In this document: positions 1-64,000 of the stretch, piece by piece
Numbering within the stretch: the stretch's first letter is position 1
Layout: each line of letters opens with the position of its first letter
Origin: a virus
Strand: one strand, 5' to 3'
Length of the DNA stretch: 64,000 bases
Virus genome (UHGV): UHGV-0375936
The notes under the pieces: model-generated
The model's database searches: none
What the model saw: only the letters and a program-made list of their open reading frames with translations
Told to the model about the DNA's origin: nothing
Translations under genes and position numbers: made by a program

Positions 1-1
1 T

Positions 2-2770
2 AAAACTGCAACCCGTGTAAATGCTCAGTATCTGGATAACATGCGATTGGCACAGTACGGATTTAGAGATCATGACGAGTGGTCTTCCGATGATGGCGCA
101 AAAGCACGTTATTTAGAAGACAACTTGAAACCGTATATCTCTTATACAGAGAATGGTCAAGCACAGTTGCGTGGTTTGTCCGGTGACGACGTGAAGAAAC
201 TGGCCGAAGGGTTTGGTACTAACGTAGAAGACAAAGGCGAAATGCTGGCGTTTAGTGCGTTTATGCTACAACGTTTTGTGCCGATCTATTTACGTTGGAT
301 TACGGCACTGAAATCCATGGATAATGATATCGCGTTAGCAGATGTCGGTAATCCTGCGAAAGTGTCGAAAGCGGACATGCTGAGTATCTTCAACAAAATG
401 AAGATGTCGAAAGATGCACCTGCTTTCCGTGCTTTAGAAGACCCCCGTAAGGTTAACCAAGGTTGGTTCTCTAAAGCGTGGGATTTCGTAACGTTTACCC
501 CGGCCGAGTTTTTGTCAGGCGAAGAAGTCGTTGAAGCGCAAGAACGCGTGCTTCGTTCGATTAACATGCGTCGTGATGAAAAACGTAAGGATGTAAATGC
601 TACAGGCGGTGTGGCCGAAGGACACAAAGTTGCTTCTGTGGCAGAATCGACCCAAGCGTTGGCTCAAGCGGATGCGGAACGCAACAAAGAAGTTGCGAAA
701 GTTGAAGGTTGGGAAGACGGCACCGAACAAGTTCAGGTTCAAGTCGACTGGAGAAGTTTACCTAAAGAAACCGATCTTCGTGATTTAGAATCTGTAAGGT
801 TGAAAGCTTATGGCGCGGTGAGCATTACTCAAACAACCCGTAACCTCTATACGCTCTTGGAACGTCAAGTGTTGCAAGACACCGATGTGAAAAGCTGTAC
901 GTATAAAGGCGACTGGAAACGTGCGATTGCGGTGATTGCGCCTGACGCCATTGGTGGGCCAAAAGAAGATCGGTACAAGAACTGGTTCTATAACCGCTTC
1001 TTGCCTGTCTTCATGACGTACATCGTTGGGGTAAAACGTTATGTTCCTGCCGCCGATCCGATGGACCTACGCGTTACGGGTGGGTTCTTGTATGAAATCG
1101 CACTGATGATGCGTGGTGCATACAACCTGAAAGGGGGTATTCGTCAGTCAGTGTGGGAGGTACCGTTTAACCCGTTAGGGGGAGACGCTAACACCGACGC
1201 TGGTTCAGTTGCAACAGAGTTAGAGAACCTGAAAGAACTGTCTAAGGAAGCTGACTTGGCAGTACGTAAAACGCTGCGTGCTACGCCTTCTGCGGGTTTC
1301 CGTGTGAACTGGCAGCGAAAAGATCGTGCGACCCAGATGTTCTTGACTGACGATGAGAAGGAGCAACCGACTCGACCACAGATGAACACCTCCTCCTCTT
1401 ATCGTGACCTATTGCAACCGGCAGCGAACGACGGTGGGAATTACGGCACACCAAACGATTTGGCCGGTGCTTACGGTAAGATGGGAGCTAAGAATTACGC
1501 CGCATTTACTACCGGTAACTTCGGCGTGAAACTTGGCGATATGCAAGACGGTGACTATAAAACGTTAGCGGCTAAGTATCCAATTTCAACGTTGGGTGAC
1601 GGATTGAAGCCTAACTTGAATGCGGTTGCAGCACTGATTACAGACGTAGCGAAGATGATGGGTGTTCCTCCAGCGTTAGCACTGGGAATGGCACAAGCAG
1701 AATCTGGGCTTAGATACGGTATCAAAGCTAAAGGAAGTTCTGCGGCTGGCTTGTTCCAGTTCATCAACGATACCTGGGGTGCGCAGATGAAAGCTTATGC
1801 GAGACGTTATGGTATCCCGCAAACCAACCAGTATGACCCGTGGGCGAATGCTCTGCTTGGCGTCCGTCATATTCGTGATAATATCGAGAAAGCCAGAAAG
1901 GATTTAGGTGGTATCGATCCTCCAGGTGCAGCTGTTTACCTCTACCACTTCTTAGGACAAGGTGGCGGTAAGAAATTCCTGCAAGAATGGAAGCGTGATC
2001 CGAACGGCCCATCGTCGCGTGGTGCGTCGGCCGATCAAATCGCGGCAAACAGCACAATTTTCTACAAGAATGGAAAATTGCGTAGTTTGGATGAAGTGCT
2101 CAACATCATGGGTGGTAAGATTGGTGCCGTAGGAACAAACGCGATCGCGGCTAACCAGGCATCGCTGAAAGACTTGACGACAGGCGTAACGCCAATGCCG
2201 TCTTCCCCGGCTATCGCTGCAGGTGCCGCTAACGATCCGTCTATCACAGGCCCGGCAGATAACCTGCCAGCCGCGAACGAGGCGAATCGCGACTCCGCTT
2301 TAGCAGACAAAGGCGCGATGGGTGCTGAAGATATTAAAGCTGCAACGGGTGGTGGTCCGGCTGTGCCGAGTCCCGGTGGCGATGTCACGCCGAGCGATGC
2401 GTCAGTTGTTGTAGAGACGGTGGGTCAAAATGCACGTGCTGATGGCCTGGCCGAAGAGGAAGTTGCCAAAGTAAAAGAAGGTGCTAGACAGCAGATGGAG
2501 AAATCGACCCGCCCTGCACCAACGGTAACTTCCGATGCTCAGACCGCTTCTACAGTGAACAGTGGTGATCCGATTAGCGTACAACAGCTGGCGGTTGCAA
2601 AAGAGTCTGCGGGCTATCTGAGAGAGATTGTAACAATTCTTCGTCAGCGACCACAGGCTATGCAAAACGGTCCGGCTAACCCGGCGTCAACCGCTCCGGG
2701 TTCGGCGTCACGTAACGTGTCAATAACTCAACCCGCGCCGAAACTCGACGTTAGTCGTAAATCAGCGTAA
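2..2770 (+). CDS. Large virion-associated protein with soluble lytic transglycosylase (SLT-like) domain; 5' end probably outside window
   Basis: Frame is open from window edge (no in-frame stop before first ATG at 41); SLT motif AESGLRYG...AAGLFQF around aa 555-585; Ala/Pro/Gly/Ser-rich C-terminal tail; hairpin terminator follows. Confidence 0.7.
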   Translation, partial: KTATRVNAQYLDNMRLAQYGFRDHDEWSSDDGAKARYLEDNLKPYISYTENGQAQLRGLSGDDVKKLAEGFGTNVEDKGEMLAFSAFMLQRFVPIYLRWITALKSMDNDIALADVGNPAKVSKADMLSIFNKMKMSKDAPAFRALEDPRKVNQGWFSKAWDFVTFTPAEFLSGEEVVEAQERVLRSINMRRDEKRKDVNATGGVAEGHKVASVAESTQALAQADAERNKEVAKVEGWEDGTEQVQVQVDWRSLPKETDLRDLESVRLKAYGAVSITQTTRNLYTLLERQVLQDTDVKSCTYKGDWKRAIAVIAPDAIGGPKEDRYKNWFYNRFLPVFMTYIVGVKRYVPAADPMDLRVTGGFLYEIALMMRGAYNLKGGIRQSVWEVPFNPLGGDANTDAGSVATELENLKELSKEADLAVRKTLRATPSAGFRVNWQRKDRATQMFLTDDEKEQPTRPQMNTSSSYRDLLQPAANDGGNYGTPNDLAGAYGKMGAKNYAAFTTGNFGVKLGDMQDGDYKTLAAKYPISTLGDGLKPNLNAVAALITDVAKMMGVPPALALGMAQAESGLRYGIKAKGSSAAGLFQFINDTWGAQMKAYARRYGIPQTNQYDPWANALLGVRHIRDNIEKARKDLGGIDPPGAAVYLYHFLGQGGGKKFLQEWKRDPNGPSSRGASADQIAANSTIFYKNGKLRSLDEVLNIMGGKIGAVGTNAIAANQASLKDLTTGVTPMPSSPAIAAGAANDPSITGPADNLPAANEANRDSALADKGAMGAEDIKAATGGGPAVPSPGGDVTPSDASVVVETVGQNARADGLAEEEVAKVKEGARQQMEKSTRPAPTVTSDAQTASTVNSGDPISVQQLAVAKESAGYLREIVTILRQRPQAMQNGPANPASTAPGSASRNVSITQPAPKLDVSRKSA

Positions 2771-2779
2771 TAACAACAG

Positions 2780-2807
2780 GGGGGTAGGAAACTACCCCCG
2801 TTTTTTT
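2780..2807 (+). terminator. Rho-independent terminator
   Basis: GGGGGTAG-gaaa-CTACCCCC stem-loop followed by T7 run, directly after stop at 2770. Confidence 0.7.
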
Positions 2808-2818
2808 AGAGGTAAAAC

Positions 2819-4990
2819 GTGGACGCTAGATCAGCTAACGACTCAAGCTGGGTCAGAAATCTATTTAAGGGAGAGTTGGAAGGCCGAGATGAACGTTTTC
2901 TGGCCTTGCGACGCTACTCTAACGGTATGATGTCTTTTGAAGATACGACCATGGGCGGTAGTAAAGCGATTAATAGCCCTCCGCAGTTTACGTGGTTTGC
3001 AGACCCCCCATCAACTGGGGCATTTGCACGACCCGGTAATCGTGAGGCGGAGAAAAAGGCGTTGGCTAACGGTATGCCAACCGCTTCTTATCGCTTAGGG
3101 ACGTATTATTACGAAAGTATTAACCAAAATTCGTTTTACGTACATTGCCGTTTCGGCAAACCGAAATATCTGGGCATGGCCGCGTTCTTTGCGAATATGT
3201 ACGATTCCAACTTAGCATATTTAGCGCGTACGGGTGACTATCCGGGAATGATCCGTACGATAGCAAGTTATATCGGCGCGGCAGCGATATGGGCAACGGT
3301 GGGTACTGTCGCTTTTGCGGTAATTTTAATTACTCCACGCATTCTCGCGGCAGCGTTGAATAAAGAAACGTCGCGTTATTATTACGTTAAACCGACGATG
3401 CATCTGTATTTGCGTGCTGTACAGAACATCTTGAATACGCAACTTGTTTATCGTCGTTTGGTTCCTACGGGTATCTTAGGTACCTTCCAGGTCAGTCAAG
3501 ACGGAGATGGAAAAGGGAACAAAAAAGCACGCGATGAGGCTTTTGAAGCGTTACCGGAGGTTTGGAAAAAGGGCGGTGAATTCGATGTCTTTAAGATGAT
3601 CAACCGTTATCAAACTTTGGCGAACTATCAGAATCAACGTTTAAAAGAGCTTCGTAAGCAGTCCTCAAGTGACGACGAACTCGCCGAGCGGATACGAAAT
3701 TTCTATCTGGATAGCACGTATGGTGCAGCTTCGTATTCTGACGATGTGAGAAATTACGAAGTTTCTTTGCAAGACATGGAACGGTTAGCCGCTTCCGAAC
3801 GCGGTGGTTATGCGGCGAAAGACGCGTCGGGTAAAGATATTAACAGCGTTGATGAACTGGAGAAAGGGGTTCTCGATGCGTTTAGTTCCGGGTTACAAAC
3901 TGGGGGAACGGCAAGCGACCTAGAGGCGCAGGCGGCAGAAATCCAAAACAAAATGAATGAGGATTTGGAAAATGCCGATGCGAGTAACCTCACCGAGGGA
4001 CAACAGAATACGATACAGTCCTGGGCGGATAAAGGTAAAGAATCAACCATGGAGACGTTCTTCGGCGACTTTGTTAAAGTGGTTGGCGAACAGATTGAAG
4101 GGATTAAAGCACAGGCGCTGTCCGAAATCTACAATGGTTCTCAGTGGGTGACCTGGAGAATCGATGGGAAGGACACCGTCTCTCGTTCGTTCTCTAACTC
4201 CACAAAAGAGCCGGAGATTTCTAGTACAGTTAACTCAATGACGGCGAAAGCTCGTCAACTTGAAGTAAACTTGTCTGGCGGGCAAACCGGCTTCAACGCT
4301 GTCGATTCATTAATTACAGGCTTTAAGTCCGTAATGCGTGGGTTAGCAGATACGCTGCATTTAACGGGGATTATGTCGTTATATAACTCATCCGTCATCG
4401 ACTTCCCAGAGGTGTGGGACAGTTCAGATGCCTCGGGTGACGATATTAACTTGACAATACCTTTACGTGCGTGGTCGGGAAGTGACCTGGATATCTTCCA
4501 GGAGATTCTAGTGCCGCTGTCCTTTTGGATCGCCGCAGTATGTCCAATTGCGACGGGTAAACAATCATTCACACATCCGTTTTATTTGGAATGTTACTCA
4601 CAAGGCCGATTCTCGTTCCGTAATGCTATCGTGACTTCTTTGTCTTTACAATTCGGTGTTGGTGGTTTAGGTTGGCGACCAGGTGATTCTGTTCCACTGT
4701 CTTGTGATATCAATGTTACCATCCGCGATTTGTCCCGTGTGATGTATATGCCCATCGTTACAGACACTGGTGTTTGGGACGACGATAATAAATTCAGTGA
4801 GTTTATGGCGTGTTTGGGTGCAGCGACGTTGTACGAGCGTACGAACGGTATAGAGCGTGCCAAGATCCAGGGAAGCATTTGGGCACAGAACTGGGCATCT
4901 GCATGGTCACAAGGCAGCTTTATCAACTCTGCGTTTGATGTGCTTCCAGCACGCCAGATCGCGAACATCTTCTTGCCGCAAGCACGTTAA
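2819..4990 (+). CDS. Hypothetical membrane-associated protein (723 aa), GTG start
   Basis: GAGG 6 nt upstream of GTG; long ORF; hydrophobic helix IGAAAIWATVGTVAFAVILI; same strand/operon as SLT protein. Confidence 0.6.
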   Translation: MDARSANDSSWVRNLFKGELEGRDERFLALRRYSNGMMSFEDTTMGGSKAINSPPQFTWFADPPSTGAFARPGNREAEKKALANGMPTASYRLGTYYYESINQNSFYVHCRFGKPKYLGMAAFFANMYDSNLAYLARTGDYPGMIRTIASYIGAAAIWATVGTVAFAVILITPRILAAALNKETSRYYYVKPTMHLYLRAVQNILNTQLVYRRLVPTGILGTFQVSQDGDGKGNKKARDEAFEALPEVWKKGGEFDVFKMINRYQTLANYQNQRLKELRKQSSSDDELAERIRNFYLDSTYGAASYSDDVRNYEVSLQDMERLAASERGGYAAKDASGKDINSVDELEKGVLDAFSSGLQTGGTASDLEAQAAEIQNKMNEDLENADASNLTEGQQNTIQSWADKGKESTMETFFGDFVKVVGEQIEGIKAQALSEIYNGSQWVTWRIDGKDTVSRSFSNSTKEPEISSTVNSMTAKARQLEVNLSGGQTGFNAVDSLITGFKSVMRGLADTLHLTGIMSLYNSSVIDFPEVWDSSDASGDDINLTIPLRAWSGSDLDIFQEILVPLSFWIAAVCPIATGKQSFTHPFYLECYSQGRFSFRNAIVTSLSLQFGVGGLGWRPGDSVPLSCDINVTIRDLSRVMYMPIVTDTGVWDDDNKFSEFMACLGAATLYERTNGIERAKIQGSIWAQNWASAWSQGSFINSAFDVLPARQIANIFLPQAR

Positions 4991-5006
4991 TGTTTGAGAG
5001 GAAATA

Positions 5007-5570
5007 ATGGCTAATACGCTATTAGGTAAATCAGGAAAACAGCTGGTTTATGAGTTATTAGTAAAAAAGAATCCAGGTTTGGTAGAGAAAGGTATTACAA
5101 TCGATAAGTTGAATTTTGGCACACCGGCACTTATCCCTGCGGTAGAAACACCAGAAACTCAATTTACGCGATTAAATACCCAACTTAGCGTCCAGGGAAT
5201 TATTGAACAGAAAACGTTTGGTAAAATTGACGTTATTTATCGTCGATTGGATTTAGAACACCTCTTAGGTGACTTTGTAGTTTCTGTTGCGGGTATCAAT
5301 GCGGCTACGGTATCTGAGGTACTACAGCTTTTTCGCACTAAGTACAATTTGCAGATTACCGACGATGAAGTTGAGAACCCAACAGCTGCACCGGACAGCA
5401 AAGATAAAACCATCATTATCATGAATGGGAGATCTTTGGCGTGGACGGGGCGGTTGGAGGTGTACTTGACAGAGCTACCGTCCGACGGTAAGGATATTTC
5501 GAAGTTGATTAAAGTCACCGAACTTGACGGTTTGACGTATATCTCTTCTGGGATTGTTCCAGGCGCTTAA
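5007..5570 (+). CDS. Hypothetical protein (187 aa)
   Basis: ORF with GAGAGGAAATA-ATG spacing; 16 nt after previous stop; followed by terminator. Confidence 0.6.
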   Translation: MANTLLGKSGKQLVYELLVKKNPGLVEKGITIDKLNFGTPALIPAVETPETQFTRLNTQLSVQGIIEQKTFGKIDVIYRRLDLEHLLGDFVVSVAGINAATVSEVLQLFRTKYNLQITDDEVENPTAAPDSKDKTIIIMNGRSLAWTGRLEVYLTELPSDGKDISKLIKVTELDGLTYISSGIVPGA

Positions 5571-5596
5571 AAAAGAAAAAAAAATAAGAAAGTTAA

Positions 5597-5630
5597 CCTA
5601 CCTCCTTTCGGAGGTAGGTGCTTTTATTTA
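5597..5630. terminator. Bidirectional rho-independent terminator between convergent genes
   Basis: CCTACCTCC-tttcg-GAGGTAGG hairpin flanked by A-run upstream and T-rich run downstream. Confidence 0.6.
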
Positions 5631-6461
5631 TTTCGCCAAGTCTGCTTCTTTTACAAAGATACCGTCGGCATTCAGGTAACCTTTACGGTCTTTGATTTCG
5701 TGCCAGGCCAAAGAGAAACAATGGCGAATATCCAGTTTGTAATACAAGGCGATACGGGCAAGATGGGCTAAACCCAGGCTGACGAAATCGAAACCATGAT
5801 CTTTACCTTCCATAAAGGTTGTGGCAAAACTTTCAATAGCGTGAAGGTATTGTTGATGTGGGTATCCAGCGTTGTTTAAATTTTCTTCAACTTCAGCTAC
5901 ATCTTCCACGCCTAAGCGTAGACCAGACTCGATGCAGTCTTCTGCCACTGTAAGGTGACCAGAATACGCATCCCCTAATTCGATGATGTTTACCAGAACC
6001 ACCAACGCATCACCAATACCATCCATGATCAGTTCAGGTTTGTTTTTACTGATACCCGCCGCAATTTCACCTAACTCTTCAAAGAACTTCGTGATTTGGG
6101 TTTCCAGTTTGCCGTTATCGAGAATCCCACGTTCTTTAGACCAACCTTTAACGAGTTTTACACATTTTGCGATCGTGCAAACTAGAACAGATTCTGTATG
6201 CATTACCGTACCGTTATAAACGGCATCGGTAAGCTTAATAGGCGCTACAATCGTTTCAATATCCAGTTCTTGATTACCGGTGTGGCGTTTACCTTCTACA
6301 CGAATACGGTTAGTACCAGGATTTACCCCGATGGTGTAGATGGCATCAAATTGAATTGCTTTCTCATTCAGAGCACGCAGTTGTGCGTTAACTTCTTCCA
6401 GGTGCTGACCAGGATTAACTACGATGTTGTAAATAGCGTTGATGTCAAAACGTTCGCCCAT
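5628..6461 (-). CDS. MazG-like nucleoside triphosphate pyrophosphohydrolase domain protein (277 aa)
   Basis: Central segment ITKFFEELGEIAAGISKNKPELIMDGIGDALVVLVNIIELGD resembles MazG/all-alpha NTP-PPase EExxE...D motif; N-terminal part unassigned. Confidence 0.45.
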   Translation of the reverse strand: MGERFDINAIYNIVVNPGQHLEEVNAQLRALNEKAIQFDAIYTIGVNPGTNRIRVEGKRHTGNQELDIETIVAPIKLTDAVYNGTVMHTESVLVCTIAKCVKLVKGWSKERGILDNGKLETQITKFFEELGEIAAGISKNKPELIMDGIGDALVVLVNIIELGDAYSGHLTVAEDCIESGLRLGVEDVAEVEENLNNAGYPHQQYLHAIESFATTFMEGKDHGFDFVSLGLAHLARIALYYKLDIRHCFSLAWHEIKDRKGYLNADGIFVKEADLAK

Positions 6462-6480
6462 TCTAAAACTCCATTAGATT

Positions 6481-6524
6481 AACAAAAAAAGAATAAAGAT
6501 TAGGGGTGCTACATAAGCACCCCG
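6481..6524 (-). terminator. Rho-independent terminator (minus strand)
   Basis: GGGGTGCT-tatgtag-AGCACCCC hairpin followed on minus strand by T-rich run (revcomp of aacaaaaaaagaataaag). Confidence 0.55.
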
Positions 6525-6531
6525 TGAACTG

Positions 6532-6675
6532 TTAAATTTTGCAAGCCCCGCCTGAGCAGTTATCGTCTTCCGTAGTTGGGTCAGCACCCTTCTCTACGGT
6601 AGCTTCCGGGTCTAAGCCAGGGATTGCAAATTCGTCAGTTTCTTTAACGGTTTCTGCTTTAACTTCTTCAGTCAT
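6532..6675 (-). CDS. Small acidic peptide (47 aa) ending CSGGACKI
   Basis: ORF not in track (below size cutoff); ATG overlaps stop of upstream ORF as ATGA; translation MTEEVKAETVKETDEFAIPGLDPEATVEKGADPTTEDDNCSGGACKI. Confidence 0.35.
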   Translation of the reverse strand: MTEEVKAETVKETDEFAIPGLDPEATVEKGADPTTEDDNCSGGACKI

Positions 6676-6896
6676 TTTTTAGTTTCCAAATTTCTTACAA
6701 AGGGGTTAACAGTTTTGATATTAAGGTTAGCGAACGGCGACAGAAGTTTCGCCATCGGTGCTAGACCTGGCGGCGTCTCTTTATATCGCACGATGCGCAT
6801 CTTCGATTTACCAGGACCCTTACGTACACGGTTGTAGCCAATAAAATATAGAGTACCTGTAAAGTATCTCAGGCTGTGAAAGCGTGGCTTCTTCAT
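6672..6896 (-). CDS. Small basic protein (74 aa), translationally coupled to downstream acidic peptide
   Basis: ORF in track; stop TGA overlaps ATG of 6532-6675 ORF (ATGA); weak RBS. Confidence 0.4.
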   Translation of the reverse strand: MKKPRFHSLRYFTGTLYFIGYNRVRKGPGKSKMRIVRYKETPPGLAPMAKLLSPFANLNIKTVNPFVRNLETKK

Positions 6897-6927
6897 TAGA
6901 TTTCCACTCGAATGTGATAGGTTCTAA

Positions 6928-7374
6928 TTAACCCATTAAATGGATTACAACGTCTTTAGTTACTGAGTTTGCAAGTAAGCGGAAGAACTTCATGTAACGG
7001 AACATGCTAAAGAAAACCCCAGCGTCGTCTATAATGACAAGGCTGTATTTTTCTTTTTCTGTACCCATTTGGTAACCGCTGATTTGTGTGATGTTTTCCG
7101 GTAATTCTTCGAGACCCAAACGGAATAGCACATCGTCCTCTAAGAACCCTTTTGGGTTAACGAACAACACTTTCCCTTTATGGTTCTTAGCTAACTCGAC
7201 ACCGAAGTCTGTAAGCCCCATCTGCCTACCTGTACCGTAGCGGATAGTACGAAATTCAGATAAGGCATTGGGACCATAACGTTCGGTAAATGGGTTATCT
7301 TTAGAATCCAGATCAGTTAAACCTTTTGATAATTCTTCTACTACGATGTTATAGTTAACATGAGTTTTAGACAT
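6928..7374 (-). CDS. Hypothetical protein (148 aa)
   Basis: ORF on minus strand between td exon 2 and small ORF pair. Confidence 0.55.
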   Translation of the reverse strand: MSKTHVNYNIVVEELSKGLTDLDSKDNPFTERYGPNALSEFRTIRYGTGRQMGLTDFGVELAKNHKGKVLFVNPKGFLEDDVLFRLGLEELPENITQISGYQMGTEKEKYSLVIIDDAGVFFSMFRYMKFFRLLANSVTKDVVIHLMG

Positions 7375-7403
7375 TTCAATGTTCCTTTTAGTTAAGTGGC
7401 GGC

Positions 7404-7700
7404 TTACACCGCGACAGGCGCAGCAATATGTGGATGTGCTTGATAGCCGACTAATTCGAAGTCTTCGTATTTATAATCGAAGATAGAATCAGGTTTACGT
7501 TTGATATCCAGTTTAGGCAGCGGATAAGGCTCTCGCGTAAGCTGAAGTTTTGCTTGTTCCAGATGGTTAGAATACAGATGAACGTCTACACCACTATAAA
7601 CCAACTCGTCCGGAACCATATCCAATTGCTGTGCAATCATGTGGGTCAAGATCGCGTAGGAAGCGATGTTAAATGGCAAACCTAAGAATACGTCATTACT
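7404..7700 (-). CDS. thyA: Thymidylate synthase, exon 2
   Basis: Encodes [20 protein letters not shown]...[10 protein letters not shown], the conserved TS C-terminal half; in-frame stop 7 codons upstream of the annotated Met shows the exon must be joined by splicing. Confidence 0.85.
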
Positions 7701-8784
7701 CATTACGTTCAGATGCGGTCGTTAGTCGCATCCCGCGCCATTACGCGCAGCTGCATGTCACCATGCAGATCGGACTATATCACCCTCTACATTGTAGAGG
7801 CTCTCCCGTTTCGAGAACACTTGTTCCCTACGAACAGTCACGTTCTAGTCTCTGGGCATTTATCTGACCATTTCCATGTGGCATATTTTGGATTTTTACT
7901 GTTTACCCTCCAGAGGACAACGGTTGTGTGTTTACCTAGCTGTCTTCCGGCCTCTGTAATACTTTCGTATTCAATGCCGTCAATGTTTACTGGTCTGCTG
8001 TTTGTGGGCTTGGTACCCATCCTGCGTTCGGCAAGTTTACGTTTAGTCTCGTCAGAATGGTGTTTACCGTAAAAAGGATTTTTCTCTCCAACACGCTGCG
8101 CAGCAATGATGGATAGCTTTCTACGTGTTTCCTCACTGCGTTTTATCCCGAGACACGGTGAGGTATTATGTTTATACCATTCTGCTAACTTTTCACTCAT
8201 TTTCTTCCTGGATTCGGGAGTATGTGTGCGACCATACATGCCGTTTGCCTTGCCGAATTTACCGTAAATTTTTTGACGTTCTTCCTTTGACATTTTTGAG
8301 AATCTTCGATAGAGTGAGTTAGTCATTTTTTGAATAATCTCTGCCCTTCTTGGATTCCTGCTAATGCAATCGTAACCGCATTCGATGTTAACAAATCCTT
8401 TTTCACTACTAATCATTTTCTGTTCGAGCTCGCGCGCCTCCGCTTTAGATGTGCAAGGCACGATAGTTGGGTTACCGTCGTATCTATACCCTTCATTCCA
8501 GATTTTCTGGAGTGTAAAGTTATGATGCGTACCTTTCTCTAACAGATTTAAATGAATTTTGATACGCTCGTTGAAATCACGAGTCTCTCCGACGTAGCGA
8601 AAACGTTTTTCACCTTTTACGAAAGTAATAATGTAAACAACTGCCATAGGACCTCCTTTGTTTCATATTAAAAGGCTGTCCTAGAAATGGTTCGAATTTA
8701 GCAACGGGTTCTCTCCGTAGAGTTCTTCCCGTTTTAAGGAGAGTTTTTCGACTAAGGTCACCCTTAGAAGGCGCAGTTATGTTT
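7701..8784 (-). mobile_element. Group I self-splicing intron (1084 nt) interrupting thymidylate synthase, carrying a homing endonuclease ORF
   Basis: Lies between TS halves; exon 1 ends in U (CGU), intron ends in G (..GUAAUG); group I-like elements GAUAUAGUCC, GAUCUGCA and GACUA in 3' part; 5' part resembles the T4 td intron as recalled from memory. Confidence 0.7.
7838..8647 (-). CDS. Intron-encoded GIY-YIG homing endonuclease (I-TevI-like)
   Basis: N-terminal VVYIITF...RFRYVGET (GIY...YIG) with downstream R, E residues; repeated G..H..E.RRK.S linker motifs; own SD AAGGAGG before ATG. Confidence 0.85.
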   Translation of the reverse strand: MAVVYIITFVKGEKRFRYVGETRDFNERIKIHLNLLEKGTHHNFTLQKIWNEGYRYDGNPTIVPCTSKAEARELEQKMISSEKGFVNIECGYDCISRNPRRAEIIQKMTNSLYRRFSKMSKEERQKIYGKFGKANGMYGRTHTPESRKKMSEKLAEWYKHNTSPCLGIKRSEETRRKLSIIAAQRVGEKNPFYGKHHSDETKRKLAERRMGTKPTNSRPVNIDGIEYESITEAGRQLGKHTTVVLWRVNSKNPKYATWKWSDKCPETRT

Positions 8785-9528
8785 ACGCATCAGAAAGAAA
8801 CAAGAAAGCTTACGGCGTGGAATGCCCTCACGATCTAAAGTTTCATGAAGTCGTTCTTCATCATCAATATCTTCGTGATTAATAAGTGGCGCGTTCGCAA
8901 ATTTTTCCGGTTCATTTGCTTCGTACCAATCCAGTCGCTCAAGCAGTGTCATTTCTGTAGTGTAGAACTGGAAGTAGTTGTGACACGGATTAAGTGCCAT
9001 GTCGTCCAGGTCACTTACGTTCCAGGCACTAACAATAATGCGACGAGAATCAGGGTCTTCGCGAAGTTGCTGGATGACCTTACTGATCTGGTCGTGAGAT
9101 TTGCGATAAATAACGATACTTTCTTCAGGATTGTCTCTTGCAATAGTCCCAACGTAGTGATAGCCCCGTTTTCTCAACACGTCTTTACTACGCTCGTCCC
9201 AAAGATAAACCATTTTGGTATCCATCCAATCCCGCCACTGGTGTCCGTAGACAGGACCTAAATCCCCTTCTTCATTCGCCCACTCGTTCCAGATTTTTAC
9301 CCCATTCTCTTGCAGGTACTTCACGTTAGTGTCACCATTTAAGAACCACAGCAGTTCGTGAATGATACTTTTCAGGTGAACCTTCTTCGTAGTAACTAAT
9401 GGGAAACCTTCTTTCAGGTCAAAACGTAGTTGACGACCAAATACAGATAGTGTCCCTACACCTGTGCGGTCTTTCTTGACAACACCGTTATCCAGAATGT
9501 CTTTCATTAACGCTAAATACTGTTTCAT
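8785..9528 (-). CDS. thyA: Thymidylate synthase, exon 1
   Basis: [15 protein letters not shown]...DRTGVGT...HELLWFL...[10 protein letters not shown]...PCHNYFQFY catalytic Cys motif; ends KLSCFFLMR then runs into intron stop. Confidence 0.85.
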
Positions 9529-9845
9529 TTGTTATTATTCCCCATTCGTTTCGTTAAAATATCTAAATTACGTTGCGCTTGTTCAGGACTAAATATAATG
9601 TTTTCCTGGCTATACGTTACATGGAAATGTTTTTTGTTAACAATGTCAACCTTAAGGCCACGAACTTCGAATTGCCGTTTAGCCTCTTCAACCTTTTTTG
9701 GTGAGATTCTAAGAAGACCTGGAAATAGTTCGTCCGCAGGAACGTAATATTTGATCTCCTTAGTTTCGGGAATTAATTCGATTCTATCTAAACTGACGCT
9801 TATAATTTCGTCAATCTTTTTCTTGATATTGTCGTTCGTAACCAT
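9525..9845 (-). CDS. Hypothetical protein (106 aa)
   Basis: ORF, minus strand, abutting neighbours with 4-nt overlap. Confidence 0.55.
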
Positions 9846-10153
9846 CAGATTTTGTCCCTTTCGAGTTCAGTTAAAATTTCAAATAGGTCTGCGTTGGACT
9901 GCAGTACGATTTCACTGCCTTCTGCTACAACGGTAATTGTTGGCTTCTTACCACGTAGCAAGAACTCCCATCGCATTGTTCTTACGTGGTTGTCGAGTAA
10001 CTGCTTTAATTTGTGGTTAACTTCGACTTCCAATTTGCCCAGTAACTGCGGTGTAATAGCTTCGCCTGAATTTTTGTTATAAAGTGTACGCACTAAAGAA
10101 CGTAAAGAATAGCCAATGCACTGCGAAATTGCCCAACCCGAATAGTTTTCCAT
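9845..10153 (-). CDS. Hypothetical protein (102 aa)
   Basis: ORF, minus strand, 1-nt overlap with downstream gene. Confidence 0.55.
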   Translation of the reverse strand: MENYSGWAISQCIGYSLRSLVRTLYNKNSGEAITPQLLGKLEVEVNHKLKQLLDNHVRTMRWEFLLRGKKPTITVVAEGSEIVLQSNADLFEILTELERDKI

Positions 10154-10154
10154 G

Positions 10155-10700
10155 TTAATCCTTCAAAATGTCTTTAAGTTTTAGTTTTGTATAGAACGGA
10201 GAACTACTTAGTTCTTCTGTCCAACTTATACGTCCGTTCTGTAGAACCCGGTCGAAGATTAGGCCGTTCATCTTTACAATTCTAGCCAACTGATAAAAGA
10301 GCGTCGTGAGGTGTAGTCGACGCTCCATTTGTGCGCGTGCGGTACAACTGCGTACCGCTTTGATAGCAAGTACCGCTTCTGGCATCAACGTCACCGCGAT
10401 TGTCTCAGGATGTTCGTTTTTCCATTTCTTAATGGCCAGTAGTCTGTGTAACGATTTTTCAAGGGGGCGTAAATCCCCGTTATTCATCACGTAAACCAAG
10501 GCAGCAAGATCCCACAAGGCAATACCTACTGCTTTAGCAACAAACAACCCATCGTGTGTTGTTGTGGATTCACAGACTTTGCCAATACTTCCGTAAATAC
10601 GTGCAGTCCATGCGTCTGTCTGTTCGCCAGGTTTTATACCCGCGTTATCCAGAAAGTGTTTAAACGCATTAACGTGATCAGTTAACTGTATTTGTTTCAT
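10155..10700 (-). CDS. Hypothetical protein (181 aa)
   Basis: ORF, minus strand, compact spacing. Confidence 0.55.
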   Translation of the reverse strand: MKQIQLTDHVNAFKHFLDNAGIKPGEQTDAWTARIYGSIGKVCESTTTHDGLFVAKAVGIALWDLAALVYVMNNGDLRPLEKSLHRLLAIKKWKNEHPETIAVTLMPEAVLAIKAVRSCTARAQMERRLHLTTLFYQLARIVKMNGLIFDRVLQNGRISWTEELSSSPFYTKLKLKDILKD

Positions 10701-10714
10701 TTCCGATACCCGAT

Positions 10715-11179
10715 TTAGTCACGAGACTTTATTTTAAGGTACGCAACCGCAGCTCCCATGATTGCAATACCGGCACCCCAACCTATCTTTTCTATTACAC
10801 TCATATCGTCCCATCTTTTCTCTTCGTTACGTCGTTTGGCCTCTTCTGCCCGTTCTCTCCACATCGCTTCGCGTTCCAGACAGCTGGGATTTATTTCCTT
10901 TTCACAACGACGTTTCCGTTCTTCTTCCCCAATCAGTTCTTCTAAATAGAGCCTCGTTTCTTCCACAGCTTGTTCATAGACGTCTATGCGATCGGGAAGA
11001 ATTCTCCTGTGGTTGGATTTGTTGCGGACGGTGGCAATCATGTGGAGTTTCCGTTCGTATTTTGGTTCGAGAAGATAGGCTATGCTTTTGGTCTTCTCAT
11101 GAAGTCCACGACCAGTACCGCCGAGTTTTTCCACAAGTTCCTCTACGGAAATTGCAAGTTCGAGAATATATGTACGCAT
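10715..11179 (-). CDS. Hypothetical Glu/Arg-rich protein with C-terminal membrane anchor (154 aa)
   Basis: Charged coiled-coil-like middle (EERKRRCEKE..AEEAKRRNEEKR) and C-terminal hydrophobic IGWGAGIAIMGAAVAYL. Confidence 0.5.
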   Translation of the reverse strand: MRTYILELAISVEELVEKLGGTGRGLHEKTKSIAYLLEPKYERKLHMIATVRNKSNHRRILPDRIDVYEQAVEETRLYLEELIGEEERKRRCEKEINPSCLEREAMWRERAEEAKRRNEEKRWDDMSVIEKIGWGAGIAIMGAAVAYLKIKSRD

Positions 11180-11240
11180 AATCGTTTTCTCCGCTTGAAT
11201 GTAGTTCGGGGAGACATAAGTCTGTTCCCAACTGTAAAAA

Positions 11241-11609
11241 TCATTTCAACAAAACAAGATGAATTTGGTATTCGTCATCAGCAGGAGAAGAATAATCGTC
11301 GGTTTCAGGAAACGATAAATCTCCTAGTAGAGTGTGGAAGGATAATCCGTGTACAGCCTCAACTTTTCGTACAAGCGGAAAACCCGTTCTTTTAATCCAA
11401 TTGTAATCAACAAACATAACACCACCAGGACTTCCCGAACCTGACCACACACGAATTTCCACAGTCTTTCCCGAAAAGTTGGCAAGTACGGTGCGTAGCT
11501 TTAATAGCACACCACGTGTGAGTGGTACTTCAATAACTTGTTTTGGTAAAACAAATTCAGGGAATCTAAAACCGAACCCATTGGGGGTATTAAAAAACTG
11601 AGCTTGCAT
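11241..11609 (-). CDS. Hypothetical protein (122 aa)
   Basis: ORF, minus strand, follows terminator. Confidence 0.5.
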   Translation of the reverse strand: MQAQFFNTPNGFGFRFPEFVLPKQVIEVPLTRGVLLKLRTVLANFSGKTVEIRVWSGSGSPGGVMFVDYNWIKRTGFPLVRKVEAVHGLSFHTLLGDLSFPETDDYSSPADDEYQIHLVLLK

Positions 11610-11624
11610 GGTAAATTCTCCTTT

Positions 11625-11667
11625 AGGGTAAAAAATGAAAATACCCTACTCCCAGACAGGAGTAGGG
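11625..11667 (-). terminator. Rho-independent terminator (minus strand)
   Basis: CCCTACTCC-cagaca-GGAGTAGGG hairpin followed on minus strand by TATTTTCATTTTTT. Confidence 0.6.
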
Positions 11668-11673
11668 TAGGTG

Positions 11674-12333
11674 TTACATACGGGTAACTGAATCCCAGTA
11701 ATCACGAAGATATTCTTGGTCTTCAGGATCTTTTGGCGTAGCCGGAATATGGCCGTCAAACTCAAACGGAATTACAGATAGCACATCCGCAATCTCGTAA
11801 CGTTCGACTTCCAGTTCAACTTTCACCCAGTCACCGACGCTGGTACTGCTACGCATTTCAGTGAGGAGATCGTTAAAGTCACTCGAAAGTTCAATTGCAG
11901 GGTGTCCGGTGGTGATCGTGAAAATATCAATATCCCAATGCTTAGCACCCTTATCGGCTAATTCACCCGGTTCTAAGTGAATACGTTTCACCAGGTGTGC
12001 CAAATAACCGTCCTTGTAAAAAGAGAGTGCAGAACTAATCCCGATATCCGAATTCTCTTCAACCTTTCCGTCCAGGAATTTACGCTTAAGCGTTAGCTGT
12101 GCTGTACCGTCTTCTTTAATACGGATACGGCGACGCCCACCTTCTATCGGCATGAGAATGTCCATGAACATCTTAGTGGACTGTGCGTGCAGCCAATCCC
12201 ATCCCGCTTGCGTAGGTTTAACCCAGACGCAATATTCCTTTTCCACTTCACGTTTAATGGATTCGCCTGCAACGCGAATAACCTCTTCTTCCTGCGCTTT
12301 TTCCAATTGCGCAAGGGTATCGAATAATCCCAT
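11674..12333 (-). CDS. Hypothetical protein (219 aa); possible CYTH/triphosphate-tunnel-like fold
   Basis: N-terminal REVEKEY (ExExK-like), RRRIRI...LTLK, later ELEVERYEI acidic motifs; weak motif-level resemblance only. Confidence 0.5.
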   Translation of the reverse strand: MGLFDTLAQLEKAQEEEVIRVAGESIKREVEKEYCVWVKPTQAGWDWLHAQSTKMFMDILMPIEGGRRRIRIKEDGTAQLTLKRKFLDGKVEENSDIGISSALSFYKDGYLAHLVKRIHLEPGELADKGAKHWDIDIFTITTGHPAIELSSDFNDLLTEMRSSTSVGDWVKVELEVERYEIADVLSVIPFEFDGHIPATPKDPEDQEYLRDYWDSVTRM

Positions 12334-13175
12334 TAGATTAATCCCATACTTTCACTGACGCTCGTAATGTCGAACGTTGTGTCGTTAAAGTCGATGTTTT
12401 CTACAATAGAAACCACCAGATTAGGAAGCCATTCCGAATGGGGTGGTGTAATAACCCGGCCGTTCATAACGTAGTAATGCAAGAACGGTAATCCCATCGA
12501 ATGGCAGTACGATAACACATTACCTAAGCAGCTTCCGTCAAACTTCAAGAGTCGGAGTTTACGCAGTAATGCGTTTTGAAATGCACCGTTCGCGTAATCG
12601 CTAAACTCGCCAGGCCGATAATCCGTGCCCCCGTAAATACTCGCCTTTAATCGCCGACCGCGTTGTATACATTCAGCCCCAGTCAGGGTGCGTAATAAAC
12701 GGATGTCAGGATATTCAGTTTCCAAACGACCCAAAGCGTTTATTCCGTAGCCTTTGTAGAACAGATAGTCTACGATCCTTAAATAATGATAGTAGCCTTC
12801 TAGCGTTAGAAACTGACCGTGAATTGTGTCGAATTTCGCACCGTTAGGTTGTGCGTAGAAGTTACTGATCATTTTCCCTACGGTAGTACGACCGTTAGAG
12901 TAAAAGTTAACATGGTTGATACCATCGGTAAAAGGGAGTTTTTCGGGTAACGCACAAACGTAGCCTAAACGACGAAGGTATAGGACATAAACAAAGCGCT
13001 CATCAGGAGTAAGCACGATGTTTGACGCGTTAACGTATGTATTAGGATTATTTTGGCCAGGTTGATAACCCAGCGTTAATGCCAAAGCGTGATTGTCTTC
13101 GCTCTGACTTTTGATCTTCTTTAATACGGAACGCAGTAATTGTGGTTCGGACATAACCGGCCTCTTAAATTGCAA
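12333..13175 (-). CDS. Hypothetical protein (280 aa)
   Basis: ORF, minus strand. Confidence 0.55.
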   Translation of the reverse strand: MQFKRPVMSEPQLLRSVLKKIKSQSEDNHALALTLGYQPGQNNPNTYVNASNIVLTPDERFVYVLYLRRLGYVCALPEKLPFTDGINHVNFYSNGRTTVGKMISNFYAQPNGAKFDTIHGQFLTLEGYYHYLRIVDYLFYKGYGINALGRLETEYPDIRLLRTLTGAECIQRGRRLKASIYGGTDYRPGEFSDYANGAFQNALLRKLRLLKFDGSCLGNVLSYCHSMGLPFLHYYVMNGRVITPPHSEWLPNLVVSIVENIDFNDTTFDITSVSESMGLI

Positions 13176-14466
13176 AATAGTCTTCCACGATTTTATCGGT
13201 AGACTGGTAACTTACACTGCCTGCAGCAATCACGTAATTACGTTTCTCAGTGGTCAGTAGCGCCTGAATCGCATTTACGCCTGCATAGGTGTAAAGTTTA
13301 AGTTCAGTCATTTCCGGCGTGATGTTTTTCGCTTTGTCCCATTTTGCATCTAATCCTTTAAATAACGTTAATAGACGAGTGCCATACGTTTTGAAACTGA
13401 CACCGGGCTCAACCCGAAGGTTAGCCATAAGGTTTTGGATAACGGTGGTTGCGATCTGAGTCCCTTGCCCCGGTTGGAGTTTATCCAGATAGTATTCCGT
13501 TGAATCCAGATTACCTGTCGCTGCTGCCTGAATCATCAGCTCGCCGTACAGTACCTCTTTCGCTTGCGCATCGGTAATCGCTTGAAGCATCGGTTCGATT
13601 TTAGCCGGTAAACCATAACTGTTCAGTTTGGTAGACAGGCCATAAATCAACGCCGAAGAGGTATTAATATCTAACGTGGAGAAACTGTTGCTGCCTTTAA
13701 AGCTGTTAATCAGGTTATCGATGGCTAAGAAGTCGTCTAAGTCTTTGTAGCTGTCAAAAGTATGCTGTACGTCATCAACGATCGAGGTGATTTGATAACG
13801 CATACTGTTGACTTCGGACATAAACCCGTTGACTTCTTGACTAACTTCCGAGGGGAGTTTAGCCAGTTGCCCAGCAATGTTCATCGTCCCTTCGAGACGT
13901 TTTTTCACCGAGTTAAAGTCAGTACCGATACCTGATAAAACAGAGTCGGTTAAGCTGCCGATACTATCCCACCCTTTACCTAACAGCTTCCCCATCCCAC
14001 CTGGACTTAGGTAGTCTAGCGCTTTTAGGCCATCTTCATCCTTTTTCTTAAAGGGTTCAGAAACGTCACGCTTTTGTGGGTCGAGGACAGGAAGCGTTTC
14101 TTTGGTATTAGATGCAAAACCGGGAACCTTTTGTCCTGGCGACACCCCGGAGGCTGAACTCCCCGCAGTCTTAGTTCCCCCAACACTGGCGGTATCGCTA
14201 CCGCCAAAAAGGTTACCAATTTTGCTGGTCAGCTCGTTGCCGCCGCTAATGAGTTTGTTGAAAGTTTCACCAGCGCGGTCTGATAGTCGGCTGACGCTAT
14301 CGACCGTGTTCTTAATACCACGCTCCGCATTTTCCACTGTTGTTTGTACGCGGTTTGTGGCGCTCTTTGCCGTATTAACGGAATTATCGATTGCCGACTG
14401 ACCTTTATTTATCTGACTGGTTATTTGGTCGATTTTCATTCTGGTCTCCAATTTGGTATTCGTCAA
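13165..14466 (-). CDS. Hypothetical protein (433 aa), Ser/Thr/Gly-rich N-terminal half
   Basis: Long ORF; start may be internal because annotated start overlaps upstream gene by 62 nt. Confidence 0.55.
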   Translation of the reverse strand: MTNTKLETRMKIDQITSQINKGQSAIDNSVNTAKSATNRVQTTVENAERGIKNTVDSVSRLSDRAGETFNKLISGGNELTSKIGNLFGGSDTASVGGTKTAGSSASGVSPGQKVPGFASNTKETLPVLDPQKRDVSEPFKKKDEDGLKALDYLSPGGMGKLLGKGWDSIGSLTDSVLSGIGTDFNSVKKRLEGTMNIAGQLAKLPSEVSQEVNGFMSEVNSMRYQITSIVDDVQHTFDSYKDLDDFLAIDNLINSFKGSNSFSTLDINTSSALIYGLSTKLNSYGLPAKIEPMLQAITDAQAKEVLYGELMIQAAATGNLDSTEYYLDKLQPGQGTQIATTVIQNLMANLRVEPGVSFKTYGTRLLTLFKGLDAKWDKAKNITPEMTELKLYTYAGVNAIQALLTTEKRNYVIAAGSVSYQSTDKIVEDYFAI

Positions 14467-15250
14467 GGTTTACCGTGACCTGAACTTCGTAGATTTTATT
14501 GTCTTTTTGACGCTTTAAAGTCAAAAGGATTTCGAAACTACGAACATCAATTGCCTTGAGTACCCTCATAAACCATTTCCAGGAAAACTTCTTTTTTAAC
14601 CTTAGATTGTGCTGCATGTTGTGCCGCAAATCATTTCGTTTCGACGGCGTCTGCTCACAGTTAGCAGGTTCGTTAACGAAGTTTGTGGAAAGACGATACC
14701 ACCAGTCCGCATTCATTTTCATGTTTGCGAAGATAGTCCAAGTTAGCCGAGATAACGGATGTACCATCATCTTTGCGGTCTCACCACAGTTCTGGAAATA
14801 ACGGTTCAATTGCGCAGTTGCAGACTCTTTAGGTCGTTCGTCGTTATCTTCGAACAAATCCCGAGCGAGATCTTCACGCACGCGTGTGGTAATTTCAGAT
14901 ACGGTTTTTGTTTTGAAGTGTCCTCGGTAAGTGGTTACACAAATCCGCAGTGTCTCCACTCCGGTAATCACCAACCCTTCTGTAAAACCTCGCCAGGTAA
15001 GATCGACAGGTAGTGCAGGGATGTTACCTGAACTCAGCTTCGTGGAGATACGTTGTATTCGATCGTCCATCGTTGCTTTTGAACGTGTTTTAAATTCTGG
15101 AGACAGAATATGTTTGGCGACGGCGAGTTTATAATCCGAAGGCTTCCATCCGATCAATTCTTTATAATTCCAATATAGTGTTTGAAGTGGTCCGCCTGCA
15201 CGTTCGTCTTCAGCGTCCACGACCACACTTACTTTTTTGCTATCCATCAC
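14405..15250 (-). CDS. Hypothetical protein (281 aa)
   Basis: ORF, minus strand. Confidence 0.55.
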   Translation of the reverse strand: MMDSKKVSVVVDAEDERAGGPLQTLYWNYKELIGWKPSDYKLAVAKHILSPEFKTRSKATMDDRIQRISTKLSSGNIPALPVDLTWRGFTEGLVITGVETLRICVTTYRGHFKTKTVSEITTRVREDLARDLFEDNDERPKESATAQLNRYFQNCGETAKMMVHPLSRLTWTIFANMKMNADWWYRLSTNFVNEPANCEQTPSKRNDLRHNMQHNLRLKKKFSWKWFMRVLKAIDVRSFEILLTLKRQKDNKIYEVQVTVNLDEYQIGDQNENRPNNQSDK

Positions 15251-15281
15251 ATCACCTTGTTACAAGGGGGTTACTGGTTTA

Positions 15282-15830
15282 TTAAATAGGACGTTCTAAA
15301 AGGTAGTGCTCAATCAACGTTTCCAGTTCCCGGAATAAATGCGCTGTTTGATTTACCAGCGCTTTGTCTTCGTCGGACTCCGGTTTAAGGAACGCTGATT
15401 CATAGGGTTGAATTAGCGCGAGTAATTTACCCAGCTTATAAGCGGCAACCTCAGGACTGGACGTCCCAAAATAAGTGTCTAGCCATCGGTATTCCGCCAA
15501 GTCGTTTCGTTTATTTAAAGCGTCAGGTAATGGTAGCCATTCGATTGAACTCCTGTTAATTGCTCGTTGGTATTCATTAATGAGGAATGCCAAACGTTGA
15601 TAAACGAGGTCAATGTTATTAATACGCAATTCGAGGAAACCGCGAAGGCTGGGACGAAAGGGTTCTTCGTTTATGTTTAAAGGCAACGTAAGCAATTGTA
15701 AGCCGGTAAAGACTCTGACATAGGGGTTGTGGGTGTTCTTATGGAACTCCTGCTTCAGAGACTCTCTGAGGGCTTTTAAACGATTATTCTCTAACCGTTG
15801 TTTAAAACGAGTTATTATTCCTGTTAACAT
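15282..15830 (-). CDS. Hypothetical protein (182 aa)
   Basis: ORF, minus strand. Confidence 0.55.
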   Translation of the reverse strand: MLTGIITRFKQRLENNRLKALRESLKQEFHKNTHNPYVRVFTGLQLLTLPLNINEEPFRPSLRGFLELRINNIDLVYQRLAFLINEYQRAINRSSIEWLPLPDALNKRNDLAEYRWLDTYFGTSSPEVAAYKLGKLLALIQPYESAFLKPESDEDKALVNQTAHLFRELETLIEHYLLERPI

Positions 15831-15901
15831 AATTCACTCCTAAAGAATGTCTCACGTAGATAATATCTGTCTGACTTCTTTTTGAAATTGAGGTAGTAAG
15901 A

Positions 15902-16366
15902 ATGGCTGACGAAGAAGTGAAATATCAGGCGTTTGATGGAGATGTGGACGACGAAGAATCGCTTCTCCGCCAAACGCAACAAGCCCGTGTACGGATTGTG
16001 AACCTCATCTTAGACGATCCACAAGCACACAAAGACTTGAAAACGGTAGACCGATTAGGGTCTTTGCTTAACGACGTTGACAAACAAATCATTTCCAAAC
16101 GTCGCGTCGCCGCTGCACAGAAAAACAGCGAAGCTAACCAAGATTTGGCGAATGCACTTAATAGCATCCTCATGCAACGCGGTAATATCAAAATACGTCG
16201 TCACGATGAGGAAATCGAAGAAACCCAGGGCTACCAGCCCCCCGTTCCTGTTATTCCTGATGTTGAAGTAACAGAAGGGGAGCTGGCACCAGTAGGCGAA
16301 CAAATCGATGTTAGGTCCATTATGACGGCGGCGTTTGCACGTCCTGAGCAGGGCGAGCAAGACTAA
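15902..16366 (+). CDS. Hypothetical acidic protein (154 aa)
   Basis: Plus-strand ORF with GAGGTAGTAAGA-ATG; 3' end overlaps convergent minus-strand gene by 47 nt. Confidence 0.5.
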   Translation: MADEEVKYQAFDGDVDDEESLLRQTQQARVRIVNLILDDPQAHKDLKTVDRLGSLLNDVDKQIISKRRVAAAQKNSEANQDLANALNSILMQRGNIKIRRHDEEIEETQGYQPPVPVIPDVEVTEGELAPVGEQIDVRSIMTAAFARPEQGEQD

Positions 16367-17042
16367 ATAAAGCGGCATCTCGTGGGTCGACACCGACCCA
16401 CTCTGCCATAAACCGGATATGTTCCTTAAACGGGTTAACGCCGTCTTGTTTGATTTGTTCAACCAATACTCCGGTCAGTTCTGGTGTGAGCATGGCAGGG
16501 TGTGTGATGGTAAAGCTCGGAATCGGTTTTTTCAAGTGTGTGGCGTTAAGCTTAATCCACTCGAACCAATCGTACATTATCCAGCAATCCCACGCCAATG
16601 ACAATCTCCCCGGTGTGAGATCTTCTAACGACCAAGACACCAATTCAACTTGTACGTTATTGTAGTACATCCGAAACAGATTCAAAAAGGCTTGAAGTTC
16701 TTCGCCCGTTAAATCCGTATAAGGCCACGTATTGATGGTCAGAGTGGGTTTTTCAATCGGCGAATGCATTTCGATTTCAAGCAACATACACTCGAATTCG
16801 TTTTTCATTGTTGCCAATAATTCAGTAGGCTGTGCATTAATCAACGCGCGCTTATCCCGCTTCCGCCACTCTTCATCCCATTTTTCAAATCCGAGTACGC
16901 CAGCCCAAGCTTCTGTATAGCGACGACGATAAACATCGTAGTCTAGCAATGCTAAGCTTTCAGGCTTAACGGCTTTTACCCAACCTAAACGCGTATCAAA
17001 TAACGTATCAATATCGATTAAGAAACGCCGAGATAATCTCAT
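16320..17042 (-). CDS. Hypothetical protein (240 aa)
   Basis: ORF, minus strand; 4-nt overlap with upstream gene. Confidence 0.55.
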   Translation of the reverse strand: MRLSRRFLIDIDTLFDTRLGWVKAVKPESLALLDYDVYRRRYTEAWAGVLGFEKWDEEWRKRDKRALINAQPTELLATMKNEFECMLLEIEMHSPIEKPTLTINTWPYTDLTGEELQAFLNLFRMYYNNVQVELVSWSLEDLTPGRLSLAWDCWIMYDWFEWIKLNATHLKKPIPSFTITHPAMLTPELTGVLVEQIKQDGVNPFKEHIRFMAEWVGVDPRDAALFSLARPAQDVQTPPS

Positions 17043-17707
17043 GACGGATGGCCTATGTTGTTACCGATATGCATCGCTTTTAGGTACGCCGACCACGTAC
17101 GCGTTGCTTTAGAACTCGTTCGCTCCGCTCCAGGCAAATCAATACGCCCTTTACCGGTTTGGCGCAGAGATTGATAGAAAGCACGTTGTAGTGCGTCGTT
17201 ACCACCACGCGCCCACAGGAACTCTTTCAGTGTCCAGTCGTGGCCATCGGAATACATGATGTATGCCTCTGGGAAGGACACCCCGGATGCTTTGGAAGGT
17301 CCGACGACTTGACCGGAGAGTTTATCGCGAACTTTGTCGTTTTTCGCAACCGCCATTTTCTTTTCTTGCATCTGTGTCTGACGACGGACAGGCAAGCGTA
17401 AGACTAAGTGAGGGTAACGAGTACGGTGATAGACACCCGTTTTTGGTTCTGTTAACCAGAGTCGTTGCTCCAGGTTTACCCCGAGAATTTTGCACACCTC
17501 GATATTGCGCAGGTGGTCAATTTCGACTTTACTTCCCACCGGGTTGTAAATAGGCAAACCGTTACGAAGTCGGTTAAACTGTTCGTCGGTCATTCGTGCG
17601 AAGGCTTTCTTCGCGGCTTCGGCATTAATGCCAGAAGGGTCTACCAACTTTAAGATTTGTAAGGCGTAGGCTTCCGCCTTTTTACGCCGCGCTGGTTCGA
17701 GTTTCAT
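17039..17707 (-). CDS. Hypothetical protein (222 aa)
   Basis: ORF, minus strand. Confidence 0.55.
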   Translation of the reverse strand: MKLEPARRKKAEAYALQILKLVDPSGINAEAAKKAFARMTDEQFNRLRNGLPIYNPVGSKVEIDHLRNIEVCKILGVNLEQRLWLTEPKTGVYHRTRYPHLVLRLPVRRQTQMQEKKMAVAKNDKVRDKLSGQVVGPSKASGVSFPEAYIMYSDGHDWTLKEFLWARGGNDALQRAFYQSLRQTGKGRIDLPGAERTSSKATRTWSAYLKAMHIGNNIGHPS

Positions 17708-17981
17708 TGTCTACCGCCTTACGTAAATTGGATAACGTTTCTGCTTCAAGCAGGTCAATCCAGTAGCTGATAGCTTCCGTGTTTTCAGGAAGTTCGGAAT
17801 GTACTGGCGCATACCCGTAACGTACTAATAGATTCGAGTAATACTCAGCGACCTTTAAACAAAAGGATTCCAGATCGGGAAACGGGTGAGTGAAGGCTTC
17901 ACGAAATTCGGCCGCTGTTTCTAAATTAACACTTGCCAATCCTTCACTTAAGCGTTCCACAATCTCCGTTTGATAACGCAT
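17682..17981 (-). CDS. Hypothetical protein (99 aa)
   Basis: ORF with AAGGAG before ATG at 17981. Confidence 0.5.
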   Translation of the reverse strand: MRYQTEIVERLSEGLASVNLETAAEFREAFTHPFPDLESFCLKVAEYYSNLLVRYGYAPVHSELPENTEAISYWIDLLEAETLSNLRKAVDNETRTSAA

Positions 17982-18025
17982 GATGACTCCTTAGGTCGGG
18001 TAGGGTTTACCCCACCCGAGCCTAT

Positions 18026-19522
18026 TTATTTCTTTTTCGTCAGGAACTTCGGTTCTAGTCCATCAACAGCCATACCCAGAATGGTACGTGCAGTCAGTGT
18101 ACGTTTACCGCCTTTGGTTTCCTGGTCTTTAAACATCCAGTATTCTACCGTGTTGTCCAGAATTTCATTCCAGTCCCACTTCTCGTCAATCAGTTTGTAA
18201 ATCTCACCCATGCTGAGATGATACTTCATTTCAAGACGATGGTAGTTGTTTTGCATATACGCAATTGCCGCAGTGATTTCTAAAGCGCGACGTAAGCGGG
18301 CGTTATCAGAAATCATATCACGGATTGTCGTGCGTTGGAATTTCACACCAGGCAGAATGTCCAGTTCTTTGATGGAGCCGCCACTACCGCTTGATGTGAA
18401 ACCAAAGTCTGATTTTTTCAGTGTGTCACTTAAATAGTGCCACAGGCTCAGGTGATATAACAGACCCATTTCCTGAGAGAAGATCATCTGAAATTTCACA
18501 CCGGTATGACCACCCTTCGCACGATACTGGGTAAAGGTGATAATCTTCAAGTCGTTTACCGACGCATTCATCGCCTTAGAACGTGACGTCGGATAAAGTT
18601 CTTCGTTAACACCGGTCTGTGCGTTATAGCTCTGGTCTTTCTTCAGTTCCCCTGATTTCGTCGCGACGATAAAAGAGTTTGTTAAAAAGCTAAGCTGACG
18701 GCGAGGAATACCTGCGAATTTTAAATCGTCGTTGGCGTCGTCGAGAATTTTCGCATTTGCTTTTTGAGCCTGTCGGCCACCCGCCATCGCTTTCCCAGAG
18801 TCATCGGCCATCTGTGCCACGAAGCCCATGTAAAAACCACCGCGTGCAAACGCAGACGGCCAGCGGCTCATCATATTCGATTTTTGCAGCGCATCGTGGG
18901 CGTTCAGGATGTTCTGATCAGAATCCCCGATATCCGTTTTTGCGTGCTTGTCTTCCAGCGAACTGGAATGCCACTCTGACAGGGAGTCGATAGAATAAAG
19001 CCAGGGGTCCAGGATTTCTTTTAACTTACGACGAACCGGATCGGGGAACGGTGTTACGCGGGTCTTACCAGACATATACTGCTTGAAGCGTTTTTCAACT
19101 TCATCACGAATATAATCACTGTAATACTGTTCCCCAGGCATTACGTCAGAACCGACCAGGTTATAACGACCTTCGTGGATAAGTTCCAGTACGGATGTTC
19201 CGTCGTCGATACCGTTGGCGTTCATGGCAGAGATGTACCCAGTTTCTAAACGATCGAGGGCAGCGGACACTTCTGTATCGTACTTAGAACCCCACTCTGC
19301 TTTATAACGTTGCAGGATTTGGAAGATACAGAAATCTAACAAGGTGGATTTAAAGGTGTTACCGCGACCTGCGAAACCCATGATGTGGGCAAAACCACCG
19401 TTAAGGTAGTACAAACCATCTTCACCTTTTTCGTAGTTACCTAAGGCATGATCCATGATGGTGTAAACGTTAAAACGTGGACGAATTACTTCACCGATAA
19501 CTTGCTTAGTTGGGCCTGCCAT
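18026..19522 (-). CDS. Hypothetical protein (498 aa)
   Basis: Long ORF with GGAG before ATG; no motif I can assign with confidence. Confidence 0.6.
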   Translation of the reverse strand: MAGPTKQVIGEVIRPRFNVYTIMDHALGNYEKGEDGLYYLNGGFAHIMGFAGRGNTFKSTLLDFCIFQILQRYKAEWGSKYDTEVSAALDRLETGYISAMNANGIDDGTSVLELIHEGRYNLVGSDVMPGEQYYSDYIRDEVEKRFKQYMSGKTRVTPFPDPVRRKLKEILDPWLYSIDSLSEWHSSSLEDKHAKTDIGDSDQNILNAHDALQKSNMMSRWPSAFARGGFYMGFVAQMADDSGKAMAGGRQAQKANAKILDDANDDLKFAGIPRRQLSFLTNSFIVATKSGELKKDQSYNAQTGVNEELYPTSRSKAMNASVNDLKIITFTQYRAKGGHTGVKFQMIFSQEMGLLYHLSLWHYLSDTLKKSDFGFTSSGSGGSIKELDILPGVKFQRTTIRDMISDNARLRRALEITAAIAYMQNNYHRLEMKYHLSMGEIYKLIDEKWDWNEILDNTVEYWMFKDQETKGGKRTLTARTILGMAVDGLEPKFLTKKK

Positions 19523-19537
19523 TTAGCGCTCCGATAA

Positions 19538-19837
19538 TTAACGATTCTTGGTCGGAAGAAGGAGACGGCGGTTGTGCCAGAATTCAAAGTAGGTCTCTAC
19601 CCACTCAGTAACTTCTTCCGCATTTTCAGGATAAGGGTTTTCAATAGACTCGAAACGGCGTTTATTACGCTCGTCAATTTCCAGTTCCATAACACGTTTA
19701 CCGCTCGGGCACGACGTTACGCTCAAGACTTTTCCAACTTGAATAGGTTTACCGTTCTGACCTTTTTTAACAGGGGTCAGATAAATTTCCGGTTCTAAAC
19801 GCGGTGTGGTGTTTCGAGTCAGTAATTTGATTTTCAT
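19538..19837 (-). CDS. Hypothetical protein (99 aa)
   Basis: ORF, minus strand. Confidence 0.5.
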   Translation of the reverse strand: MKIKLLTRNTTPRLEPEIYLTPVKKGQNGKPIQVGKVLSVTSCPSGKRVMELEIDERNKRRFESIENPYPENAEEVTEWVETYFEFWHNRRLLLPTKNR

Positions 19838-19935
19838 CGAGCTTTACCTTTATGGAAGAGTCTCGGTCATAAGGTTTGGGTGAACTGTAAAAAGACTTTA
19901 CTATGTAACCCTGACTTATAATCCGAGGTTTTAGA

Positions 19936-20691
19936 ATGAATGTAAATCCACTTGCAGCGTTATCTAGCTTCGCCGCTAAAGCGTCTGCAATCTTACCGAA
20001 AGGGTTTAGTGGCCCTCAACAAGAGATTGCATTAACCACTTATGACGAGATGTCGGACGTTTCCAAGTGGATGCAACAAGAAAAATTCCTTCACTTTGCG
20101 GGAATGTTGGTTATCGTTCCACCTGGGTTTAATACCTACGTGATGGATCATTTGAACCGCTTAGAATCCGTATGGAGTTCACTGCAAAACATTTATACGG
20201 GTATTCTGTTGCCGGTCGATAAACAACTTTCGGCCCTTACACATGATGTGGGTGTACTGTCATTACCGATTGGTTTCCGTTACAAAAATGTTAATATACC
20301 TTTACGTAACGTTAACCCGAAAGATCTGGTTAACTTGTTAGCGAAATCGTACACTAACAACGTTATTGATCAGCGACCGATTGAGAAGACGTACCACAGC
20401 GCGTCTGAGATTGACGTTGCGTTCAATCGTGCTAAAGCCCTGAACGTTGAAATTACGAAACGTTTACGGACGAATATCGACAAGTCAATCGAGTCCATTC
20501 GCACTACGTCAGAAATCTTGTCCGAACAAAACATTCATCCGAATGTAGCAAAAGAACTGACGATGATGTTAGATTTTGCATCCGATTGGGTGGAGCTGTT
20601 TGGTCTGTTTATGAAACAGGTTAACGAGTTAATCGAATGCCTGAACGTTACTGCCGAACGCTTAAAAGCGCTTAAGGCAAACAAAAAATAA
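19936..20691 (+). CDS. Hypothetical protein (251 aa)
   Basis: Isolated plus-strand ORF, followed by bidirectional terminator. Confidence 0.55.
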   Translation: MNVNPLAALSSFAAKASAILPKGFSGPQQEIALTTYDEMSDVSKWMQQEKFLHFAGMLVIVPPGFNTYVMDHLNRLESVWSSLQNIYTGILLPVDKQLSALTHDVGVLSLPIGFRYKNVNIPLRNVNPKDLVNLLAKSYTNNVIDQRPIEKTYHSASEIDVAFNRAKALNVEITKRLRTNIDKSIESIRTTSEILSEQNIHPNVAKELTMMLDFASDWVELFGLFMKQVNELIECLNVTAERLKALKANKK

Positions 20692-20702
20692 AAAAGTAAA
20701 GT

Positions 20703-20745
20703 TACCCCTAGACCGCATGGTCTAGGGGTAAACTATTTATTTCCC
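20703..20745. terminator. Bidirectional rho-independent terminator
   Basis: TACCCCTAGACC-gcat-GGTCTAGGGGTA hairpin with A-run upstream and T-rich run downstream. Confidence 0.6.
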
Positions 20746-21636
20746 ACGATAAAATCCAGAAATGTAACTCGGCGCTATCCATCGCCATTCGCGCCAGCGC
20801 ATTTCTGACATTTTACCACACCATACACGCTTCCAATGCGCACGACGGATATGTGCGGCGCAATAAATCGCCAAACAAACCTCGTGTCCTTCCTTGCGTT
20901 GCTGCTCTATATCTTCCCATTGTACCGGACTTACATCTAAAACGACCGCTTCACTACGTGGGCGAATTTCTGTATCAGGAACATAACGAATGGACCTTCC
21001 GCGAAATTCTTTTTTCTCGCGCTCAGTTCGTTTAATTCGTGACGAAAGATATAGCCCGATGTAGACCGCGTCGAGTAGTCGCTGATTCTCCTTAACCGAA
21101 GTAAGGAGCGGCTTTAACTCCACGAAATCATCTTTACTTTTATCGATCGTGTAAATCTCAAACTCCATGTATACCGACTCGTCATGTTCTTCGCATGACA
21201 TCACAAAGAGAACTTCTTCACCTTCGTAAAGACGTCTTCCGATAAATAACGTGATTGGGGTTTCGTCGAGATTTACTGTAACCGAGAAAGTAAATGAAGG
21301 GATGGTTTCTATCCAGAAGTACGGGATATTTTTTAGTCTCTCAGTTTTTGCTAAGAGCGCCATCAGTTCTTCATCCGAGATGATTTCAACAGCAGCGTAT
21401 TGCCATCCTAGTCCCAGGGACTGCTTAATCAGTCTGGGGATCTGTTCGGTAACGCCATACTCACGATAGGTCGGATCTTTAACTGGCATAAACGTTACGG
21501 GTATTTGACGTTTATGCTCGTTAATGAACCGAATAAAGCGACACTGATCTAATCCGTGAATTGTTTGGTGTGCCTTTTCTATTTGTTCACTCATGCGTCT
21601 TAGCGCTTTCCCGTAAAGTCTATTATTCGTTGTCAT
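20737..21636 (-). CDS. Hypothetical protein, paralog A of a pair with conserved Arg/Trp-rich C-terminus (300 aa)
   Basis: Track ORF trimmed to ATG at 21636 preceded by TTTAGGAGTATTAAA; C-terminus AAHIRRAHWKRVWCG...WIAPSYISGFY matches neighbour. Confidence 0.55.
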   Translation of the reverse strand: MTTNNRLYGKALRRMSEQIEKAHQTIHGLDQCRFIRFINEHKRQIPVTFMPVKDPTYREYGVTEQIPRLIKQSLGLGWQYAAVEIISDEELMALLAKTERLKNIPYFWIETIPSFTFSVTVNLDETPITLFIGRRLYEGEEVLFVMSCEEHDESVYMEFEIYTIDKSKDDFVELKPLLTSVKENQRLLDAVYIGLYLSSRIKRTEREKKEFRGRSIRYVPDTEIRPRSEAVVLDVSPVQWEDIEQQRKEGHEVCLAIYCAAHIRRAHWKRVWCGKMSEMRWREWRWIAPSYISGFYRGK

Positions 21637-21661
21637 TTTAATACTCCTAAACACTTTTAGC

Positions 21662-22588
21662 TTAATTGTGGGGTACGTAGCCACGGACAAATGTAGGTGG
21701 AATCCAACAAAGTTTTCTCTTTCTTTCACCATTTCTAGGGCCGACCCAATATCTGCGCCAGTGTGCGCGACGGATGTGGGCAGCCTTAGCATGTTTGATA
21801 CCTTGCATGGTTTTCAAGTCAGTGTTAAACCCTTTTAGATAATTCACTTGTCCTGGCGTGATATCTATCTTAACATCGCGTTCACGAGGTTTAACGTCGT
21901 AACTAATACTACCGTTCTTTTTGATTTCCTTGAACTTAATATCATTAAAAGACCCCCTGTAATTAGGCGGGATTAGCGTACACAGAAAAATCATCGAAGT
22001 AGCGGCTTTGGCCAGAGATAACCATAGCATCTTTTCTTGTTCGGTCCGTACGCCAGTTGTATAATCGATTTCAACAAGCCCGTTTCCAACACTACATATC
22101 TCTAACGAGCAGGTGGCGATTGTGGTAACGCCTTCTGTTAACCCGTAATCAGTATTTGTAGCGATTATAATAAACCTTCTTTTCCCATTTTTTCGATAGC
22201 CGAGAAAGAAAGTCTCATCCTCTTTACCTACGTCGATTGCTACAGTCCATGTGGGTATAAAGTCCAACCATTCTTCAGGGAATTTACTGGGCATCTCAGT
22301 CTCGAAAACAAGTTCTCTAAGTGCTTGGTTGGATATTAAGGAAGCACCACCGTATAGCCATCCAATTGCCAATGTTTGAGCGTGAAGGGAACGGGGTTCT
22401 TTGAGACCTAACTCGGCGTCGTAGGGTATAAAGGCATTGGTTAAATGGTTACGATTCTTTTTTATCCATTTCGAGACAGGATTTTCCTTTATTCGGTTTT
22501 CTTCCATGACATTTTCAAGATGCTGAGACCCCATTTGTCTAAGGCAGTCTTTAATACCTTTTACTTTTTTACTTTTGTACAAATACAT
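21662..22588 (-). CDS. Hypothetical protein, paralog B (308 aa)
   Basis: C-terminus AAHIRRAHWRRYWVG...WIPPTFVRGYV; internal GW and IPxWT motifs shared with paralog A. Confidence 0.55.
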   Translation of the reverse strand: MYLYKSKKVKGIKDCLRQMGSQHLENVMEENRIKENPVSKWIKKNRNHLTNAFIPYDAELGLKEPRSLHAQTLAIGWLYGGASLISNQALRELVFETEMPSKFPEEWLDFIPTWTVAIDVGKEDETFFLGYRKNGKRRFIIIATNTDYGLTEGVTTIATCSLEICSVGNGLVEIDYTTGVRTEQEKMLWLSLAKAATSMIFLCTLIPPNYRGSFNDIKFKEIKKNGSISYDVKPRERDVKIDITPGQVNYLKGFNTDLKTMQGIKHAKAAHIRRAHWRRYWVGPRNGERKRKLCWIPPTFVRGYVPHN

Positions 22589-22599
22589 GGTTTATTCTC

Positions 22600-22643
22600 C
22601 TAAAATGGTTAAAAATAAAGTAACCCTAGCCGAAGCTAGGGTG
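22600..22643 (-). terminator. Rho-independent terminator (minus strand)
   Basis: ACCCTAGC-cgaa-GCTAGGGT hairpin then T-rich run on minus strand. Confidence 0.55.
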
Positions 22644-22647
22644 TCTA

Positions 22648-23136
22648 TTAGTCGATTTTGACGTAATCAGGATAATTAGCTTTTAGCCACTCCCATAGTT
22701 GCAGAGCAAGTTGGTTTTCGTTACGCTTGATGATTTCTACGATTTCGTTCAAGAGAGAGTCTTCAACCCAAATCCGGGTATAAAATTTTTCCCATTCCGG
22801 TTCTGTATAAGGGACTAGCGGAGTAGGGAATCGACCCATGTGGTACGCATCAGAAACTTTCTTTAAGAACTCGTTGCGACCATGGCGTAGACGTTGCCGA
22901 ACGTCTGTTTCTGTCATGCGCTTGCTTGATGGATCGAAGAAGTCAAGTATGATAAATATGTATCCAAATAAGCTCTGAGAAGAAAAGTAGGACGCGGCGT
23001 AGTCCGCCATCCAGGGAGTGTCTACAACCAACGGAGTCAACTTTTCTTCAATTTCTTTTCGTACACGTGTTTCGTTATTGAGAAATTCATGTACGAAATC
23101 GGTGTCACGAATATCGAAGTTATGATTTAAGTTCAT
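22648..23136 (-). CDS. Hypothetical protein (162 aa)
   Basis: ORF, minus strand. Confidence 0.55.
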   Translation of the reverse strand: MNLNHNFDIRDTDFVHEFLNNETRVRKEIEEKLTPLVVDTPWMADYAASYFSSQSLFGYIFIILDFFDPSSKRMTETDVRQRLRHGRNEFLKKVSDAYHMGRFPTPLVPYTEPEWEKFYTRIWVEDSLLNEIVEIIKRNENQLALQLWEWLKANYPDYVKID

Positions 23137-23137
23137 T

Positions 23138-23662
23138 TTATTGTCCTAAAATTGGGGTGAGTTTGTCTGCGGTGTTTAACAACGCTTTTGTAATTTCGTG
23201 GTTGGTCTCTTTTAGGATGGCGCAGCAGAGAGTGGTATAAACCTCAATTGCTAACGTGATTTCTTGTTCGGTCAGACACGGTTCGGTACCGCCAACCCCA
23301 TAACGTTGCGCTGCATATTCAATTTCAAGTTTCAAACGTTTTCGTAGTGCCTCGTCATCAGTTAAACGCGCACACGCCCGATCGAAACGTCTATTGTAAG
23401 CCTCGATCTTGTGGACAATTTCGCGTCGCAGTTGGTCGACATTTACGTTATCATCAAGAGTGATGGTGACGTTGTCAACTAAACAGTAATGTACTGTGTG
23501 TCGTAAGTTGTGTAATGTGGCGACAGTAACGACCCGCTCCTGATGGTCGCTAAAGCCGTGAGCACCACAGAGCTTGCGTGCAACTGCGCCGGAGATTTTC
23601 TCCTCTAGCGCTATCGGTGTGGCAATGGTTGTTTTCTTACGAAGCTGAATTAAAATATCCAC
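23138..23662 (-). CDS. Hypothetical protein (174 aa)
   Basis: ORF, minus strand, 1-nt spacing. Confidence 0.55.
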   Translation of the reverse strand: MDILIQLRKKTTIATPIALEEKISGAVARKLCGAHGFSDHQERVVTVATLHNLRHTVHYCLVDNVTITLDDNVNVDQLRREIVHKIEAYNRRFDRACARLTDDEALRKRLKLEIEYAAQRYGVGGTEPCLTEQEITLAIEVYTTLCCAILKETNHEITKALLNTADKLTPILGQ

Positions 23663-23664
23663 GA

Positions 23665-24237
23665 TTATACTCCTTTAGGTTGACCGTATTTTGATGACAG
23701 GTAGATGAGCTCAGCATGGCAGATTTTCTCAACTAACCCGAGTGTCTCAAGGAAAATATCCCGGATACGGGACATTGTTTCGTTGGTAAGAATATCGCTC
23801 CAACACGTTGTGTCTATTATATCCGTCGTTGAAGATTGTCGCTGCAGTATGGCGACATACACTTCGTCGAGGGTATCTGGAGCATTATTCTGTAAGTAAT
23901 GCGCGGCATGTAGAAAGGCTTTCTCAAGAATCAGGTGAATATCCGTATCGGGATCAGTTACCCGCACTAAATGTGGGTATGTCATAGCCGAATGGATTTT
24001 TCGCTCTAACTGTTCAATGAGATTATTCACCATCGCTTCTGAATCCAGGATAGTAATTTCGACCCCACTGTGTTCTTCAGAAATCTTGTTCTCATGTACT
24101 GCTATCGCGTCGTGCAGTTCAAACGCAACGCGGCTACGCATCTCACTTAACAGTTTGTTTAATTTGCCCCGTGACTCGCTGAGTGAGAAATCGATAAGTA
24201 TTTTCATGTTAATAGCCCTGATAAATGATGTCGTCAC
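23665..24237 (-). CDS. Hypothetical protein (190 aa)
   Basis: ORF, minus strand. Confidence 0.55.
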   Translation of the reverse strand: MTTSFIRAINMKILIDFSLSESRGKLNKLLSEMRSRVAFELHDAIAVHENKISEEHSGVEITILDSEAMVNNLIEQLERKIHSAMTYPHLVRVTDPDTDIHLILEKAFLHAAHYLQNNAPDTLDEVYVAILQRQSSTTDIIDTTCWSDILTNETMSRIRDIFLETLGLVEKICHAELIYLSSKYGQPKGV

Positions 24238-24946
24238 GGTCTTTACGTAACTGGCAGTATGTTACGTCAGCACCGTTAGGGATTTGTACGCCAGCGTCTT
24301 CAAGATAAATAACACCAGTCTGATTACAGAAATAAAAAGACCACAAGTACGGATTGCCTTGACAACTGTTTTCACGATGATCGAAGGGCCAATAGCCTCG
24401 ATACAATTCGTCGTAATCACCGCGCTCGATACCAAAAGCAATCATTTCTTTTTCCCACAATCTGCTTTCGGCGTCGTAAATCGAAAACCAGAAACCGACG
24501 AGGTTCTTTGTCCGTTTAACGTTCATTAAGTCGTTATAAATGGGGAAGAGTGCTTTATTGAAACTTTCTAACATCCCTGGAGAGAGTAGAAAGTTCACGT
24601 AATATTCTAGCCATTGATAAACGGCTTCCCAGACATCCTCAGAAGAGAAATGCTCGAATACGGCGTCATCACAATCGTAGTTATCGAAGACCCCTGAGAG
24701 ATCTATTATGACGTCGCGAAGGTCAAAGTTTCGGTTGGTATTGACACCCTCAATAACTTCAGCGATGAGACGAGTAAAGACGTTTGTGCAGGCAGTCTGT
24801 GCGGTATAAAAGAATTCTCCTTGTACGGTTGACCACTTTGGGTCCTTCAAATGTTCATTGAAGTATTGTGGCCAAATTTTATAAAAGATTCCCTCGAACA
24901 ACGAGGGATTGATACGTTGTAATTGAGGGACATAAACTTTTAGCAT
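24209..24946 (-). CDS. Hypothetical protein (245 aa)
   Basis: ORF, minus strand. Confidence 0.55.
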   Translation of the reverse strand: MLKVYVPQLQRINPSLFEGIFYKIWPQYFNEHLKDPKWSTVQGEFFYTAQTACTNVFTRLIAEVIEGVNTNRNFDLRDVIIDLSGVFDNYDCDDAVFEHFSSEDVWEAVYQWLEYYVNFLLSPGMLESFNKALFPIYNDLMNVKRTKNLVGFWFSIYDAESRLWEKEMIAFGIERGDYDELYRGYWPFDHRENSCQGNPYLWSFYFCNQTGVIYLEDAGVQIPNGADVTYCQLRKDRDDIIYQGY

Positions 24947-24982
24947 TTTAATAACTCCAATGGTGTTACACCTGGATAATAT

Positions 24983-25651
24983 CTATCTAAGAATATTTTT
25001 AGCGAAAAAAGGATCGACTATAAACTCCTTCACCTGTGAGTCATAACCCGAATGTATTTGATCGCTACTGAGCAAATACCCGTCTAAATCGTGTGGAAGA
25101 ATCCAAGAATCCCCCTGTTTAAAAATACCATAATCTGTTGTTCCAGAGGAAAAAACGATTTCCTCTGGAGAGGGATAGATGTGGCGTAAGGCAAGATCAG
25201 ACGGCTTTAGCACGATTAATCGAACGGGATGTTGACTGACTGCCTCTTTAATAAACTGTTCACGATTAAACCAAATTATTTTTTCGGGGTAAGTTTCGAA
25301 TTCAGCCCATGTCCGCGTGATAACTAATTTGGAAATCTTTCTCAATTCTTCAGAATGCTCTGCGTAGCCGATACACTCCTTGCGTACTTCATGATTTTCT
25401 ACCGATGCTGTGAATTTTTGGAATAGGTGTTGTTGGAAAAAGCCGTTCTCCGGGATATCACAACCCGCGTTGTATAGTGCAACGATCTCCCACAACAACG
25501 AAAGAGAAAACACAAATGCTAACTTTTCCACAACTTCCCAATCTTCGGAGTAAGGGGCTTTAAAGCCCCAATACTGCCGTGCGTTATACATAAAGTGAGT
25601 TTGTAAAAACCGAGGGGCTTTTGACAAGACCTCACTATAAACGATCAGCAT
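24983..25651 (-). CDS. Hypothetical protein (222 aa)
   Basis: ORF, minus strand. Confidence 0.55.
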   Translation of the reverse strand: MLIVYSEVLSKAPRFLQTHFMYNARQYWGFKAPYSEDWEVVEKLAFVFSLSLLWEIVALYNAGCDIPENGFFQQHLFQKFTASVENHEVRKECIGYAEHSEELRKISKLVITRTWAEFETYPEKIIWFNREQFIKEAVSQHPVRLIVLKPSDLALRHIYPSPEEIVFSSGTTDYGIFKQGDSWILPHDLDGYLLSSDQIHSGYDSQVKEFIVDPFFAKNILR

Positions 25652-27165
25652 TCAAGCTCCTTATCCGTCAATATTCGTTTGTTTGAATAATAGCCGCACC
25701 ACAACCCATGATATTTTTCCCCGATATAAACCAACGCGTACTCGATATACTGCCGTTCTGGACGCCGTACCGCCACGTAGAATCGTCCTTCTGGTTCTTT
25801 CATACGGTTGATTTCCGTACGCGTCGGTATGTCGATACCTCGAGTAAGGATGGTTTTAACCTTGTTTTTGCTACCTGGGATATGGATGGTTACGTCAAAA
25901 CCTTTATCTACGTTACGATAAAAGTCTTTCTTCGGCTTACCTTTCTCATCGTAAAGCAGGTCAGTAATGTCGTTCATTACGACTGAGTTTTTCCCCTCCA
26001 TGGCATCGCGTAACCAACCTGCAAGCTCATCACGAATCGTAATGCAGCGATAAGACAATAACGCGGGACGAAGAATTCGTGTAATCGAAAGATCTTCAAA
26101 CATCCACAGGTTTTTGTCTTCGCTAAAATGCATCCGTTCGATAGGAATACCGTTAGCTGCGGCTTCTGCGAACTTCTTACGTTTTACGAATAAGTTAAAT
26201 ACAACGGCGATGGGATCAAATTGACGTAAACGGGGCACCCCTTCCCACGCTTTCGCAGAGTGGGTATTTACCAACTCGTATACGTTATCCCACGGTTCTT
26301 TGGTAAACATTACGCAGAATTGTGCGTCTGGAATGTACTTACCAACGAAGACGATATCGTCCTTCTGTTTTGCATGGTTCCCACCGAACATGTAATAAAG
26401 TTTATTACCGTTAACCGTAACCGTGGGATGCGGTTCGTTCACCATCGGGTAACAGAACTTCGTAACACAGATATCAGGAAAGGCAGACAAATTGACACCC
26501 TCGCCAACAACTTCTGGTTGCTGTTCTTCCTCAGGCATCTCGTCTTTTGACCAATACGGTGTATAGTCTAACCCATCACCTCGAGCCGAAATACTTGAAC
26601 CTTTCCGTGCTAACTCGTCGGCACGTTCGTTTCCATAACGTCCTGAATGCCCTTTAATTTTAAGGACACGAACACCTTTCCCTTCTTTCTTTAACCGCTG
26701 TTTAACCTCCCACATCCGTTGGATTAATTCCAAGTTCGCAATAGGTGTACCGTCTGCACGACGCCAACCGCGTGCAGCCCAACCATCAATCCAATCGTTA
26801 TACGTGTTGACAACGTAAGAGGCATCGATATAGATAACATAGTTTTTGGCAACGAAAGGTGCGTGTTCGAAGACGGTCAGGAAAGCCACGAGTTCTGCAA
26901 CGTCAGAGTGTGACATTTTTGGTACAGGCACAACGCCGTCAATAAACTCCACAGTTTCTGGTAAAGGTGGAAGTTTTTCATCCTTGTTTATCTGGCGGTA
27001 TCCTGACGACGTAATCCCCTCTGGAATAGAGGGATGGCGGTAAACCCGACCATCCTCAATCGCTTCACGATTAAATAAGTATCCATGAATCCCCGCTCCT
27101 GTACCGAGCGGGGAGGTCAAATGGCTACCATCCGTGTAAATTACTGCAACATCAACGTTCTTCAT
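25645..27165 (-). CDS. RNase HI domain protein fused to ~300-aa uncharacterized C-terminal region (506 aa)
   Basis: N-terminal VAVIYTDGSHL...GTGAGIHGY and later IKGHSGRYGNERADELARKG match RNase H type 1 signature; C-terminal half unassigned. Confidence 0.65.
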   Translation of the reverse strand: MKNVDVAVIYTDGSHLTSPLGTGAGIHGYLFNREAIEDGRVYRHPSIPEGITSSGYRQINKDEKLPPLPETVEFIDGVVPVPKMSHSDVAELVAFLTVFEHAPFVAKNYVIYIDASYVVNTYNDWIDGWAARGWRRADGTPIANLELIQRMWEVKQRLKKEGKGVRVLKIKGHSGRYGNERADELARKGSSISARGDGLDYTPYWSKDEMPEEEQQPEVVGEGVNLSAFPDICVTKFCYPMVNEPHPTVTVNGNKLYYMFGGNHAKQKDDIVFVGKYIPDAQFCVMFTKEPWDNVYELVNTHSAKAWEGVPRLRQFDPIAVVFNLFVKRKKFAEAAANGIPIERMHFSEDKNLWMFEDLSITRILRPALLSYRCITIRDELAGWLRDAMEGKNSVVMNDITDLLYDEKGKPKKDFYRNVDKGFDVTIHIPGSKNKVKTILTRGIDIPTRTEINRMKEPEGRFYVAVRRPERQYIEYALVYIGEKYHGLWCGYYSNKRILTDKELEC

Positions 27166-27167
27166 TC

Positions 27168-27902
27168 TTAATCCCTGGTTAATTGATCACGAATCTGTGG
27201 CGCAACATACTCGCCTGTTTTCAGTTCTTCGTGACAGGCTTTGGCGCGTTCAAACCCGTATTGGCGTGTGACCAAAGCGAGGTGGTAAATACGTGCCGTG
27301 GTGTAGGCTTCTTTTGCTGCATCCCACATTGCGTGGTGCTCAAAAGCGGGCTTACCGCGTGTCCAGTAAATTTGCTCTACGGTTAAGTCAGGCTCGAAAC
27401 CAAATGCAAAGGCTAAACGTTCTGCAGTACGATCGCTATCCAGTGCACTAAATTTACGGAACTTCCCTGGCGGAATATCACATTGTGCGAACGCGTTCAT
27501 GAAAATCGGTGCATCAAAGTCAGGACCACGCATGGTAATAACAAATTCATGTTTTGCGGTAATCTCCCCGAGCCATTTTTGCATCGCCCACAGTGCGTCC
27601 GGCAATGCTGTCGTCCCACCCCATGCTTCCGCATAGGCTTCACGAGACGGTGCGTATTCGGGTTCGCCTTTACCTTCCCACCAACCAACAGTTTGTGGGT
27701 CTTCGTGGAAAATGGCTTTTGCTTTAGGATCGTTAGGATCAATACGGATGTATGAGGAACCGACCATTTTCAATGTAGGGACGTCAAAGGCCACTAAACC
27801 TGCACTTAACAGATAAGCATCGGGACGTAATGATTTGGTTTCAGCATCAGCGCCAATAACCAGCGTCGGTGTGTACGGGGTGACAATTTTTGGGTAGGTC
27901 AT
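27168..27902 (-). CDS. DEDDh-type 3'-5' exonuclease (DnaQ/RNase T-like)
   Basis: Exo motifs: VIGADAET (DxE), GPDFDAPIF, HHAMWDA (H-x4-D). Confidence 0.65.
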   Translation of the reverse strand: MTYPKIVTPYTPTLVIGADAETKSLRPDAYLLSAGLVAFDVPTLKMVGSSYIRIDPNDPKAKAIFHEDPQTVGWWEGKGEPEYAPSREAYAEAWGGTTALPDALWAMQKWLGEITAKHEFVITMRGPDFDAPIFMNAFAQCDIPPGKFRKFSALDSDRTAERLAFAFGFEPDLTVEQIYWTRGKPAFEHHAMWDAAKEAYTTARIYHLALVTRQYGFERAKACHEELKTGEYVAPQIRDQLTRD

Positions 27903-27944
27903 GTTGAATTCTCCTGTTAGTCTACATTAAAATAGTCGTAAACG

Positions 27945-27988
27945 TTAAAAAGAAAGACCCTCCTGTACCACGAAAGGGTACAGGAGGG
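27945..27988 (-). terminator. Rho-independent terminator (minus strand)
   Basis: CCCTCCTGTACC-acgaaa-GGGTACAGGAGGG hairpin then T-run on minus strand. Confidence 0.6.
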
Positions 27989-27993
27989 GGGTG

Positions 27994-28452
27994 TCAGTAC
28001 AAACACGATGTCAAGTATTGGTTATACGAATCGAGCAGTGTCTGACGGTCGGAACGGTAATTCCACAACAAATTATTGAGTTTACGCGATAAGTCACGGC
28101 TAATCTCCTGGGGCGTTAAAGAGCTTTCATCAAGAGATAAGCGTTCAGGTACAACATGTAACTTCGGTAACTCATAACGTTCACAAAGTGGAGCCAGCAT
28201 TGGTGGGCTCCAGCCACGTTTAACGGCTTGTTGGTTTAAATTTCGGGTGTAGACATAAACGTAGTAAGCATAGGTGTTGACATCCGCAACATACTCACGC
28301 ATTGCATTATTGTCAATTTTCCAATTCACCATTATTGGCGGTGTAGGAGGAAGTTCCAGTGGCCTATAAGCTGGACGTTTAACTTCGTCGCCGTAGCTAT
28401 TACTCACCAACCCCACGAACACCATCATGATGAATAACAGCATTTTCATCAA
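27994..28452 (-). CDS. Secreted Pro-rich protein (152 aa)
   Basis: N-terminal signal-like MMKMLLFIMMVFVGLVSNSYG; RPAYRPLELPPTPPI; start abuts stop of upstream membrane protein. Confidence 0.55.
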   Translation of the reverse strand: MMKMLLFIMMVFVGLVSNSYGDEVKRPAYRPLELPPTPPIMVNWKIDNNAMREYVADVNTYAYYVYVYTRNLNQQAVKRGWSPPMLAPLCERYELPKLHVVPERLSLDESSLTPQEISRDLSRKLNNLLWNYRSDRQTLLDSYNQYLTSCLY

Positions 28453-28956
28453 TCACTCCTTAGAAGACGTTAGCGTCTTTATGATCTCCTGTCGAAAACT
28501 GTTCGCATTTAAATTGCCAACAGGTCTCGCCGAAGCCTCTTTACGTTGTTCTGGTGTTGAAGCTGGATTAACAGGAGTTTCTGGTTTTGTCGAAGACAGA
28601 TCCTTCGCCGTACCGCTCGCTTTCGATGAATTAAACGTGCTTTCATATGGCGGTTTCTGGCCGAGGCAAACGAAGAGCCTGTCGTATAACTTCCCATTAT
28701 CTTCTTTTAGTTTATCTCGATCTTGTTTCATCTCTTGGTAAGACTGCGACATATACGTGTCATGAGACTGCACTGCAACGAGCGCGTGAAACTGTTGTAC
28801 ATAGGCGTAGGAGACGAAGCCAGAATACGACAACAAGATCGTGATGATTAAAGTCATTATCTTGCTTGCTCTTGATACGTTTTCTCCTTCTCCTGGTTTA
28901 AATGCTTCCATTAACATCTGAAGGAAGAACGGAAGCACTTTAAAAAATGAACCCAT
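28453..28956 (-). CDS. Membrane protein with charged periplasmic-type segment (167 aa), i-spanin-like architecture
   Basis: Single TM IMTLIITILLSYSGFVSYAYV then QEMKQDRDKLKEDNGKLYDRL and Pro/Ser/Thr-rich tail. Confidence 0.45.
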   Translation of the reverse strand: MGSFFKVLPFFLQMLMEAFKPGEGENVSRASKIMTLIITILLSYSGFVSYAYVQQFHALVAVQSHDTYMSQSYQEMKQDRDKLKEDNGKLYDRLFVCLGQKPPYESTFNSSKASGTAKDLSSTKPETPVNPASTPEQRKEASARPVGNLNANSFRQEIIKTLTSSKE

Positions 28957-28981
28957 TGCTCACCTCGGAGTATTTTTAATT

Positions 28982-30355
28982 ATGTTAGACTTACAAGGTT
29001 TTATTCAGATACCGGCACTGTTTGACAATCAGGACGGCGTCACCGCTCCGGTGGGCGAGCTGTCGGATTTGACACTCTCGTACGCGAAGAGTAAACAGAC
29101 GTTTACTAAAACCAATTTGCAAGTTCAATTGGTGACTTTTACGTCTAAACGAGAAAAACAGACGGTTGTTGTACCAGCCGAATTTTCTGATCATATTCTA
29201 ACCGTTTCTCAATGGATTTACCAGCAAGCCATCTTGGGGAATCTGAGAAATGACGAACTTGAATTCCAGCGCCTGTTACTAGGACAATTCCAATCAACCA
29301 TTTCTGGCGTTCAGTCCGGTGCGATGATCCAGACGAACAGTAACTGGTTCCCACGCTGGGTGAGCTGGAAATATGAAGCAACAGCAGATCAAGTACAAGA
29401 TGACACCGATGTAGATAATCAGATCATTGTTTGGTTCTCGGATGAAGACTTCGATCAAGATTACACAGGGTTCGAAATCGAAGTGCAGATGCCGATTTCA
29501 CCAATCGACACATTTTTGTCGACCAAGTCAGTCGTTGAAAAGGCGATGGAAGGGTTTAACCTTACCGAACACCATAAGAAAATCAATGAGTTAATGGCAG
29601 GGTTTCCTTACACCGCTATCCAAACCAACTACTATACTTGGCACGATAAAGAAAACTACGAGTCCACCCTAGTTGTCCCAATGTCGGTTATTATTTACGG
29701 CCGCGCGGGAAAAAACCCAACGAAAATAAAGCAAGCGTTGCGAGAACATATTCTCGCCAATTCTAGCTTTACTGTCCCCGTCGGGGTAAAGGTATTTCCT
29801 GAAATTTTCACTACCACGAAATTTACAATTGTTCCTGGATGGAAAATTCGTGGAATACCTAATGAGGAAGACGTAGCGGCGCTTTATTCCCCTATCCTTC
29901 CATATGATTTCTGGGTCAAAGCTATCAGTCGGTTTGGAGAATGGGCAGACCTGACGGTAGCAGAAAGAAATACTAAAACGATCAGTAAGCCTACGACAGA
30001 TGTAACTGACTTACCAACCGTTTATAAATCATTAAACTGTGTTGTAATCAGTGGGCCAGAAAATGATACGCGGAAAGCGACCTTACACGAAACTATCCCG
30101 GATTATGCGTTAATTGCGACGACTAACCCTGATATTGCGCGTATGTCGAAAACAACGACCGAATGGTTGGCGTTATTTTTCCAGGCACTTATTGCTGCGG
30201 AAGAATACCACCCGTATCAAACCAGCTTGGATATTGTAAAACTGGTCGATGAGGCTGACCCTGATAACTACTTCTGGGTGTTTGAATACGACAACGTAGA
30301 ATATCGTATCCTGTCTCGGAAAGCGAAATGGTACACCGAGTTAGACAAGGAGTAA
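28982..30355 (+). CDS. Hypothetical protein (457 aa), plus-strand island
   Basis: Long plus-strand ORF inside minus-strand block. Confidence 0.6.
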   Translation: MLDLQGFIQIPALFDNQDGVTAPVGELSDLTLSYAKSKQTFTKTNLQVQLVTFTSKREKQTVVVPAEFSDHILTVSQWIYQQAILGNLRNDELEFQRLLLGQFQSTISGVQSGAMIQTNSNWFPRWVSWKYEATADQVQDDTDVDNQIIVWFSDEDFDQDYTGFEIEVQMPISPIDTFLSTKSVVEKAMEGFNLTEHHKKINELMAGFPYTAIQTNYYTWHDKENYESTLVVPMSVIIYGRAGKNPTKIKQALREHILANSSFTVPVGVKVFPEIFTTTKFTIVPGWKIRGIPNEEDVAALYSPILPYDFWVKAISRFGEWADLTVAERNTKTISKPTTDVTDLPTVYKSLNCVVISGPENDTRKATLHETIPDYALIATTNPDIARMSKTTTEWLALFFQALIAAEEYHPYQTSLDIVKLVDEADPDNYFWVFEYDNVEYRILSRKAKWYTELDKE

Positions 30356-30358
30356 TGA

Positions 30359-30982
30359 ATGGCTACGCGTTTACCACTCCAGGTACCAGTCAACACCACG
30401 GGACTGTTCAAAGTAAAAACACCATTTACTTTGGCCGAGACGGTCATTTATACGGTAGAAGCGTCACGTACCTTCCCAGATTTAGTACGTCAGAATATTG
30501 ACGTTTATAACTCGTATTACCAGCCAGTAGGGCTAGGACGTGAAGAATATTTAGCAGATGCGAATGTTAGTGCGTCGATTTTAACATTTAAATCTCGGGA
30601 CGGTCAAGTTGTATACATACCTGACACCTACCTGGAATCATACCCAGGTTTATCCGGGATCACGTATCAACGAAATGTGTTAGTAGTAGATTTGGCACTG
30701 GTACCGGATTACGTGAAAGTGTCGTCTATAACAAAAGACGTTTCAGATATTCTCACGCATACACTAGGGATTGAGCCGAAAGTTGAAATTACAACGCTCG
30801 AGTATGAGGGGAAGGTAACGGAGGAACAGCACTTGCAGATGGAAGCGGCACGAAAAAATAAAATTCGTGAATCTATTCCATTAGGTGAGAAAGTTGCTGC
30901 GTTGACAGAAGAGAACAAAAAATTAAAAGAGTTAAACAACCAAATGTTAGAGATTCTTAAAGCTAACGGGTTAGTTAACTAA
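30359..30982 (+). CDS. Hypothetical protein with C-terminal coiled coil (207 aa)
   Basis: GGAG before ATG; C-terminus EENKKLKELNNQMLEILKANG; followed by terminator. Confidence 0.55.
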   Translation: MATRLPLQVPVNTTGLFKVKTPFTLAETVIYTVEASRTFPDLVRQNIDVYNSYYQPVGLGREEYLADANVSASILTFKSRDGQVVYIPDTYLESYPGLSGITYQRNVLVVDLALVPDYVKVSSITKDVSDILTHTLGIEPKVEITTLEYEGKVTEEQHLQMEAARKNKIRESIPLGEKVAALTEENKKLKELNNQMLEILKANGLVN

Positions 30983-30984
30983 AA

Positions 30985-31020
30985 AGATTACCCTACTCCT
31001 TCGGGAGTAGGGTAGCTTTT
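30985..31020. terminator. Bidirectional rho-independent terminator
   Basis: ACCCTACTCC-ttcg-GGAGTAGGGT hairpin, A-run upstream, T-rich downstream. Confidence 0.65.
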
Positions 31021-31023
31021 ATT

Positions 31024-31575
31024 TTAAATGTCGACTTCTAGTTTACGGTAATCGATGACGCCTTGAGCAATCATAGCAGCAACATCGTTCCAGGTACGAA
31101 AAATGAAGTAAACTGTGTCTCCGTTTAAAAAGATGTTAGATTCTTTATCCGGGAAATCATCTTCACTGAGGTAGTAGTAAGGTTTGTCGAAAGGGAAGTC
31201 GCGCTCATCAGAGGAACCAAGTACCGCATAACGATTGCCACAATCAAACAGAATCTTCCAACCAGACAATTCACTATTAGCGTCAATACGATCGTCGATT
31301 TCAACGGTAATAGGAGAATGATCAAGAAAGCTGATTGTAACCTCTCCGTTATGCTGTCGTTTAAATCGACGAATATCTGTAGGCACAATTTCAGATGCTG
31401 CTATAAGGGAATAAAGTTGTGTTACGGTGATCTTTTTGTAAACACTATCGCCATCCCACAAACGATCAAATAAGAAATTAGCCAGGAAATTTATATCCTT
31501 TAAACGTGAACGGAAAACAGAACCACGACGAATACCGTAAGCCAGATGAGTTAAATATTCAGACGATGGAAACAT
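31024..31575 (-). CDS. Hypothetical protein (183 aa)
   Basis: ORF, minus strand. Confidence 0.55.
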   Translation of the reverse strand: MFPSSEYLTHLAYGIRRGSVFRSRLKDINFLANFLFDRLWDGDSVYKKITVTQLYSLIAASEIVPTDIRRFKRQHNGEVTISFLDHSPITVEIDDRIDANSELSGWKILFDCGNRYAVLGSSDERDFPFDKPYYYLSEDDFPDKESNIFLNGDTVYFIFRTWNDVAAMIAQGVIDYRKLEVDI

Positions 31576-31594
31576 TTTAATACTCCTAAGGTGG

Positions 31595-31629
31595 GAAAAA
31601 GAATTAACCCTACTCCCGGAGGAGTAGGG
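31595..31629 (-). terminator. Rho-independent terminator (minus strand)
   Basis: CCCTACTCC-cgga-GGAGTAGGG hairpin then TTAATTCTTTTT on minus strand. Confidence 0.55.
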
Positions 31630-31637
31630 GATTTAAA

Positions 31638-32573
31638 TTACTTTTTGGTTTGACCCAGGTTTTCAAGAACCAGCTCACGAATATACTTCTGAGTTCGTTT
31701 CTTCGGCGGTAGAGCCATAAGAGTGTCAACGATTCCCTGGCCGCCGATAACCTTGCTGACGAGTTGTTGAACTTGGAAGAGTTCTGCTTCTTCGTCACTG
31801 ATCTCATTAGCTTGGTCTTTCTGACACAACGCTTCTACCAGGTCAGCTACGGATATTTCATTTTCGTCACCGGGGAAATCCAGGTTTAACGATTCGAAAA
31901 CATCACGCTTAACGAGTACAGATTTCAGATCATCGTAGTCTTCACAAACGGCGACTTCTGTGCCAGGTACCGTTTCTTCTTCGTCATGATCTCCTTCCTC
32001 AGGGTTATGGTATTTTACCAACGGTGAGTTGAACAACGGTCCTTTTTTCATCAGCACAAAACCTACATGTGACCAACTGCTCAGGATGAAATAGACAGCA
32101 GACCCACTTAATCCGATATTACCTTGACGTAGGTCAAACGCAATTTCTTGACGGCGATAAATCTGCCCTAAATCAAAGAAAGCTTCGTCACGAGCTGCAA
32201 CAACATCATACTGATTCGCACCTTGTTCTACCACAACGAACCAATTACCGTGATCCGTTGTATGTTGGTAAGGCACGAAAGATGGGTCATCTCTCATGAT
32301 GGGATTAATGGCGATGGTCGAATACAGCATTCCCATAGAGAAGTTGAACGTATTCCTTTCTTGAAACGCAGTGAAATTATCAATTGGAAGGATTAAGGAG
32401 GTACGTTCGATAGAGAAAACCGTTTCCTGTGTAATCGACGTTGGATTTCTGCCCAGGAAATAACCACGTAAAAAGTCGGCGGTCGCACCCACATTGGTTT
32501 GCATCGTCTTGCTGCTATGGTAACGACGTAGCGTGTTAGCCAGTTCGTGAATTACTTCAGATGGAAAAGTCAT
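31638..32573 (-). CDS. Hypothetical protein (311 aa)
   Basis: ORF, minus strand. Confidence 0.55.
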   Translation of the reverse strand: MTFPSEVIHELANTLRRYHSSKTMQTNVGATADFLRGYFLGRNPTSITQETVFSIERTSLILPIDNFTAFQERNTFNFSMGMLYSTIAINPIMRDDPSFVPYQHTTDHGNWFVVVEQGANQYDVVAARDEAFFDLGQIYRRQEIAFDLRQGNIGLSGSAVYFILSSWSHVGFVLMKKGPLFNSPLVKYHNPEEGDHDEEETVPGTEVAVCEDYDDLKSVLVKRDVFESLNLDFPGDENEISVADLVEALCQKDQANEISDEEAELFQVQQLVSKVIGGQGIVDTLMALPPKKRTQKYIRELVLENLGQTKK

Positions 32574-32627
32574 TTTAATAGTCCTCTTTTAGGTTTGTTC
32601 AAATCAACTAAGGGTTATGTAAAAAAG

Positions 32628-33107
32628 TTAAAATAATGGCAAGTTACGCCATTGTCCTACCGAGTAAAAAGCTTTTGGATGTTTACGGATATACGCTTTC
32701 GCTTCTTCTGGCAACCAACGGTCACCCGCCAGTTTTTGTTGTGCAACAATTACCGCCATCAACAAATACGGGTTTTTCGCACCGGGGAACTTTGCATTGG
32801 TTTCTAGCGCAATATCCAACATTGACGACCAGCCCAGTAATTTATGTTGCGCCGGTAAACGTTCTTCAATATACATCAGCCATTTCATGATTTGTTTAGG
32901 CTTATACGGACAGGTATAATTCGCCCAACACACCATGACGAACTTAATAGCCTTCGCAATCACCCATACAGGGACAGTCACGAAAAGGCAGAAAATGGCC
33001 AACTGCGAGGCGGGCGCTTCGACAAAAGTAACCGCTACAAGAACCATACACAGTTCAAGTACCACAAACCAAAAACGCGTTGGATAACGCCAAATGAATT
33101 TTATCAT
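32628..33107 (-). CDS. Small integral membrane protein (159 aa), holin-like candidate
   Basis: Two or more hydrophobic helices in N-terminal half (FWFVVLELCMVLVAVTFV; LAIFCLFVTVPVWVIAKAIKFVMV). Confidence 0.45.
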   Translation of the reverse strand: MIKFIWRYPTRFWFVVLELCMVLVAVTFVEAPASQLAIFCLFVTVPVWVIAKAIKFVMVCWANYTCPYKPKQIMKWLMYIEERLPAQHKLLGWSSMLDIALETNAKFPGAKNPYLLMAVIVAQQKLAGDRWLPEEAKAYIRKHPKAFYSVGQWRNLPLF

Positions 33108-33124
33108 AACTCTGTTCCTTTAGG

Positions 33125-33168
33125 GAATGAAAATAAAAGTACCCCTTACTCCGTATAGGGTAAGGGGT
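33125..33168 (-). terminator. Rho-independent terminator (minus strand)
   Basis: ACCCCTTAC...GTAAGGGGT hairpin then T-rich run on minus strand. Confidence 0.5.
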
Positions 33169-33173
33169 AGAAG

Positions 33174-33683
33174 TTAGAAGAACGGCTGATTTGGAATGAC
33201 AGCGTACTCTAAAATGAACATATGTTCCGGGGCGTCTTCTTTACGCCAGACTTTGTGTGTCGACACAAGTTTTTCCAGAATCGTTAAGAAACTACGTTGG
33301 CAGTATGTGTTTTCACCAAGCAGTAGATTTTGAAGTTCTACAGTAGCGTCCATATACGCCTGTTTAAAGACTAAACTACGGTTATACTGCCCGGTAAAAT
33401 TCCAAAGCAAGACCTTCCCTTCTTCGGTTTCTTTTACCGTTGGCCGTAAACCACAAATCCACAGTAAGGCAAGGTTGACGTTCCAGTCAAACTCTAAACC
33501 TTCTTCTTCGTCAACACCGAATGCTGTGGGTAAAGCATCGTAAAATTCGTGTTTCTCTGCGAATTCTTCATCCGACTTAATCTCGTCTTCGATACTGCTT
33601 CGGACAATACTGTAAACGTCTTTCGCGGTCAATTGTGCGGCTTTTGTAATGCCTTTATACCAATCGGTTACTACGATGCTCAA
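33174..33683 (-). CDS. Hypothetical protein (169 aa)
   Basis: ORF, 4-nt overlap with upstream SLT gene. Confidence 0.55.
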   Translation of the reverse strand: MSIVVTDWYKGITKAAQLTAKDVYSIVRSSIEDEIKSDEEFAEKHEFYDALPTAFGVDEEEGLEFDWNVNLALLWICGLRPTVKETEEGKVLLWNFTGQYNRSLVFKQAYMDATVELQNLLLGENTYCQRSFLTILEKLVSTHKVWRKEDAPEHMFILEYAVIPNQPFF

Positions 33684-34405
33684 AGGGTAACTCCTCTATT
33701 GATTGGAAAACTCGTGTTTATCGTATCCCAAATTCTACTAACTTCCGCCAGTTGAATCTGACGTGGTGTTTTCTTCGCAAACGCAAGCTGACGTGGGGCC
33801 GAGCCCACAACAACAGGCACATCGATTTTCGCGCTATAGAACGAGGCGTCTTTCATAAAGCCTGCCATTTCTCGTTGTGCTGCTCGAGATTTGCTTTTGA
33901 TTCGCGTGTGAGCGCCACTTTCACCCCAGTGGTAAGCTAACGCAACTTCAGCCATGGTGGGCTTGCGTTTGAGTCGTTTGGTTAACCCCTTCTCAAGATG
34001 TTTAACATACGCGGTAGCCAGCAAAACAGCATTACGCGGATTATACAAATCGGCGTTCTGACTAAGACCTAATTCTTTTCCATAAAGCTTTAGCAGATTA
34101 CGCTTGGTACTTGGAAGCATTTGTACCAGGCTGTGTGCTCGTGAGCTTTTGTTGTAAGCCTTGGGATCAAAACGCGATTCACGATAAATCAGCGTAATCA
34201 TCAGCTTGGGATCAACGCCCTGCTTTCGTGAGATTTCCACAATTAACGGGCTGACTTTTTCGAACCGATGTTGGATTTGTGCAAACTCTCGCTGATGCTT
34301 AGAATGTGGCGTTGACGTTGACGCCTGTGCGTTAAACGCGAAAAGTGTTACCAGTAAAAGAAAGAAGATACGAAACATTTTGTTTCTCCAGTTGGATTTA
34401 TACAT
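33680..34405 (-). CDS. Secreted lytic transglycosylase (SLT domain); candidate endolysin
   Basis: Signal-like MFRIFFLLLVTLFAFNAQA; SLT motif YRESRFDPKAY...SLVQMLPST...AYHWGE. Confidence 0.7.
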   Translation of the reverse strand: MYKSNWRNKMFRIFFLLLVTLFAFNAQASTSTPHSKHQREFAQIQHRFEKVSPLIVEISRKQGVDPKLMITLIYRESRFDPKAYNKSSRAHSLVQMLPSTKRNLLKLYGKELGLSQNADLYNPRNAVLLATAYVKHLEKGLTKRLKRKPTMAEVALAYHWGESGAHTRIKSKSRAAQREMAGFMKDASFYSAKIDVPVVVGSAPRQLAFAKKTPRQIQLAEVSRIWDTINTSFPINRGVTL

Positions 34406-34478
34406 TTCCGTATTCCGTAAGACGAAATGACGGCGCGGACAGCTAATACTCCTTTGTTGTGTGCCCTAATGATAATAT

Positions 34479-34976
34479 CTATTTAAAAGAGTTTGGAATT
34501 AATGACTCTGCTTCTTGGTACAGCTTATCAGGTAAATATAACGTGTAGCGCTGCCTCCTCGGTTCAAGTTTTTTGTAAAGCCACAAAAAGATTTCTTGTC
34601 TTTCCCAGGAATCTAACCACCCATTTGCCATCCCCAGTGGAGGGATAGCAACGCTGGTATCCAGATCCTCAGCACAGTCTGCTAATGCGGTAATGCCCGC
34701 AGTAACATAAGAAACCTGGGATTTTAAACGCCAATGTGTTTTCGTGGGGAGCAAGATACACTTTTCGTCAGAGTAAACGTAAACGCTTCCAATCTTAATT
34801 TCGTCTTCACGACACCGCTTACGATAATCCTGATAAAGGTTGGGGTAGCGTTCACGACACGCGAGTGCAATACCGCGACCCATCGCTCCTACGCAGTTAA
34901 TGGTAACGACTTTATAGTCTTCGGGCGCATTAAAAAGATCGTTACCAATTTCAGATTCTTTACGTACCGTTAACAT
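34479..34976 (-). CDS. Macro domain protein, TARG1/OARD1/DarG-like (ADP-ribose processing)
   Basis: NDLF...KVVTINCVGAMGRGIALACRERYP and LGMANGWLDSWERQ resemble my recollection of the TARG1-type motifs; track start at 35039 is TTG, ATG at 34976 used. Confidence 0.6.
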   Translation of the reverse strand: MLTVRKESEIGNDLFNAPEDYKVVTINCVGAMGRGIALACRERYPNLYQDYRKRCREDEIKIGSVYVYSDEKCILLPTKTHWRLKSQVSYVTAGITALADCAEDLDTSVAIPPLGMANGWLDSWERQEIFLWLYKKLEPRRQRYTLYLPDKLYQEAESLIPNSFK

Positions 34977-35063
34977 AACGAAACGCCCGGAGTTGATGTG
35001 TAGTATTAAAACGTGTACCGCCGATTGATAGCTCGACAAGTATAGCGATATATGTTTTACCCA

Positions 35064-35432
35064 TTATCGATTTTTCGTAATCCATTGCTTGACCGCTGCT
35101 TCTAAACCTTCGTGTTGTAAGCCCAGGCGCTGCATAGTCAGTGACAAGTTAAGCGTGTGGACGACCTGCTCACGGAACTGATGATCGTTCATACGGTCCC
35201 AGACCTTCTCTACTGAAATATTGTGTTTCCAGAGCAAATAAGCTTCACGACACGATGCGCGACGAACTAAACTGGGTTTAACAAAAGGCAACTCGATTTC
35301 AGGCAAGTAACCTAAAAGCTTAACTAACGGCGTTACCTGCGTCTTACCGAAGTCACCACATTGATAACAAATTTGCAGAATATCAATTTCATTCAACGGT
35401 ATGCCGTAAATTGATGGGTTCTCTGTGAACAT
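35064..35432 (-). CDS. Hypothetical protein (122 aa)
   Basis: GAGGAGAA before ATG. Confidence 0.5.
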   Translation of the reverse strand: MFTENPSIYGIPLNEIDILQICYQCGDFGKTQVTPLVKLLGYLPEIELPFVKPSLVRRASCREAYLLWKHNISVEKVWDRMNDHQFREQVVHTLNLSLTMQRLGLQHEGLEAAVKQWITKNR

Positions 35433-35634
35433 TCATATTCTCCTCAGGCTCGAAATGTGATTCGGGTGGCAACGTCCCTAAAGCCCCTTGGATACAAGCC
35501 GTCAGTGAAGGTTTGCCGAAACAGACCTTACCTATCGTCCCCACATTGGGATGCTGTAAGAACGCTTTCGCACGTTCGTATTCTTTCCAACAAATACTCG
35601 TATCCAAACCACCCACTCCGTACGATTTTAACAT
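35389..35634 (-). CDS. Hypothetical protein (81 aa)
   Basis: CAGGAGAG 8 nt before ATG; overlaps downstream gene by 44 nt in another frame. Confidence 0.4.
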   Translation of the reverse strand: MLKSYGVGGLDTSICWKEYERAKAFLQHPNVGTIGKVCFGKPSLTACIQGALGTLPPESHFEPEENMNVHREPINLRHTVE

Positions 35635-35700
35635 AATTAGCTCTCCTGACGTAAATTTCTCACACTCATAGTGAGGTACGCCAAGAGAGCTTTATTGTTT

Positions 35701-36144
35701 TTAGAATGTTTTGCTAAAATCGACCCACTCACGATCGTGTGAGTAAACCGCTTGATAGCCGCGTCGGATGAAATACTCTTTTGCTTCTTTACATTTCGCA
35801 TACATGCCAGTAACAATCTCGCCGAAAACTTCATCAGCTGCAATTGCTTTGAAAATCTCTTTCATTACACCCCGTTGACGATAGTCTGGGAGCACGTATA
35901 CCGAACGTATCTTAAGTGAACCGTTACGATTCCGATAACTACAGTATCCTACCGCGACATCATCCTGATACACCAGAACTATGCAGTTACCTTCGATCAG
36001 CTGTCGCGCATTTAACTTCGGCACCGACATTTTGATTTTCAGTAACGTGGCCTGGTGGTCTAAGTAACGGTAGTGTAGTTTGAGTAAATCGGCAGCTTGT
36101 CGCTCGCCAACTTTAGAAGATGCGTTCAACAAATAAATTTCCAT
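35701..36144 (-). CDS. GNAT-family N-acetyltransferase
   Basis: VLPDYRQRGVMKEIFKAIA (acetyl-CoA binding R/Q-x-x-G-x-G/A type motif); track start is TTG, ATG at 36144 used. Confidence 0.55.
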   Translation of the reverse strand: MEIYLLNASSKVGERQAADLLKLHYRYLDHQATLLKIKMSVPKLNARQLIEGNCIVLVYQDDVAVGYCSYRNRNGSLKIRSVYVLPDYRQRGVMKEIFKAIAADEVFGEIVTGMYAKCKEAKEYFIRRGYQAVYSHDREWVDFSKTF

Positions 36145-36175
36145 TTGCAAACCTTAGAGACGCAAAAAAGTAAAA

Positions 36176-36304
36176 TTAAAACCAACGCGCGATGACGAAA
36201 GCCGCAGCGGCTAATATGGCTGTGGTGATTATCAATCCACCCCATGAAAGTTCCGCGTCGTATAGTGCGGATATCGCTACATTCGTAGCGTTTATCGTGG
36301 TCAT
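36176..36304 (-). CDS. Micro membrane protein (42 aa)
   Basis: ORF below track cutoff; CAGGAGCAGAAA-ATG; MTTINATNVAISALYDAELSWGGLIITTAILAAAAFVIARWF. Confidence 0.4.
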   Translation of the reverse strand: MTTINATNVAISALYDAELSWGGLIITTAILAAAAFVIARWF

Positions 36305-36361
36305 TTTCTGCTCCTGTCAATACCCTCACACCGGAGGGTATCTTCTGGACTATTTGGGTGG

Positions 36362-36460
36362 TTAATCTTCGAACGCCCAACGGTGACGTTTAATCAGCCA
36401 GTTTAAACCTTTACCAATTAACCACAACGAGCCAAGTGTTAACAGAACCCCTACAACCAT
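36362..36460 (-). CDS. Micro membrane protein (32 aa)
   Basis: ORF below track cutoff; AGGAGAGGGAAT-ATG; MVVGVLLTLGSLWLIGKGLNWLIKRHRWAFED. Confidence 0.4.
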   Translation of the reverse strand: MVVGVLLTLGSLWLIGKGLNWLIKRHRWAFED

Positions 36461-36470
36461 ATTCCCTCTC

Positions 36471-36650
36471 CTAATTCCGCCATTCGCATTCGCGTTGACG
36501 CCAAATTGAACCCCACGATAGTTTAATCAGATAAGATGAAACTACCCATAAAATCATCACCACACAAAACATGACATAAAGAACCGCTAGAATGGACATG
36601 AAGCCAAACCCTGCCGCATCCACAATACGACGGAACCAATCAGTTTGCAT
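36471..36650 (-). CDS. Small membrane protein (59 aa)
   Basis: AAGGAG upstream of ATG at 36650; hydrophobic FGFMSILAVLYVMFCVVMILWVV; overlaps 3' end of SbcC-like gene. Confidence 0.45.
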   Translation of the reverse strand: MQTDWFRRIVDAAGFGFMSILAVLYVMFCVVMILWVVSSYLIKLSWGSIWRQRECEWRN

Positions 36651-39144
36651 AAACAATTTTTACTCCTTCGTTATACACCGCAGGCAATGTCACCCCTTCC
36701 GGTTCGATGACACAGTACGATGCTTCATTAAGTTTAGAATGAACCTCGGCTTCGTGGGAGACTACCAACAGTTGGGAAAATTCTCCCGAGTTTGCTAACG
36801 TTTTAATAAAACCGACCAGGTTGTTACGGTGCTCCTCATCCATGCCTTCCGAAGGCTCATCCAAAAGCAACGGAAACTGATGCAACTTCAGCGCTTTGTA
36901 CGCAGTCAGCCTGAACATCAGATTAAATATCGCACGCTGCGCCTTAGACCCTTTACGCACGTCAGGAACAGGCTCAGGATGCGTTTTTAGCTGGACAGGA
37001 AAAGTATAATCCAAATCGCCGTCAGTGAGGTCACAAGGCATAACGCGCATGGGGTACGTCCAGACCTGTTCGATATAACGCGTCATTAACTCTGTGATTC
37101 TAACGATAGCGTTGTAAAAATACTTTCTAAGTACACCCTTTTCTGGCGAGAAGGCTTGAATCATCAGTTTGTTATTGAACTGCTGGGCTTGTAAGTCAGC
37201 AAGTTCGCGTTCCAAACTGTTGAGCTGATTCAATTCATTTTCCATCTGACGATAACGTTCGCGTGCGGTTGTAAAAGCATCCAGCTTCCCTTCTCGAGCA
37301 CGTAAGAGTTCCTCGACGACCGTATTTGTCAACGTAACCTTAACATCACTCTCTAACCGTTCGAATAACGCACTGAAATCATCTACAGCACGTTTAACAT
37401 TCACCAGATAGGTAAGTGTCGTGTTAGCCAGTTCGTGCTCTCTACGACGCATTGAGAGCATCTCTGTGGCTTTACCTAATCGTGACTGTTGAAAAGCAAT
37501 TTTCTGTTGTAAAGCACCATCGACGTTACCAACGGCCGCTACGGCATCCTGCCATTCTTTTTCCGCCTTCACTAACCGTTGTCGGGTTTCATGGTACTCA
37601 ATAGCAGAGTACAACTCACTGTCAAACGCTGCGCATAGACTACCGAACTGTTCACGTGATTCTGTGAAAACGTTACGTTCTTGCAAACGCTTAAAGAACA
37701 TGCTCAATACCGGGTCCTTTGAATACGTCAGCACAATCTCACGAACCTGCCGCATATAAGTTACATCAGATTCTAACTCAACACGATCGCGTAATAGGGC
37801 CTCTAACTGCGTTTGCAGTTCCGTGCGCTGCTGCTGTTGTCCACGAATCGAAGACTCAAGTTCAGGTAAAGAACGTGTAACACCAGGCCGAAACTTAAAC
37901 CGGCACTGCGGACAATCCACTTCCGCTGTTTCTAAGTAGTGATTACGTTCGTGATTTAAATTCTGTAAAACGTTCTCCACTCGCTGGAGTCTATCCCGCA
38001 ACCCTGCGGTTTTTTGATCCATCACCAGAAGCCGTTCTTCCAAAACATTGAGTTTTTCAGTTGAATGAATTGCGTCCAGTGTTGTTCCTAACCGTTGCCC
38101 CCAAACACGCGCATCGGTAGCCGCACGAAGTTGGTCTAAATTGACGTTGTCGTTAAATAGACCCGGAAAGAGATGCTCGGTGTCCCATTTGGTAAGTAAC
38201 TCACGTAAACGCGCCAATGTATTCTTGAGACCTTCGTGATTCCGCATCAGGTAGTCTTGTCGTGTTGACTCATCCATCAATAACGACAAGTCTTTATTCA
38301 ACATCGATACCTCTGTTTCAGTAGACACGACAGCTTCGCGGGCCGTCGCTTCGTTTTGTCGCGCGACCAGTATCTGTTCATCGGTAGGCAGGCCACCACG
38401 ATGTTGTAATATTGCGTCGATGGTTGGGCCCAAGCTGTTTAATAACGCTTGGATTGTTTCGATGGTGACGGCACGATTTAATCCTGGCAACTGTTCGATT
38501 TCTCGGTTCAATTCACGTAAATCCGATTCCAAACCTTTTAATCTCGTCGCTAACTGCTGCCGTTCTTCCTCGTTCTCAATAACACGCGTCCGTAATTCGG
38601 CGATCTTGCGGCTGGTGATTTCAATACCCCCATTTAAGGCAGTAAGGTTTTTACGTAAACGTTGATAAAACCCTAACGCGTAAGTGAGGTCAGAGGTACT
38701 TAAACGGTAAAACCATTTGCGGCGTAATTCGGTTCCCGCATCGGTTAACAACACCTCACCATTTAATAGTTCTTTAATCTCTTTCGTAATACCCGTGATT
38801 TCTTCAACACGGGAGTTGTAGACTTTCGCATTACCTTGCTCGACGATCTTTGTCCCCGTGGTCAGGTTCTCAATATCGCAAACCAAAGAGTTGCCTTTAC
38901 GGGCAACTTTGAATCGATAGCGTTGATCGCCAACTAAACAGTAGTTCGTGTAAGAACCGCCGTCCCTGAATTCAGTTTTAGCTGGTGCTAAGGGTAAGAA
39001 CACAGACAGTAGACTGGTTTTCCCGCAGCCGTTCCCACCCAGGATAATTGTTGTCGGAGACTGGATAGTGAAATCGAAGGTTTCAATTTCATGTAACCCC
39101 ATCCCCGTAAAACCTTTGAGTATAATGCGTTCAACTTTTAGCAT
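36640..39144 (-). CDS. SbcC/Rad50-like SMC-family ATPase with CxxC zinc hook
   Basis: Walker A ILGGNGCGKTSLL; long coiled-coil middle; CPQC hook; Walker B/D-loop LLLDEPSEGMDEE; start set to ATG 39144 preceded by GGAGGTGGG. Confidence 0.7.
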   Translation of the reverse strand: MLKVERIILKGFTGMGLHEIETFDFTIQSPTTIILGGNGCGKTSLLSVFLPLAPAKTEFRDGGSYTNYCLVGDQRYRFKVARKGNSLVCDIENLTTGTKIVEQGNAKVYNSRVEEITGITKEIKELLNGEVLLTDAGTELRRKWFYRLSTSDLTYALGFYQRLRKNLTALNGGIEITSRKIAELRTRVIENEEERQQLATRLKGLESDLRELNREIEQLPGLNRAVTIETIQALLNSLGPTIDAILQHRGGLPTDEQILVARQNEATAREAVVSTETEVSMLNKDLSLLMDESTRQDYLMRNHEGLKNTLARLRELLTKWDTEHLFPGLFNDNVNLDQLRAATDARVWGQRLGTTLDAIHSTEKLNVLEERLLVMDQKTAGLRDRLQRVENVLQNLNHERNHYLETAEVDCPQCRFKFRPGVTRSLPELESSIRGQQQQRTELQTQLEALLRDRVELESDVTYMRQVREIVLTYSKDPVLSMFFKRLQERNVFTESREQFGSLCAAFDSELYSAIEYHETRQRLVKAEKEWQDAVAAVGNVDGALQQKIAFQQSRLGKATEMLSMRRREHELANTTLTYLVNVKRAVDDFSALFERLESDVKVTLTNTVVEELLRAREGKLDAFTTARERYRQMENELNQLNSLERELADLQAQQFNNKLMIQAFSPEKGVLRKYFYNAIVRITELMTRYIEQVWTYPMRVMPCDLTDGDLDYTFPVQLKTHPEPVPDVRKGSKAQRAIFNLMFRLTAYKALKLHQFPLLLDEPSEGMDEEHRNNLVGFIKTLANSGEFSQLLVVSHEAEVHSKLNEASYCVIEPEGVTLPAVYNEGVKIVYAN

Positions 39145-39164
39145 ACCCACCTCCATAAAGACGG

Positions 39165-39217
39165 AGTGTGGTGTAAAAAGAAAAAAATAAAGAAAGGGAG
39201 AACCCGAAGGTTCTCCC
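39165..39217 (-). terminator. Rho-independent terminator (minus strand)
   Basis: GGGAGAACC-cgaa-GGTTCTCCC hairpin then long T-run on minus strand. Confidence 0.65.
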
Positions 39218-39222
39218 TAACG

Positions 39223-39831
39223 TTATTTGGTATACAGCTGATAACCCATTGAAGCCCAATAATCAATGTTCTTCGCGTTTTCTACCCAAACCTGTCCCGC
39301 CTTTGTGGCTAAGACTTCCATTGTCAATGTACAGATCAGATTTGTTACCTGGATACAATTTCCAGGTGTAACATCATCCAGATAAACCGGATATAAAAAC
39401 GGCGATTTAATGGATTGGTACGGGTAAGAATAGTGGCTACCGACTTTCCACCCTTCTTCTACAGGGCAGAGATTATAAGTGCGTGTTTCAGGAACTGCGT
39501 TTTCAGAGATCCAGTTAACAACATCGGCTTTAATTCGATCGTGGTCGATATAGTAGAACACAACACGCTGTGGGATACTTGTGGTACCAGCCGGGTCTAA
39601 AGCCTCCAACGCCTTAAAAGGCGACGTTAACAATGTTGTACTGTTCTCAAGCGCGTAAACCAACTTTTCGTAAGCAGTCGGTGTTTTGCGTTTAAAATAT
39701 TCCCGTAAGCGAGGGTAAGCCAGGAAGCCCTCTACTTCTTCTTCCATTAAGTCAATGAATAAAGGCGTATGCGAAAACCGCTCTGCATTTTGCATCGCTT
39801 CAAGAAAACGAACTAATGTAATTTCGTTCAT
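39223..39831 (-). CDS. Hypothetical protein (202 aa)
   Basis: ORF, minus strand; no metallophosphatase motifs seen. Confidence 0.55.
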   Translation of the reverse strand: MNEITLVRFLEAMQNAERFSHTPLFIDLMEEEVEGFLAYPRLREYFKRKTPTAYEKLVYALENSTTLLTSPFKALEALDPAGTTSIPQRVVFYYIDHDRIKADVVNWISENAVPETRTYNLCPVEEGWKVGSHYSYPYQSIKSPFLYPVYLDDVTPGNCIQVTNLICTLTMEVLATKAGQVWVENAKNIDYWASMGYQLYTK

Positions 39832-39844
39832 CTGGTCTTTCCTT

Positions 39845-39879
39845 TTAGATCAAAAAAAGAAGCCCCGAGTAAACGGGGC
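39845..39879 (-). terminator. Rho-independent terminator (minus strand)
   Basis: GCCCCG-agtaaa-CGGGGC hairpin then TTCTTTTTTTGATC on minus strand. Confidence 0.55.
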
Positions 39880-39887
39880 CGGGCTAA

Positions 39888-40364
39888 TTACAGCCCTAAG
39901 TGCGTGAGTGATAAAATAGGTTGTGTTTCACCTTTAATCGTCGCGTAGGAACGATACATTTCTGCGTTACTTGAAAAAACTTCGTTAGCAACGATACATT
40001 CACCCGTCTCTAAAGAAAGGAGATAAATGTAGTCGCTCCATACGCTTTGTACCAATACCCACTCAAGTGCGGTATCATTTTCGCGTGTTGTTCGCAGGTG
40101 ATGAAAGTAAGGACGGATTGCATCAACCGCCGCATTAAAACGACGGTGATAGATTCGGGTTAAATCAAAGGTCCAGATTGTTTCCAGGTCGACTGGATGT
40201 AATGTGCGCACCGTTTCGATAATCGTCGACTGATCGTTAAGGCGCGAGGCTTCGGCGATACGTAGCAGTTTCCAGGCTACCGTTAAGTTGTGGCGAATTT
40301 GTTCAGGTTTAGCCGACAGGTCATGATGAAATTGCGCAGCTTGGTAAACGTTAGATAATTGCAT
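39888..40364 (-). CDS. Hypothetical protein (158 aa)
   Basis: ORF, minus strand. Confidence 0.55.
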   Translation of the reverse strand: MQLSNVYQAAQFHHDLSAKPEQIRHNLTVAWKLLRIAEASRLNDQSTIIETVRTLHPVDLETIWTFDLTRIYHRRFNAAVDAIRPYFHHLRTTRENDTALEWVLVQSVWSDYIYLLSLETGECIVANEVFSSNAEMYRSYATIKGETQPILSLTHLGL

Positions 40365-40384
40365 TTTAATACTCCTTTAGGTAA

Positions 40385-40420
40385 ATATGTCGTAAAAAGG
40401 ACCCCGGACGTACCGGGGCC
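40385..40420 (-). terminator. Rho-independent terminator (minus strand), end of secreted-protein operon
   Basis: CCCCGG-acgta-CCGGGG hairpin then TCCTTTTTACG on minus strand. Confidence 0.55.
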
Positions 40421-40430
40421 AAGACTACAC

Positions 40431-40820
40431 TCAAAGATCTAATTCGATAGCACCAGCCATCTTGCCCCGTTCTTCTATAACGATCAGATAACGGTCGCGA
40501 GATTTGCTTTTAGCGAGAGTTAAGACAACGGTAGGGTCGCACGTTTTCGTGGTGATAGGAAGAACCTCTCTTGCGACGGAATCGAGCAGAAAGTAATAAC
40601 CTGCGGGACACATTGTGCCGCCATCAGCTTTTACCAGAATATAGCGCCCGTCTGCGCCGACTTCTTGGCAGATTGTTTCACCGACTTCGCAAACTTCAAA
40701 CCCCGGAGGATTGTACTGGTAATCGGTATTGTTGTTTGGGGTTAGCAGTAAATCGTTAACTTGAGTAGATGCTGCTACACTCAGGGAGAAGAAGAATGCT
40801 AAAACGCAGACGAGACGCAT
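40431..40820 (-). CDS. Secreted small Cys-containing protein 1 (129 aa)
   Basis: Signal-like MRLVCVLAFFFSLSVAAS; AAGGAG RBS; CEVGETICQ...GRYILV motif shared with next gene. Confidence 0.6.
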   Translation of the reverse strand: MRLVCVLAFFFSLSVAASTQVNDLLLTPNNNTDYQYNPPGFEVCEVGETICQEVGADGRYILVKADGGTMCPAGYYFLLDSVAREVLPITTKTCDPTVVLTLAKSKSRDRYLIVIEERGKMAGAIELDL

Positions 40821-40830
40821 GAGTTACTCC

Positions 40831-41241
40831 TTAAATTTTAAGTTTATCCATAGCTACAACGATAGGTTTTTCCGAAGTGTCTAATATCCCTACCATTGGC
40901 ACACCATCTACGACTTCGAAGAATGGTTTGTTATTACCAGAGCATAGACGTTTGTCGTTGTATTCGAGACGCTGAGCCTTCCACGTTTCGAGGTTGAGTA
41001 CGGACATTGGGCTGTCGTAGCACCAGGCACCACCTTGCTCAACGATGAATACGTATCTGCTACCTTTGTATTTAAACAGGCTCTTTGCCTGGCAGTACAA
41101 CCCGTCTATTTCCGTACAATAGAAATCATCGGTGCTATTGACGTACTTAATATTGTCTGGCAACTGTATTGTCTTTGCTGTAGCGTTGACAGAGAACAGA
41201 ACAGCCATTGCAATGAGAAGAGTATTAATGATAGTTTTCAT
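40831..41241 (-). CDS. Secreted small Cys-containing protein 2 (136 aa), paralog of protein 1
   Basis: Signal-like MKTIINTLLIAMAVLFSVNATA; CTEIDGLYCQ...SRYVFIV. Confidence 0.6.
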   Translation of the reverse strand: MKTIINTLLIAMAVLFSVNATAKTIQLPDNIKYVNSTDDFYCTEIDGLYCQAKSLFKYKGSRYVFIVEQGGAWCYDSPMSVLNLETWKAQRLEYNDKRLCSGNNKPFFEVVDGVPMVGILDTSEKPIVVAMDKLKI

Positions 41242-41252
41242 GATAAAAGTCC

Positions 41253-41738
41253 TTAGTATTTAGATTGTTCTACGTACTTCTTAACCAGGTAAGCGAATTC
41301 GGCAACACCGATATCACCGAACCAAATCAGGTAACCGGGGTCGATGTTGTAGTAATAACCGACGAGTTTCTTGGTGTGTGGGTTGTATAGCGTTACGATG
41401 TATTCCCAACCACAAGCGTTAGCTTTACAACCGCCACTTTCAATCCAGATTTTGTTGTTGATGTTTACCGGATACATGTTACCGCCAGGGCCATCCATGT
41501 AACCTTTAGAGCCGAACATACCATCCAGTCCCACAGGGTCTAGTGTTTTATCAACAACGGCTTTAAACGACTTATCGGTATCGTACAAGTCGTTGATGTT
41601 TGGGCACGCATTTGGCTGGCCTTCCCAAGCGTTTCCATCACAGGTAAGCAATTCGTCTACGGAGGCCGCATCTACAGTTGGCGTGGCACCGATAAACAAG
41701 AAAACCAGAAAGAACATCAGTGTATGTAAACGTTTCAT
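41253..41738 (-). CDS. Secreted small protein 3 (161 aa)
   Basis: Signal-like MKRLHTLMFFLVFLFIGATPTVDAA; Cys pairs CDGNAWEGQPNACPN, CKANAC. Confidence 0.6.
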   Translation of the reverse strand: MKRLHTLMFFLVFLFIGATPTVDAASVDELLTCDGNAWEGQPNACPNINDLYDTDKSFKAVVDKTLDPVGLDGMFGSKGYMDGPGGNMYPVNINNKIWIESGGCKANACGWEYIVTLYNPHTKKLVGYYYNIDPGYLIWFGDIGVAEFAYLVKKYVEQSKY

Positions 41739-41756
41739 TGTAACTACTCCTTTAGA

Positions 41757-42149
41757 TTATTCGGCAGGACGATTTAAGGTAACGCGTCCGATTAATTCAG
41801 CGTTGTGAAAGAAGTCCACAGCGGTATAGTTACCAACTGATAGCGGATGGATACTAACTGACATTACTTTTGGTTGTTCGCAGGCGATATCCGTCAGGCG
41901 TTGGTAGACTTGTGCACGAGTGTCAGCAATGAGTAATCCCGTACACGTTTCACCACGCACTAAACGATAAACTTGCAGTTTACCGAAACTGCGCATTAAC
42001 GTAGGCGTCTCATCCGGGTTGATAATCGGTGACTCAGGAGCCGGTTCGTAATAGCGGACATCCGAATCACCGAAAGCATAAGTGCCAGTAATTCCGACCG
42101 CACAGAAAACAATGATAGTATAAAGTATAGTTCTGATATTCATTTTCAC
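41757..42149 (-). CDS. Secreted small protein 4 (130 aa)
   Basis: Signal-like MKMNIRTILYTIIVFCAVGITGTYAF. Confidence 0.6.
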   Translation of the reverse strand: MKMNIRTILYTIIVFCAVGITGTYAFGDSDVRYYEPAPESPIINPDETPTLMRSFGKLQVYRLVRGETCTGLLIADTRAQVYQRLTDIACEQPKVMSVSIHPLSVGNYTAVDFFHNAELIGRVTLNRPAE

Positions 42150-42171
42150 GCACTCTAAAAAAGATTAATAC

Positions 42172-42633
42172 TTATTTGTTAGGACGGGTGTGTCCACAGT
42201 TCTGGAAGAAAGTTTCAGATAAACGATCGCCTTCTACGGTAAAGTTAGCGGCATCGTTACCATTGATACTCACACTGAAAGTTTTGGCATTACCGATAGC
42301 ATTAACGAAAGCAACCCAAGCGTGTTCTGCCTTGTCGCTACCGTCCACGGTAGGGATGTTATAGGTTTTGCCGTTTACGACAATATCCATCATGTTATCT
42401 TCAGCGTTAGTTGCACCTACGGGTTCCCCGTAATACCAAACCATGCGACCGTAAAATTTGCGATTCACAGTTTCTGTGTCACAGTTGATAGACAGTCCGT
42501 TTCCGGCGGTGTCTTCGATTTCGTAAACTGCCTGGCCAGGGTTTTGTATTTGTTCCCAACTATTGATTGCAGCGTATGCGCTATTGAGGCCGAAAGTTAA
42601 AATGGTTATTAAGAATGTGATAAAGGTTTTCAT
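42172..42633 (-). CDS. Secreted small protein 5 (153 aa)
   Basis: Signal-like MKTFITFLITILTFGLNSAYA. Confidence 0.6.
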   Translation of the reverse strand: MKTFITFLITILTFGLNSAYAAINSWEQIQNPGQAVYEIEDTAGNGLSINCDTETVNRKFYGRMVWYYGEPVGATNAEDNMMDIVVNGKTYNIPTVDGSDKAEHAWVAFVNAIGNAKTFSVSINGNDAANFTVEGDRLSETFFQNCGHTRPNK

Positions 42634-42679
42634 TGAAATGCTCCTTCGAGTTATGGGGAAGCTCCCACAAATTATGAAA

Positions 42680-43051
42680 TTAAATAACTGTGTTGGGTAA
42701 TGCTTTAATCTGTGTATAACTATCTCCGATACCTCTTATCATTTCCAGACGCTCTTCTGTAGAAAGGCTTTGGTTAATGTCTTTGTCAAGATTGAACAGT
42801 GTCAAGAGTTTTGCAATTGCAACCGTCAAGTTGTCGGACAGCTCGTTGTTTTTACGCCATTCTTCGTTACGGAAAATAGAGATAAGGTCTTTCGCCTGGC
42901 CTTCAGCGTGCGGTTTGGCTAACTGCGCGTCACGCTGTTCGATAAGGTATGCTTCGTTAGTAAGTAAACGTTTCAGGTTTTCTGGGTTAGTGGCAGCGCG
43001 AGTAACGATCATTAATACAACAAACGGGTCTTTAAATAATTCGTTTTTCAT
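42680..43051 (-). CDS. Hypothetical protein (123 aa), first gene of secreted-protein operon
   Basis: TTTTAGGAGAACTAAAG-ATG; no signal peptide. Confidence 0.55.
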   Translation of the reverse strand: MKNELFKDPFVVLMIVTRAATNPENLKRLLTNEAYLIEQRDAQLAKPHAEGQAKDLISIFRNEEWRKNNELSDNLTVAIAKLLTLFNLDKDINQSLSTEERLEMIRGIGDSYTQIKALPNTVI

Positions 43052-43081
43052 CTTTAGTTCTCCTAAAATGGTTTTCGTTAA

Positions 43082-43125
43082 GTGAGAGCTTTTGTACTCT
43101 CACCTAAGTAATATATATCTGAAAT
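43082..43125 (-). promoter_or_regulatory. Conserved 25-nt motif plus leader hairpin (copy 1); candidate promoter
   Basis: Minus-sense ATTTCAGATATATATTACTTAGGTG followed by GTGAGAG...CTCTCAC hairpin, then RBS/ATG of 42680-43051; 23 of 25 nt identical to copy at 47484-47508. Confidence 0.35.
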
Positions 43126-43141
43126 TATTTTTAATATTAAC

Positions 43142-43178
43142 GAACAAAAAAATAAAAGGTGGGGGTAAACCCCCCACC
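43142..43178 (-). terminator. Rho-independent terminator (minus strand)
   Basis: GGTGGGGG-taaac-CCCCCACC hairpin then TTTTATTTTTTTGTT on minus strand. Confidence 0.65.
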
Positions 43179-43182
43179 GATG

Positions 43183-43761
43183 TTATACATCGAACCGATA
43201 CTGCCGGGAGTTAATGAGGAATTCGGTATTCAGCTCAATCCATTCGAGTAAATCACCCAACGGTAATCGGTTTGGGTTTTCTAACTCAATAGACGCTACC
43301 GGATAAGAGTTTACTAATTCCGTAATTGTATCAATACCCTCTTGCGTTCCATCGTCTTCTAAGGTGATTGTAAACGGCATATCGGTACGATCCGCATTAG
43401 GATTGTACAAACTGACTTTTGTTGCTTGGACAAACGCAGACAGGTCGTCACGTATAATGCGTGTATCAGGCGATAGAACTACCCAGAGATGCTGCCCTGG
43501 CTGGAGTTTACGTTTTGCGTAGTTTAAGAAAGGACTTGCCATCAAGTTTTCCAAACCACAACAGATGCTACGTAACTGTATTCCGCGCGGATCTCGGTAA
43601 TCCACATCGAAAATTCCCACAGGTTCATTCGCTGCCTGTTTTATCAGAAAGGCCAATACCGTGTCCGCTCTTTCTGGTAAGGAAAGCTCTATTCCCTCAA
43701 GCTCCCCATCGACGAGATTTTCTAACCAAACGTCTTTTCGCATTTCTATTAATCGGTACAC
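43183..43761 (-). CDS. Hypothetical protein (192 aa)
   Basis: ORF, last gene of operon downstream of paralog family. Confidence 0.55.
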   Translation of the reverse strand: MYRLIEMRKDVWLENLVDGELEGIELSLPERADTVLAFLIKQAANEPVGIFDVDYRDPRGIQLRSICCGLENLMASPFLNYAKRKLQPGQHLWVVLSPDTRIIRDDLSAFVQATKVSLYNPNADRTDMPFTITLEDDGTQEGIDTITELVNSYPVASIELENPNRLPLGDLLEWIELNTEFLINSRQYRFDV

Positions 43762-43773
43762 GGTTCCACCTCA

Positions 43774-44547
43774 CTAATAATTAAGTTTTACATCGGCAAT
43801 AAACAGCAATTGTTTACCATGTTGCTGCACTTCTTTCCAACCTAGTTTCATAGCAGCGTCAACAACATCTAACATGCTGTAACGGGACATCAAAGATTCT
43901 GATTTTGTTCCTGACATTAAGTAAAGTGGCTCATTAGGGCTACGGTCACGTGCGTCAGGAAGTTCCCGAGAGACTGCTGATCCTTCGGGTACGGTAACAA
44001 CATGAATCACGGTAAATGGTCTCTTGTGCGTCAGATAGATACGAAACCCAACGTGTTCAGATTCATGAAAGACTTTCTTCACAACCACATCTTTTAGTGT
44101 CGTCTGAACATCAGCCCCAGGTAATATCGTGGTTTCACGTGAAACGAAACAACGGCTATTTTCAATCGTGGAGAAATAATTACGTATCGGCAAACTAGCG
44201 TTATGATCGCGCAGTTTTTTGCTCAGTAGATCGAAGTTCAGTTCTTTAACTTTCTCTAGCCATTCTTTGGCTTGTTGAATGTAATAACTACCGACAGTGC
44301 GATAAGTTAATACCTTACCTGTGCTTACTTTCCAAAGTTTAACGCTTAGTGAATTTGGCTTATAGCGACGATACTCACCCCGCGTATAGTTGATGCGCTC
44401 GTAACGCTCTACATCGTCAACGGGTGCAGATTCGATCGATTGTAATTGCAGCGTACGATCTAATCTATCGGCGAATAGTAGTGATGTTAGCGGACCTTCG
44501 ATCAAATACGGTTCGGTTTTAAAGATATCATCTAGATGGATTTTCAT
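43774..44547 (-). CDS. Paralog-family protein 4 (257 aa), shared C-terminal module
   Basis: C-terminus DVVDAAMKLGWKEVQQHGKQLLFIADV. Confidence 0.6.
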   Translation of the reverse strand: MKIHLDDIFKTEPYLIEGPLTSLLFADRLDRTLQLQSIESAPVDDVERYERINYTRGEYRRYKPNSLSVKLWKVSTGKVLTYRTVGSYYIQQAKEWLEKVKELNFDLLSKKLRDHNASLPIRNYFSTIENSRCFVSRETTILPGADVQTTLKDVVVKKVFHESEHVGFRIYLTHKRPFTVIHVVTVPEGSAVSRELPDARDRSPNEPLYLMSGTKSESLMSRYSMLDVVDAAMKLGWKEVQQHGKQLLFIADVKLNY

Positions 44548-44614
44548 TTCTATTTCCTTCTTAACAAAAGCCGCGACTAAAGCGCGGCAGTTAGAGAAAG
44601 TCTATTTTTACTTA

Positions 44615-45766
44615 TTAGAGGTCAGCAACAAACAACAGCTGGCAGCCGTACTTTTGTACGTCCGCCCAACCGTAGTCTTTTCCGATTATAGGTAGATGTA
44701 AAATATCCAGCTTCTCGTCTTTCGCTTTTAGTTTCGCCATTAACGCATTGGACTCCTCAGCACTGAGGAGTAATGCTGGCTCTTTTTCAGTACGTCCTTC
44801 TGCGGTTGGGAAGAAATTGTAATAGCTGCGAGTAGGTAAATCGACAGAAAAACTACGATTGCCTATTCTGGCGATGAACGCAACTCCTTCACAGTTAGCA
44901 TCTACACTACACGACCATCCCGCCTCCGTTAAAAGGTCTTTTAACAGACACCACACTTTAAGTTGGTTCTTAGAAACTGTACGGTAAATAGCAAGATGTT
45001 CAGGAAGTAAATGTACGCCCATAACCACGTTTTCAGATTTCTCGTCAAGCAACTCTGGATGCTGTATCGGGAACAATAATTCACTGATACCCACGTTATC
45101 AATTTTGTTAACAAAATCAGTTAATTCATCTTTTAAGGTAGACACTTGATTTTCTCCTTTGTCTTCAATAATCAGGTGGGGTTCGCCGCTAATTAAAATG
45201 TGGTAAACGAGATCGTCAGTAGAACGGTAAGTGAGCTTGATTGCTTTATCACTTAATATTTCGTAGCGGAAGAAACTTTCGTACCAACTTGAGCCGAAAT
45301 CGTTTTGTGTAAGCTCCTGCTCAACTTTGATGGTTTTTGCTTCAAAGCCGATTAACTCGCTTAATAACGCGAGTTCTTGTTTAGTTAAAATAGCTACACC
45401 GTGAAAGGGCACTTGTTCAAGCTGAAAACATAACTTAGTGACTTCACCATTTGGGAAGACCTTAAACATAATCTTCCGGTTGCTACTCTTTTCCCTAACA
45501 ACGAGTTTACGGTAATTTAGTCCACAATTTGTGTAAGCCGCGAACTGGTAACCTTCAATTTCTTCATCGGAAGTACAGACATCGACAGGCGCGATAATCT
45601 CATCGTATTCACTAAGTACACAGCAGCCCAATTTATAACCAAACAACGTATGTTGTAAAAAATAGTCGAGGGTTAAGCTTGGTAGTGGCCAAGCCCGATT
45701 ATAGCATCTGTCCATCAGTTCTTTTAGGTACTTGGCATGTCTTGGTTTAGAAATAATATTTCGCAT
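44615..45766 (-). CDS. Paralog-family protein 3 (383 aa), shared C-terminal module
   Basis: C-terminus FFPTAEGRT...LLL...GKDYGWADVQKYGCQLLFVADL. Confidence 0.6.
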   Translation of the reverse strand: MRNIISKPRHAKYLKELMDRCYNRAWPLPSLTLDYFLQHTLFGYKLGCCVLSEYDEIIAPVDVCTSDEEIEGYQFAAYTNCGLNYRKLVVREKSSNRKIMFKVFPNGEVTKLCFQLEQVPFHGVAILTKQELALLSELIGFEAKTIKVEQELTQNDFGSSWYESFFRYEILSDKAIKLTYRSTDDLVYHILISGEPHLIIEDKGENQVSTLKDELTDFVNKIDNVGISELLFPIQHPELLDEKSENVVMGVHLLPEHLAIYRTVSKNQLKVWCLLKDLLTEAGWSCSVDANCEGVAFIARIGNRSFSVDLPTRSYYNFFPTAEGRTEKEPALLLSAEESNALMAKLKAKDEKLDILHLPIIGKDYGWADVQKYGCQLLFVADL

Positions 45767-45797
45767 TTTTACTCTCCTTTAGGGGTTTTTTCGTTAC

Positions 45798-46352
45798 TTA
45801 AGCAGGGCAAGCTAAGAACAACAACTGCTGACCGATTTTACGTACGGTATACCAACCGTGGGCTTTAGCGACCGCGATCAACGTTTCCCAGTCATCAACA
45901 TCACATTGCTCGTTCCGAAGTTTTGTAAAGAGTGCTTCGGCTTCGTCTTGGTTTAATAACTTACCTGGATTATCAGGGGTGGTGCCAGAAGGGGTTGGAA
46001 AGAAATCGTATTGACGCGCTAAGAGAAAATCAACCAGATACTTGGTGTTCTCTTTATAAACCAGTGTGGAAGTCTTCCCTTCGTGGAAGAAGCTGCCTGT
46101 TTTCCAAACGCTATCTTTCAGTAAGCTCTGAAGGTAATCTGTAAAGCCCGTTCTAAATGGGATATGCGTTTTACGCGTGATGTTGCGACGCAGCGGGGTT
46201 TCCTCCACAGCTTGTACACTCACCCCTACTATCATCGCACCTGGCTGAATAATGGTATTGGTCAGTACGGTATAGGGACAGTTAAAGAAATGTTCACCTA
46301 CACCTTTTTCAAGGGATTGGATAATTTCATTTTTCAGTTTAGTCAGATACAT
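45798..46352 (-). CDS. Paralog-family protein 2 (184 aa), shared C-terminal module
   Basis: C-terminus FFPTPSGTT...LL...AKAHGWYTVRKIGQQLLFLA; 3' DNA similar to that of 44615-45766. Confidence 0.6.
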   Translation of the reverse strand: MYLTKLKNEIIQSLEKGVGEHFFNCPYTVLTNTIIQPGAMIVGVSVQAVEETPLRRNITRKTHIPFRTGFTDYLQSLLKDSVWKTGSFFHEGKTSTLVYKENTKYLVDFLLARQYDFFPTPSGTTPDNPGKLLNQDEAEALFTKLRNEQCDVDDWETLIAVAKAHGWYTVRKIGQQLLFLACPA

Positions 46353-46378
46353 GATATATTCTCCTTTTAGGTTTTTAC

Positions 46379-47113
46379 TTACGCGGTTTTAATTAGCAGC
46401 AGATAGCCCTTCGTAATCTCAGCACAACTCCACCCTTTTACGGCAGCGACACCACGAAGGTAATTTTCTGTGTGATACTGTAAAAACGGATCGTCTGGAT
46501 TAATCTCAACTAGGTGAGTGGCTTTAGAAATCGTTTCCGCCTCTGGGATTTGTTTTGTTAAGCCTGATGCAATCAGTTCAATAACGCGGTATCCCTCTAA
46601 CCAAGAAACATAGATACGTAAACCGTATAACTTACCGTTATCTTTTAAGGGATAAAGACTGATGTCCCGGCCGAGCAACGTTAATTCTACATCAGTGGGA
46701 AGGTTTTCTACATGCTTGATTAACCCTACCCCATGTCTAAACAGTGGGAAGTAAGAGTATAGCGTCAGCATACTGCTTCCTCCAATAAACGTAACATCGG
46801 AAACGGTAGGCGTGCTGGCAATGAGGCGAACATGTTCCGCTACGACTTCAAGTTCGGCGTCACTGATCAATTTATAGAATAAAATGACGCTGGTTTCGGT
46901 ATTAAGAACAAAGAAGAACCGGTTGGCGTGACTGCTTATCGTGTATTCGTCAACCATGCTGTCGATAACGTCACTGTCTGGATAATCTTCGGGTTTAATT
47001 GTTTCAGCAGAGACTAACTTAGCAGGTTGGGATTGCCCTATTAGTTCATTAACCACCGTAGAAGAAAGTTCTAAACTGGTGTTAGTAAAGATATCGTCTA
47101 ATAATTCTCTCAT
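46379..47113 (-). CDS. Paralog-family protein 1 (244 aa), divergent member
   Basis: C-terminus GVAAVKGWSCAEITKGYLLLIKTA; LKD..G segment as in other members. Confidence 0.5.
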   Translation of the reverse strand: MRELLDDIFTNTSLELSSTVVNELIGQSQPAKLVSAETIKPEDYPDSDVIDSMVDEYTISSHANRFFFVLNTETSVILFYKLISDAELEVVAEHVRLIASTPTVSDVTFIGGSSMLTLYSYFPLFRHGVGLIKHVENLPTDVELTLLGRDISLYPLKDNGKLYGLRIYVSWLEGYRVIELIASGLTKQIPEAETISKATHLVEINPDDPFLQYHTENYLRGVAAVKGWSCAEITKGYLLLIKTA

Positions 47114-47453
47114 GATTTACTCGCTAATCTCAATAAAGGGGAGTCTATTATTATGGATTGTAAAAGAGGTATAAGGAAGTCACTACGTTCCTCTGGGAAG
47201 AGTATGTCGGTATACTACGTATACCTCCGCTATTTATATCCGTATACATAATGCCCCCTACCCCCTACCGGTATCCCGAGTAGCAGAATAAAGGGACATA
47301 ATGTAATTTTTAGTACCTGTTATCGGAAGGTACTAAATGGAGTGTAGTCTTTAAGCCGTTTGAGCAGCTCATTGAGACTTTCTTTCTTTTTAGTAGACAT
47401 GATCTGTCTCTCCAAATGGTTTAATCAATCCGTTTCGAATGAAACGTGCTCGT

Positions 47454-47508
47454 AGGGACTGAACTGGTACTTCAGTCCCTATTCACTTAAGTAAAATATA
47501 TCTGAAAT
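47454..47508 (-). promoter_or_regulatory. Conserved 25-nt motif plus leader hairpin (copy 2); candidate promoter
   Basis: Minus-sense ATTTCAGATATATTTTACTTAAGTG followed by AGGGACTGAA...TTCAGTCCCT hairpin; 23 of 25 nt identical to copy at 43101-43125. Confidence 0.35.
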
Positions 47509-47533
47509 CAATTCCGATCTAAGGAACGTCCCG

Positions 47534-48499
47534 ATGGAGAAATCCAGTGTTGATTTTTTCTCAATTGGTATCGTCGCGGAAGACAAACCCCGTGGTACAG
47601 ATCGGGTAAAAGTGATACCAATTGAAACCAACTTTGCTAACCCTACCGTGGTGCAATCTGTTTCTTCAGCAACTGAAAAGACGCATGAAACGTCCGGTGC
47701 AACAGATAACCTAACCATTAAGACGGGTAACACGATAACCGCAAAGTGGTGGAAGTTTAACTCCAACCGAATTAATTCCCCTGACGTTAAACGAGAAGAC
47801 TACGTTATCTTGTTGCGTTTGGGGAAAACCGATATTTATTTTTGGATTGATCTGAACTTCGCTAACGTTAAGCGATTAGAAGATGCGGTTTATGCGTGGT
47901 CGGCTGACCCTGAAAACCAAATGGCGGATGACTTGTCCAATGCGTATGTGTTGAACGTTTCGACGATTGACAAACATATCACGCTAAGAACGAGTATGGT
48001 GAATGGCGAGAAAGCGGCGTGGTTGTTTCAGTTTGATAATGCAAACGGTACGTGGCAGTGCGTTGACCATAAAGGAAACAAGTATTACATTAACTCGGTT
48101 GAAGATGATCTCGGGTTTGAGAATGCGATGCTTTCAAAAGTGAACATCAACAAAGAAGATGCGTTCATTTATTCAAAGCGTTCTATTAACCTGGAAACGA
48201 AAACGATTAATGAAAAATGTGAAGTCCGCAATACGGAAGCAGCGAATTCCGTTACGTTTAAAACACAAACCTGGTTAACAGAAGCGGGCAGTTCGACAAC
48301 GTTTAAAACGCCGAACTTTAAACAAGAAGGGAAGGAAGCGATGTTCACCGGTAATTTGGAAATCGCTAAGAACTTCAAATACGGTGGTACGGGTGAAGGC
48401 GTGGGTGTCTTTACGGTTAAAGATGCCATTATTTCCGGTATTACCTTTAGCGTTCACATTCACCAAGGTAAACATGGCCCGACATCACCTCCACAGTAA
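47534..48499 (+). CDS. Hypothetical structural protein (321 aa) with His-rich C-terminus
   Basis: First gene of plus-strand late block; C-terminus SVHIHQGKHGPTSPPQ; function not established. Confidence 0.55.
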   Translation: MEKSSVDFFSIGIVAEDKPRGTDRVKVIPIETNFANPTVVQSVSSATEKTHETSGATDNLTIKTGNTITAKWWKFNSNRINSPDVKREDYVILLRLGKTDIYFWIDLNFANVKRLEDAVYAWSADPENQMADDLSNAYVLNVSTIDKHITLRTSMVNGEKAAWLFQFDNANGTWQCVDHKGNKYYINSVEDDLGFENAMLSKVNINKEDAFIYSKRSINLETKTINEKCEVRNTEAANSVTFKTQTWLTEAGSSTTFKTPNFKQEGKEAMFTGNLEIAKNFKYGGTGEGVGVFTVKDAIISGITFSVHIHQGKHGPTSPPQ

Positions 48500-48706
48500 T
48501 TCCCCTTTTTCTTACGTTGTTTTTATATATTGTGACCTGACGTTGGTAAAACTTTTTATCAACACTTTTCTTAAACCCATCGTTTAGTTAAGCAGGCCAC
48601 TTTTTTTCGCGCACTCTACTCCTCCCTACGGGGAGGAGCTATCTTATGCTTCGGTTGTAACACACGTCGGTCTTAGACCACTAACCTTTTGAAATGGAGA
48701 GCTGTT

Positions 48707-48916
48707 ATGTCTATTAAAGAGTTCTCTTCTGCTGAGCATATTCCAGAAGAGTTTAAGAAAATCGGTAACGTTAGCGCTTTCGGCGATACCGTTGATCATG
48801 TAACTGGTAAACTGGCTGCTGAAGCTGAAAAAATTGGCGGCGACGCATTCAAAGTTATCGGTATTTCCGGCAACAACAAACTGCACGGTAACGCGATTGT
48901 CTACAAAAAAGACTAA
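48707..48916 (+). CDS. DUF1471 (YdgH/BhsA/McbA-like) small protein without signal peptide; probable host-derived moron
   Basis: ATG at 48707 preceded by GGAGAG; mature-domain-like sequence KIGNVSA...GDAFKVIGISGNNKLHGNAIVYKK; codon usage (CTG, GGT, AAA) resembles enterobacterial highly expressed genes. Confidence 0.55.
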   Translation: MSIKEFSSAEHIPEEFKKIGNVSAFGDTVDHVTGKLAAEAEKIGGDAFKVIGISGNNKLHGNAIVYKKD

Positions 48917-48920
48917 GCGA

Positions 48921-48977
48921 AAAAAAAAACGTGCTACTCCTACCCTCTAAGAGGGTAGGAGGTTACTTTATTTTTTT
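48921..48977. terminator. Bidirectional rho-independent terminator
   Basis: CTCCTACCCTC-taa-GAGGGTAGGAG hairpin with A10 upstream and T7 downstream. Confidence 0.7.
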
Positions 48978-50230
48978 CGTGCTCTAAAGCGATGCATTTC
49001 TAAATACACTTTTTCCCAGGGACCGAATGGACCGACGATTGCTTGCGCGTCGTTAATCTTCTTCTGATTATACCACCGGGCTTCACGAAAGACGTAGTTT
49101 TGACTGTCGAACTCTGTGGTGTTAAATACCCACTCACCCTCCTCCCATGTAGGCCAATAGCCCACCGTCTTTCCGAAGCGGTTGTTTAAGTACCCTAACG
49201 GTTTTTCAGAATCAGGATCGTTAGGGTCCTTGAGATAACAACGTCCCCAAACTGCGTTATGCGATACACCCACAACCTCTTCTTCTAAATACGGATTATC
49301 TACCGTAAAGATAAACGAAGACTCGTGGAGTAAAAGCGCCTTTAATGTTTCGGGGTTGCGAATACGTTGGACATTAGTAGGTGTTGATAAATCCCCCACA
49401 CCGATGGCGTCCCAGTCGTAATAGCGACGGGTTTCCAGAACGGTCCGCGCAAGATCAAAATTCGGTAAAGAAATCATGATCGCACGGTCGGAGAAATAAC
49501 CGCCCGGAGGCAACCAACGTAACAGTCCACCGATGACGAAACCCACCGTTTTTCCCGTAATAGATTCGGGTAGCGAAATCATTAACGTGGAGTAATAGTC
49601 ACGTGTGGTGTCGAGCTTGTTTAGGGTAAGGTTGGCAATGGGGTAAGTTTTAACATTCCCTAACTGACCAAAAACCATACAGCCGATATCTGGCGTACAG
49701 GCCCTTCGTACAATTTTACCGGCCCCGGGTAATCGGACACCTACGGTATCTGTCTGATGCGCTACCCATTGACCGTTAATGTTGTACAGTACACTATTAC
49801 GGTATTTGTCCTTCCACTTGTCCTCACAAACGATGACAACGTCATCAGCATCATCTAAGCTGAAATCTTGACTGTGGTGGTACCCCGGCGGACACAGGTA
49901 CGTTTCAACGGGCACGTCAGCATTAATCGATTGGTAATGTGCCCAACTGAATTCGAGTTTCGGCAATCCGGCCTTTAGAGTGGGGATGACGTTTCCGGCT
50001 TTTTCATTTAACCAATCTTGTAAAGTGTCTGTTCGGTTTTGTAGTTCGGCAAGATGGTATTGGCTGACTAACGTATAGTCTTTACCAAGTGCACTTAAAC
50101 CGATCTCAAAGGTGTGGTAGTCTGAACACAACGTATTTAAGGGTTGCGTGACATCGATGGCTCCCCAGGTACGGGACTCTCGAGAGAAGCCAAAAGCGCT
50201 GTCGGGCCGCACTTGATAAGCAGTAGTCAC
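48968..50230 (-). CDS. Hypothetical protein (420 aa), minus-strand gene within late block
   Basis: Long ORF convergent with DUF1471 gene. Confidence 0.6.
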   Translation of the reverse strand: MTTAYQVRPDSAFGFSRESRTWGAIDVTQPLNTLCSDYHTFEIGLSALGKDYTLVSQYHLAELQNRTDTLQDWLNEKAGNVIPTLKAGLPKLEFSWAHYQSINADVPVETYLCPPGYHHSQDFSLDDADDVVIVCEDKWKDKYRNSVLYNINGQWVAHQTDTVGVRLPGAGKIVRRACTPDIGCMVFGQLGNVKTYPIANLTLNKLDTTRDYYSTLMISLPESITGKTVGFVIGGLLRWLPPGGYFSDRAIMISLPNFDLARTVLETRRYYDWDAIGVGDLSTPTNVQRIRNPETLKALLLHESSFIFTVDNPYLEEEVVGVSHNAVWGRCYLKDPNDPDSEKPLGYLNNRFGKTVGYWPTWEEGEWVFNTTEFDSQNYVFREARWYNQKKINDAQAIVGPFGPWEKVYLEMHRFRARKK

Positions 50231-50298
50231 AGCTCTTTTCCTCTATAGATTCAAGTCATAGTATGAACTTCGACGCCCACGGACTATAGGAGTAGAGA

Positions 50299-53200
50299 AT
50301 GGCTGTCGTCCTAGACCCACACTTCAAAAAACCGGGGAATAAAATAACCGGTGAAGCGGTCGCCGTCATTGGTACGAAATACCGAATGTTGGTACCTGCC
50401 CACGCCCCTTTTTTCACCACATCCCTGGTGGTCAAGAGCGGCGGCAAAACACTGACCTTAGGCGACGATTACATTATTACACACCCGTACGAGACCGGTA
50501 TGTTGCGCACAGCCTATCTCATTCACGGGATGATTTGGATTGTTAATGACAAATACAAATCGAATTTTACGGTAGATTACCACGCCGTTGGTTGTGGTCA
50601 GGCTACCCAACAACAGATTACCGCAGAACGCGAACTCAATAAAGATAAATACCCGACTACGTGTCAGTGGGACACCGTCATCGGGGACGTTTACTTTCCG
50701 CCGGTCGATATCCAGTTCGATTGGGAGAATTGGAAAGGTGAACTGGAATTAATGCAGGCTATTGCTGGATTAGGCGATTCGTTAGGGGAAGTCGTGAGTC
50801 GACTTAACCCCATCGCACGCAATACCCTGGATTTAGAATACCGTGCTAACAGCAAGGTTATCACTTCCGAGCAGTATGCCGCATACGACAATAAAGGTGG
50901 GTTCACCTACAACACTACCCGTCATCGTTATAGCTTGAGTTATAAAACTGCAACCTTTAACGACTACGCCCTGTCAGTGAAACATAGAATTCCTGCTATT
51001 CTGCCAGACATGACGAAATTGAATCCAAACGAACAGATCGATTGGATGCTCTGTTATGCTAACGGCGGGGCAAGTATTCTACGGCTGCAGCTAAAACAGC
51101 GCAAAATCTCACTGGTCTTAACGGTCGCTATTGGTAGCGGTTCAACAAACTACGATTATACGTTAATCAACGGTTTAACTGACGATGAGTTAAAAAACGA
51201 TATCGATTTTAGTGTAACCCGTCAACCCGGAAACGGTGTTTACGTCATCGTAGTAAAAACAAATAAACAGACCATGGATTACACATTCAACGTCGATACG
51301 CCGCCTGATGAGTTCTCGGCAGGGTATTCGAAAACGGATGTTGCTAAATGGTTGAAGTCTAAAACGAACATTAACCTGAACTGGTATGCTGGACAAAAAG
51401 ATTATGTTCAAATTCGTTCTTTACCCGGCGCACCAGAACCTGACGTCGACAACGATGTTTACCAGTTAATAGTTAAATACCATCAATTAGTTGAGCAGCT
51501 GTATCGTAACGCGCCTGCACACGAACACGTTACACGTAAGGACAACCCGCACACCGATACGTGGGGCCCGATCCGTGCGTTACAGCTGAATGGTATTGCG
51601 TCGGATGCCGCGTTAGCTTACGGGAAAACGAAACAACAGTTAACGGATTATGTTAATGCTAAGTACCCAACACAAGCAACGTTAACCGCACAGAAAAAAC
51701 TGCTTCGTGAATCGGCGAACAAGAACGTTAACGGCACGATTACCACACTTCCGGGTTTTACTTCGTTCACGACGGAAGTTGATCCGGTTTCGATGTCGAA
51801 ATACGTGAGTCCTAGTTTTAGCGAAAGCTACGTTAGTAATGGTCACAGGTATCACGGTGCGCTTCGTTACACAGGAACGAAAAGCGGTTTCAGTGCTAAC
51901 TTTAATGCGGTGCCTGCCAACCTGCAAGATATTGACTTTATTGTTACCGGACGTAAAACAGCGTCTGGTAACGAAGCTGTCGGTGCAGTTGGTTTGCGTT
52001 TCTACGAAAACCCCGGTAGTAACTCCGGTAAGTTTGTAGAGATTAACGGACAAATCTGGGCTGGTACCCTTACTATCAGTCTGACATTGAACGGTTACGG
52101 GAGTCCGTTACCGTCGGTGCGTTATATTTCTCAAGCCCCTAATCCGGCAATACCGGATGGAGATTTTACGCTACGTTTTCAACTGAAGCGTACAGGGAAC
52201 GTGTTTGACGTCGTTATTACCGTAAACGGTAAAACGTATAGCGCCCGGATTAACTTCAATAACATGGACGCTGCGTTAGAAGCATTAGAGAATCAGCACC
52301 ACTTTAAATCGCTGATCAATAATGTTGCCGATGGCGTCAAAATTAGTTCGCAAAACAAAGGTAACACGGTTACCATTAAGAAAGCACCGGATGTCGTTGA
52401 CGGAACTCGTTTAGGTGCCCAGTTTGTCGTTGATCCGAAATCCATTAAGTTTATTGGCCAAGGTTCAACTGATGTTAACGTAGGAAATAACCCCGTAACG
52501 TTCCAAGCAGGTACTAACCAGCTTATGTTGTATCCTGACGATCGTGGGTTACAGTGGCGTGGTAAAAAACTCTTAGACCCTACCACCGTGGCCCCGTATC
52601 TGCCAGGTAATACCGCAGGTGGTACCGGTTTATTCTACGCAAGCTCGACAACAACAGTTACGATCACTGGTAGCGGGATAAAAGCTTCGCCGTTCGTAGC
52701 GACCTTTATTCTCCCTACCGCGACCGATACAACGGCTCTGGCAGCTTGGCAGTTGACCGATGAGTTCGGTACTGCTGAAAACCTTGCAGCAACGCCAGCA
52801 CTGATTGAAAAACTGGATGCGGAGTTCACCGGTAAGTTAGTTGCAGTTAAATCGTACATTAACGACATGCAGCTTACCAGCTCGGTTACTATCGATAAGA
52901 TTACCTTCGGTTTAGGTAATGTTGCGAATACGCCCGATGTCAATTTACCGATTTCTACAGCACAGCGTGCGGAGTTAGATAAATACTCGCCTAAGGTTCA
53001 CCAACACCCGTTTACCGCTTTTGGTACCGGGAACGCAACCACAGCGAAACGCGGTCTGATTAAATTTGGTCTGGATGTGGATGATGCGACTTTAGCACTC
53101 GATGGGAGTGTGGTAATGGCGCAGACTTCCCAGATTGAAAAATTGGAGAGTGCTGTCGGCGGCGTTGACTCGGAGGCACGTCTTGATATCATACGTTTTG

Positions 53201-54621
53201 GTGAGTCTGGTAACGACTTAATAGACGTTACGGTCAAAGACAAAATTCTGGTCACGCTTCCAGCTTCAACGTATTTTATCGGTGGCGAAACGTACACCGT
53301 ACCGTTGATGACGATTAACGTTAGTGAACGTTTTCCGAAATTGAATACAGAGATCTACGCGGGGATTTTTGTTGATATTGTTGATAACAAAGCGAAGTAT
53401 ATTATCCACGACAGCTACAGTCAGGCCGAAACGGATACCATGACGCGTGTGGGGTTGATCGGCGTCAACGACCTTTCTGAGGTGTTCGTTACAGAGATGC
53501 GTAATGTCACACGGTTGGGTGATTTCCGTGAACTGAAAGATCATAAAGCCGATGACAACGCACACATTCAGCGCTCCGCATCACGTGCAGCGCTTGGGTT
53601 AGCTAACTTAACCGTAGGTGCGCCTTGCTGGGCTTCTGGACTCCAGGCAGTAGTACGCGGTGAAGCAGATTGGCGTTATGTTGCCGGTGGACAGTATAAA
53701 GCTTTAGACGGGGTGAAATACGACCAGCTCGCATCCAAGTGGATTTTTGACGCGAAAGGGGTAAGCGATAACCTACACGGGTTTATCCACAACATGTTCC
53801 CAGCTTTTAAGAACGCAGGAATGCGGGTAAGTTGGGAAACAGAAAGCAACGCAAAAACCGGCACGGTGTTAGAAACTGTTTTAGGTTGTTGGAAAAACAC
53901 CGACGGCGAGTTTATGCGGTTGTCGTTACTTATCACTCGTGGTTATCGTTTAACTGACAGCAACGGTGAGTATTGTTACGCAGGGTTCGGTTTGAACTTC
54001 GGTAGCGGGAAATCGGTAGTGTTAGGTTTCACACCAACGAAGCGTGTTACGCCTGCACCGTGGAATACGTTACAACCTGACGTAACGTTTACCCACACCC
54101 GTGCTGCAAATAACGCATTAACGTTTAACGCAACACTGACCTTAGCGGGCACTACGTATACCGTCGTGGTGTTTTTATCTGCGACAGATAAATACGTAAG
54201 CTGCACGGCAGCAGGGGGAGCTACGCAGAAAATCCCTCTAACTGACCGTTTAACAGGGTTCAACCTCGCACCTATCGTTAACGATCCGTATACCCCTATT
54301 TACTACGGTTTAGGGGGACTTTATGAGGATGAGGTTCGTGCCAACATCCGTTCTACGGCAGACAGCGCAACCGCGAATAAAGTCTACGGTACGTTGTTAG
54401 ACTATATTAGCAACTATTCCTCATTAAATCGTGTGCGCGTTATGGAATTGAGCGGTGTCAGTTCAGACCCCGAAACGCTTAATGCGTTAGTGGCAACTGA
54501 ATTTAATAACAACCTGGCGGATTACGCCGCGTTACCGATACCTTCTTATCTTAACAAGGAGCGCGTAATGTCGTTTATCGACACCAACAATAAAGTGCAG
54601 GCGGTAATCATTCGCGATTAA
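50299..54621 (+). CDS. Giant tail fiber protein A (1440 aa)
   Basis: Tail-fiber motif FGLGNVANTPDVNLPISTAQRAELD...HQH; ATTAKRGLIKF repeat; N-terminal module VPAHAPFF..LVV...LGDDYI shared with next two ORFs. Confidence 0.75.
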   Translation: MAVVLDPHFKKPGNKITGEAVAVIGTKYRMLVPAHAPFFTTSLVVKSGGKTLTLGDDYIITHPYETGMLRTAYLIHGMIWIVNDKYKSNFTVDYHAVGCGQATQQQITAERELNKDKYPTTCQWDTVIGDVYFPPVDIQFDWENWKGELELMQAIAGLGDSLGEVVSRLNPIARNTLDLEYRANSKVITSEQYAAYDNKGGFTYNTTRHRYSLSYKTATFNDYALSVKHRIPAILPDMTKLNPNEQIDWMLCYANGGASILRLQLKQRKISLVLTVAIGSGSTNYDYTLINGLTDDELKNDIDFSVTRQPGNGVYVIVVKTNKQTMDYTFNVDTPPDEFSAGYSKTDVAKWLKSKTNINLNWYAGQKDYVQIRSLPGAPEPDVDNDVYQLIVKYHQLVEQLYRNAPAHEHVTRKDNPHTDTWGPIRALQLNGIASDAALAYGKTKQQLTDYVNAKYPTQATLTAQKKLLRESANKNVNGTITTLPGFTSFTTEVDPVSMSKYVSPSFSESYVSNGHRYHGALRYTGTKSGFSANFNAVPANLQDIDFIVTGRKTASGNEAVGAVGLRFYENPGSNSGKFVEINGQIWAGTLTISLTLNGYGSPLPSVRYISQAPNPAIPDGDFTLRFQLKRTGNVFDVVITVNGKTYSARINFNNMDAALEALENQHHFKSLINNVADGVKISSQNKGNTVTIKKAPDVVDGTRLGAQFVVDPKSIKFIGQGSTDVNVGNNPVTFQAGTNQLMLYPDDRGLQWRGKKLLDPTTVAPYLPGNTAGGTGLFYASSTTTVTITGSGIKASPFVATFILPTATDTTALAAWQLTDEFGTAENLAATPALIEKLDAEFTGKLVAVKSYINDMQLTSSVTIDKITFGLGNVANTPDVNLPISTAQRAELDKYSPKVHQHPFTAFGTGNATTAKRGLIKFGLDVDDATLALDGSVVMAQTSQIEKLESAVGGVDSEARLDIIRFGESGNDLIDVTVKDKILVTLPASTYFIGGETYTVPLMTINVSERFPKLNTEIYAGIFVDIVDNKAKYIIHDSYSQAETDTMTRVGLIGVNDLSEVFVTEMRNVTRLGDFRELKDHKADDNAHIQRSASRAALGLANLTVGAPCWASGLQAVVRGEADWRYVAGGQYKALDGVKYDQLASKWIFDAKGVSDNLHGFIHNMFPAFKNAGMRVSWETESNAKTGTVLETVLGCWKNTDGEFMRLSLLITRGYRLTDSNGEYCYAGFGLNFGSGKSVVLGFTPTKRVTPAPWNTLQPDVTFTHTRAANNALTFNATLTLAGTTYTVVVFLSATDKYVSCTAAGGATQKIPLTDRLTGFNLAPIVNDPYTPIYYGLGGLYEDEVRANIRSTADSATANKVYGTLLDYISNYSSLNRVRVMELSGVSSDPETLNALVATEFNNNLADYAALPIPSYLNKERVMSFIDTNNKVQAVIIRD

Positions 54622-54631
54622 GGAGAATTTT

Positions 54632-57600
54632 TTGATGAAAGCGTATCCTTACGATCCTCGGGGGACGAAAGCCGAGAATCACTTCTTAGAGGAGCGTATC
54701 ATCGGGTCAGAGAACAACAACGATCGGGTGGTGATTTTAGACCACCGCCCGTTCTTTGAAGATTTGGTCGTCAGACAACCAGGTTCAACCACCCCACTGA
54801 GTCGTGGGGTGGACTACGAACTGCAATATCAGCTGACGGAACTGGATGACTCGGTAGCAGCCAACGTGTATTGTGGGGTACACCTTATCAACCCATCCAT
54901 CAAAGGCATCGTAACCTTTGAAGGACAAATGCTCGGCGGTACGTTCTACGACCCGTTTGTTGATATTCTCGATGAACTGGTGAAATATTTGAATAACCCT
55001 GTCAGTGCTGACTGGTTGTTATTAGACGGTAGACCATCGTTATATCCAGCGACGCCAGCAGCAACGTCCTGGGCGGATTTGCTGAACAAAAAATATTTAG
55101 CGTCGGCAGTTCACGATATTGAATTGAAAACCGACGACGCTAACCAGTTAATTAAAGACAAATTAGCTGAAGTTAAAGCGTTAGTGACTGCGTTGGGTAA
55201 AGAAATCGAAGCATTTAACTACCCGGCACATATCGCGGAAACCAACCCACACAAAACCACATCCGCGCAGATTAACGCGCATCCTGTTAACTTGAAAACA
55301 CCCGACACCTTTATGGCGTACGGGTTAAAGTTGAAAGCGCTGACGGATGAGCTGAAAGCGTTTCGTTTACCCCAGTCAGTTATCGACACGTATATCTCTC
55401 ACTGGATTTCTTCGGAAGTACGTGGCGTGTTTAACTGTACGGTGTCAGGAAACCGCGCACAGTTCCGTTCGAAAAACGGTGAGTCAGAAATCATTTTTGC
55501 CAACGATGGTTTTACGTTAAAATCCAACGGTTCTGTGGTATTAGCGGTAGGGCATCTGGAAGGTACGGGTGCAGGACGTTACATTAATTGGCGTGCCGGT
55601 AAAAACACATTACGCATCGAGTCAACAGGCGATGCTTTAGGGATGAACAAACTCACCCTGAACGGTAACCCGTTACTGACTACCACGGCGTTGATGGAAT
55701 ACCAACAAGATCCAGATGCGGGTTCTGGTGGCGGTGGCGACCCTGATGACTCGAAGGTGTACATTGAAGGCCGTAATGGGATTAGCTTTACCGGTAAAGG
55801 TTCTCGCGCCGACCCTATCGTGGGGACTATCGACCCAACAAAAGCGACAACCGCCGAAAAAGGCGTCGCTAAACTTAAAACAGGTAAAGGTACAGAAACG
55901 ACTGGGGTTGCTGCAACTCCGGCTTCGTTAGCACCATACTCGACTGACCTATCGGGGTATGTGGCTAAAACGACCATGATTAACGGTAAGCCGATGAACG
56001 ACGGCTCCAGGACAATCACGAAAGCTGATCTGGGGTTAGGGCAAGCGAATAACACCGCAGACGTTGACAAACCGTTGTCTACCGAGTTAAATGCGGCGCT
56101 TAGCGGCTTAGCGGATGCAGGCCACCACCACGATTGGTCGGAACTCGGCATTTATAAAGCCTCGCAATCCGTTTACGGTATCGGTCGTTACGCAACTAAC
56201 CAGAACGGTTTGGTTGAAAACCGTGCGGTAGTACCGAACATCTTAAAAGAACTTTCGGCGCGTTTAGATGTGGTTGCTGCGGCGATTGCAAACGCGAAAG
56301 AAGGATCGGTAACGGATTTCGCTGCGGTAAAAGGCGCAGAGTGGCGCTTTAATAGTCAGGGTACGGCAATCTCCGTTCAAGATTTGAAGTATTTCTATTT
56401 GCTGAACGGTACGAAAGCTGATAGCACCGTTACAGGTTCGATTGACCTGCAAACTACGCCGATGTTTAACTGGTTCTCACCGAACAACCAAATTGAGACG
56501 ACTTGGCCTACGGGGAAAGTGAGCGCTGGTAAGGGTATTAACTGGACAGGTATTGAAGAACCACCACTAATGGGTTTCCAATCTGTTCCGGTAGGTAAAA
56601 CTGCCTCACAGATGGGTGACCAGTCAGTTGTTACTGTGTTGGCCAAAACGCGGGTAAGGGCACACCAGTCGAAGCTTTGGGTTTATGCCGCAGGGGGTGG
56701 TCCGGTTACAGTTTACATTAACGGTATCCAGGCAGCCACAGGCCAGTCTCCACTCGTTGCAGTGCATGAAACATCAGCAGACGTTGAAAACTACACCGTA
56801 GCGGTTAAAGCTGAGTGTAGCGACACAGCTAAATCCGCAGCGGTGCAATTCGAAATTTACGACGGTGACTACCCCGTTTATTTCAGTGGCCCTGAAACGC
56901 GCGTAGAGCTTCTCCAAGAGTTTGTTACAACACACGTAGGGATTCGTCATTATCTGTACGTTAACATGCTCACAAGCTCTCTGTATTCGCGTACTGAGCC
57001 AATTCAGAGTGTTGCAGTTGATCCTGAGCGCGGTTATATCGGCTACGTTGATATTGTTGCCGGTGAGTCTTACGCGAATAAGAGCGTGAGTTTTGAAACC
57101 ACGTTTGATTTCGGGAAAAGTGCCGAGGTTAGTGAACACATTGACACACGCAAAGCACACGGACTCAGCTCTGTAGACTGGACGTTAACGGATAACCCAC
57201 GTTTCCCGTTATTAAATCGTGCGATTGCAGAGCCGAGAACGTGTATTTTTAGAAAAACGTTAACGGCCGGTACTGGTGACGTTTTTCATCTCGTGAGTCG
57301 TGGTCTTTATACTTACGCACATAACCAAAACGTGAAGTCCAGTCTTCAATACGTTGTGATACCTGAAGGTGCTACACCGTATTGCTGGTTTACGCCGTTT
57401 AACCCGAAAGAAAACAACGCACCGACGTTCGAAGGTTCGTTTGTGTTCGACGTTGACGACGTCGGTGGAACACAAGCGCTCACGGCTGCACCGGATTTGG
57501 TGCTGTGTACGTCAACACAAGGTAGCAGCGTTAAACGTCGTTACGTACGTATTGACCTAACTGCCAAAGCGTGTAAGCTGGGGATTGGTTCTCGTTCAGA

Positions 57601-58816
57601 TTCTGCGGTTACGGATATCCCGTTAGTGATGGAGGAATCTGGGGAAACGGCGGTGGCGGCAACGTTTAAGGATGTGTTGTTCAACGGCGAGGAAACCAAC
57701 GCAGCGATACTCGACTTGATAGGCTGGGGTCCAAATAAAGACAAAATCTCTGCAAACCACGCGCCACGAGGTATGATTCGTTATCGTTACAACGTAAACA
57801 CTCGGGTATTACGTTTAGCACTATCGTTCTCACAGTTCGGAACGACAACAGTTAAGCACCGCCAGTTGGAAATTGAATTTCCGTTTGATTTGGTGGATTA
57901 CTTCACCGGTGACGGTGTAGGATTGTCGTTTAAAGAACTGTCTGCGAAATGCCGTGTAACGATTAGCCACGCACTGATTGATCCGGTTACGACTAAAATC
58001 GATATTGATAAGTATCATTACCTACGCTCGTTATTTGAGTCGTATTTGGATGCATCTGTTGGTTATTTGGCTGATACCAAAGACGCCGACTTTAACCAGT
58101 CTGTGATTGACCCTGCGACTTATGAGATTAATCAGAAATACCGCGTTACCGAAAGCATTGCGCTGCCGACCGGTCAGGGAAGTGTTGCTGTTTCCCATGA
58201 CGGTCAGTTACCTGCACAGTTCTTTGACCGTAAGCTGTCTCGCGGTGCTTTGATGGCCAAGAAAGGTGAACTTCATACTTCCTGGAACAATGAGTGGAGT
58301 ACATCCAAAGCTGCCGCAAACCGGTATCGACATAAACTCATTCTGCGCTTTGCACAAGGTGCTGATAAACAACAGTACCGTGTTGCAAAAGTGACAGGAA
58401 CGGTGAAGTGTAACTGGCCGGGCAAGGTGATTATCGGTGATGCTGGGAAGGACGCGTATGTATCAGCTATCGATAGCGTGCCGTTTGCGCTTTCGACCAG
58501 CGCGGACACAGGTAAAGCAGTTACCCTTACGCCAAAGGATCTACGTGTAGGGCAGGACATTTATATTGTCTTAGAACCACCAGGCAATAATCCAGAAGGC
58601 TACGAGCTTAACTTTACCTGTTCGTTAGATGTCACTGACGAGAAAGGTGTCCGTCAAGACCAGCTCAATGCGCAGAGTTTCGAACTCCGTAGCGGCGAAA
58701 GTCAGTTCTTAATGGAGAAACGCAATCCGTACCACATCACGAGTAAAGCGTGGAAGTGGATTCTGGCTGTACTGAAACGAGAACTTAACGGGAAGCAGTT
58801 AGGGGATCGTACTTAG
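54632..58816 (+). CDS. Giant tail fiber protein B (1394 aa)
   Basis: LGLGQANNTADVDKPLSTELNAAL...HHHDW; KATTAEKGVAKLKTG repeat; Gly-rich GSGGGGDPDD; AAGGAG RBS. Confidence 0.75.
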   Translation: MMKAYPYDPRGTKAENHFLEERIIGSENNNDRVVILDHRPFFEDLVVRQPGSTTPLSRGVDYELQYQLTELDDSVAANVYCGVHLINPSIKGIVTFEGQMLGGTFYDPFVDILDELVKYLNNPVSADWLLLDGRPSLYPATPAATSWADLLNKKYLASAVHDIELKTDDANQLIKDKLAEVKALVTALGKEIEAFNYPAHIAETNPHKTTSAQINAHPVNLKTPDTFMAYGLKLKALTDELKAFRLPQSVIDTYISHWISSEVRGVFNCTVSGNRAQFRSKNGESEIIFANDGFTLKSNGSVVLAVGHLEGTGAGRYINWRAGKNTLRIESTGDALGMNKLTLNGNPLLTTTALMEYQQDPDAGSGGGGDPDDSKVYIEGRNGISFTGKGSRADPIVGTIDPTKATTAEKGVAKLKTGKGTETTGVAATPASLAPYSTDLSGYVAKTTMINGKPMNDGSRTITKADLGLGQANNTADVDKPLSTELNAALSGLADAGHHHDWSELGIYKASQSVYGIGRYATNQNGLVENRAVVPNILKELSARLDVVAAAIANAKEGSVTDFAAVKGAEWRFNSQGTAISVQDLKYFYLLNGTKADSTVTGSIDLQTTPMFNWFSPNNQIETTWPTGKVSAGKGINWTGIEEPPLMGFQSVPVGKTASQMGDQSVVTVLAKTRVRAHQSKLWVYAAGGGPVTVYINGIQAATGQSPLVAVHETSADVENYTVAVKAECSDTAKSAAVQFEIYDGDYPVYFSGPETRVELLQEFVTTHVGIRHYLYVNMLTSSLYSRTEPIQSVAVDPERGYIGYVDIVAGESYANKSVSFETTFDFGKSAEVSEHIDTRKAHGLSSVDWTLTDNPRFPLLNRAIAEPRTCIFRKTLTAGTGDVFHLVSRGLYTYAHNQNVKSSLQYVVIPEGATPYCWFTPFNPKENNAPTFEGSFVFDVDDVGGTQALTAAPDLVLCTSTQGSSVKRRYVRIDLTAKACKLGIGSRSDSAVTDIPLVMEESGETAVAATFKDVLFNGEETNAAILDLIGWGPNKDKISANHAPRGMIRYRYNVNTRVLRLALSFSQFGTTTVKHRQLEIEFPFDLVDYFTGDGVGLSFKELSAKCRVTISHALIDPVTTKIDIDKYHYLRSLFESYLDASVGYLADTKDADFNQSVIDPATYEINQKYRVTESIALPTGQGSVAVSHDGQLPAQFFDRKLSRGALMAKKGELHTSWNNEWSTSKAAANRYRHKLILRFAQGADKQQYRVAKVTGTVKCNWPGKVIIGDAGKDAYVSAIDSVPFALSTSADTGKAVTLTPKDLRVGQDIYIVLEPPGNNPEGYELNFTCSLDVTDEKGVRQDQLNAQSFELRSGESQFLMEKRNPYHITSKAWKWILAVLKRELNGKQLGDRT

Positions 58817-58852
58817 GACAGACTGCCTGCGGGCAGTTGTGTGTCCGTAGGT

Positions 58853-58892
58853 AACCCCTCCCTGTAATGGGGAGGGGTATCCATTTTATTTA
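58853..58892 (+). terminator. Rho-independent terminator/attenuator between tail fiber genes
   Basis: ACCCCTCCC-tgtaatg-GGGAGGGGT hairpin followed by ATCCATTTTATTT. Confidence 0.55.
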
Positions 58893-58910
58893 AAAGTAGG
58901 AGTCTTTACG

Positions 58911-61900
58911 ATGCCGAGAGAAGACGCGGCGCAGTTTAACGGTACGCTAAGCACAACGACGTACCCTAACCGATTTAACGTGGTCATTCCGCCTGAAGGA
59001 CCTTTTTATCGTATCGGATTAAAACTCACAGTAGCCGACGATACCGCGCCTAACGGACGTCGTACTCTGATTGAGGGGTTGGACTACTATTTAGGCTATT
59101 ACTTTAAAGAACTCGCAGAAGCTGAACAAGATCAGATTTATGGCGGGTTTATGTTGCTTACTGCAACAGAAATCGAATATGAGATTTTAGGGGTAGCACG
59201 TCAATACCGTGTACCGCAATCTGAAATCGGGAAGTTCTTAGTTCGTACTGACCTGAAAGACCCACGTAACGTGGACTGGTCAGAGTTAATGGCGTATGCG
59301 CCAGTTATTCAACCTATCGATCCCCCTGCTAACTTAGAAGAAGCTATCCTGAGGGATGAGGTTGTTAAAGCGTTAAACGATATCCGTAAGAAAATCATTC
59401 AACGTTCAACAGAGTTAGATGCAGCGTTTACCGAAGTCACTAACCTGATTTACGAGAACGGTAAAAAGATTTTCGATGAAGAACTATACCAACACCACCT
59501 TAATCCTAACGCTCACCAGTATACGACCACTGATGTTGGTGCTCTTCCGGTTTTGGGACGTGCTGTTGACGCGACAAAAGCGTTTGGACTGACGATTGAC
59601 CAGCTGGCTACGCTGATGGGTTCGGCGGGTATTGAGCAATCAGACGTTGATCAGTTAATAGGTGAAGCCCTCGGCACTGTTTACGGTCGTTGGGGCAGCA
59701 CGAACGGTAACGAACTGACGTTTAAAACCGCAGGCGGACACATCATCAGTATCCGTGGTGATAAGTGGTTAATTACCTCACCGCAACCGTTGGTGATTAA
59801 AGCAGACCAGGACAACAACGAATCGGGTTTGGCGGTTGAATTTAGTGCGGGGCTGAATACGCTTTGGGTACACTCTGGGACAGAACAAGATGTATTAGCG
59901 CCGGTTTACAACTCTGTGTATTTGGTTACACCAGAAATGGTGAACATGTACCTTACGTCTGTAACGTTACTTGAAGCAAATGCCTATTTCAAACCATCAG
60001 ACACCGTAAAACCATACGGTACAGCGAAGCAGTCTAATCCGCTAACGTTGAACGCGAATATCCCCACAGCAACCGAGTCGGTTTATGGGGTGTTTTCGAT
60101 TACGAATATCGCAACCTCCGTAGCACTAGGCACTGCTATTTCCCAAAAGGCGGTGACCGAATTAAAAGACCGGTTAGACTTGTACGTTGACGATGACTAC
60201 ACGGTTAACGGTAAAGGGTTTGTTAAGACAGGCGATAAAATGGTGTTAACCTTAACGAAAACCGATTTCGGTATCGATAAGATGGATAACACCACGCCGA
60301 TCGCTAAACCGGTAACAAAAGCGTTAGCGAATGTGCTGAAAAATAAAAGTTTGAAGGTGCATACGCACACTACCGCCGATTTGGATAATGTCCCGATTGG
60401 TAGTGCGACCGTGGATGGTATCTTACAGCTGTGGGATGCGATTGATACCACGAATGATAAAGCCGTCACATCACGCCAAGGGTGGTTGTTCGCAAAAGAG
60501 ATTAAGAAGGTCTCTGATAAACTGAATACCCTCTTGCCCGCATGGACAACGTCCGGGAGCAAATACACCAATAATTCGATATTGCCGATCTTGTCGATGG
60601 GTAATTACGAAGGTTATGGTAAAAACATGGATGCGCTCCAGATGGTTATAGGGGTACAACAAGGTAAGCTTTATGCTTTAATTAGTTCTAAATCTGCCCT
60701 TCCGGGAACTGAGGGTATTTATTACGCTGTTGCTGGGTTAAAAAACGACAAAAGTCTCGGTGAAATTTACAAAACAACTTTCCGTTATAAGCCGAAAGGG
60801 TTAGAGACGAATTATCCGGGGGTGGAACTAAAAGAAATTACCGTTACTGGCACCGAAGCATTTATAGCGAAGGGCAGCGACGATAATTATTATTTAGTTA
60901 AACTGAACGGTTCAATGGATTACACCAAACATACCGATGTCAGGTTGGTAACTTTCTCAGAATTTGTTTCAGAAACAACATGGGAATTTGTGCCGAATAT
61001 GTTCATGGATCGTGTGGTCATAGCCGATAACGGCGTCTATGTTTTGCGTACGATGCTAATGGCCGATCTGAAAAACAATAGTCTGGTGGACTACATTAAG
61101 GATACTCCGCAACCTATGTTCCGTGTTGGGTTATTGCGACTTAATAAAACCGATCGGTTTGAACAGGTTGATTTAAGCTCTACACGAAAAATCGGTAAGT
61201 GTGCCGATTTGGTTGAACCTGGCGCGTTCGATGTAGATAATCCGAATACGAAGCGTCTTGCCTACTTCACTGCGGAAGGCAAAGCGTTGTGGACAGTGAA
61301 TTTACAATTAACTAGAGGGGTGTCAAGATGGATAACGCCCGTTGTTAAGGACGGTCACTTGTTAACCGTCGGCGTGTCTGGCGTTTGTCTTGGTTTTTCT
61401 TCAACGAAAGGTACCACATTCGGGCCATGGAATGGTGCTTATCGTCTCGACCTATTAACCGGGGAGGTTGGGTTAGAGACAACTAACATCTTCCCAATCA
61501 AAATCGATACTACAGGTTGCTACTTAAAAGACGGAACAAAAATAGAGCTGAAATGGAAATGGGCTACTCGAAGTTCTGGCTATATGGCCGACAATAGAAT
61601 CTGTGTCGGTGATATGGTTTATTCTTGCTGCTGTTCGACAGAAAAACAACTTGCACCGTCTCTCCATTACCAGAAACTCCCAGAAGGAGTTAGTTATCTG
61701 GACTATGTTAAGTTGAGTGCGGGGTATGAGGGGCAATCTACGTTTGAAAATCGGATAAACCCTGTGGTGGGTTCGGTGTGGAAACCGTCTATGACCTTCC
61801 CATTGTTCTTCCCAGGAACAAACAAAGTATGGCTTAAACATCAAAAAACGGCTTATTTCATTGAAGCCGAATATGATAAAGATACGACTTATGGTTATCC

Positions 61901-64000
61901 TGGATACGGCGGGTTTGGACCAACATCCCGCCGTGTTGAAAAAAAAGCGAACGAATACGGCGTATTGACAAATATACCGCTGGTTGTTACGCCAGACATA
62001 CCGAAAGGTCTACTAGATGGGGCTTACTTTATCGGTGCTGAAAGTAAACCATGTAAAGTTGTTTACGGTACCACTACGGTGGCTAGTGATCGGTTGTCTA
62101 TCGATGCGGCAGAATGGGCGAAGTTGACTAATATTGTTCAGTCCAGCCAGTTCTCTGGGGCTTCTAACGGCAACGCCTATGAGCGGATTAGCGTAGCTAA
62201 GACCAAAAAGAACAACTACAGTTTGTCCTTTTGGGTGCTTGGTCAAACGATGTCTGGTGGTCCGCTTTGTATCGCGATAGTGAGTCTTATCTATAAAGAC
62301 ACTGACGGGGTAAATAAGTTTGCTTTTTACTTCTTTCAGGTAAAACCGACTATAACCAACGGGGTCATAAGGTTCGTTAGTTCGGAAGCGAGAATGATGA
62401 CGTTCAGGGAAAAAGTGGCCAGTAACGCCATTAATCTCTCACCCACAGCTTTTAATGGTGAACTTAAACAACGCTCCGGTCAAGTTTTCCTTTATTCGCA
62501 AGACGGACAAAAGTTCAGATTCTCAATACATAACCTGGTTGGCGGGAATCTTGTAGGATCAGAGATTTCTTTTGCTTTTGGGATAAACTTGACTAAAAAA
62601 GGAGAATGGTTTACCGGCGAAATTCATCGGGCGTGGGGCTATACGTATACGCTGAATAATACATCTGAAGTCTATATACCCGATCTCTCGGGCATCGCGC
62701 TATTGACTTGTAACTCGGAAGATTTAAACGAGTTGTATCTCGGTGGCGAACAGTATAGAATCTCTGATTTGTTTAACAAAAAATATACTGTTATCGATAA
62801 GATTATTATTGGCGGCGTACAAACACAGAGCGGTTGGAATTTCTATCTGACGGAGGAAACCGAGTTAAGTTTTGGAAATAAAAGATATACCGTTCCAAGA
62901 TGGTCCGTTGATTTAAGCGATGAATTCCCGACTAATCACGCTAACCAGACATTCTACGTTTATGCTGAAGTGGTCGGTTCTACTGCCCAATACCGCATCG
63001 GTTTAGAGCAGTTAGCTGATACCTCGTCGAGACTGTTTGTTGGGACAGTAACCACTGATTCGAACCGTATTACGGATATCAGTATCGATAAAGTAAAACG
63101 GTTAGGTCGTGTAAAAGAGCTGGAAAATCATGCCTCGGTTGTTGATCAGCACGATGTGGCGCAGGCGTTCGACAGGAAAACTGGTCCACTATTAACAGTG
63201 GTTAATAAACCCGTTAAAGCCATTACAGCATCTGCGAGCAAGGGTGCTGGGTATGTCGATGGCCAGAAATGGAATACGTTGTCCGGGATTGCAACGCGGC
63301 CCAGGTTGCCGGTACAGGAAACCTATTCAGGTTATAAAAGTATCAGCAGGGTGGCGTATGAGAACTGCGCTGACCAGTTCTGGCAGAAAGCGGTTGCTGC
63401 GAACGTTGCAGCGGCTACTGCTTCTGAGAACAAACAAGCAGCAACCGCGAACATGAAGTGGTTGGGTGCGTATACGAAACCGACTACCGGCGAGTATGCA
63501 TATCTGGCATTGAGTCTGCGTGTTAAAGTACCTGGCGATCCTGGTACTACTAATCGTCGACTGAAAATCAGGCTTGCGGCCCCGACAGGTATAACTCAAG
63601 TTCGTTACGGGCTAAATCAGTCTGGCGGTACGATGACTGAACAGACAGTAACGCTAACTGCTAACAGTTACCTGGAAAAAGAACACGCGGGATTTAAGCC
63701 AGCCGCCGAAGTCCGCCTTCATGCTACGTTTGTCATTCCAAAAAATGAATACGATAGCTACCGGACCAAATTTGGTGCTGTTCAGCTGATTGACGTTGAG
63801 ACGAACACTGTCATTAAACAGACAGATATCGACACACCGTTTATCGTGTACACCGCCACAGAGCAAGCGGCACAATCTGGTTTGGTGTATAAAGCGGTTA
63901 AGAGTCAGTTTCGTCAACTCCCGGCTCAACCTGTCGTCATTGTAACTGATGGACAGACAGGGACTACACCACCGGTGAAAACCGCATATTCTGACGGCAC
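58911..64000 (+). CDS. Giant tail fiber protein C, 3'-truncated by window (more than 1690 aa)
   Basis: AGGAG before ATG 58911; frame open to window end (no ORF stop listed); N-terminal module VVIPPEGPFY...GLDYYLGY; DNTTPIAKPVTKALANVL...HTHT motif. Confidence 0.7.
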   Translation, partial: MPREDAAQFNGTLSTTTYPNRFNVVIPPEGPFYRIGLKLTVADDTAPNGRRTLIEGLDYYLGYYFKELAEAEQDQIYGGFMLLTATEIEYEILGVARQYRVPQSEIGKFLVRTDLKDPRNVDWSELMAYAPVIQPIDPPANLEEAILRDEVVKALNDIRKKIIQRSTELDAAFTEVTNLIYENGKKIFDEELYQHHLNPNAHQYTTTDVGALPVLGRAVDATKAFGLTIDQLATLMGSAGIEQSDVDQLIGEALGTVYGRWGSTNGNELTFKTAGGHIISIRGDKWLITSPQPLVIKADQDNNESGLAVEFSAGLNTLWVHSGTEQDVLAPVYNSVYLVTPEMVNMYLTSVTLLEANAYFKPSDTVKPYGTAKQSNPLTLNANIPTATESVYGVFSITNIATSVALGTAISQKAVTELKDRLDLYVDDDYTVNGKGFVKTGDKMVLTLTKTDFGIDKMDNTTPIAKPVTKALANVLKNKSLKVHTHTTADLDNVPIGSATVDGILQLWDAIDTTNDKAVTSRQGWLFAKEIKKVSDKLNTLLPAWTTSGSKYTNNSILPILSMGNYEGYGKNMDALQMVIGVQQGKLYALISSKSALPGTEGIYYAVAGLKNDKSLGEIYKTTFRYKPKGLETNYPGVELKEITVTGTEAFIAKGSDDNYYLVKLNGSMDYTKHTDVRLVTFSEFVSETTWEFVPNMFMDRVVIADNGVYVLRTMLMADLKNNSLVDYIKDTPQPMFRVGLLRLNKTDRFEQVDLSSTRKIGKCADLVEPGAFDVDNPNTKRLAYFTAEGKALWTVNLQLTRGVSRWITPVVKDGHLLTVGVSGVCLGFSSTKGTTFGPWNGAYRLDLLTGEVGLETTNIFPIKIDTTGCYLKDGTKIELKWKWATRSSGYMADNRICVGDMVYSCCCSTEKQLAPSLHYQKLPEGVSYLDYVKLSAGYEGQSTFENRINPVVGSVWKPSMTFPLFFPGTNKVWLKHQKTAYFIEAEYDKDTTYGYPGYGGFGPTSRRVEKKANEYGVLTNIPLVVTPDIPKGLLDGAYFIGAESKPCKVVYGTTTVASDRLSIDAAEWAKLTNIVQSSQFSGASNGNAYERISVAKTKKNNYSLSFWVLGQTMSGGPLCIAIVSLIYKDTDGVNKFAFYFFQVKPTITNGVIRFVSSEARMMTFREKVASNAINLSPTAFNGELKQRSGQVFLYSQDGQKFRFSIHNLVGGNLVGSEISFAFGINLTKKGEWFTGEIHRAWGYTYTLNNTSEVYIPDLSGIALLTCNSEDLNELYLGGEQYRISDLFNKKYTVIDKIIIGGVQTQSGWNFYLTEETELSFGNKRYTVPRWSVDLSDEFPTNHANQTFYVYAEVVGSTAQYRIGLEQLADTSSRLFVGTVTTDSNRITDISIDKVKRLGRVKELENHASVVDQHDVAQAFDRKTGPLLTVVNKPVKAITASASKGAGYVDGQKWNTLSGIATRPRLPVQETYSGYKSISRVAYENCADQFWQKAVAANVAAATASENKQAATANMKWLGAYTKPTTGEYAYLALSLRVKVPGDPGTTNRRLKIRLAAPTGITQVRYGLNQSGGTMTEQTVTLTANSYLEKEHAGFKPAAEVRLHATFVIPKNEYDSYRTKFGAVQLIDVETNTVIKQTDIDTPFIVYTATEQAAQSGLVYKAVKSQFRQLPAQPVVIVTDGQTGTTPPVKTAYSDG

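Follow-up and report, generated by a model that had tools for sequence, protein, structure and literature searches.

The T4 td intron, which carries the gene of a GIY-YIG endonuclease, I-TevI, in its P6 loop, interrupts the thymidylate synthase (TS) gene between GGT (Gly) and CTA (Leu) of FLG|LP, as read from the T4 genome record, and its internal guide (GGGU/GCCU, read directly) suits that site. Td-like phage introns, which we take to belong to subgroup IA2, also occur at a second position in TS. In Bacillus mojavensis thyA, the host gene of I-BmoI, and in SPbetaL1, the intron lies between an Arg codon (CGN, with G at −2) and a Ser codon; the thy intron of the SPbeta-type phage beta22 presumably shares this site. 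The 21-bp offset between the two positions was reportedly the subject of primary papers by Edgell & Shub in 2001 and Bechhofer et al. in 1994. For B. mojavensis, the position follows from the substrate oligonucleotide and numbering used for I-BmoI, which map the insertion to Arg|Ser (PMC3664794). Erwinia phage vB_EamM_RisingSun (and Joad) has an intron in the same gene at the same Arg|Ser point (MF459646, 163.4–164.4 kb; endonuclease gp187), although its public record shows three separate CDSs and annotates no intron.

Here, we analysed a 64,000-nucleotide stretch of the virus genome UHGV-0375936 (the window), in which the TS locus is a jumbo-phage gene in two exons, according to direct reading and the list of open reading frames (ORFs); this and all features below lie on the minus strand. 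Exon 1 (9528..8785) begins with ATG at 9528 and ends with T at 8785, the last base of a CGT codon for Arg that the alignment with ThyA equates with E. coli R166. Exon 2 (7700..7404) begins with AGT, the Ser codon equivalent to E. coli S167, and ends with the stop TAA at 7406..7404. The intervening 1084 nt (8784..7701) start with A at 8784 and end in ..AATG, with the terminal (omega) G at 7701. The two TS pieces occupy different reading frames: an ORF of 254 aa (9528..8764), whose end reads KLSCFFLMR and then KHNCAF before a TAA (8764..8766) that lies within P2, six codons past the splice site, and an ORF of 99 aa (7703..7404) with an initial M. A stop shortly inside the intron is likewise found in RisingSun, L107, L055 and L037. 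The first ORF matches positions 1–156 of the Pfam Thymidylat_synt profile (PF00303, E=5e-69) and the second positions 169–266 (E=2e-38).

Joining 8785 to 7700 yields KLSCFFLMR|SNDVFLG, which aligns without gaps to KLSCQLYQR|SCDVFLG of E. coli ThyA across R166|S167 (query 239–346 against chain 157–264), bearing out the junction and the intron length given in the original prediction. The joined protein is a full-length ThyA-type TS (E=6e-110 against E. coli ThyA) with the catalytic S, D, PFNIASY and HLYSNH motifs visible in the alignment. Its residues 1–346 align in one piece, at 59–64% identity, with TS encoded without an intron in SPN3US, Goslar, Asesino and others, an end-to-end agreement of the kind proposed as a check on the spliced product. 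The enzyme carries two insertions, at residues 103–144 and 192–238, the latter visibly common to the SPN3US TS, and the CFFLMR at the end of exon 1 is unusual, as relatives have CQLYQR.

The intervening RNA has the anatomy of a group I intron. P1, together with the 5′ strand of P10, spans 8771..8788; it pairs exon GCGU (8788..8785) with the internal guide GCGC (8774..8771) and places a U·G at the splice site, so that U at −1 and the terminal 3′ G are both present. This P1 is short, and the 4 bp proposed at the outset are backed by a compensatory pair in SPbetaL1 (CCGU/GCGG). For P10, ACU at 8777..8775 can pair with AGU of exon 2 (7700..7698). The 5′ half of the core (8684..8767) comprises P2 (8767..8752), P3-5′ (8743..8738), P4-5′ (8732..8728), P5 (8722..8711), P4-3′ (8708..8704) and P6-5′ (8691..8684). 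The 3′ half (7712..7874) comprises P6-3′ (7874..7867), P7-5′ (7850..7846), P7.1 (7845..7832), P7.2 (7828..7813), P3-3′ (7806..7801), P8 (7800..7784), J8/7 with P7-3′ (7781..7773, a conserved GAUAUAGUC), P9 (7768..7751), P9.1 (7750..7733) and P9.2 (7732..7712). The ribozyme is homologous to that of T4 td, with which it shares P2, P3–P9.2 and the P7.1 and P7.2 helices between P7 and P3′; the two are 62% identical over 272 aligned positions after deletion of the ORFs, and their 3′ ends are nearly identical (CUGAACGUAAUG versus CUGAACAUAAUG).

Conservation of this fold was assessed over 77 named pairs, including the P3/P7 pseudoknot, P1 and P10, counted on 11 homologues. Pairing was found in 82.3% of cells, compared with 66.1% ± 1.0 in shuffles (none of 500 reached the observed value), and 50 pairs show compensatory change with both sides altered. 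Sliding the 3′ partners by 1–3 columns lowers pairing to 34–44%, a control in which the structure is favoured, having been derived from the UHGV-0375936 sequence itself. Helices of the 5′ core half are paired in 62–97% of cells, and P7, P9 and P9.2 in 97–100%, in both cases with compensatory changes (for example, P7 GACCA/TGGTC in RisingSun). Values for P5, P7.1 and P8 are low, at 45–62%, an effect to which loss of register in the MAFFT alignment of these helices contributes at least in part; P7.1, at 45%, is variable in length and poorly aligned, and its neighbour P7.2 covaries. Column-wise counting pairs P10 in only 64.5% of cells; by eye, P10 varies with the exon, reading CACU/AGUG in RisingSun and UUGA/UCAA in JA29. 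Together with the homology to the T4 td and RisingSun introns, this covariation upholds the original proposal that a group I intron splits the TS gene.

The covariance-model check suggested for that proposal gave a match below threshold. Rfam Intron_gpI (RF00028) detects the intron weakly, at 23.9–24.8 bits under permissive settings and over 7926..7751 only (E=0.0014 at 23.9 bits), and gives no match anywhere in the window at its gathering threshold of 50 bits. The shortfall can be explained by the 809-nt ORF in P6, which interrupts the core; homologues at the same TS site that have no ORF pass, at 70.9 bits (L037) and 59.5 bits (L115). The permissive scan of the whole window returned the same weak Intron_gpI match and no second intron, and neither a second GIY-YIG paralogue nor a second td-like P7′–P9 motif was found within it. 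Megablast of the locus against phage genomes gave no close relative, the sole match being 105 nt at 81% to an intron in the RNAP gene of 201phi2-1; tblastn against phage genomes supplied the relevant relatives.

The ORF in the P6 loop (8647..7838) is intact and encodes 269 aa. Its own Shine-Dalgarno sequence, AGGAGG at 8657..8652, can be read directly, and Pfam identifies GIY-YIG (31.9 bits, cut-off 22.6) and NUMOD3 (62.6 bits) in the product, in line with the GIY-YIG endonuclease that had been predicted; I-TevI_DNA-bd scores 26.9 bits, 0.1 bit below its cut-off of 27. The protein is built from an N-terminal GIY-YIG domain, three NUMOD3-like repeats and a C-terminal helix-turn-helix of the I-TevI type, and it matches I-TevI in the PDB through 1I3J (DNA-binding domain, residues 182–251, E=1.8e-9) and 1MK0 (E=0.004). 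When the catalytic positions known for I-TevI (Y6, Y17, R27, H31, H40, E75 and N90) are compared, all are retained: Y5, Y18, R28, H32, H41, E75 and N87 are invariant in an alignment that includes I-TevI and four further intron endonucleases. In the same alignment, the protein is 29% identical to I-TevI, which has one NUMOD3-like repeat fewer; the extra repeat stands where I-TevI is Cys-rich, and no Cys cluster was found in the UHGV endonuclease. That region of I-TevI is occupied by its zinc-finger linker, which permits cutting 23–25 nt from the insertion site. In having no zinc finger, the UHGV endonuclease resembles I-BmoI, unlike I-TevI, and it shares GIY-YIG and three NUMOD3 repeats with the I-BmoI/SPbeta type, a likeness at the level of domain architecture.

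In T4, the site had been given as FLG|LP and the present insertion placed 21 nt upstream; the T4 genome record agrees, and the UHGV intron, at Arg|Ser, lies exactly seven codons before the Gly|Leu point. The td-like TS introns compared for site were ten others and T4. All ten, the homologous introns of RisingSun, JA29, LY2, SPbetaL1, SL2 and five IMG/VR contigs, use Arg|Ser, and only T4 uses Gly|Leu, where its internal guide also differs (GCCU for GGGU). Judged from these sequences, Arg|Ser is the common site and that of T4 the odd one out. The offset from T4 that was first described as a shift is real, yet these ten introns and the I-BmoI substrate show that the UHGV position is not unusual; similarly, of the ‘independent or displaced’ invasion that had been proposed, displacement holds, whereas independence does not fit a ribozyme that is 62% identical to T4 td and has the same helices. 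The nearest counterpart is RisingSun, whose intron has an almost identical 5′ end (AAACAxxACUGCGCCUUCUA), keeps its ORF in the P6 loop as well, is 75% identical once the ORF is deleted and encodes an endonuclease 45% identical to that of UHGV-0375936; the two differ in phage genus and in the exon at the junction (CQLYQR in RisingSun, CFFLMR here). SPbetaL1 is more distant, with an endonuclease only ~40% identical, an ORF in the P8 loop rather than P6 and, as in Bacillus, a host TS of the divergent B. subtilis ThyA type.

We conclude that the TS gene of UHGV-0375936 very probably harbours a group I intron of the T4 td type that is mobile and self-splicing. In the pathway that we infer, the pre-mRNA would fold into P1–P9.2, and an external guanosine would attack after U8785, which P1 (GCGU/GCGC) holds in place. 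Exon 1, once released, would in turn attack just past the terminal G (7701), P10 assisting in the alignment of exon 2, and ...LMR would be joined to SND... in a full-length TS of 346 aa, with the predicted mRNA junction ...CUGAUGCGU|AGUAAUGAC. Translation of the 269-aa endonuclease would start at an AUG within the P6 loop, served by a Shine-Dalgarno sequence of its own; the enzyme would bind the conserved DNA coding for DVFLGxPFN in an intronless TS allele and cut at the Arg codon just upstream of it, the position also expected for cleavage of TS by the T4 td enzyme. Repair of the break from an intron-containing copy would copy the intron in, which constitutes homing; an allele with the intron would be immune because in it the intron keeps the sites of binding and cleavage apart and sets a T at −2.

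A candidate target for such cleavage is present in the intronless TS allele of SPN3US, which reads CTCTATCAACGC|AGTGCGGAT (also given as CTCTATCAACGC|AGTGCGGATTTTTTCCTCGGCGTGCCGTTCAAC, with CAACGC|AGT at Arg|Ser). It carries CAACG ending at G-2, which fits CNNNG, the cleavage motif of I-TevI (PMC12774661), and it is on G-2 that I-BmoI critically depends (PMC3664794). The 3′ end of the UHGV intron places T at −2, which is also the base described there in the I-BmoI allele that has the intron (PMC3161791). The suitable target in SPN3US is the one line of support for the predicted cut at the Arg codon.

Could the element instead be a decayed relic, fixed but immobile like the T4 nrdB intron with its I-TevIII, whose RNA no longer splices efficiently or whose endonuclease is inactive? 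The Rfam score below gathering on the window, the short P1 and the CFFLMR that replaces the CQLYQR of relatives are compatible with decay, but the ORF is full length with its GIY-YIG catalytic residues and DNA-binding modules intact, every core helix is present, and the invariant core nucleotides are common to the self-splicing T4 td intron. Without splicing, moreover, TS would be lost, and yet the exons keep all the TS catalytic motifs visible in the alignment. We regard such a relic as unlikely.

Far less credible still is the notion that there is no intron at all, and that a free-standing GIY-YIG gene has inserted into TS, leaving a split or dead gene and two fragments made as separate polypeptides. 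The records of RisingSun (gp186, gp188), JA29 and LY2 do annotate an endonuclease CDS alongside two TS CDSs, and the exon 2 ORF here opens with an in-frame ATG (7703..7701). That ATG, however, coincides with the conserved intron 3′ end ..AAUG, its G being the omega G, and direct reading finds no Shine-Dalgarno sequence before 7703. The ORF is flanked by ~275 nt that form a group I core with covariation and homology to T4 td, and at the same site there are homologues with no ORF that score above the Rfam gathering threshold. An intein was also considered and rejected, the intervening ORF being out of frame and flanked by ribozyme structure.

As a mobile td-type intron, the UHGV element is one more case of a kind already well studied and leaves current understanding unchanged. 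It does correct the gene models of this phage and its relatives to one spliced TS with an intron endonuclease, in place of two TS fragments, and it adds a Gram-negative jumbo-phage example, with a ribozyme plainly homologous to T4 td, at the site studied with I-BmoI. Genome-editing fusions make use of the I-TevI/I-BmoI scaffold, of which the UHGV nuclease is another natural variant. Tentatively, and with somewhat more doubt than conviction, we suggest that Arg|Ser is ancestral and the T4 Gly|Leu site derived: a guide change from GCGC to GCCU may have retargeted the td ribozyme 21 nt downstream, while the endonuclease kept cutting at the Arg codon by means of a longer zinc-finger ‘ruler’ linker. 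If so, the introns of UHGV-0375936, RisingSun, JA29, SL2 and the IMG/VR contigs would show the ancestral condition as it exists in jumbo phages that infect Gram-negative hosts, a condition hitherto described, to our knowledge, in Bacillus alone. If the endonuclease is active as proposed, it could also cleave the TS of SPN3US-like phages that lack the intron and infect the same cell, and so take part in phage–phage competition, a part that PhiPA3 gp210 has been shown to play (PMC11620839).

The exon 1 frame runs six codons across the internal guide before its stop, and ribosomes in that frame could interfere with P1. The last ~12 codons of the endonuclease overlap P6-3′, J6/7, P7-5′ and P7.1. 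In the predicted minimum-free-energy fold, the endonuclease Shine-Dalgarno sequence AGGAGG lies within a putative hairpin (8683..8647) in which CCUUU pairs with AAAGG.

The thymidylate synthase (TS) gene lies on the minus strand as two open reading frames, one of 254 aa at 9528..8764, ending in KHNCAF before its stop, and one of 99 aa at 7703..7404 (ORF listing of 7200..9800), which match positions 1-156 (E=5e-69) and 169-266 (E=2e-38), respectively, of the Pfam TS profile. Direct reading places T8785 as the final base of a CGT codon and G7701 at the close of ..AATG, with 1084 nt in between, exactly the coordinates of the original prediction. Joining 8785 to 7700 yields a 346-aa protein whose residues 239-346 align with chain residues 157-264 of E. 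coli ThyA, without a gap across R166/S167 (E about 1e-109). Over its full length (1-346) it forms a single tblastn piece, 59-64% identical, with the uninterrupted TS genes of jumbo phages, among them SPN3US, Goslar, Asesino and Machina. Only the 8785/7700 junction has both a U ahead of the 5' splice site and a G ahead of the 3' splice site. The reading of an intron-split TS with a GIY-YIG endonuclease is borne out: the feature is real, a group I intron of the td type that is inserted between Arg and Ser of TS and encodes a GIY-YIG homing endonuclease resembling I-BmoI.

The Rfam model Intron_gpI scored below its gathering threshold in the window, because an 809-nt ORF occupies the P6 loop; a permissive search recovered the 3' core alone (7926..7751, 23.9 bits, E=0.0014; 24.8 bits for the whole window). 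The intron was therefore assessed by comparison with homologues. The closest phage-genome relatives of the endonuclease, from Erwinia phages RisingSun and Joad, Dickeya phage JA29, Bacillus phages LY2 and SPbetaL1 and Pseudomonas phage SL2, are likewise flanked by TS pieces. A P7'-P9 signature matched at least 120 stretches in IMG/VR, and among the matches listed six carried TS, interrupted in five and uninterrupted in one. The five include natural ORF-less introns of 280 nt (contig L115) and 299 nt (contig L037), which exceed the Rfam gathering score of 50 bits with 59.5 and 70.9 bits, respectively. All these td-like TS introns, including T4 td (sequence from the T4 genome record), align over their entire non-ORF length; minus its ORF, the window intron is 75% identical to that of RisingSun and 62% to T4 td.

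Helices P1-P10 were written for the window sequence and then counted on an 11-sequence MAFFT alignment, where standard pairs occupy 82.3% of 781 cells, a level attained by none of 500 shuffles (66.1% +/- 1.0 paired); moving the 3' partners by 1-3 columns left 34-44% paired. Since the structure was taken from the window sequence and is hence favoured in the slide control, the compensatory changes weigh more as evidence: 50 of the 77 pairs differ on both sides. P2, P7, P9 and P9.2 are paired in 97-100% of cells with numerous compensatory changes, as in P7, where RisingSun has GACCA/TGGTC versus GACUA/UAGUC elsewhere, while the lower pairing of P5, P7.1 and P8 is at least partly an effect of alignment register. 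P1 joins the guide GCGC to the exon GCGU, with a compensatory pair, CCGU/GCGG, in SPbetaL1. Judged by eye, P10 tracks the exon (ACU/AGU in the window, CACU/AGUG in RisingSun, UUGA/UCAA in JA29), for which the column-wise count, with 64.5% of cells paired, gives weak support.

The original prediction had placed the insertion 21 nt upstream of the T4 td site, and the T4 record confirms this: the T4 intron separates GGT (Gly) from CTA (Leu) in VFLG/LPFN, seven codons (21 nt) downstream of Arg/Ser. All other td-like TS introns examined are at Arg/Ser: YQR/SAD in RisingSun and in IMG/VR contigs L107, L055, L037 and L115, FLR/SSD in JA29, NMR/SND in LY2, RAR/SND in SPbetaL1, YQR/SVD in SL2 and .../SCD in contig L047. 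For I-BmoI, the substrate oligonucleotide GA-NNNN-G-NNNNNNNNN-CATGGCCTTGGGAAATCCCTTCAAT has G-2 as its fixed base, with A+8/C+9 and G+7 also named (PMC3664794). By this numbering, G+7, A+8 and C+9 form the Asp codon of S-x-D-M-A-L-G-N-P-F-N, so that the insertion falls between CGN (Arg) and Ser, as in the window. The site of the window intron is therefore one previously studied in Bacillus mojavensis thyA; the T4 site is the exception. Bechhofer et al. in 1994 and Edgell & Shub in 2001 reportedly described this 21-bp offset in thy of beta22 and thyA of B. mojavensis. The shift relative to T4 is already known for TS introns, and in our sample it is the majority state.

The endonuclease ORF (269 aa, 8647..7838, minus strand), preceded by AGGAGG at 8657..8652, contains Pfam GIY-YIG and NUMOD3 domains, with I-TevI_DNA-bd 0.1 bit short of its cut-off, and the I-TevI catalytic residues have invariant counterparts at Y5, Y18, R28, H32, H41, E75 and N87. 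Compared with I-TevI, it has one more NUMOD3-like repeat and lacks the Cys cluster, matching the three-NUMOD3 architecture described for I-BmoI (PMC3664794). The intronless TS allele of SPN3US, CTCTATCAACGC followed across the site by AGTGCGGAT, contains CAACG, which conforms to the I-TevI cleavage motif CNNNG (PMC12774661) and ends on G-2, the base critical for I-BmoI (PMC3664794). Relative to exon 2, position -2 is a T supplied by the window intron; the intron-containing allele of the I-BmoI system is reported to have the same change (PMC3161791), which provides an explanation for self-immunity. From sequence, we infer cleavage and homing by the window endonuclease; what uncertainty is left concerns activity (splicing efficiency, nuclease function) rather than identity. 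Minimum free energy prediction alone gives a hairpin at 8647-8683 (minus strand; UAGGAC...GUCCUA, CCUUU paired with AAAGG) that masks part of the Shine-Dalgarno sequence and terminates at the AUG, reminiscent of the translational sequestration of I-TevI.

Among TS introns, P6 holds the endonuclease ORF in the window as well as in RisingSun, LY2, JA29, T4, L107 and L055 (all at Arg/Ser bar T4); SPbetaL1 has it in P8 and SL2 in P9.1, and it is absent from L115 and L037. These differences at the same site suggest that endonuclease ORFs invaded the ribozyme independently. The 105 nt at window positions 7708-7812 (minus strand, P8 to P9.2) share 81% identity with an intron of gp273/274, the RNA polymerase beta-subunit gene of Pseudomonas phage 201phi2-1; together with the few TS cases among the IMG/VR signature stretches, this places td-like cores in many different phage genes.

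The window endonuclease sequence is recorded on a 225-kb metagenome scaffold (ENA ERZ28645711, TETT19-3 scaffold_3), where its neighbouring genes are the same. No close match to the window TS locus was found in the phage genome collection, and SPN3US-like jumbo phages match the window DNA only patchily, at about 74% identity. In exon 1 (8785-9528), comparison with E. coli ThyA shows two insertions, residues 103-144 (about 42 aa) and 192-238 (about 47 aa), the second visibly common to SPN3US TS, and CFFLMR stands directly ahead of the splice site, where CQLYQR is usually conserved. The exon 1 frame reads on for six codons into the intron (8764-8784, minus strand), over the internal guide to a TAA stop within P2, as also in RisingSun, L107, L055 and L037; in T4, LY2, SPbetaL1, SL2 and L115, UAA forms intron bases 1-3. 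Ribosomes crossing the guide sequence might influence P1 formation. Public records of RisingSun, JA29, LY2, SL2 and SPbetaL1 give TS as two CDSs or 'hypothetical protein', plus an endonuclease, and carry no intron feature for it; these gene models could be corrected. In L055 (4308-5429) and L037 (573-1526), exon 1 itself falls into two tblastn pieces about 120 nt apart whose query ranges (1-83 and 37-250/259) overlap; the gene may be interrupted a second time, or rearranged, upstream of the Arg/Ser intron.

Follow-up and report, generated by a model that had tools for sequence, protein, structure and literature searches.

Two diverged AcrVA2/FinQ-family genes in tandem at an accessory locus of an SPN3US/Asesino-like jumbo phage

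Introduction

AcrVA2 is an anti-CRISPR protein encoded by a temperate Moraxella bovoculi prophage, where its gene adjoins acrVA1. In the crystal of the 7CI2 complex, residues E98, D129 and D195 of AcrVA2 touch a peptide corresponding to Cas12a residues 620-636. Its mechanism, which is described in one preprint using heterologous expression (Marino et al., bioRxiv 10.1101/2022.11.29.518452), is so far the sole bacterial example in which recognition of a nascent polypeptide leads to destruction of the mRNA. Recoding of the target had no effect on the action of AcrVA2, but amino acid changes in the target or removal of its start codon abolished it. The substitutions H286A, R288A and H291A abolished mRNA downregulation while binding of the target protein was kept, and W79A and D89A reduced activity. 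The contacts with the Cas12a peptide were found to be dispensable even in AcrVA2 itself (all Marino et al.).

Approximately 1,800 homologs of AcrVA2 have been recorded, most of them without a known target (Marino et al.). They include FinQ and are found on plasmids and in 'megaphages', mostly where Cas12a is absent, and a role in conflict between mobile elements has been proposed for them (Marino et al.). FinQ, the fertility inhibition protein of IncI/F-like enterobacterial plasmids, has been reported to lower F tra mRNA levels (Marino et al.). The presence of the family in huge phages has also been noted earlier (Marino et al.; Al-Shayeb et al., PMC7162821).

The locus described here represents neither a new family nor a new mechanism, as a Pfam entry, a crystal structure and a mechanistic preprint already exist for the family. 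The analysis contributes a family assignment for PHROG 6160 and the jumbo-phage orthologs, a copy-number polymorphism of 0, 1 or 2 among related phages, a fixed pair of diverged copies, and the reassortment of their alleles.

Results and discussion

Phage and gene pair

The window, which is the whole 64-kb stretch of DNA that was analysed, comes from an SPN3US/Asesino-like jumbo phage. Among its products are a UvsX protein with 81% amino acid identity to that of SPN3US, together with RNase H, SbcC, MazG, thymidylate synthase and large virion proteins, and the gene order flanking the pair corresponds to Asesino gp226-gp244. Its nearest relatives in culture have Salmonella, E. coli and Erwinia as hosts. 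Asesino has been shown experimentally to be a nucleus-forming chimallivirus (PMC11724907), and the window phage, judging by these relatives, probably forms a nucleus as well. No phage record matched the locus in a megablast search.

Two adjacent genes, here called A and B, lie on the minus strand of the window (Table 1), and a profile scan of its six-frame translation found no third copy. The sequence-only reading had taken the two for duplicates that share an Arg/Trp-rich C-terminal motif, and this was borne out with statistical support, as A and B align in pairwise BLASTP with E=5e-21 and ~25% identity across ~300 residues. Because this alignment covers the full length, the similarity extends beyond the tail. 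Both proteins carry the tail AAHIRRAHW(K/R)R(V/Y)WxG...WIxP as had been quoted, ending in WIPPTFVRGY in A and WIAPSYISGF in B, and this tail is the hallmark element. Of two internal segments also said to be shared, GW occurs in both (W77 in A, W78 in B), while IPxWT is found as IPTWT in A only and is replaced by IPSFT in B. At 22-25% identity, the duplication is ancient and not recent.

The longest open reading frame of B (20737..21792, minus strand, 351 aa) overlaps the 3'-end of A by 131 nt (21662-21792). An internal ATG had been chosen as the start instead, and this correction is supported by the spacing of the AGGAG upstream of it, by the gene calls of B homologs in relatives (P0004 and P0005; 299 and 294 aa, starting from the equivalent Met), and by the AcrVA2/FinQ-family profile, which aligns to B solely downstream of the Met at 21636. 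The 5' extension was rejected as part of the protein, since it lies outside the coverage of the family profile and overlies the DNA for the conserved tail of A. The same alternative frame is also open in relatives, but with a different first codon (GTG); the open frame is a by-product of conservation of the A tail.

Two terminator-like hairpins, both found as consensus matches, lie at the 5' and 3' boundaries of the pair and suggest that A and B form a two-gene unit. The palindromic match of the hairpin downstream of B is conserved in relatives. A scan for sigma-70 promoters gave nothing above the shuffled expectation, and members of this phage group are believed to rely on RNA polymerases of their own.

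Table 1. Coordinates of the features of the A/B locus in the window.
Feature	Position	Strand	Remarks
Gene A, AcrVA2/FinQ-family protein	21662..22588	minus	308 aa; upstream copy of the pair
Gene B, AcrVA2/FinQ-family paralog	20737..21636 (corrected start 21636)	minus	299 aa; more divergent copy
Putative Shine-Dalgarno of A	22597..22601	minus	AGGAG, 8 nt 5' of the ATG at 22588; sequence reading
Putative Shine-Dalgarno of B	21644..21648	minus	AGGAG, 7-nt spacer to the ATG at 21636; sequence reading
Rejected 5' extension of the B reading frame	21637..21792	minus	Alternative frame over the conserved 3' end of A
Conserved C-terminal motif of A (putative effector motif)	21680..21784	minus	Residues 269-303; AAHIRRAHWRRYWVG...WIPPTFVRG
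Conserved C-terminal motif of B (putative effector motif)	20755..20859	minus	Residues 260-294; AAHIRRAHWKRVWCG...WIAPSYISG
Terminator-like hairpin upstream of A	22623..22642	minus	8-bp stem with T-rich tail; separates A from the 162-aa gene preceding it; consensus scan
Bidirectional terminator-like hairpin downstream of B	20702..20731	.	13-bp stem; between the B stop and the convergent 251-aa gene

Assignment to the AcrVA2/FinQ family

No named family could be assigned to the pair in the sequence-only reading, and here the outcome is different: A and B belong to a named and partly characterised family, AcrVA2/FinQ (Pfam PF26125, 'AcrVA2-like'), as supported by sequence and profile evidence for both proteins and by the predicted fold for A. 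Assignment to a characterised family had been listed beforehand as a refuting outcome, and as far as novelty is concerned it counts as one. In a phmmer search against PDB sequences, A matched AcrVA2 (7CI1/7CI2) with E=1.2e-4, with the tails of the two proteins aligned (HIRRAHWRRYWVG to HIRRGHWHGYWQG). B alone had no significant PDB match by phmmer, and its membership therefore rests on profiles. Both proteins match phrog_6160 of the PHROGs collection (B at E=7e-19), which carries no assigned function there, and in relatives the two genes of the tandem pairs bear the precomputed Pfam label 'PF26125:AcrVA2-like'.

A profile made from the window proteins plus their close relatives retrieved, in an exhaustive HMMER search, 613 representative proteins at E<=1e-3, mostly of 300-380 aa; a word-indexed homolog search, even when run with a profile, returned only five close relatives. 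A 56-sequence profile (A3), assembled from the proteins so retrieved by HMMER, aligned to residues 9-318 of the 323 residues of 7ci1_A with E=3.7e-41. Circularity was avoided in two ways. An alignment of the jumbo-phage clade only (A1) was compared by hhalign with one of AcrVA2, FinQ and distant members only (A4), the two having no sequence in common, and this gave 99.7% probability and E=3.4e-26 across 261 columns. A profile from which all jumbo-clade sequences had been left out selected exactly two open reading frames in the six-frame translation of the window, namely A (98.5 bits) and B (74.6 bits). The AcrVA2 sequence itself matches annotated finQ genes on ~500 enterobacterial plasmids.

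Local scans of A and B against Pfam-A, in a copy that did not contain PF26125, NCBIfam and PADLOC gave nothing usable. Weak partial matches to AAA_19 (E=0.17-0.28) and, for B only, to Csx19 (E=0.009) were dismissed.

Structure prediction, which had been proposed as a check and was carried out for A only, points to an AcrVA2-like fold. The AF2 model of A, made from the 56-sequence alignment without templates, has a pLDDT of 85.5 and a pTM of 0.85; a model from a 7-sequence alignment was unusable (pLDDT 43). AcrVA2 was the sole Foldseek match of the better model below E=1e-3 (E=2e-10), and A is thus predicted to have the fold of the AcrVA2 crystal structure 7CI1.

Functional residues and comparison with AcrVA2 and FinQ

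A and B can be aligned with AcrVA2 over the full length at profile level, and all three are proteins of ~300-320 aa encoded by mobile elements. They share the invariant tail H-I-R-R-[AG]-H-W...W-x-G...W, and the effector motif H-x-R-x-x-H-W...W-x-G...W is conserved in both A and B. In the alignment, H286, R288 and H291 of AcrVA2 correspond to H271, R273 and H276 of A and to H262, R264 and H267 of B, and these positions are invariant in all 58 aligned family members. The AcrVA2 query comprised residues 9-318, taken from the HMMER alignment, and the chain numbering is +1 relative to that of Marino et al. Since these three residues are needed in AcrVA2 for mRNA loss and not for target binding, the conserved tail can be regarded as an effector element, and by its residues this element is intact in both A and B. 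The conserved tryptophan W79 of AcrVA2 is likewise retained in both copies, as W77 of A and W78 of B. At the position of D89, B has an aspartate (D88), A an asparagine (N87) and FinQ a serine; aspartate is found there in 39 of the 58 aligned sequences and asparagine in 6.

HEPN-like motifs have the form Rx4-6H. Such a reading of the tail was rejected because the spacing is wrong (R-x-x-H) and the motif region is predicted to be a beta-strand and not helical.

Unlike the tail, the residues of AcrVA2 that contact the Cas12a peptide are not conserved in A and B. The columns of E98, D129 and D195 are gapped, variable and unconserved in the family alignment, and A and B have no acidic equivalents there except E185 of A at the D195 column. 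This lowers any claim of anti-Cas12a activity and leaves family membership unaffected. Cas12a is not expected in Enterobacterales, the hosts of the relatives, so the targets of A and B almost certainly differ from that of AcrVA2. Cas12a is an unlikely target, and nothing suggests it. A and B further differ from AcrVA2 in that pairwise identity is just 13-16%, they are carried by a lytic jumbo phage and not by a temperate prophage, and they form a tandem diverged pair without an acrVA1 neighbour. The activity of AcrVA2 may not carry over to proteins at this level of identity, one of which, A, has N at the D89 position.

FinQ also aligns with A and B and shares all the invariant tail residues. 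It is found within the same broad host range, the Enterobacterales, as the relatives of the window phage, and provides a precedent for a target other than CRISPR components. Identity between FinQ and A or B is 16-19%, however, and FinQ is plasmid-borne and single-copy, with a longer and unrelated N-terminal region. FinQ is known to inhibit F transfer, a phenotype without an evident equivalent in a lytic phage. A and B do not lie on a conjugative plasmid: their neighbourhood, with genes for UvsX, RNase H, SbcC and virion proteins, is that of a jumbo-phage genome and syntenic with Asesino and SPN3US.

An accessory slot with zero, one or two copies

A and B have single-copy orthologs in other jumbo phages (PHROG 6160), all of which are annotated as hypothetical proteins. 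These include Erwinia phage Asesino gp235, E. coli phage EC001 ACEC001_2110, and proteins of Salmonella phages SaP7 and JN03, Erwinia phage ChrisDB, the Erwinia SNUABM phages and Dickeya phage AD1. They are similar in length to A and B and occupy the same slot upstream of a convergent 251-aa gene, a 99-aa gene and UvsX, but differ in being present as one copy and in sharing only 19-30% identity with A or B (gp235 of Asesino has ~29% identity to A and 19% to B). An unbootstrapped neighbour-joining tree unites both the A and the B group with the single-copy orthologs in a single clade of jumbo-phage sequences, in which B is the most divergent.

The slot lies between a gp213-like gene and a convergent gp214-like gene. 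Whether related phages carry one copy or two had been put forward as a point to check, and the answer is wider than that choice. SPN3US has no copy, only a 62-bp intergenic region; EC001, which is assigned to the same species as SPN3US, and Asesino have one copy each, and in the remaining cultured relatives the A and B queries have the same single match. The tandem pair is found in the window and in all nine of its close metagenomic relatives (contigs up to ~225 kb). The A/B slot is therefore accessory, with a copy number of 0, 1 or 2 depending on the phage. A Moraxella osloensis plasmid with two family members was considered as a further tandem case and rejected, as the two members are not adjacent.

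Selection and allele reassortment

Both genes are under purifying selection, with omega of ~0.08-0.085 for A (window versus relative L005) and ~0.08 for B (L005 versus relative L002). They nevertheless evolve faster than their flanks: at backbone divergence (dS ~1.1), dN reaches 0.20 in A and 0.30 in B, as against 0.025-0.05 at the same dS for UvsX and two small neighbouring genes. Variation is distributed unevenly along the proteins. The central beta-sheet (residues 121-180 of A) is the most variable segment, with 38-41% identity between orthologs, and the tail is the least variable, with 71-100%. The variable segment falls between the alignment positions of D129 and D195 of AcrVA2, and a variable central sheet would fit a specificity surface.

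The ten genomes with the pair contain two alleles of A (~69% amino acid identity) and two of B (~63%), and three of the four possible A/B combinations were seen. A sliding-window comparison shows a sharp switch in identity at ~21880-21730, within the conserved 3'-end of A. On its upstream side, the window matches L005 at 91-98% identity and L002 stands apart; on its downstream side, it is L005 and L002 that match, at 97-100%, and the window that stands apart. Divergence at synonymous sites shows the same pattern. A recombination breakpoint between allele types is thus located in the conserved tail-coding stretch of A. As their alleles reassort, A and B can be described as exchangeable cassettes.

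Predicted function and alternative explanations

By homology to AcrVA2, A and B would be target-specific mRNA silencers. The reading of the locus as a tandem, anciently diverged AcrVA2/FinQ pair in an accessory slot with this activity is the one favoured here, with a probability of roughly 0.55. Under the proposed mechanism, each paralog would use its variable N-terminal and central part to recognise a single protein, most likely while that protein is still a nascent chain on a cytoplasmic ribosome, and the conserved C-terminal motif would then trigger translation-dependent loss of the mRNA of the bound protein. The targets would belong to host defence or to rival mobile elements. Because A and B have only ~10-15% identity outside the W-helix and the tail, the two most likely have different targets. 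A more specific version is put forward tentatively, and is the less probable of the two: A and B might be silencers triggered by nascent chains, acting in the cytoplasm on two new targets other than Cas12a and halting production of host immune proteins, or of rival-element proteins, that the phage nucleus cannot exclude, with the hypervariable central sheet as the specificity module.

An alternative that is rather unlikely keeps the family assignment but has the tail bind or cleave nucleic acid directly, with an RNA or DNA sequence or structure being recognised and not a nascent peptide. A nucleic-acid-binding role for the basic, Trp-rich tail had been suggested in the sequence-only reading. 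Arg, His and Trp are abundant in the tail, which is invariant across the family, and the loss of mRNA downregulation with retained protein binding in AcrVA2 tail mutants is what would be expected of a nuclease or RNA-contact site. FinQ has been reported to reduce F tra mRNA, and direct action on nucleic acid matches the classical view of FinQ as an inhibitor at the level of transcription. Against this, the effect of AcrVA2 is insensitive to recoding of the target and is lost with amino acid changes or start-codon removal, and Pfam and NCBIfam scans of A and B found no nucleic-acid-binding domains.

The second alternative concerns the role and could share the molecular mechanism of the favoured silencing model. 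In the manner of FinQ against the F plasmid, the pair would silence genes of co-infecting phages, prophages or plasmids, as superinfection or fertility inhibition, and so serve competition between mobile elements in place of anti-defence. Such a role is likewise judged improbable as the specific explanation, although the family includes FinQ on ~500 enterobacterial conjugative plasmids, most homologs occur where Cas12a is absent, and Marino et al. propose element conflict. The absence of the gene from SPN3US and its presence in phages of the same species mean that it is dispensable for the basic lytic cycle, which is also compatible with competition. The window gives no pointer to a target in a rival element, however, and fast evolution and allele shuffling would fit a host-defence target equally well.

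That one copy, most likely B, is a redundant or decaying duplicate without its own function is very improbable and largely refuted: B is the more divergent from the single-copy orthologs (19% as against 29% identity to Asesino gp235) and does not reach AcrVA2 by phmmer on its own, but its reading frame is intact with a strong Shine-Dalgarno sequence, it keeps all the invariant family residues and also D88, which A lacks, its L005 and L002 alleles show omega of ~0.08, and it is kept in nine of nine close relatives across an allele divergence to ~63% identity.

Should the more specific version of the silencing model, with the central sheet as specificity module, hold, the reassorting A/B alleles would be the trace of an ongoing arms race, and the locus would amount to a natural library of re-targeted 'polypeptide-specific gene silencers'. 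The locus is tractable, as it offers cultured relatives, two diverged copies with an intact motif and natural variants with zero, one or two copies. Each copy has at least two allele types that differ mostly in one surface region, which makes target discovery and the mapping of specificity testable. PHROG 6160 and 'hypothetical' genes such as Asesino gp235 gain a function-related annotation. In a viral structure library, the predicted fold of A also turns up in uncharacterised proteins from jumbo phages of Erwinia and Dickeya and from some siphoviruses.

Presence, allelic state and surroundings of the AcrVA2-like genes

Presence of an AcrVA2-like gene in the accessory slot beside the convergent 251-aa gene is polymorphic even inside a single assigned species. 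One such gene is carried by Asesino and one by EC001 (Seoulvirus SPN3US), whereas SPN3US lacks it and shows only a 62-bp spacer. The tandem paralogs A (308 aa) and B (299 aa) were compared among ten genomes, namely the window (20737–22588) and loci L002, L003, L005, L006, L011–L014 and L016 of close relatives. Each gene occurs as two allele types, which share approximately 69% amino acid identity in A and 63% in B, and three of the four possible combinations of A and B alleles are present. A recombination breakpoint lies at approximately 21730–21880, within the conserved 3′-end of A. An alternative frame over this end (21637–21792, minus strand) is open for some 40–50 codons in the window and relatives, with start codons that differ (ATG in the window, GTG in L002 and L005); the open frame was judged to result from the strong conservation of the underlying DNA, and an overlapping gene was rejected.

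Among relatives, no neighbouring gene varies more than the 162-aa gene directly upstream of A. It shares 38–55% amino acid identity (dN 0.4–0.6) between relatives whose UvsX is 97–100% identical. Both ends of the protein are conserved (…HEFLN… and …LWEWLKANYP.YV..D), and no PHROG match was found for the gene, which may likewise take part in an arms race. Where B and the 251-aa gene converge, their stop codons are separated by a palindromic hairpin with T-rich runs on either flank; it is kept in relatives and resembles a bidirectional terminator.

Features at the slot and elsewhere in the window
Feature	Position	Strand	Remark
Asesino slot	L001 5875–6801		
EC001 slot gene	L009 3818–4741		
SPN3US spacer	L008 5269–5332		
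Hairpin	20702–20731		Perfect 13-bp stem
162-aa gene	22648–23136	−	
Homing-endonuclease-like ORF	7838–8647	−	phrog_314, E = 8e-23
Thymidylate synthase gene	8764–9528	−	
Virion protein, 1440 aa	50299–54621	+	
Virion protein, 1394 aa	54632–58816	+	
Transglycosylase/tail-fiber ORF	41–2770	+	phrog_4067, phrog_3201
Transglycosylase/tail-fiber ORF	33680–34405	−	phrog_4067, phrog_3201

Other genes in the window

The homing-endonuclease-like ORF, side by side with the thymidylate synthase gene, may be a mobile endonuclease insertion. Two adjoining genes for very large virion proteins, which match the same PHROG set (7557, 8078, 7449 and 2163), form the second adjacent paralog pair of the window besides A and B. 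A transglycosylase domain and a tail-fiber family each recur in two ORFs approximately 31 kb apart.

What the first reader, a model, noticed from the sequence alone, without database searches (positions are those of the whole stretch)
34479..36656. Macro domain (TARG1/DarG-like) gene next to a GNAT acetyltransferase and three micro membrane-protein ORFs
34479-34976 carries what looks like the TARG1/OARD1-type macro signature (VVTINCVGAMGRGIALA...LGMANGWLD), the fold used by DarG and related enzymes to remove ADP-ribose. Downstream lie a GNAT acetyltransferase and three tightly packed ORFs of 42, 32 and 59 aa, each essentially a single hydrophobic helix with its own SD. A phage macro domain is a plausible counter-defense against ADP-ribosylating systems; the GNAT could modify a host or phage target.
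Basis: partly seen in the sequence, partly recalled or inferred. Interest (0 to 1): 0.6.

Follow-up and report, generated by a model that had tools for sequence, protein, structure and literature searches.

The report
Jumbo-phage AdfM anti-DarT macrodomain gene

Summary
All lie on the minus strand, in a block syntenic with phages SPN3US, Asesino and Machina.

The 165-aa protein at 34479-34976 is a stand-alone DarG-type macrodomain:
- Pfam Macro scores above threshold. The NCBIfam and PADLOC DarG models hit at E about 1e-36, but only over their N-terminal halves.
- The best solved structures by sequence and by fold are the T. aquaticus and M. tuberculosis DarG macrodomains. TARG1 comes clearly after them.
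- It is 61% identical to Asesino gp217 and 35-40% identical to PhiKZ gp104. Both were published in April 2026 as AdfM. PhiKZ AdfM removes DarT2 ADP-ribose from ssDNA and protects against DarTG2, and both proteins were shown to localise to the phage nucleus.
- The catalytic Asn and Lys are conserved (N27, K79).

So this is an AdfM orthologue: a new member of a known kind, of low interest.

- The GNAT is upstream of the macro gene and not adjacent to it. Three ORFs between them were missed (81, 122 and 34 aa).
- The 59/32/42-aa membrane micro-ORFs are real genes (dN/dS 0.06-0.32, conserved across genera). Their function is unknown.

Side observation: the 81-aa ORF after the GNAT copies the EF-Tu N-terminus without a working P-loop. 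A conserved hairpin that sequesters its Shine-Dalgarno sequence precedes it. I found no paper describing either.

The parts
34479..34976 (-). AdfM orthologue: a stand-alone DarG2-type macrodomain, 165 aa, predicted ADP-ribosyl-DNA glycohydrolase. Predicted catalytic residues N27 and K79.
   Evidence: Pfam Macro above the gathering score. NCBIfam antitoxin_DarG E 7.7e-36 over model positions 7-155 of 338. PADLOC DarG E 9e-37. PDB sequence hits 5m3i and 5m31. AF2 model pLDDT 93.7, and Foldseek top hits are DarG macrodomains. 61% identical to Asesino gp217 and 35% to PhiKZ gp104. tblastn with gp104 gives one significant hit in the window, E 6e-26.
34960..35064 (-). 34-aa micro-ORF (MGKTYIAILVELSIGGTRF...). 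Its ATG overlaps the stop of the 122-aa gene (TAATG). Its 3' end overlaps the AdfM ATG by 17 nt. It is a likely translational-coupling ORF, because AdfM has no Shine-Dalgarno sequence of its own.
   Evidence: Conserved in L009, L010 and L011, with mostly synonymous changes in the first 20 codons. SPN3US_0195 and an unannotated Asesino ORF occupy the same position.
35064..35432 (-). 122-aa conserved hypothetical protein (phrog_11720), function unknown.
   Evidence: PHROG E 1.3e-30. 46 phage records, all in the same clade. dN/dS 0.07. No Pfam, NCBIfam or PADLOC hit.
35389..35634 (-). 81-aa protein homologous to EF-Tu residues about 4-38 (strand beta1, P-loop, helix alpha1), with a degenerate P-loop (GKVCFGKP).
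   Evidence: NCBIfam EF-Tu models E 3e-4. BLASTP against E. coli EF-Tu E 1e-6; Asesino gp213 gives 2e-8. The family profile hits about 59 EF-Tu sequences in the PDB (E 1.6e-7 to 5e-5) and next eIF2-gamma at 0.023. Invariant HxNVGTIGxV. dN/dS 0.16.
35639..35691 (-). Conserved two-tier RNA hairpin in the spacer between the GNAT and the 81-aa ORF. The 3' arm of its 13-15 bp outer stem contains the Shine-Dalgarno sequence of the 81-aa ORF.
   Evidence: MFE -29.7 kcal/mol against -11.7 +/- 3.0 for shuffles. The same fold appears in 7 relatives from 3 genera. The alignment and RNAalifold show compensatory pairs. Unique in the window. No Rfam match.
35701..36144 (-). GNAT acetyltransferase, 147 aa from the ATG (an alternative TTG start lies at 36150). 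Subfamily and substrate unassigned.
   Evidence: Pfam Acetyltransf_1, _7 and _10 above threshold. phrog_3810. 50 phage records in the same clade. The family profile's best PDB hit is YjcF 1q2y at 2.4e-6, and no RimI appears.
36176..36304 (-). 42-aa single-pass membrane protein with a C-terminal hydrophobic helix.
   Evidence: Hydrophobic stretch and AGGAG Shine-Dalgarno. Homologous to SPN3US_0189 and to ORFs in L009 and L010. dN/dS 0.09-0.19.
36362..36460 (-). 32-aa single-pass membrane protein with an N-terminal helix and a conserved (G/R)WAF motif.
   Evidence: phrog_13448 E 6.6e-14. Conserved in L009 and L010, and as unannotated ORFs in SPN3US (L003:1109-1213) and Asesino (L004:1864-1974). 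dN/dS 0.06-0.32.
36471..36656 (-). 59-aa (ATG 36650) or 61-aa (TTG 36656) single-pass membrane protein with a conserved C-terminal CEWR motif. It overlaps the 3' end of the SbcC-like gene.
   Evidence: Kyte-Doolittle 2.8 helix and AAGGAG Shine-Dalgarno. phrog_16515. Homologous to SPN3US_0187 and Asesino gp208. dN/dS 0.24.
36640..39156 (-). SbcC/Rad50-like SMC ATPase. It is the first gene of the syntenic block (context only).
   Evidence: phrog_77 E 1.3e-91. NCBIfam Rad50. A terminator-like hairpin lies just upstream at 39195-39218.
33680..34405 (-). SLT lytic transglycosylase with an N-terminal signal-peptide-like sequence, immediately downstream of AdfM (context only).
   Evidence: Pfam SLT 55.6 bits. 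Annotated 'putative endolysin' in SPN3US and Asesino.

Best explanation
The 165-aa protein is the AdfM (anti-DarT factor, macro) orthologue of an uncultivated SPN3US/Asesino-like chimallivirus, a nucleus-forming jumbo phage whose host is probably Salmonella.

It is an 'orphan antitoxin': the macrodomain half of a DarG2 antitoxin without the C-terminal DarT-binding domain and without a partner darT gene.

Proposed mechanism.
1. Host DarT2 ADP-ribosylates thymidines in TNTC motifs of single-stranded phage DNA.
2. AdfM binds the ADP-ribose in the macrodomain cleft and hydrolyses the base-ribose bond. It uses the DarG-type Lys (K79) with help from Asn (N27).
3. This restores unmodified DNA, so replication and above all genome packaging can go on.
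4. By analogy with PhiKZ, PhiPA3 and Asesino AdfM, the protein is imported into the phage nucleus, where the DNA is.

Basis of each step.
- Shown here: fold, family, catalytic residues, domain architecture, orthology and synteny.
- Shown by others for orthologues: enzyme activity, DarTG2 protection and nuclear localisation.
- Inferred for this protein: all three of those, plus translation coupled to the overlapping 34-aa upstream ORF.
For: Family and domain.
- Pfam Macro above the gathering score.
- NCBIfam antitoxin_DarG E 7.7e-36 and PADLOC DarG E 9e-37. Both cover only the N-terminal macro half of the model.
- Best solved-structure relatives by sequence are M. tuberculosis DarG (E 2.5e-25), T. 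aquaticus DarG (2.8e-20) and Thermosipho DarTG.

Fold.
- AF2 model pLDDT 93.7.
- Foldseek top hits are 5m31, 5m3e and 5m3i at E about 4e-13 and TM 0.84-0.86. TARG1 follows at 1e-7.

Orthology.
- 61% identity to Asesino gp217 and 35% to PhiKZ gp104. N27 and K79 are invariant with PhiKZ N23/K78 and T. aquaticus N22/K80.
- tblastn with gp104 finds only this gene in the window (39.7% over 126 aa, E 6e-26).
- The order SMC, micro-ORFs, GNAT, hypothetical genes, macro, SLT is shared with SPN3US, Proteus phage 7, Asesino, ChrisDB, Huxley and pEa_SNUABM_29.
- The window is colinear with SPN3US gp239 to gp186.

Published experiments.
- PMC13309987 shows that PhiKZ AdfM removes DarT2 ADP-ribose from ssDNA and that N23A reduces this activity. 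It rescues DarT2 toxicity. Deletion mutants are restricted by DarTG2. AdfM of Asesino, PhiKZ and PhiPA3 is nuclear.
- SPN3US has a chimallin homologue and Asesino forms a nucleus.

Target motif. TNTC is not depleted in the window (2292 observed against 2091 +/- 43 expected). The genome therefore offers plenty of DarT2 target sites.
Against: - Nothing has been measured for this protein, nor for any Salmonella-phage orthologue.
- Identity to the biochemically tested PhiKZ enzyme is only 35-40%.
- The second phosphate-binding loop reads GMANGW, against GVGNGG in bacterial DarG. The Ala is shared with PhiKZ AdfM (GCANGG), but the Trp is specific to this clade. Substrate range could therefore differ.
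- The chimallin and PicA genes of this phage lie outside the window. Nucleus formation and import are inferred from relatives only.
- Whether the hosts of this phage carry DarTG2 was not examined.
Confidence: 0.82

Rival explanations
1. A general ADP-ribose 'housekeeping' or signal-degrading macrodomain. It would act on O-acetyl-ADP-ribose, ADP-ribose-1''-phosphate, ADP-ribosylated proteins or RNA (for example CmdT-type mRNA modification), or ADPr-derived immune signals, and not on DarT2-modified DNA.
For: Database annotations of orthologues read 'Appr-1-p processing protein', 'phosphatase' or 'protein-ADP-ribosylation protein'. Iyer et al. 2021 proposed that jumbo-phage Macro domains degrade soluble ADPr signals. 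The clade-specific Trp in the GMANGW loop could alter specificity.
Against: The closest sequence and structure relatives are DarG macrodomains, not MacroD, YmdB or Poa1p types. The orthologue-level experiments show DNA de-ADP-ribosylation and DarTG2-specific protection. The old annotations are generic transfers made before that work.
Confidence: 0.1
2. An antitoxin or regulator for an ADP-ribosyltransferase encoded by the phage itself, either a phage-borne DarT-like toxin or an Alt/Mod-like enzyme.
For: In bacteria, DarG macrodomains are normally paired with a darT gene immediately upstream.
Against: The upstream ORFs (34, 122 and 81 aa) have no DarT/DUF4433 or ART hit in Pfam, NCBIfam or PADLOC. 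tblastn with a DarT2 sequence finds nothing in the 64-kb window. The protein lacks the DarT-binding C-terminal domain.
Confidence: 0.04
3. A catalytically weak ADP-ribose 'reader' that binds modified DNA or protein without hydrolysing it.
For: The second phosphate loop has substitutions (G to A, G to W) relative to bacterial DarG.
Against: The catalytic Asn and Lys and the first loop GxMGxG are invariant across 27 homologues. PhiKZ AdfM carries the same Ala and is active. dN/dS of 0.09 indicates strong constraint.
Confidence: 0.04

Closest known systems
AdfM (anti-DarT factor macro): PhiKZ gp104, PhiPA3 gp108, Goslar gp83, Asesino gp217 (Morgan et al., Cell Rep 2026, PMC13309987)
   Same: A stand-alone DarG2-like macrodomain of about 160 aa encoded by a chimallivirus. 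The catalytic Asn and Lys and the 'PPLGxANG' loop are the same. It is 61% identical to Asesino gp217, in the same syntenic position (SMC ... macro, then SLT).
   Different: Only 35-40% identical to the biochemically tested PhiKZ protein. It has the clade-specific GMANGW loop and the C-terminal tail (YLP..L..EA..IPNSFK) shared with SPN3US and Asesino. The host is probably Salmonella. This member has no experimental data.
DarG2 antitoxin of DarTG2 toxin-antitoxin systems (T. aquaticus and M. tuberculosis; PDB 5m31, 5m3e, 5m3i)
   Same: Macrodomain fold with TM 0.84-0.86, 32-34% identity over the structural alignment, and the catalytic Lys (PTK motif) and Asn. It is expected to hydrolyse thymidine-linked ADP-ribose on ssDNA.
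   Different: It lacks the C-terminal DarT-binding domain (165 aa against roughly 330-340). There is no adjacent darT. It is phage-encoded and acts against the host's toxin rather than a cognate one.
TARG1/OARD1 (human C6orf130; PDB 4j5q, 4j5s)
   Same: The same macrodomain subclass with a catalytic Lys in the equivalent strand-loop. Foldseek E 1e-7, TM about 0.8.
   Different: Only 19% identity. The Asp of the TARG1 Lys/Asp dyad is not conserved in this phage family. TARG1 acts mainly on Glu-linked protein ADP-ribose.
AdfN (T4 gp30.3), a NADAR-type orphan antitoxin against DarTG1 (PMC11825919)
   Same: The same strategy: the phage carries only the enzymatic 'eraser' half of a DarTG antitoxin and reverses DNA ADP-ribosylation.
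   Different: An unrelated fold (NADAR). It reverses guanine modification by DarT1, not thymidine modification by DarT2.
AdfA (RB69/T4) and AdfB (ICP1)
   Same: Phage anti-DarTG factors.
   Different: Small non-enzymatic proteins thought to bind and block DarT. They have no homology to the macrodomain.

Membership tests
Macro domain superfamily (Pfam PF01661) | Score above Pfam's gathering threshold and a three-layer alpha/beta/alpha macro fold | tested here: met
   26.9 bits against a gathering score of 22. AF2 pLDDT 93.7. More than 180 PDB macro-type matches at E <= 1e-3.
DarG-type (DarG2) macrodomain | Closest to DarG macrodomains by sequence and by structure | tested here: met
   The top 3 PDB sequence hits and the top 4 Foldseek hits are DarG or DarTG. 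NCBIfam and PADLOC DarG models hit at E about 1e-36.
DarG-type (DarG2) macrodomain | Catalytic Lys (T. aquaticus K80, 'PTK') and Asn (N22, 'xVN') | tested here: met
   K79 and N27 align with PhiKZ K78 and N23. K79 is invariant and N27 at least 90% conserved in 27 homologues.
Complete DarG2 antitoxin / DarTG2 system | C-terminal DarT-binding domain (protein of roughly 330-340 aa) | tested here: not met
   The protein is 165 aa. The match covers model positions 7-155 of 338 (NCBIfam) and 7-152 of 329 (PADLOC). The score of 124 is below the equivalog cut-off of 250.
Complete DarG2 antitoxin / DarTG2 system | Adjacent darT (DUF4433) toxin gene | tested here: not met
   Neighbouring ORFs give no DarT hit. 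tblastn with a DarT2 sequence finds nothing in the window.
TARG1/OARD1 | Lys/Asp catalytic dyad (human K84/D125; recalled from the literature, not checked here) | tested here: not met
   The Lys is present. The Asp-equivalent position (window D122) is R in SPN3US and in the 89% relative L010, and T in Asesino. Identity to TARG1 is 19%.
AdfM | Stand-alone DarG2-like macrodomain encoded by a chimallivirus and orthologous to a named AdfM | tested here: met
   61% identical to Asesino gp217, which PMC13309987 names as AdfM, and at the same syntenic position. The window is colinear with SPN3US, which carries a chimallin homologue.
AdfM | Hydrolyses DarT2-made ADP-ribose on ssDNA and protects the phage from DarTG2 | not testable with these tools
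   Shown for PhiKZ and PhiPA3 only.
AdfM | Imported into the phage nucleus | not testable with these tools
   Shown for the Asesino, PhiKZ and PhiPA3 proteins. No import signal is known that could be scored.
GNAT acetyltransferases (35701-36144) | Pfam GNAT model above threshold | tested here: met
   Acetyltransf_1 32.9 bits (GA 20.7), Acetyltransf_7 32.9 (GA 27), Acetyltransf_10 26.9 (GA 23.6).
RimI (ribosomal-protein-alanine / EF-Tu N-terminal acetyltransferase), as some phage records annotate the GNAT | NCBIfam rimI equivalog score, or RimI as the nearest solved relative | tested here: not met
   17 bits against a cut-off of 86.4. The family profile finds YjcF and generic GNATs, with no RimI at E <= 0.1.
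EF-Tu / translational GTPase (81-aa ORF, annotated 'putative elongation factor Tu' in some relatives) | Complete G domain with the P-loop GxxxxGK[ST] | tested here: not met
   Only EF-Tu residues about 4-38 are matched. The P-loop is GKVCFGKP in the window and GHVDHSR in Asesino and Machinavirus. Pfam GTP_EFTU reaches 0.017 at best.

The most novel reading that the evidence does not exclude
The macro gene itself is ordinary. The block just upstream of it could be a previously undescribed translation-directed module:
- a clade-specific GNAT;
- then a strongly conserved hairpin that sequesters a Shine-Dalgarno sequence;
- then an 81-aa protein that copies the first ~35 residues of EF-Tu (beta1, dead P-loop, alpha1).

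On this reading, the mini-protein acts as a mimic or decoy of the EF-Tu N-terminus. It might act against a host factor or defence that recognises or modifies that segment, or it might perturb EF-Tu itself. Its synthesis would be switched by the RNA structure. The GNAT may or may not take part.
Probability: 0.15. Interest if true: 0.6.

Novelty: new member of a known kind. Interest (0 to 1): 0.25.

Why it matters
It extends the AdfM family, shown experimentally only in Pseudomonas phages (with localisation also in one Erwinia phage), to an uncultivated Salmonella-associated SPN3US-like lineage. That supports the view that even nucleus-forming phages need an enzymatic eraser against DarTG2. In practice, it predicts that SPN3US-type phages considered for Salmonella biocontrol resist DarTG2-carrying strains through this gene.

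Beyond that the finding adds no new principle. The only potentially new biology in the interval is:
- the EF-Tu-N-terminus-like mini-protein with its conserved regulatory hairpin;
- the set of conserved micro membrane proteins, some of which are unannotated in the reference genomes.

Tried and rejected
- Megablast of 34300-36900 against the phage collection found nothing. The lineage is too diverged at the DNA level, and only protein searches worked.
- Macro-GNAT functional link: rejected. The phyletic spread differs (287 against 50 phage records) and 2-4 variable genes lie between them.
- GNAT as RimI: rejected.
- GNAT structure: the AF2 model with a shallow alignment reached only pLDDT 53.7, so no fold search was run on it.
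- GNAT/EF-Tu-like co-distribution as evidence of a functional pair: weakened. The unrelated 122-aa gene has the same clade-restricted distribution, so the whole block is simply syntenic.
- The EF-Tu-like protein as an obvious GNAT substrate: no support. There is no conserved Lys in the EF-Tu-like N-terminal motif (CWKEYERAKAF / CWPEYARVIPF), and residue 2 is Leu or Phe.
- Recent capture of host tuf DNA: no nucleotide similarity to E. coli genomes.
- The hairpin as a repeated promoter or terminator motif: it is unique in the window, and Rfam has no match.
- Word-indexed homologue searches for the 81-aa protein and the GNAT returned only close relatives. The exhaustive search found just 5 family clusters plus 2 repeat-protein false positives.
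- A phage-borne DarT: none found.
- TNTC avoidance: none found.

Full report
**1. What is in the interval**

Every gene between 33.1 and 39.2 kb is on the minus strand. In the direction of transcription the order is:

| Coordinates | Product |
|---|---|
| 36640-39156 | SbcC/Rad50-like ATPase (phrog_77, E 1e-91) |
| 36471-36650 (or -36656) | 59/61-aa ORF |
| 36362-36460 | 32-aa ORF |
| 36176-36304 | 42-aa ORF |
| 35701-36144 | GNAT |
| 35389-35634 | 81-aa ORF |
| 35064-35432 | 122-aa ORF |
| 34960-35064 | 34-aa ORF |
| 34479-34976 | macro protein |
| 33680-34405 | SLT transglycosylase |

They are upstream, and three ORFs in between were missed.
- A terminator-like hairpin lies just before the SbcC start (39195-39218). 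No comparable terminator follows on the minus strand through the macro gene. The block is therefore plausibly one transcription unit.

**2. Which genome this is**

- Megablast found no phage record.
- tblastn with the macro protein found 287 phage records. The best are SPN3US-like Salmonella phages (65%) and Erwinia phages such as Asesino (62%).
- The order SMC, micro-ORFs, GNAT, hypotheticals, macro, SLT recurs in:
  - SPN3US, Proteus phage 7 and pEa_SNUABM_29 (Seoulvirus);
  - Asesino (Erskinevirus);
  - ChrisDB and Huxley (Machinavirus).
- The window starts inside the homologue of SPN3US gp239 and runs colinearly down past gp186.
- The exact macro protein is encoded on 224-225 kb metagenome contigs. 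An 89% relative sits on a 226-kb contig of a Salmonella enterica assembly.
- SPN3US has a chimallin homologue and Asesino forms a phage nucleus.
- Conclusion: the window comes from an uncultivated SPN3US/Asesino-like chimallivirus, probably of Salmonella.

**3. The macro protein**

Family and domain:
- Pfam Macro passes its gathering score (26.9 against 22).
- The NCBIfam DarG antitoxin equivalog matches at E 7.7e-36, but only over model positions 7-155 of 338. The score of 124 is below the full-length cut-off of 250.
- The PADLOC DarG model behaves the same way (E 9e-37, positions 7-152 of 329).

Solved structures:
- The best sequence relatives are the M. tuberculosis DarG macrodomain (E 2.5e-25), the T. 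aquaticus DarG macrodomain (2.8e-20) and Thermosipho DarTG (2e-11).
- An AlphaFold2 model from 27 homologues has pLDDT 93.7.
- Foldseek places 5m31, 5m3e and 5m3i first (E about 4e-13, TM 0.84-0.86), then Thermosipho DarTG. TARG1 follows only at E 1e-7 with 19% identity.

Residues:
- The DarG catalytic Lys (K79, 'PTK') and the Asn (N27) are conserved.
- The Asp that pairs with Lys in TARG1 is not conserved in SPN3US, Asesino or the 89% relative.

The protein is therefore a DarG2-type macrodomain with no DarT-binding domain. No darT gene is present beside it or anywhere in the window.

**4. What is already known**

A full-text search found Morgan et al., Cell Rep 2026 (PMC13309987). That paper reports:
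- PhiKZ gp104 is a DarG2-like macrodomain, named AdfM, that is imported into the phage nucleus.
- It removes DarT2-made ADP-ribose from a TNTC oligonucleotide. The N23A mutant is impaired.
- It rescues DarT2 toxicity.
- Its deletion lets DarTG2 restrict PhiKZ and PhiPA3, mainly by blocking genome packaging.
- AdfM homologues occur in about half of chimalliviruses.
- Asesino gp217 is named as an AdfM, and its GFP fusion is nuclear.

How the window protein relates:
- It is 61% identical to Asesino gp217, 64% to SPN3US_0196 and 35% to PhiKZ gp104. N27 and K79 align with PhiKZ N23 and K78.
- tblastn with gp104 hits only this gene in the window (39.7% over 126 aa, E 6e-26).

This is an orthologue of AdfM.

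**5. Mechanism**

- Established for orthologues and inferred here: host DarT2 ADP-ribosylates thymidine in TNTC motifs of single-stranded phage DNA. AdfM, concentrated in the phage nucleus, hydrolyses the modification, and packaging and replication proceed.
- TNTC is not avoided in the window (2292 sites against 2091 +/- 43 expected). This fits reliance on an eraser rather than on motif depletion.
- The AdfM start codon has no Shine-Dalgarno sequence. It is overlapped by a conserved 34-aa ORF whose own start overlaps the stop of the 122-aa gene (TAATG). Translation is probably coupled.
- Uncertainties:
  - There are no data for this protein.
  - Identity to the tested enzyme is only 35-40%.
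  - The phosphate loop carries a clade-specific Trp (GMANGW).
  - The nucleus and import genes lie outside the window.

**6. Rivals**

- A generic ADP-ribose metabolite, protein or RNA eraser is what the old annotations and Iyer et al. 2021 suggest. The specific DarG affinity and the published genetics make it less likely.
- An antitoxin for a phage-borne ART is unlikely. There is no DarT or ART nearby and no DarT-binding domain.
- A non-catalytic reader is unlikely given the invariant catalytic residues and a dN/dS of 0.09.

**7. The GNAT and its neighbours**

The GNAT:
- It passes three Pfam models, but no subfamily can be assigned.
- NCBIfam rimI scores 17 bits against a cut-off of 86. A profile of eight phage homologues finds B. 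subtilis YjcF and generic GNATs, not RimI.
- The AF2 model was too poor to use.
- It occurs in 50 phage records of the SPN3US/Asesino/Machina clade only. The macro gene is far more widespread. I see no evidence that the two work together.

The 81-aa ORF:
- It lies immediately after the GNAT in every relative examined. It is homologous to the N-terminus of EF-Tu:
  - BLASTP E 1e-6; Asesino gp213 gives 2e-8, with HVNVGTIGHVDH identical to EF-Tu.
  - A family profile hits about 59 EF-Tu sequences in the PDB and, at significant E-values, nothing else (next best eIF2-gamma at 0.023).
- It covers only beta1, P-loop and alpha1, and the GK[ST] of the P-loop is lost. It cannot be a GTPase.
- Some depositors labelled homologues 'putative elongation factor Tu'. 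I found no paper about it.
- The family is tiny: 5 clusters among 1.84 billion representatives.

The hairpin:
- The 66-nt spacer in front of the 81-aa ORF folds into a two-tier hairpin. The 3' arm contains the ORF's Shine-Dalgarno sequence.
- MFE is -29.7 kcal/mol against -11.7 +/- 3.0 for shuffles.
- The structure, and much of the sequence, is kept in eight phages of three genera with compensatory changes. It is better conserved than the flanking proteins.
- It is unique in the window and has no Rfam match.

Caveats on a functional link:
- RimI acetylates the EF-Tu N-terminus in E. coli (PMC9079301). That makes a GNAT/EF-Tu-mimic link tempting.
- The GNAT is not demonstrably RimI-like.
- The mimic has no conserved acceptor Lys.
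- The unrelated 122-aa gene shares the same clade distribution. Co-occurrence therefore proves nothing.

**8. The micro-ORFs**

- The 59/61, 32 and 42-aa ORFs each have one hydrophobic helix and a GGAG-type Shine-Dalgarno sequence.
- All three are conserved in relatives at 76-90% identity.
  - The 59-aa ORF matches SPN3US_0187 and Asesino gp208.
  - The 42-aa ORF matches SPN3US_0189.
  - The 32-aa ORF matches unannotated ORFs in both reference genomes.
- dN/dS is 0.06-0.32. They are real genes.
- SPN3US and Asesino carry one or two additional small membrane proteins at the same place. The cassette therefore varies in copy number.
- Their function is unknown. Holin-like or membrane-remodelling roles are only guesses.

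**9. Verdict**

- The gene is a new member of a family described in April 2026 and adds no new principle, so interest is low.
- The EF-Tu-N-terminus-like mini-protein with its conserved SD-sequestering hairpin is the only element here that I could not find described. It deserves a note.

Noticed in passing
window 35389-35634 (-): An 81-aa ORF directly after the GNAT is homologous to EF-Tu residues about 4-38 (beta1, P-loop, alpha1) but has lost the P-loop GK[ST]. It is conserved in about 48 SPN3US-, Asesino- and Machina-like phages and forms only 5 clusters worldwide. Function unknown, and no paper found.
   Followed up: partly
window 35639-35691 (-): A two-tier RNA hairpin (-29.7 kcal/mol, z about -6) occupies the GNAT-to-81-aa spacer, and its 3' arm sequesters the 81-aa ORF's Shine-Dalgarno sequence. 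The structure and sequence are conserved in 8 phages of 3 genera with compensatory pairs. It is unique in the window and has no Rfam match. It could be a translational switch or an RNase III-type site.
   Followed up: partly
window 34960-35064 (-): A fourth conserved micro-ORF (34 aa) bridges the 122-aa gene (TAATG stop/start overlap) and the AdfM start (17-nt overlap). AdfM has no Shine-Dalgarno sequence, so translation is probably coupled. SPN3US_0195 and an unannotated Asesino ORF sit in the same place.
   Followed up: partly
L003:1109-1213 (SPN3US) and L004:1864-1974 (Asesino): Homologues of the window's 32-aa membrane protein (conserved GWAF motif) are present but unannotated in both reference genomes. 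SPN3US also has an unannotated 35-aa ORF at L003:1506-1613 that resembles Asesino gp210 ('ALTQGWF').
   Followed up: partly
window 36318-36342: A small hairpin lies between the 32-aa and 42-aa ORFs (8-9 bp stem). The stem sequence differs in relatives L009 and L010 but still pairs. No U-tract follows it.
   Followed up: no
window 33680-34405 (-): The SLT transglycosylase just after AdfM ('putative endolysin' in SPN3US and Asesino) starts with a typical cleavable signal peptide (MFRIFFLLLVTLFAFNAQA|S). This suggests Sec-dependent export. No holin is annotated nearby.
   Followed up: no
window 39195-39218: A perfect 10-bp GC-rich hairpin followed by a T-run on both strands sits between the 202-aa ORF (39223-39831) and the SbcC-like gene. 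It is a likely bidirectional intrinsic terminator marking the start of the block.
   Followed up: no
L010 (GCA_014613015.1, contig AAWEAX010000007.1, 226 kb): A near-complete genome of a close relative (macro protein 89% identical) sits as a single contig in a Salmonella enterica isolate assembly. This suggests carriage or contamination of the isolate by this jumbo phage, and points to the host.
   Followed up: no
window 1-64000: The DarT2 target motif TNTC is slightly enriched, not depleted (2292 observed against 2091 +/- 43 under an order-2 Markov model).
   Followed up: yes
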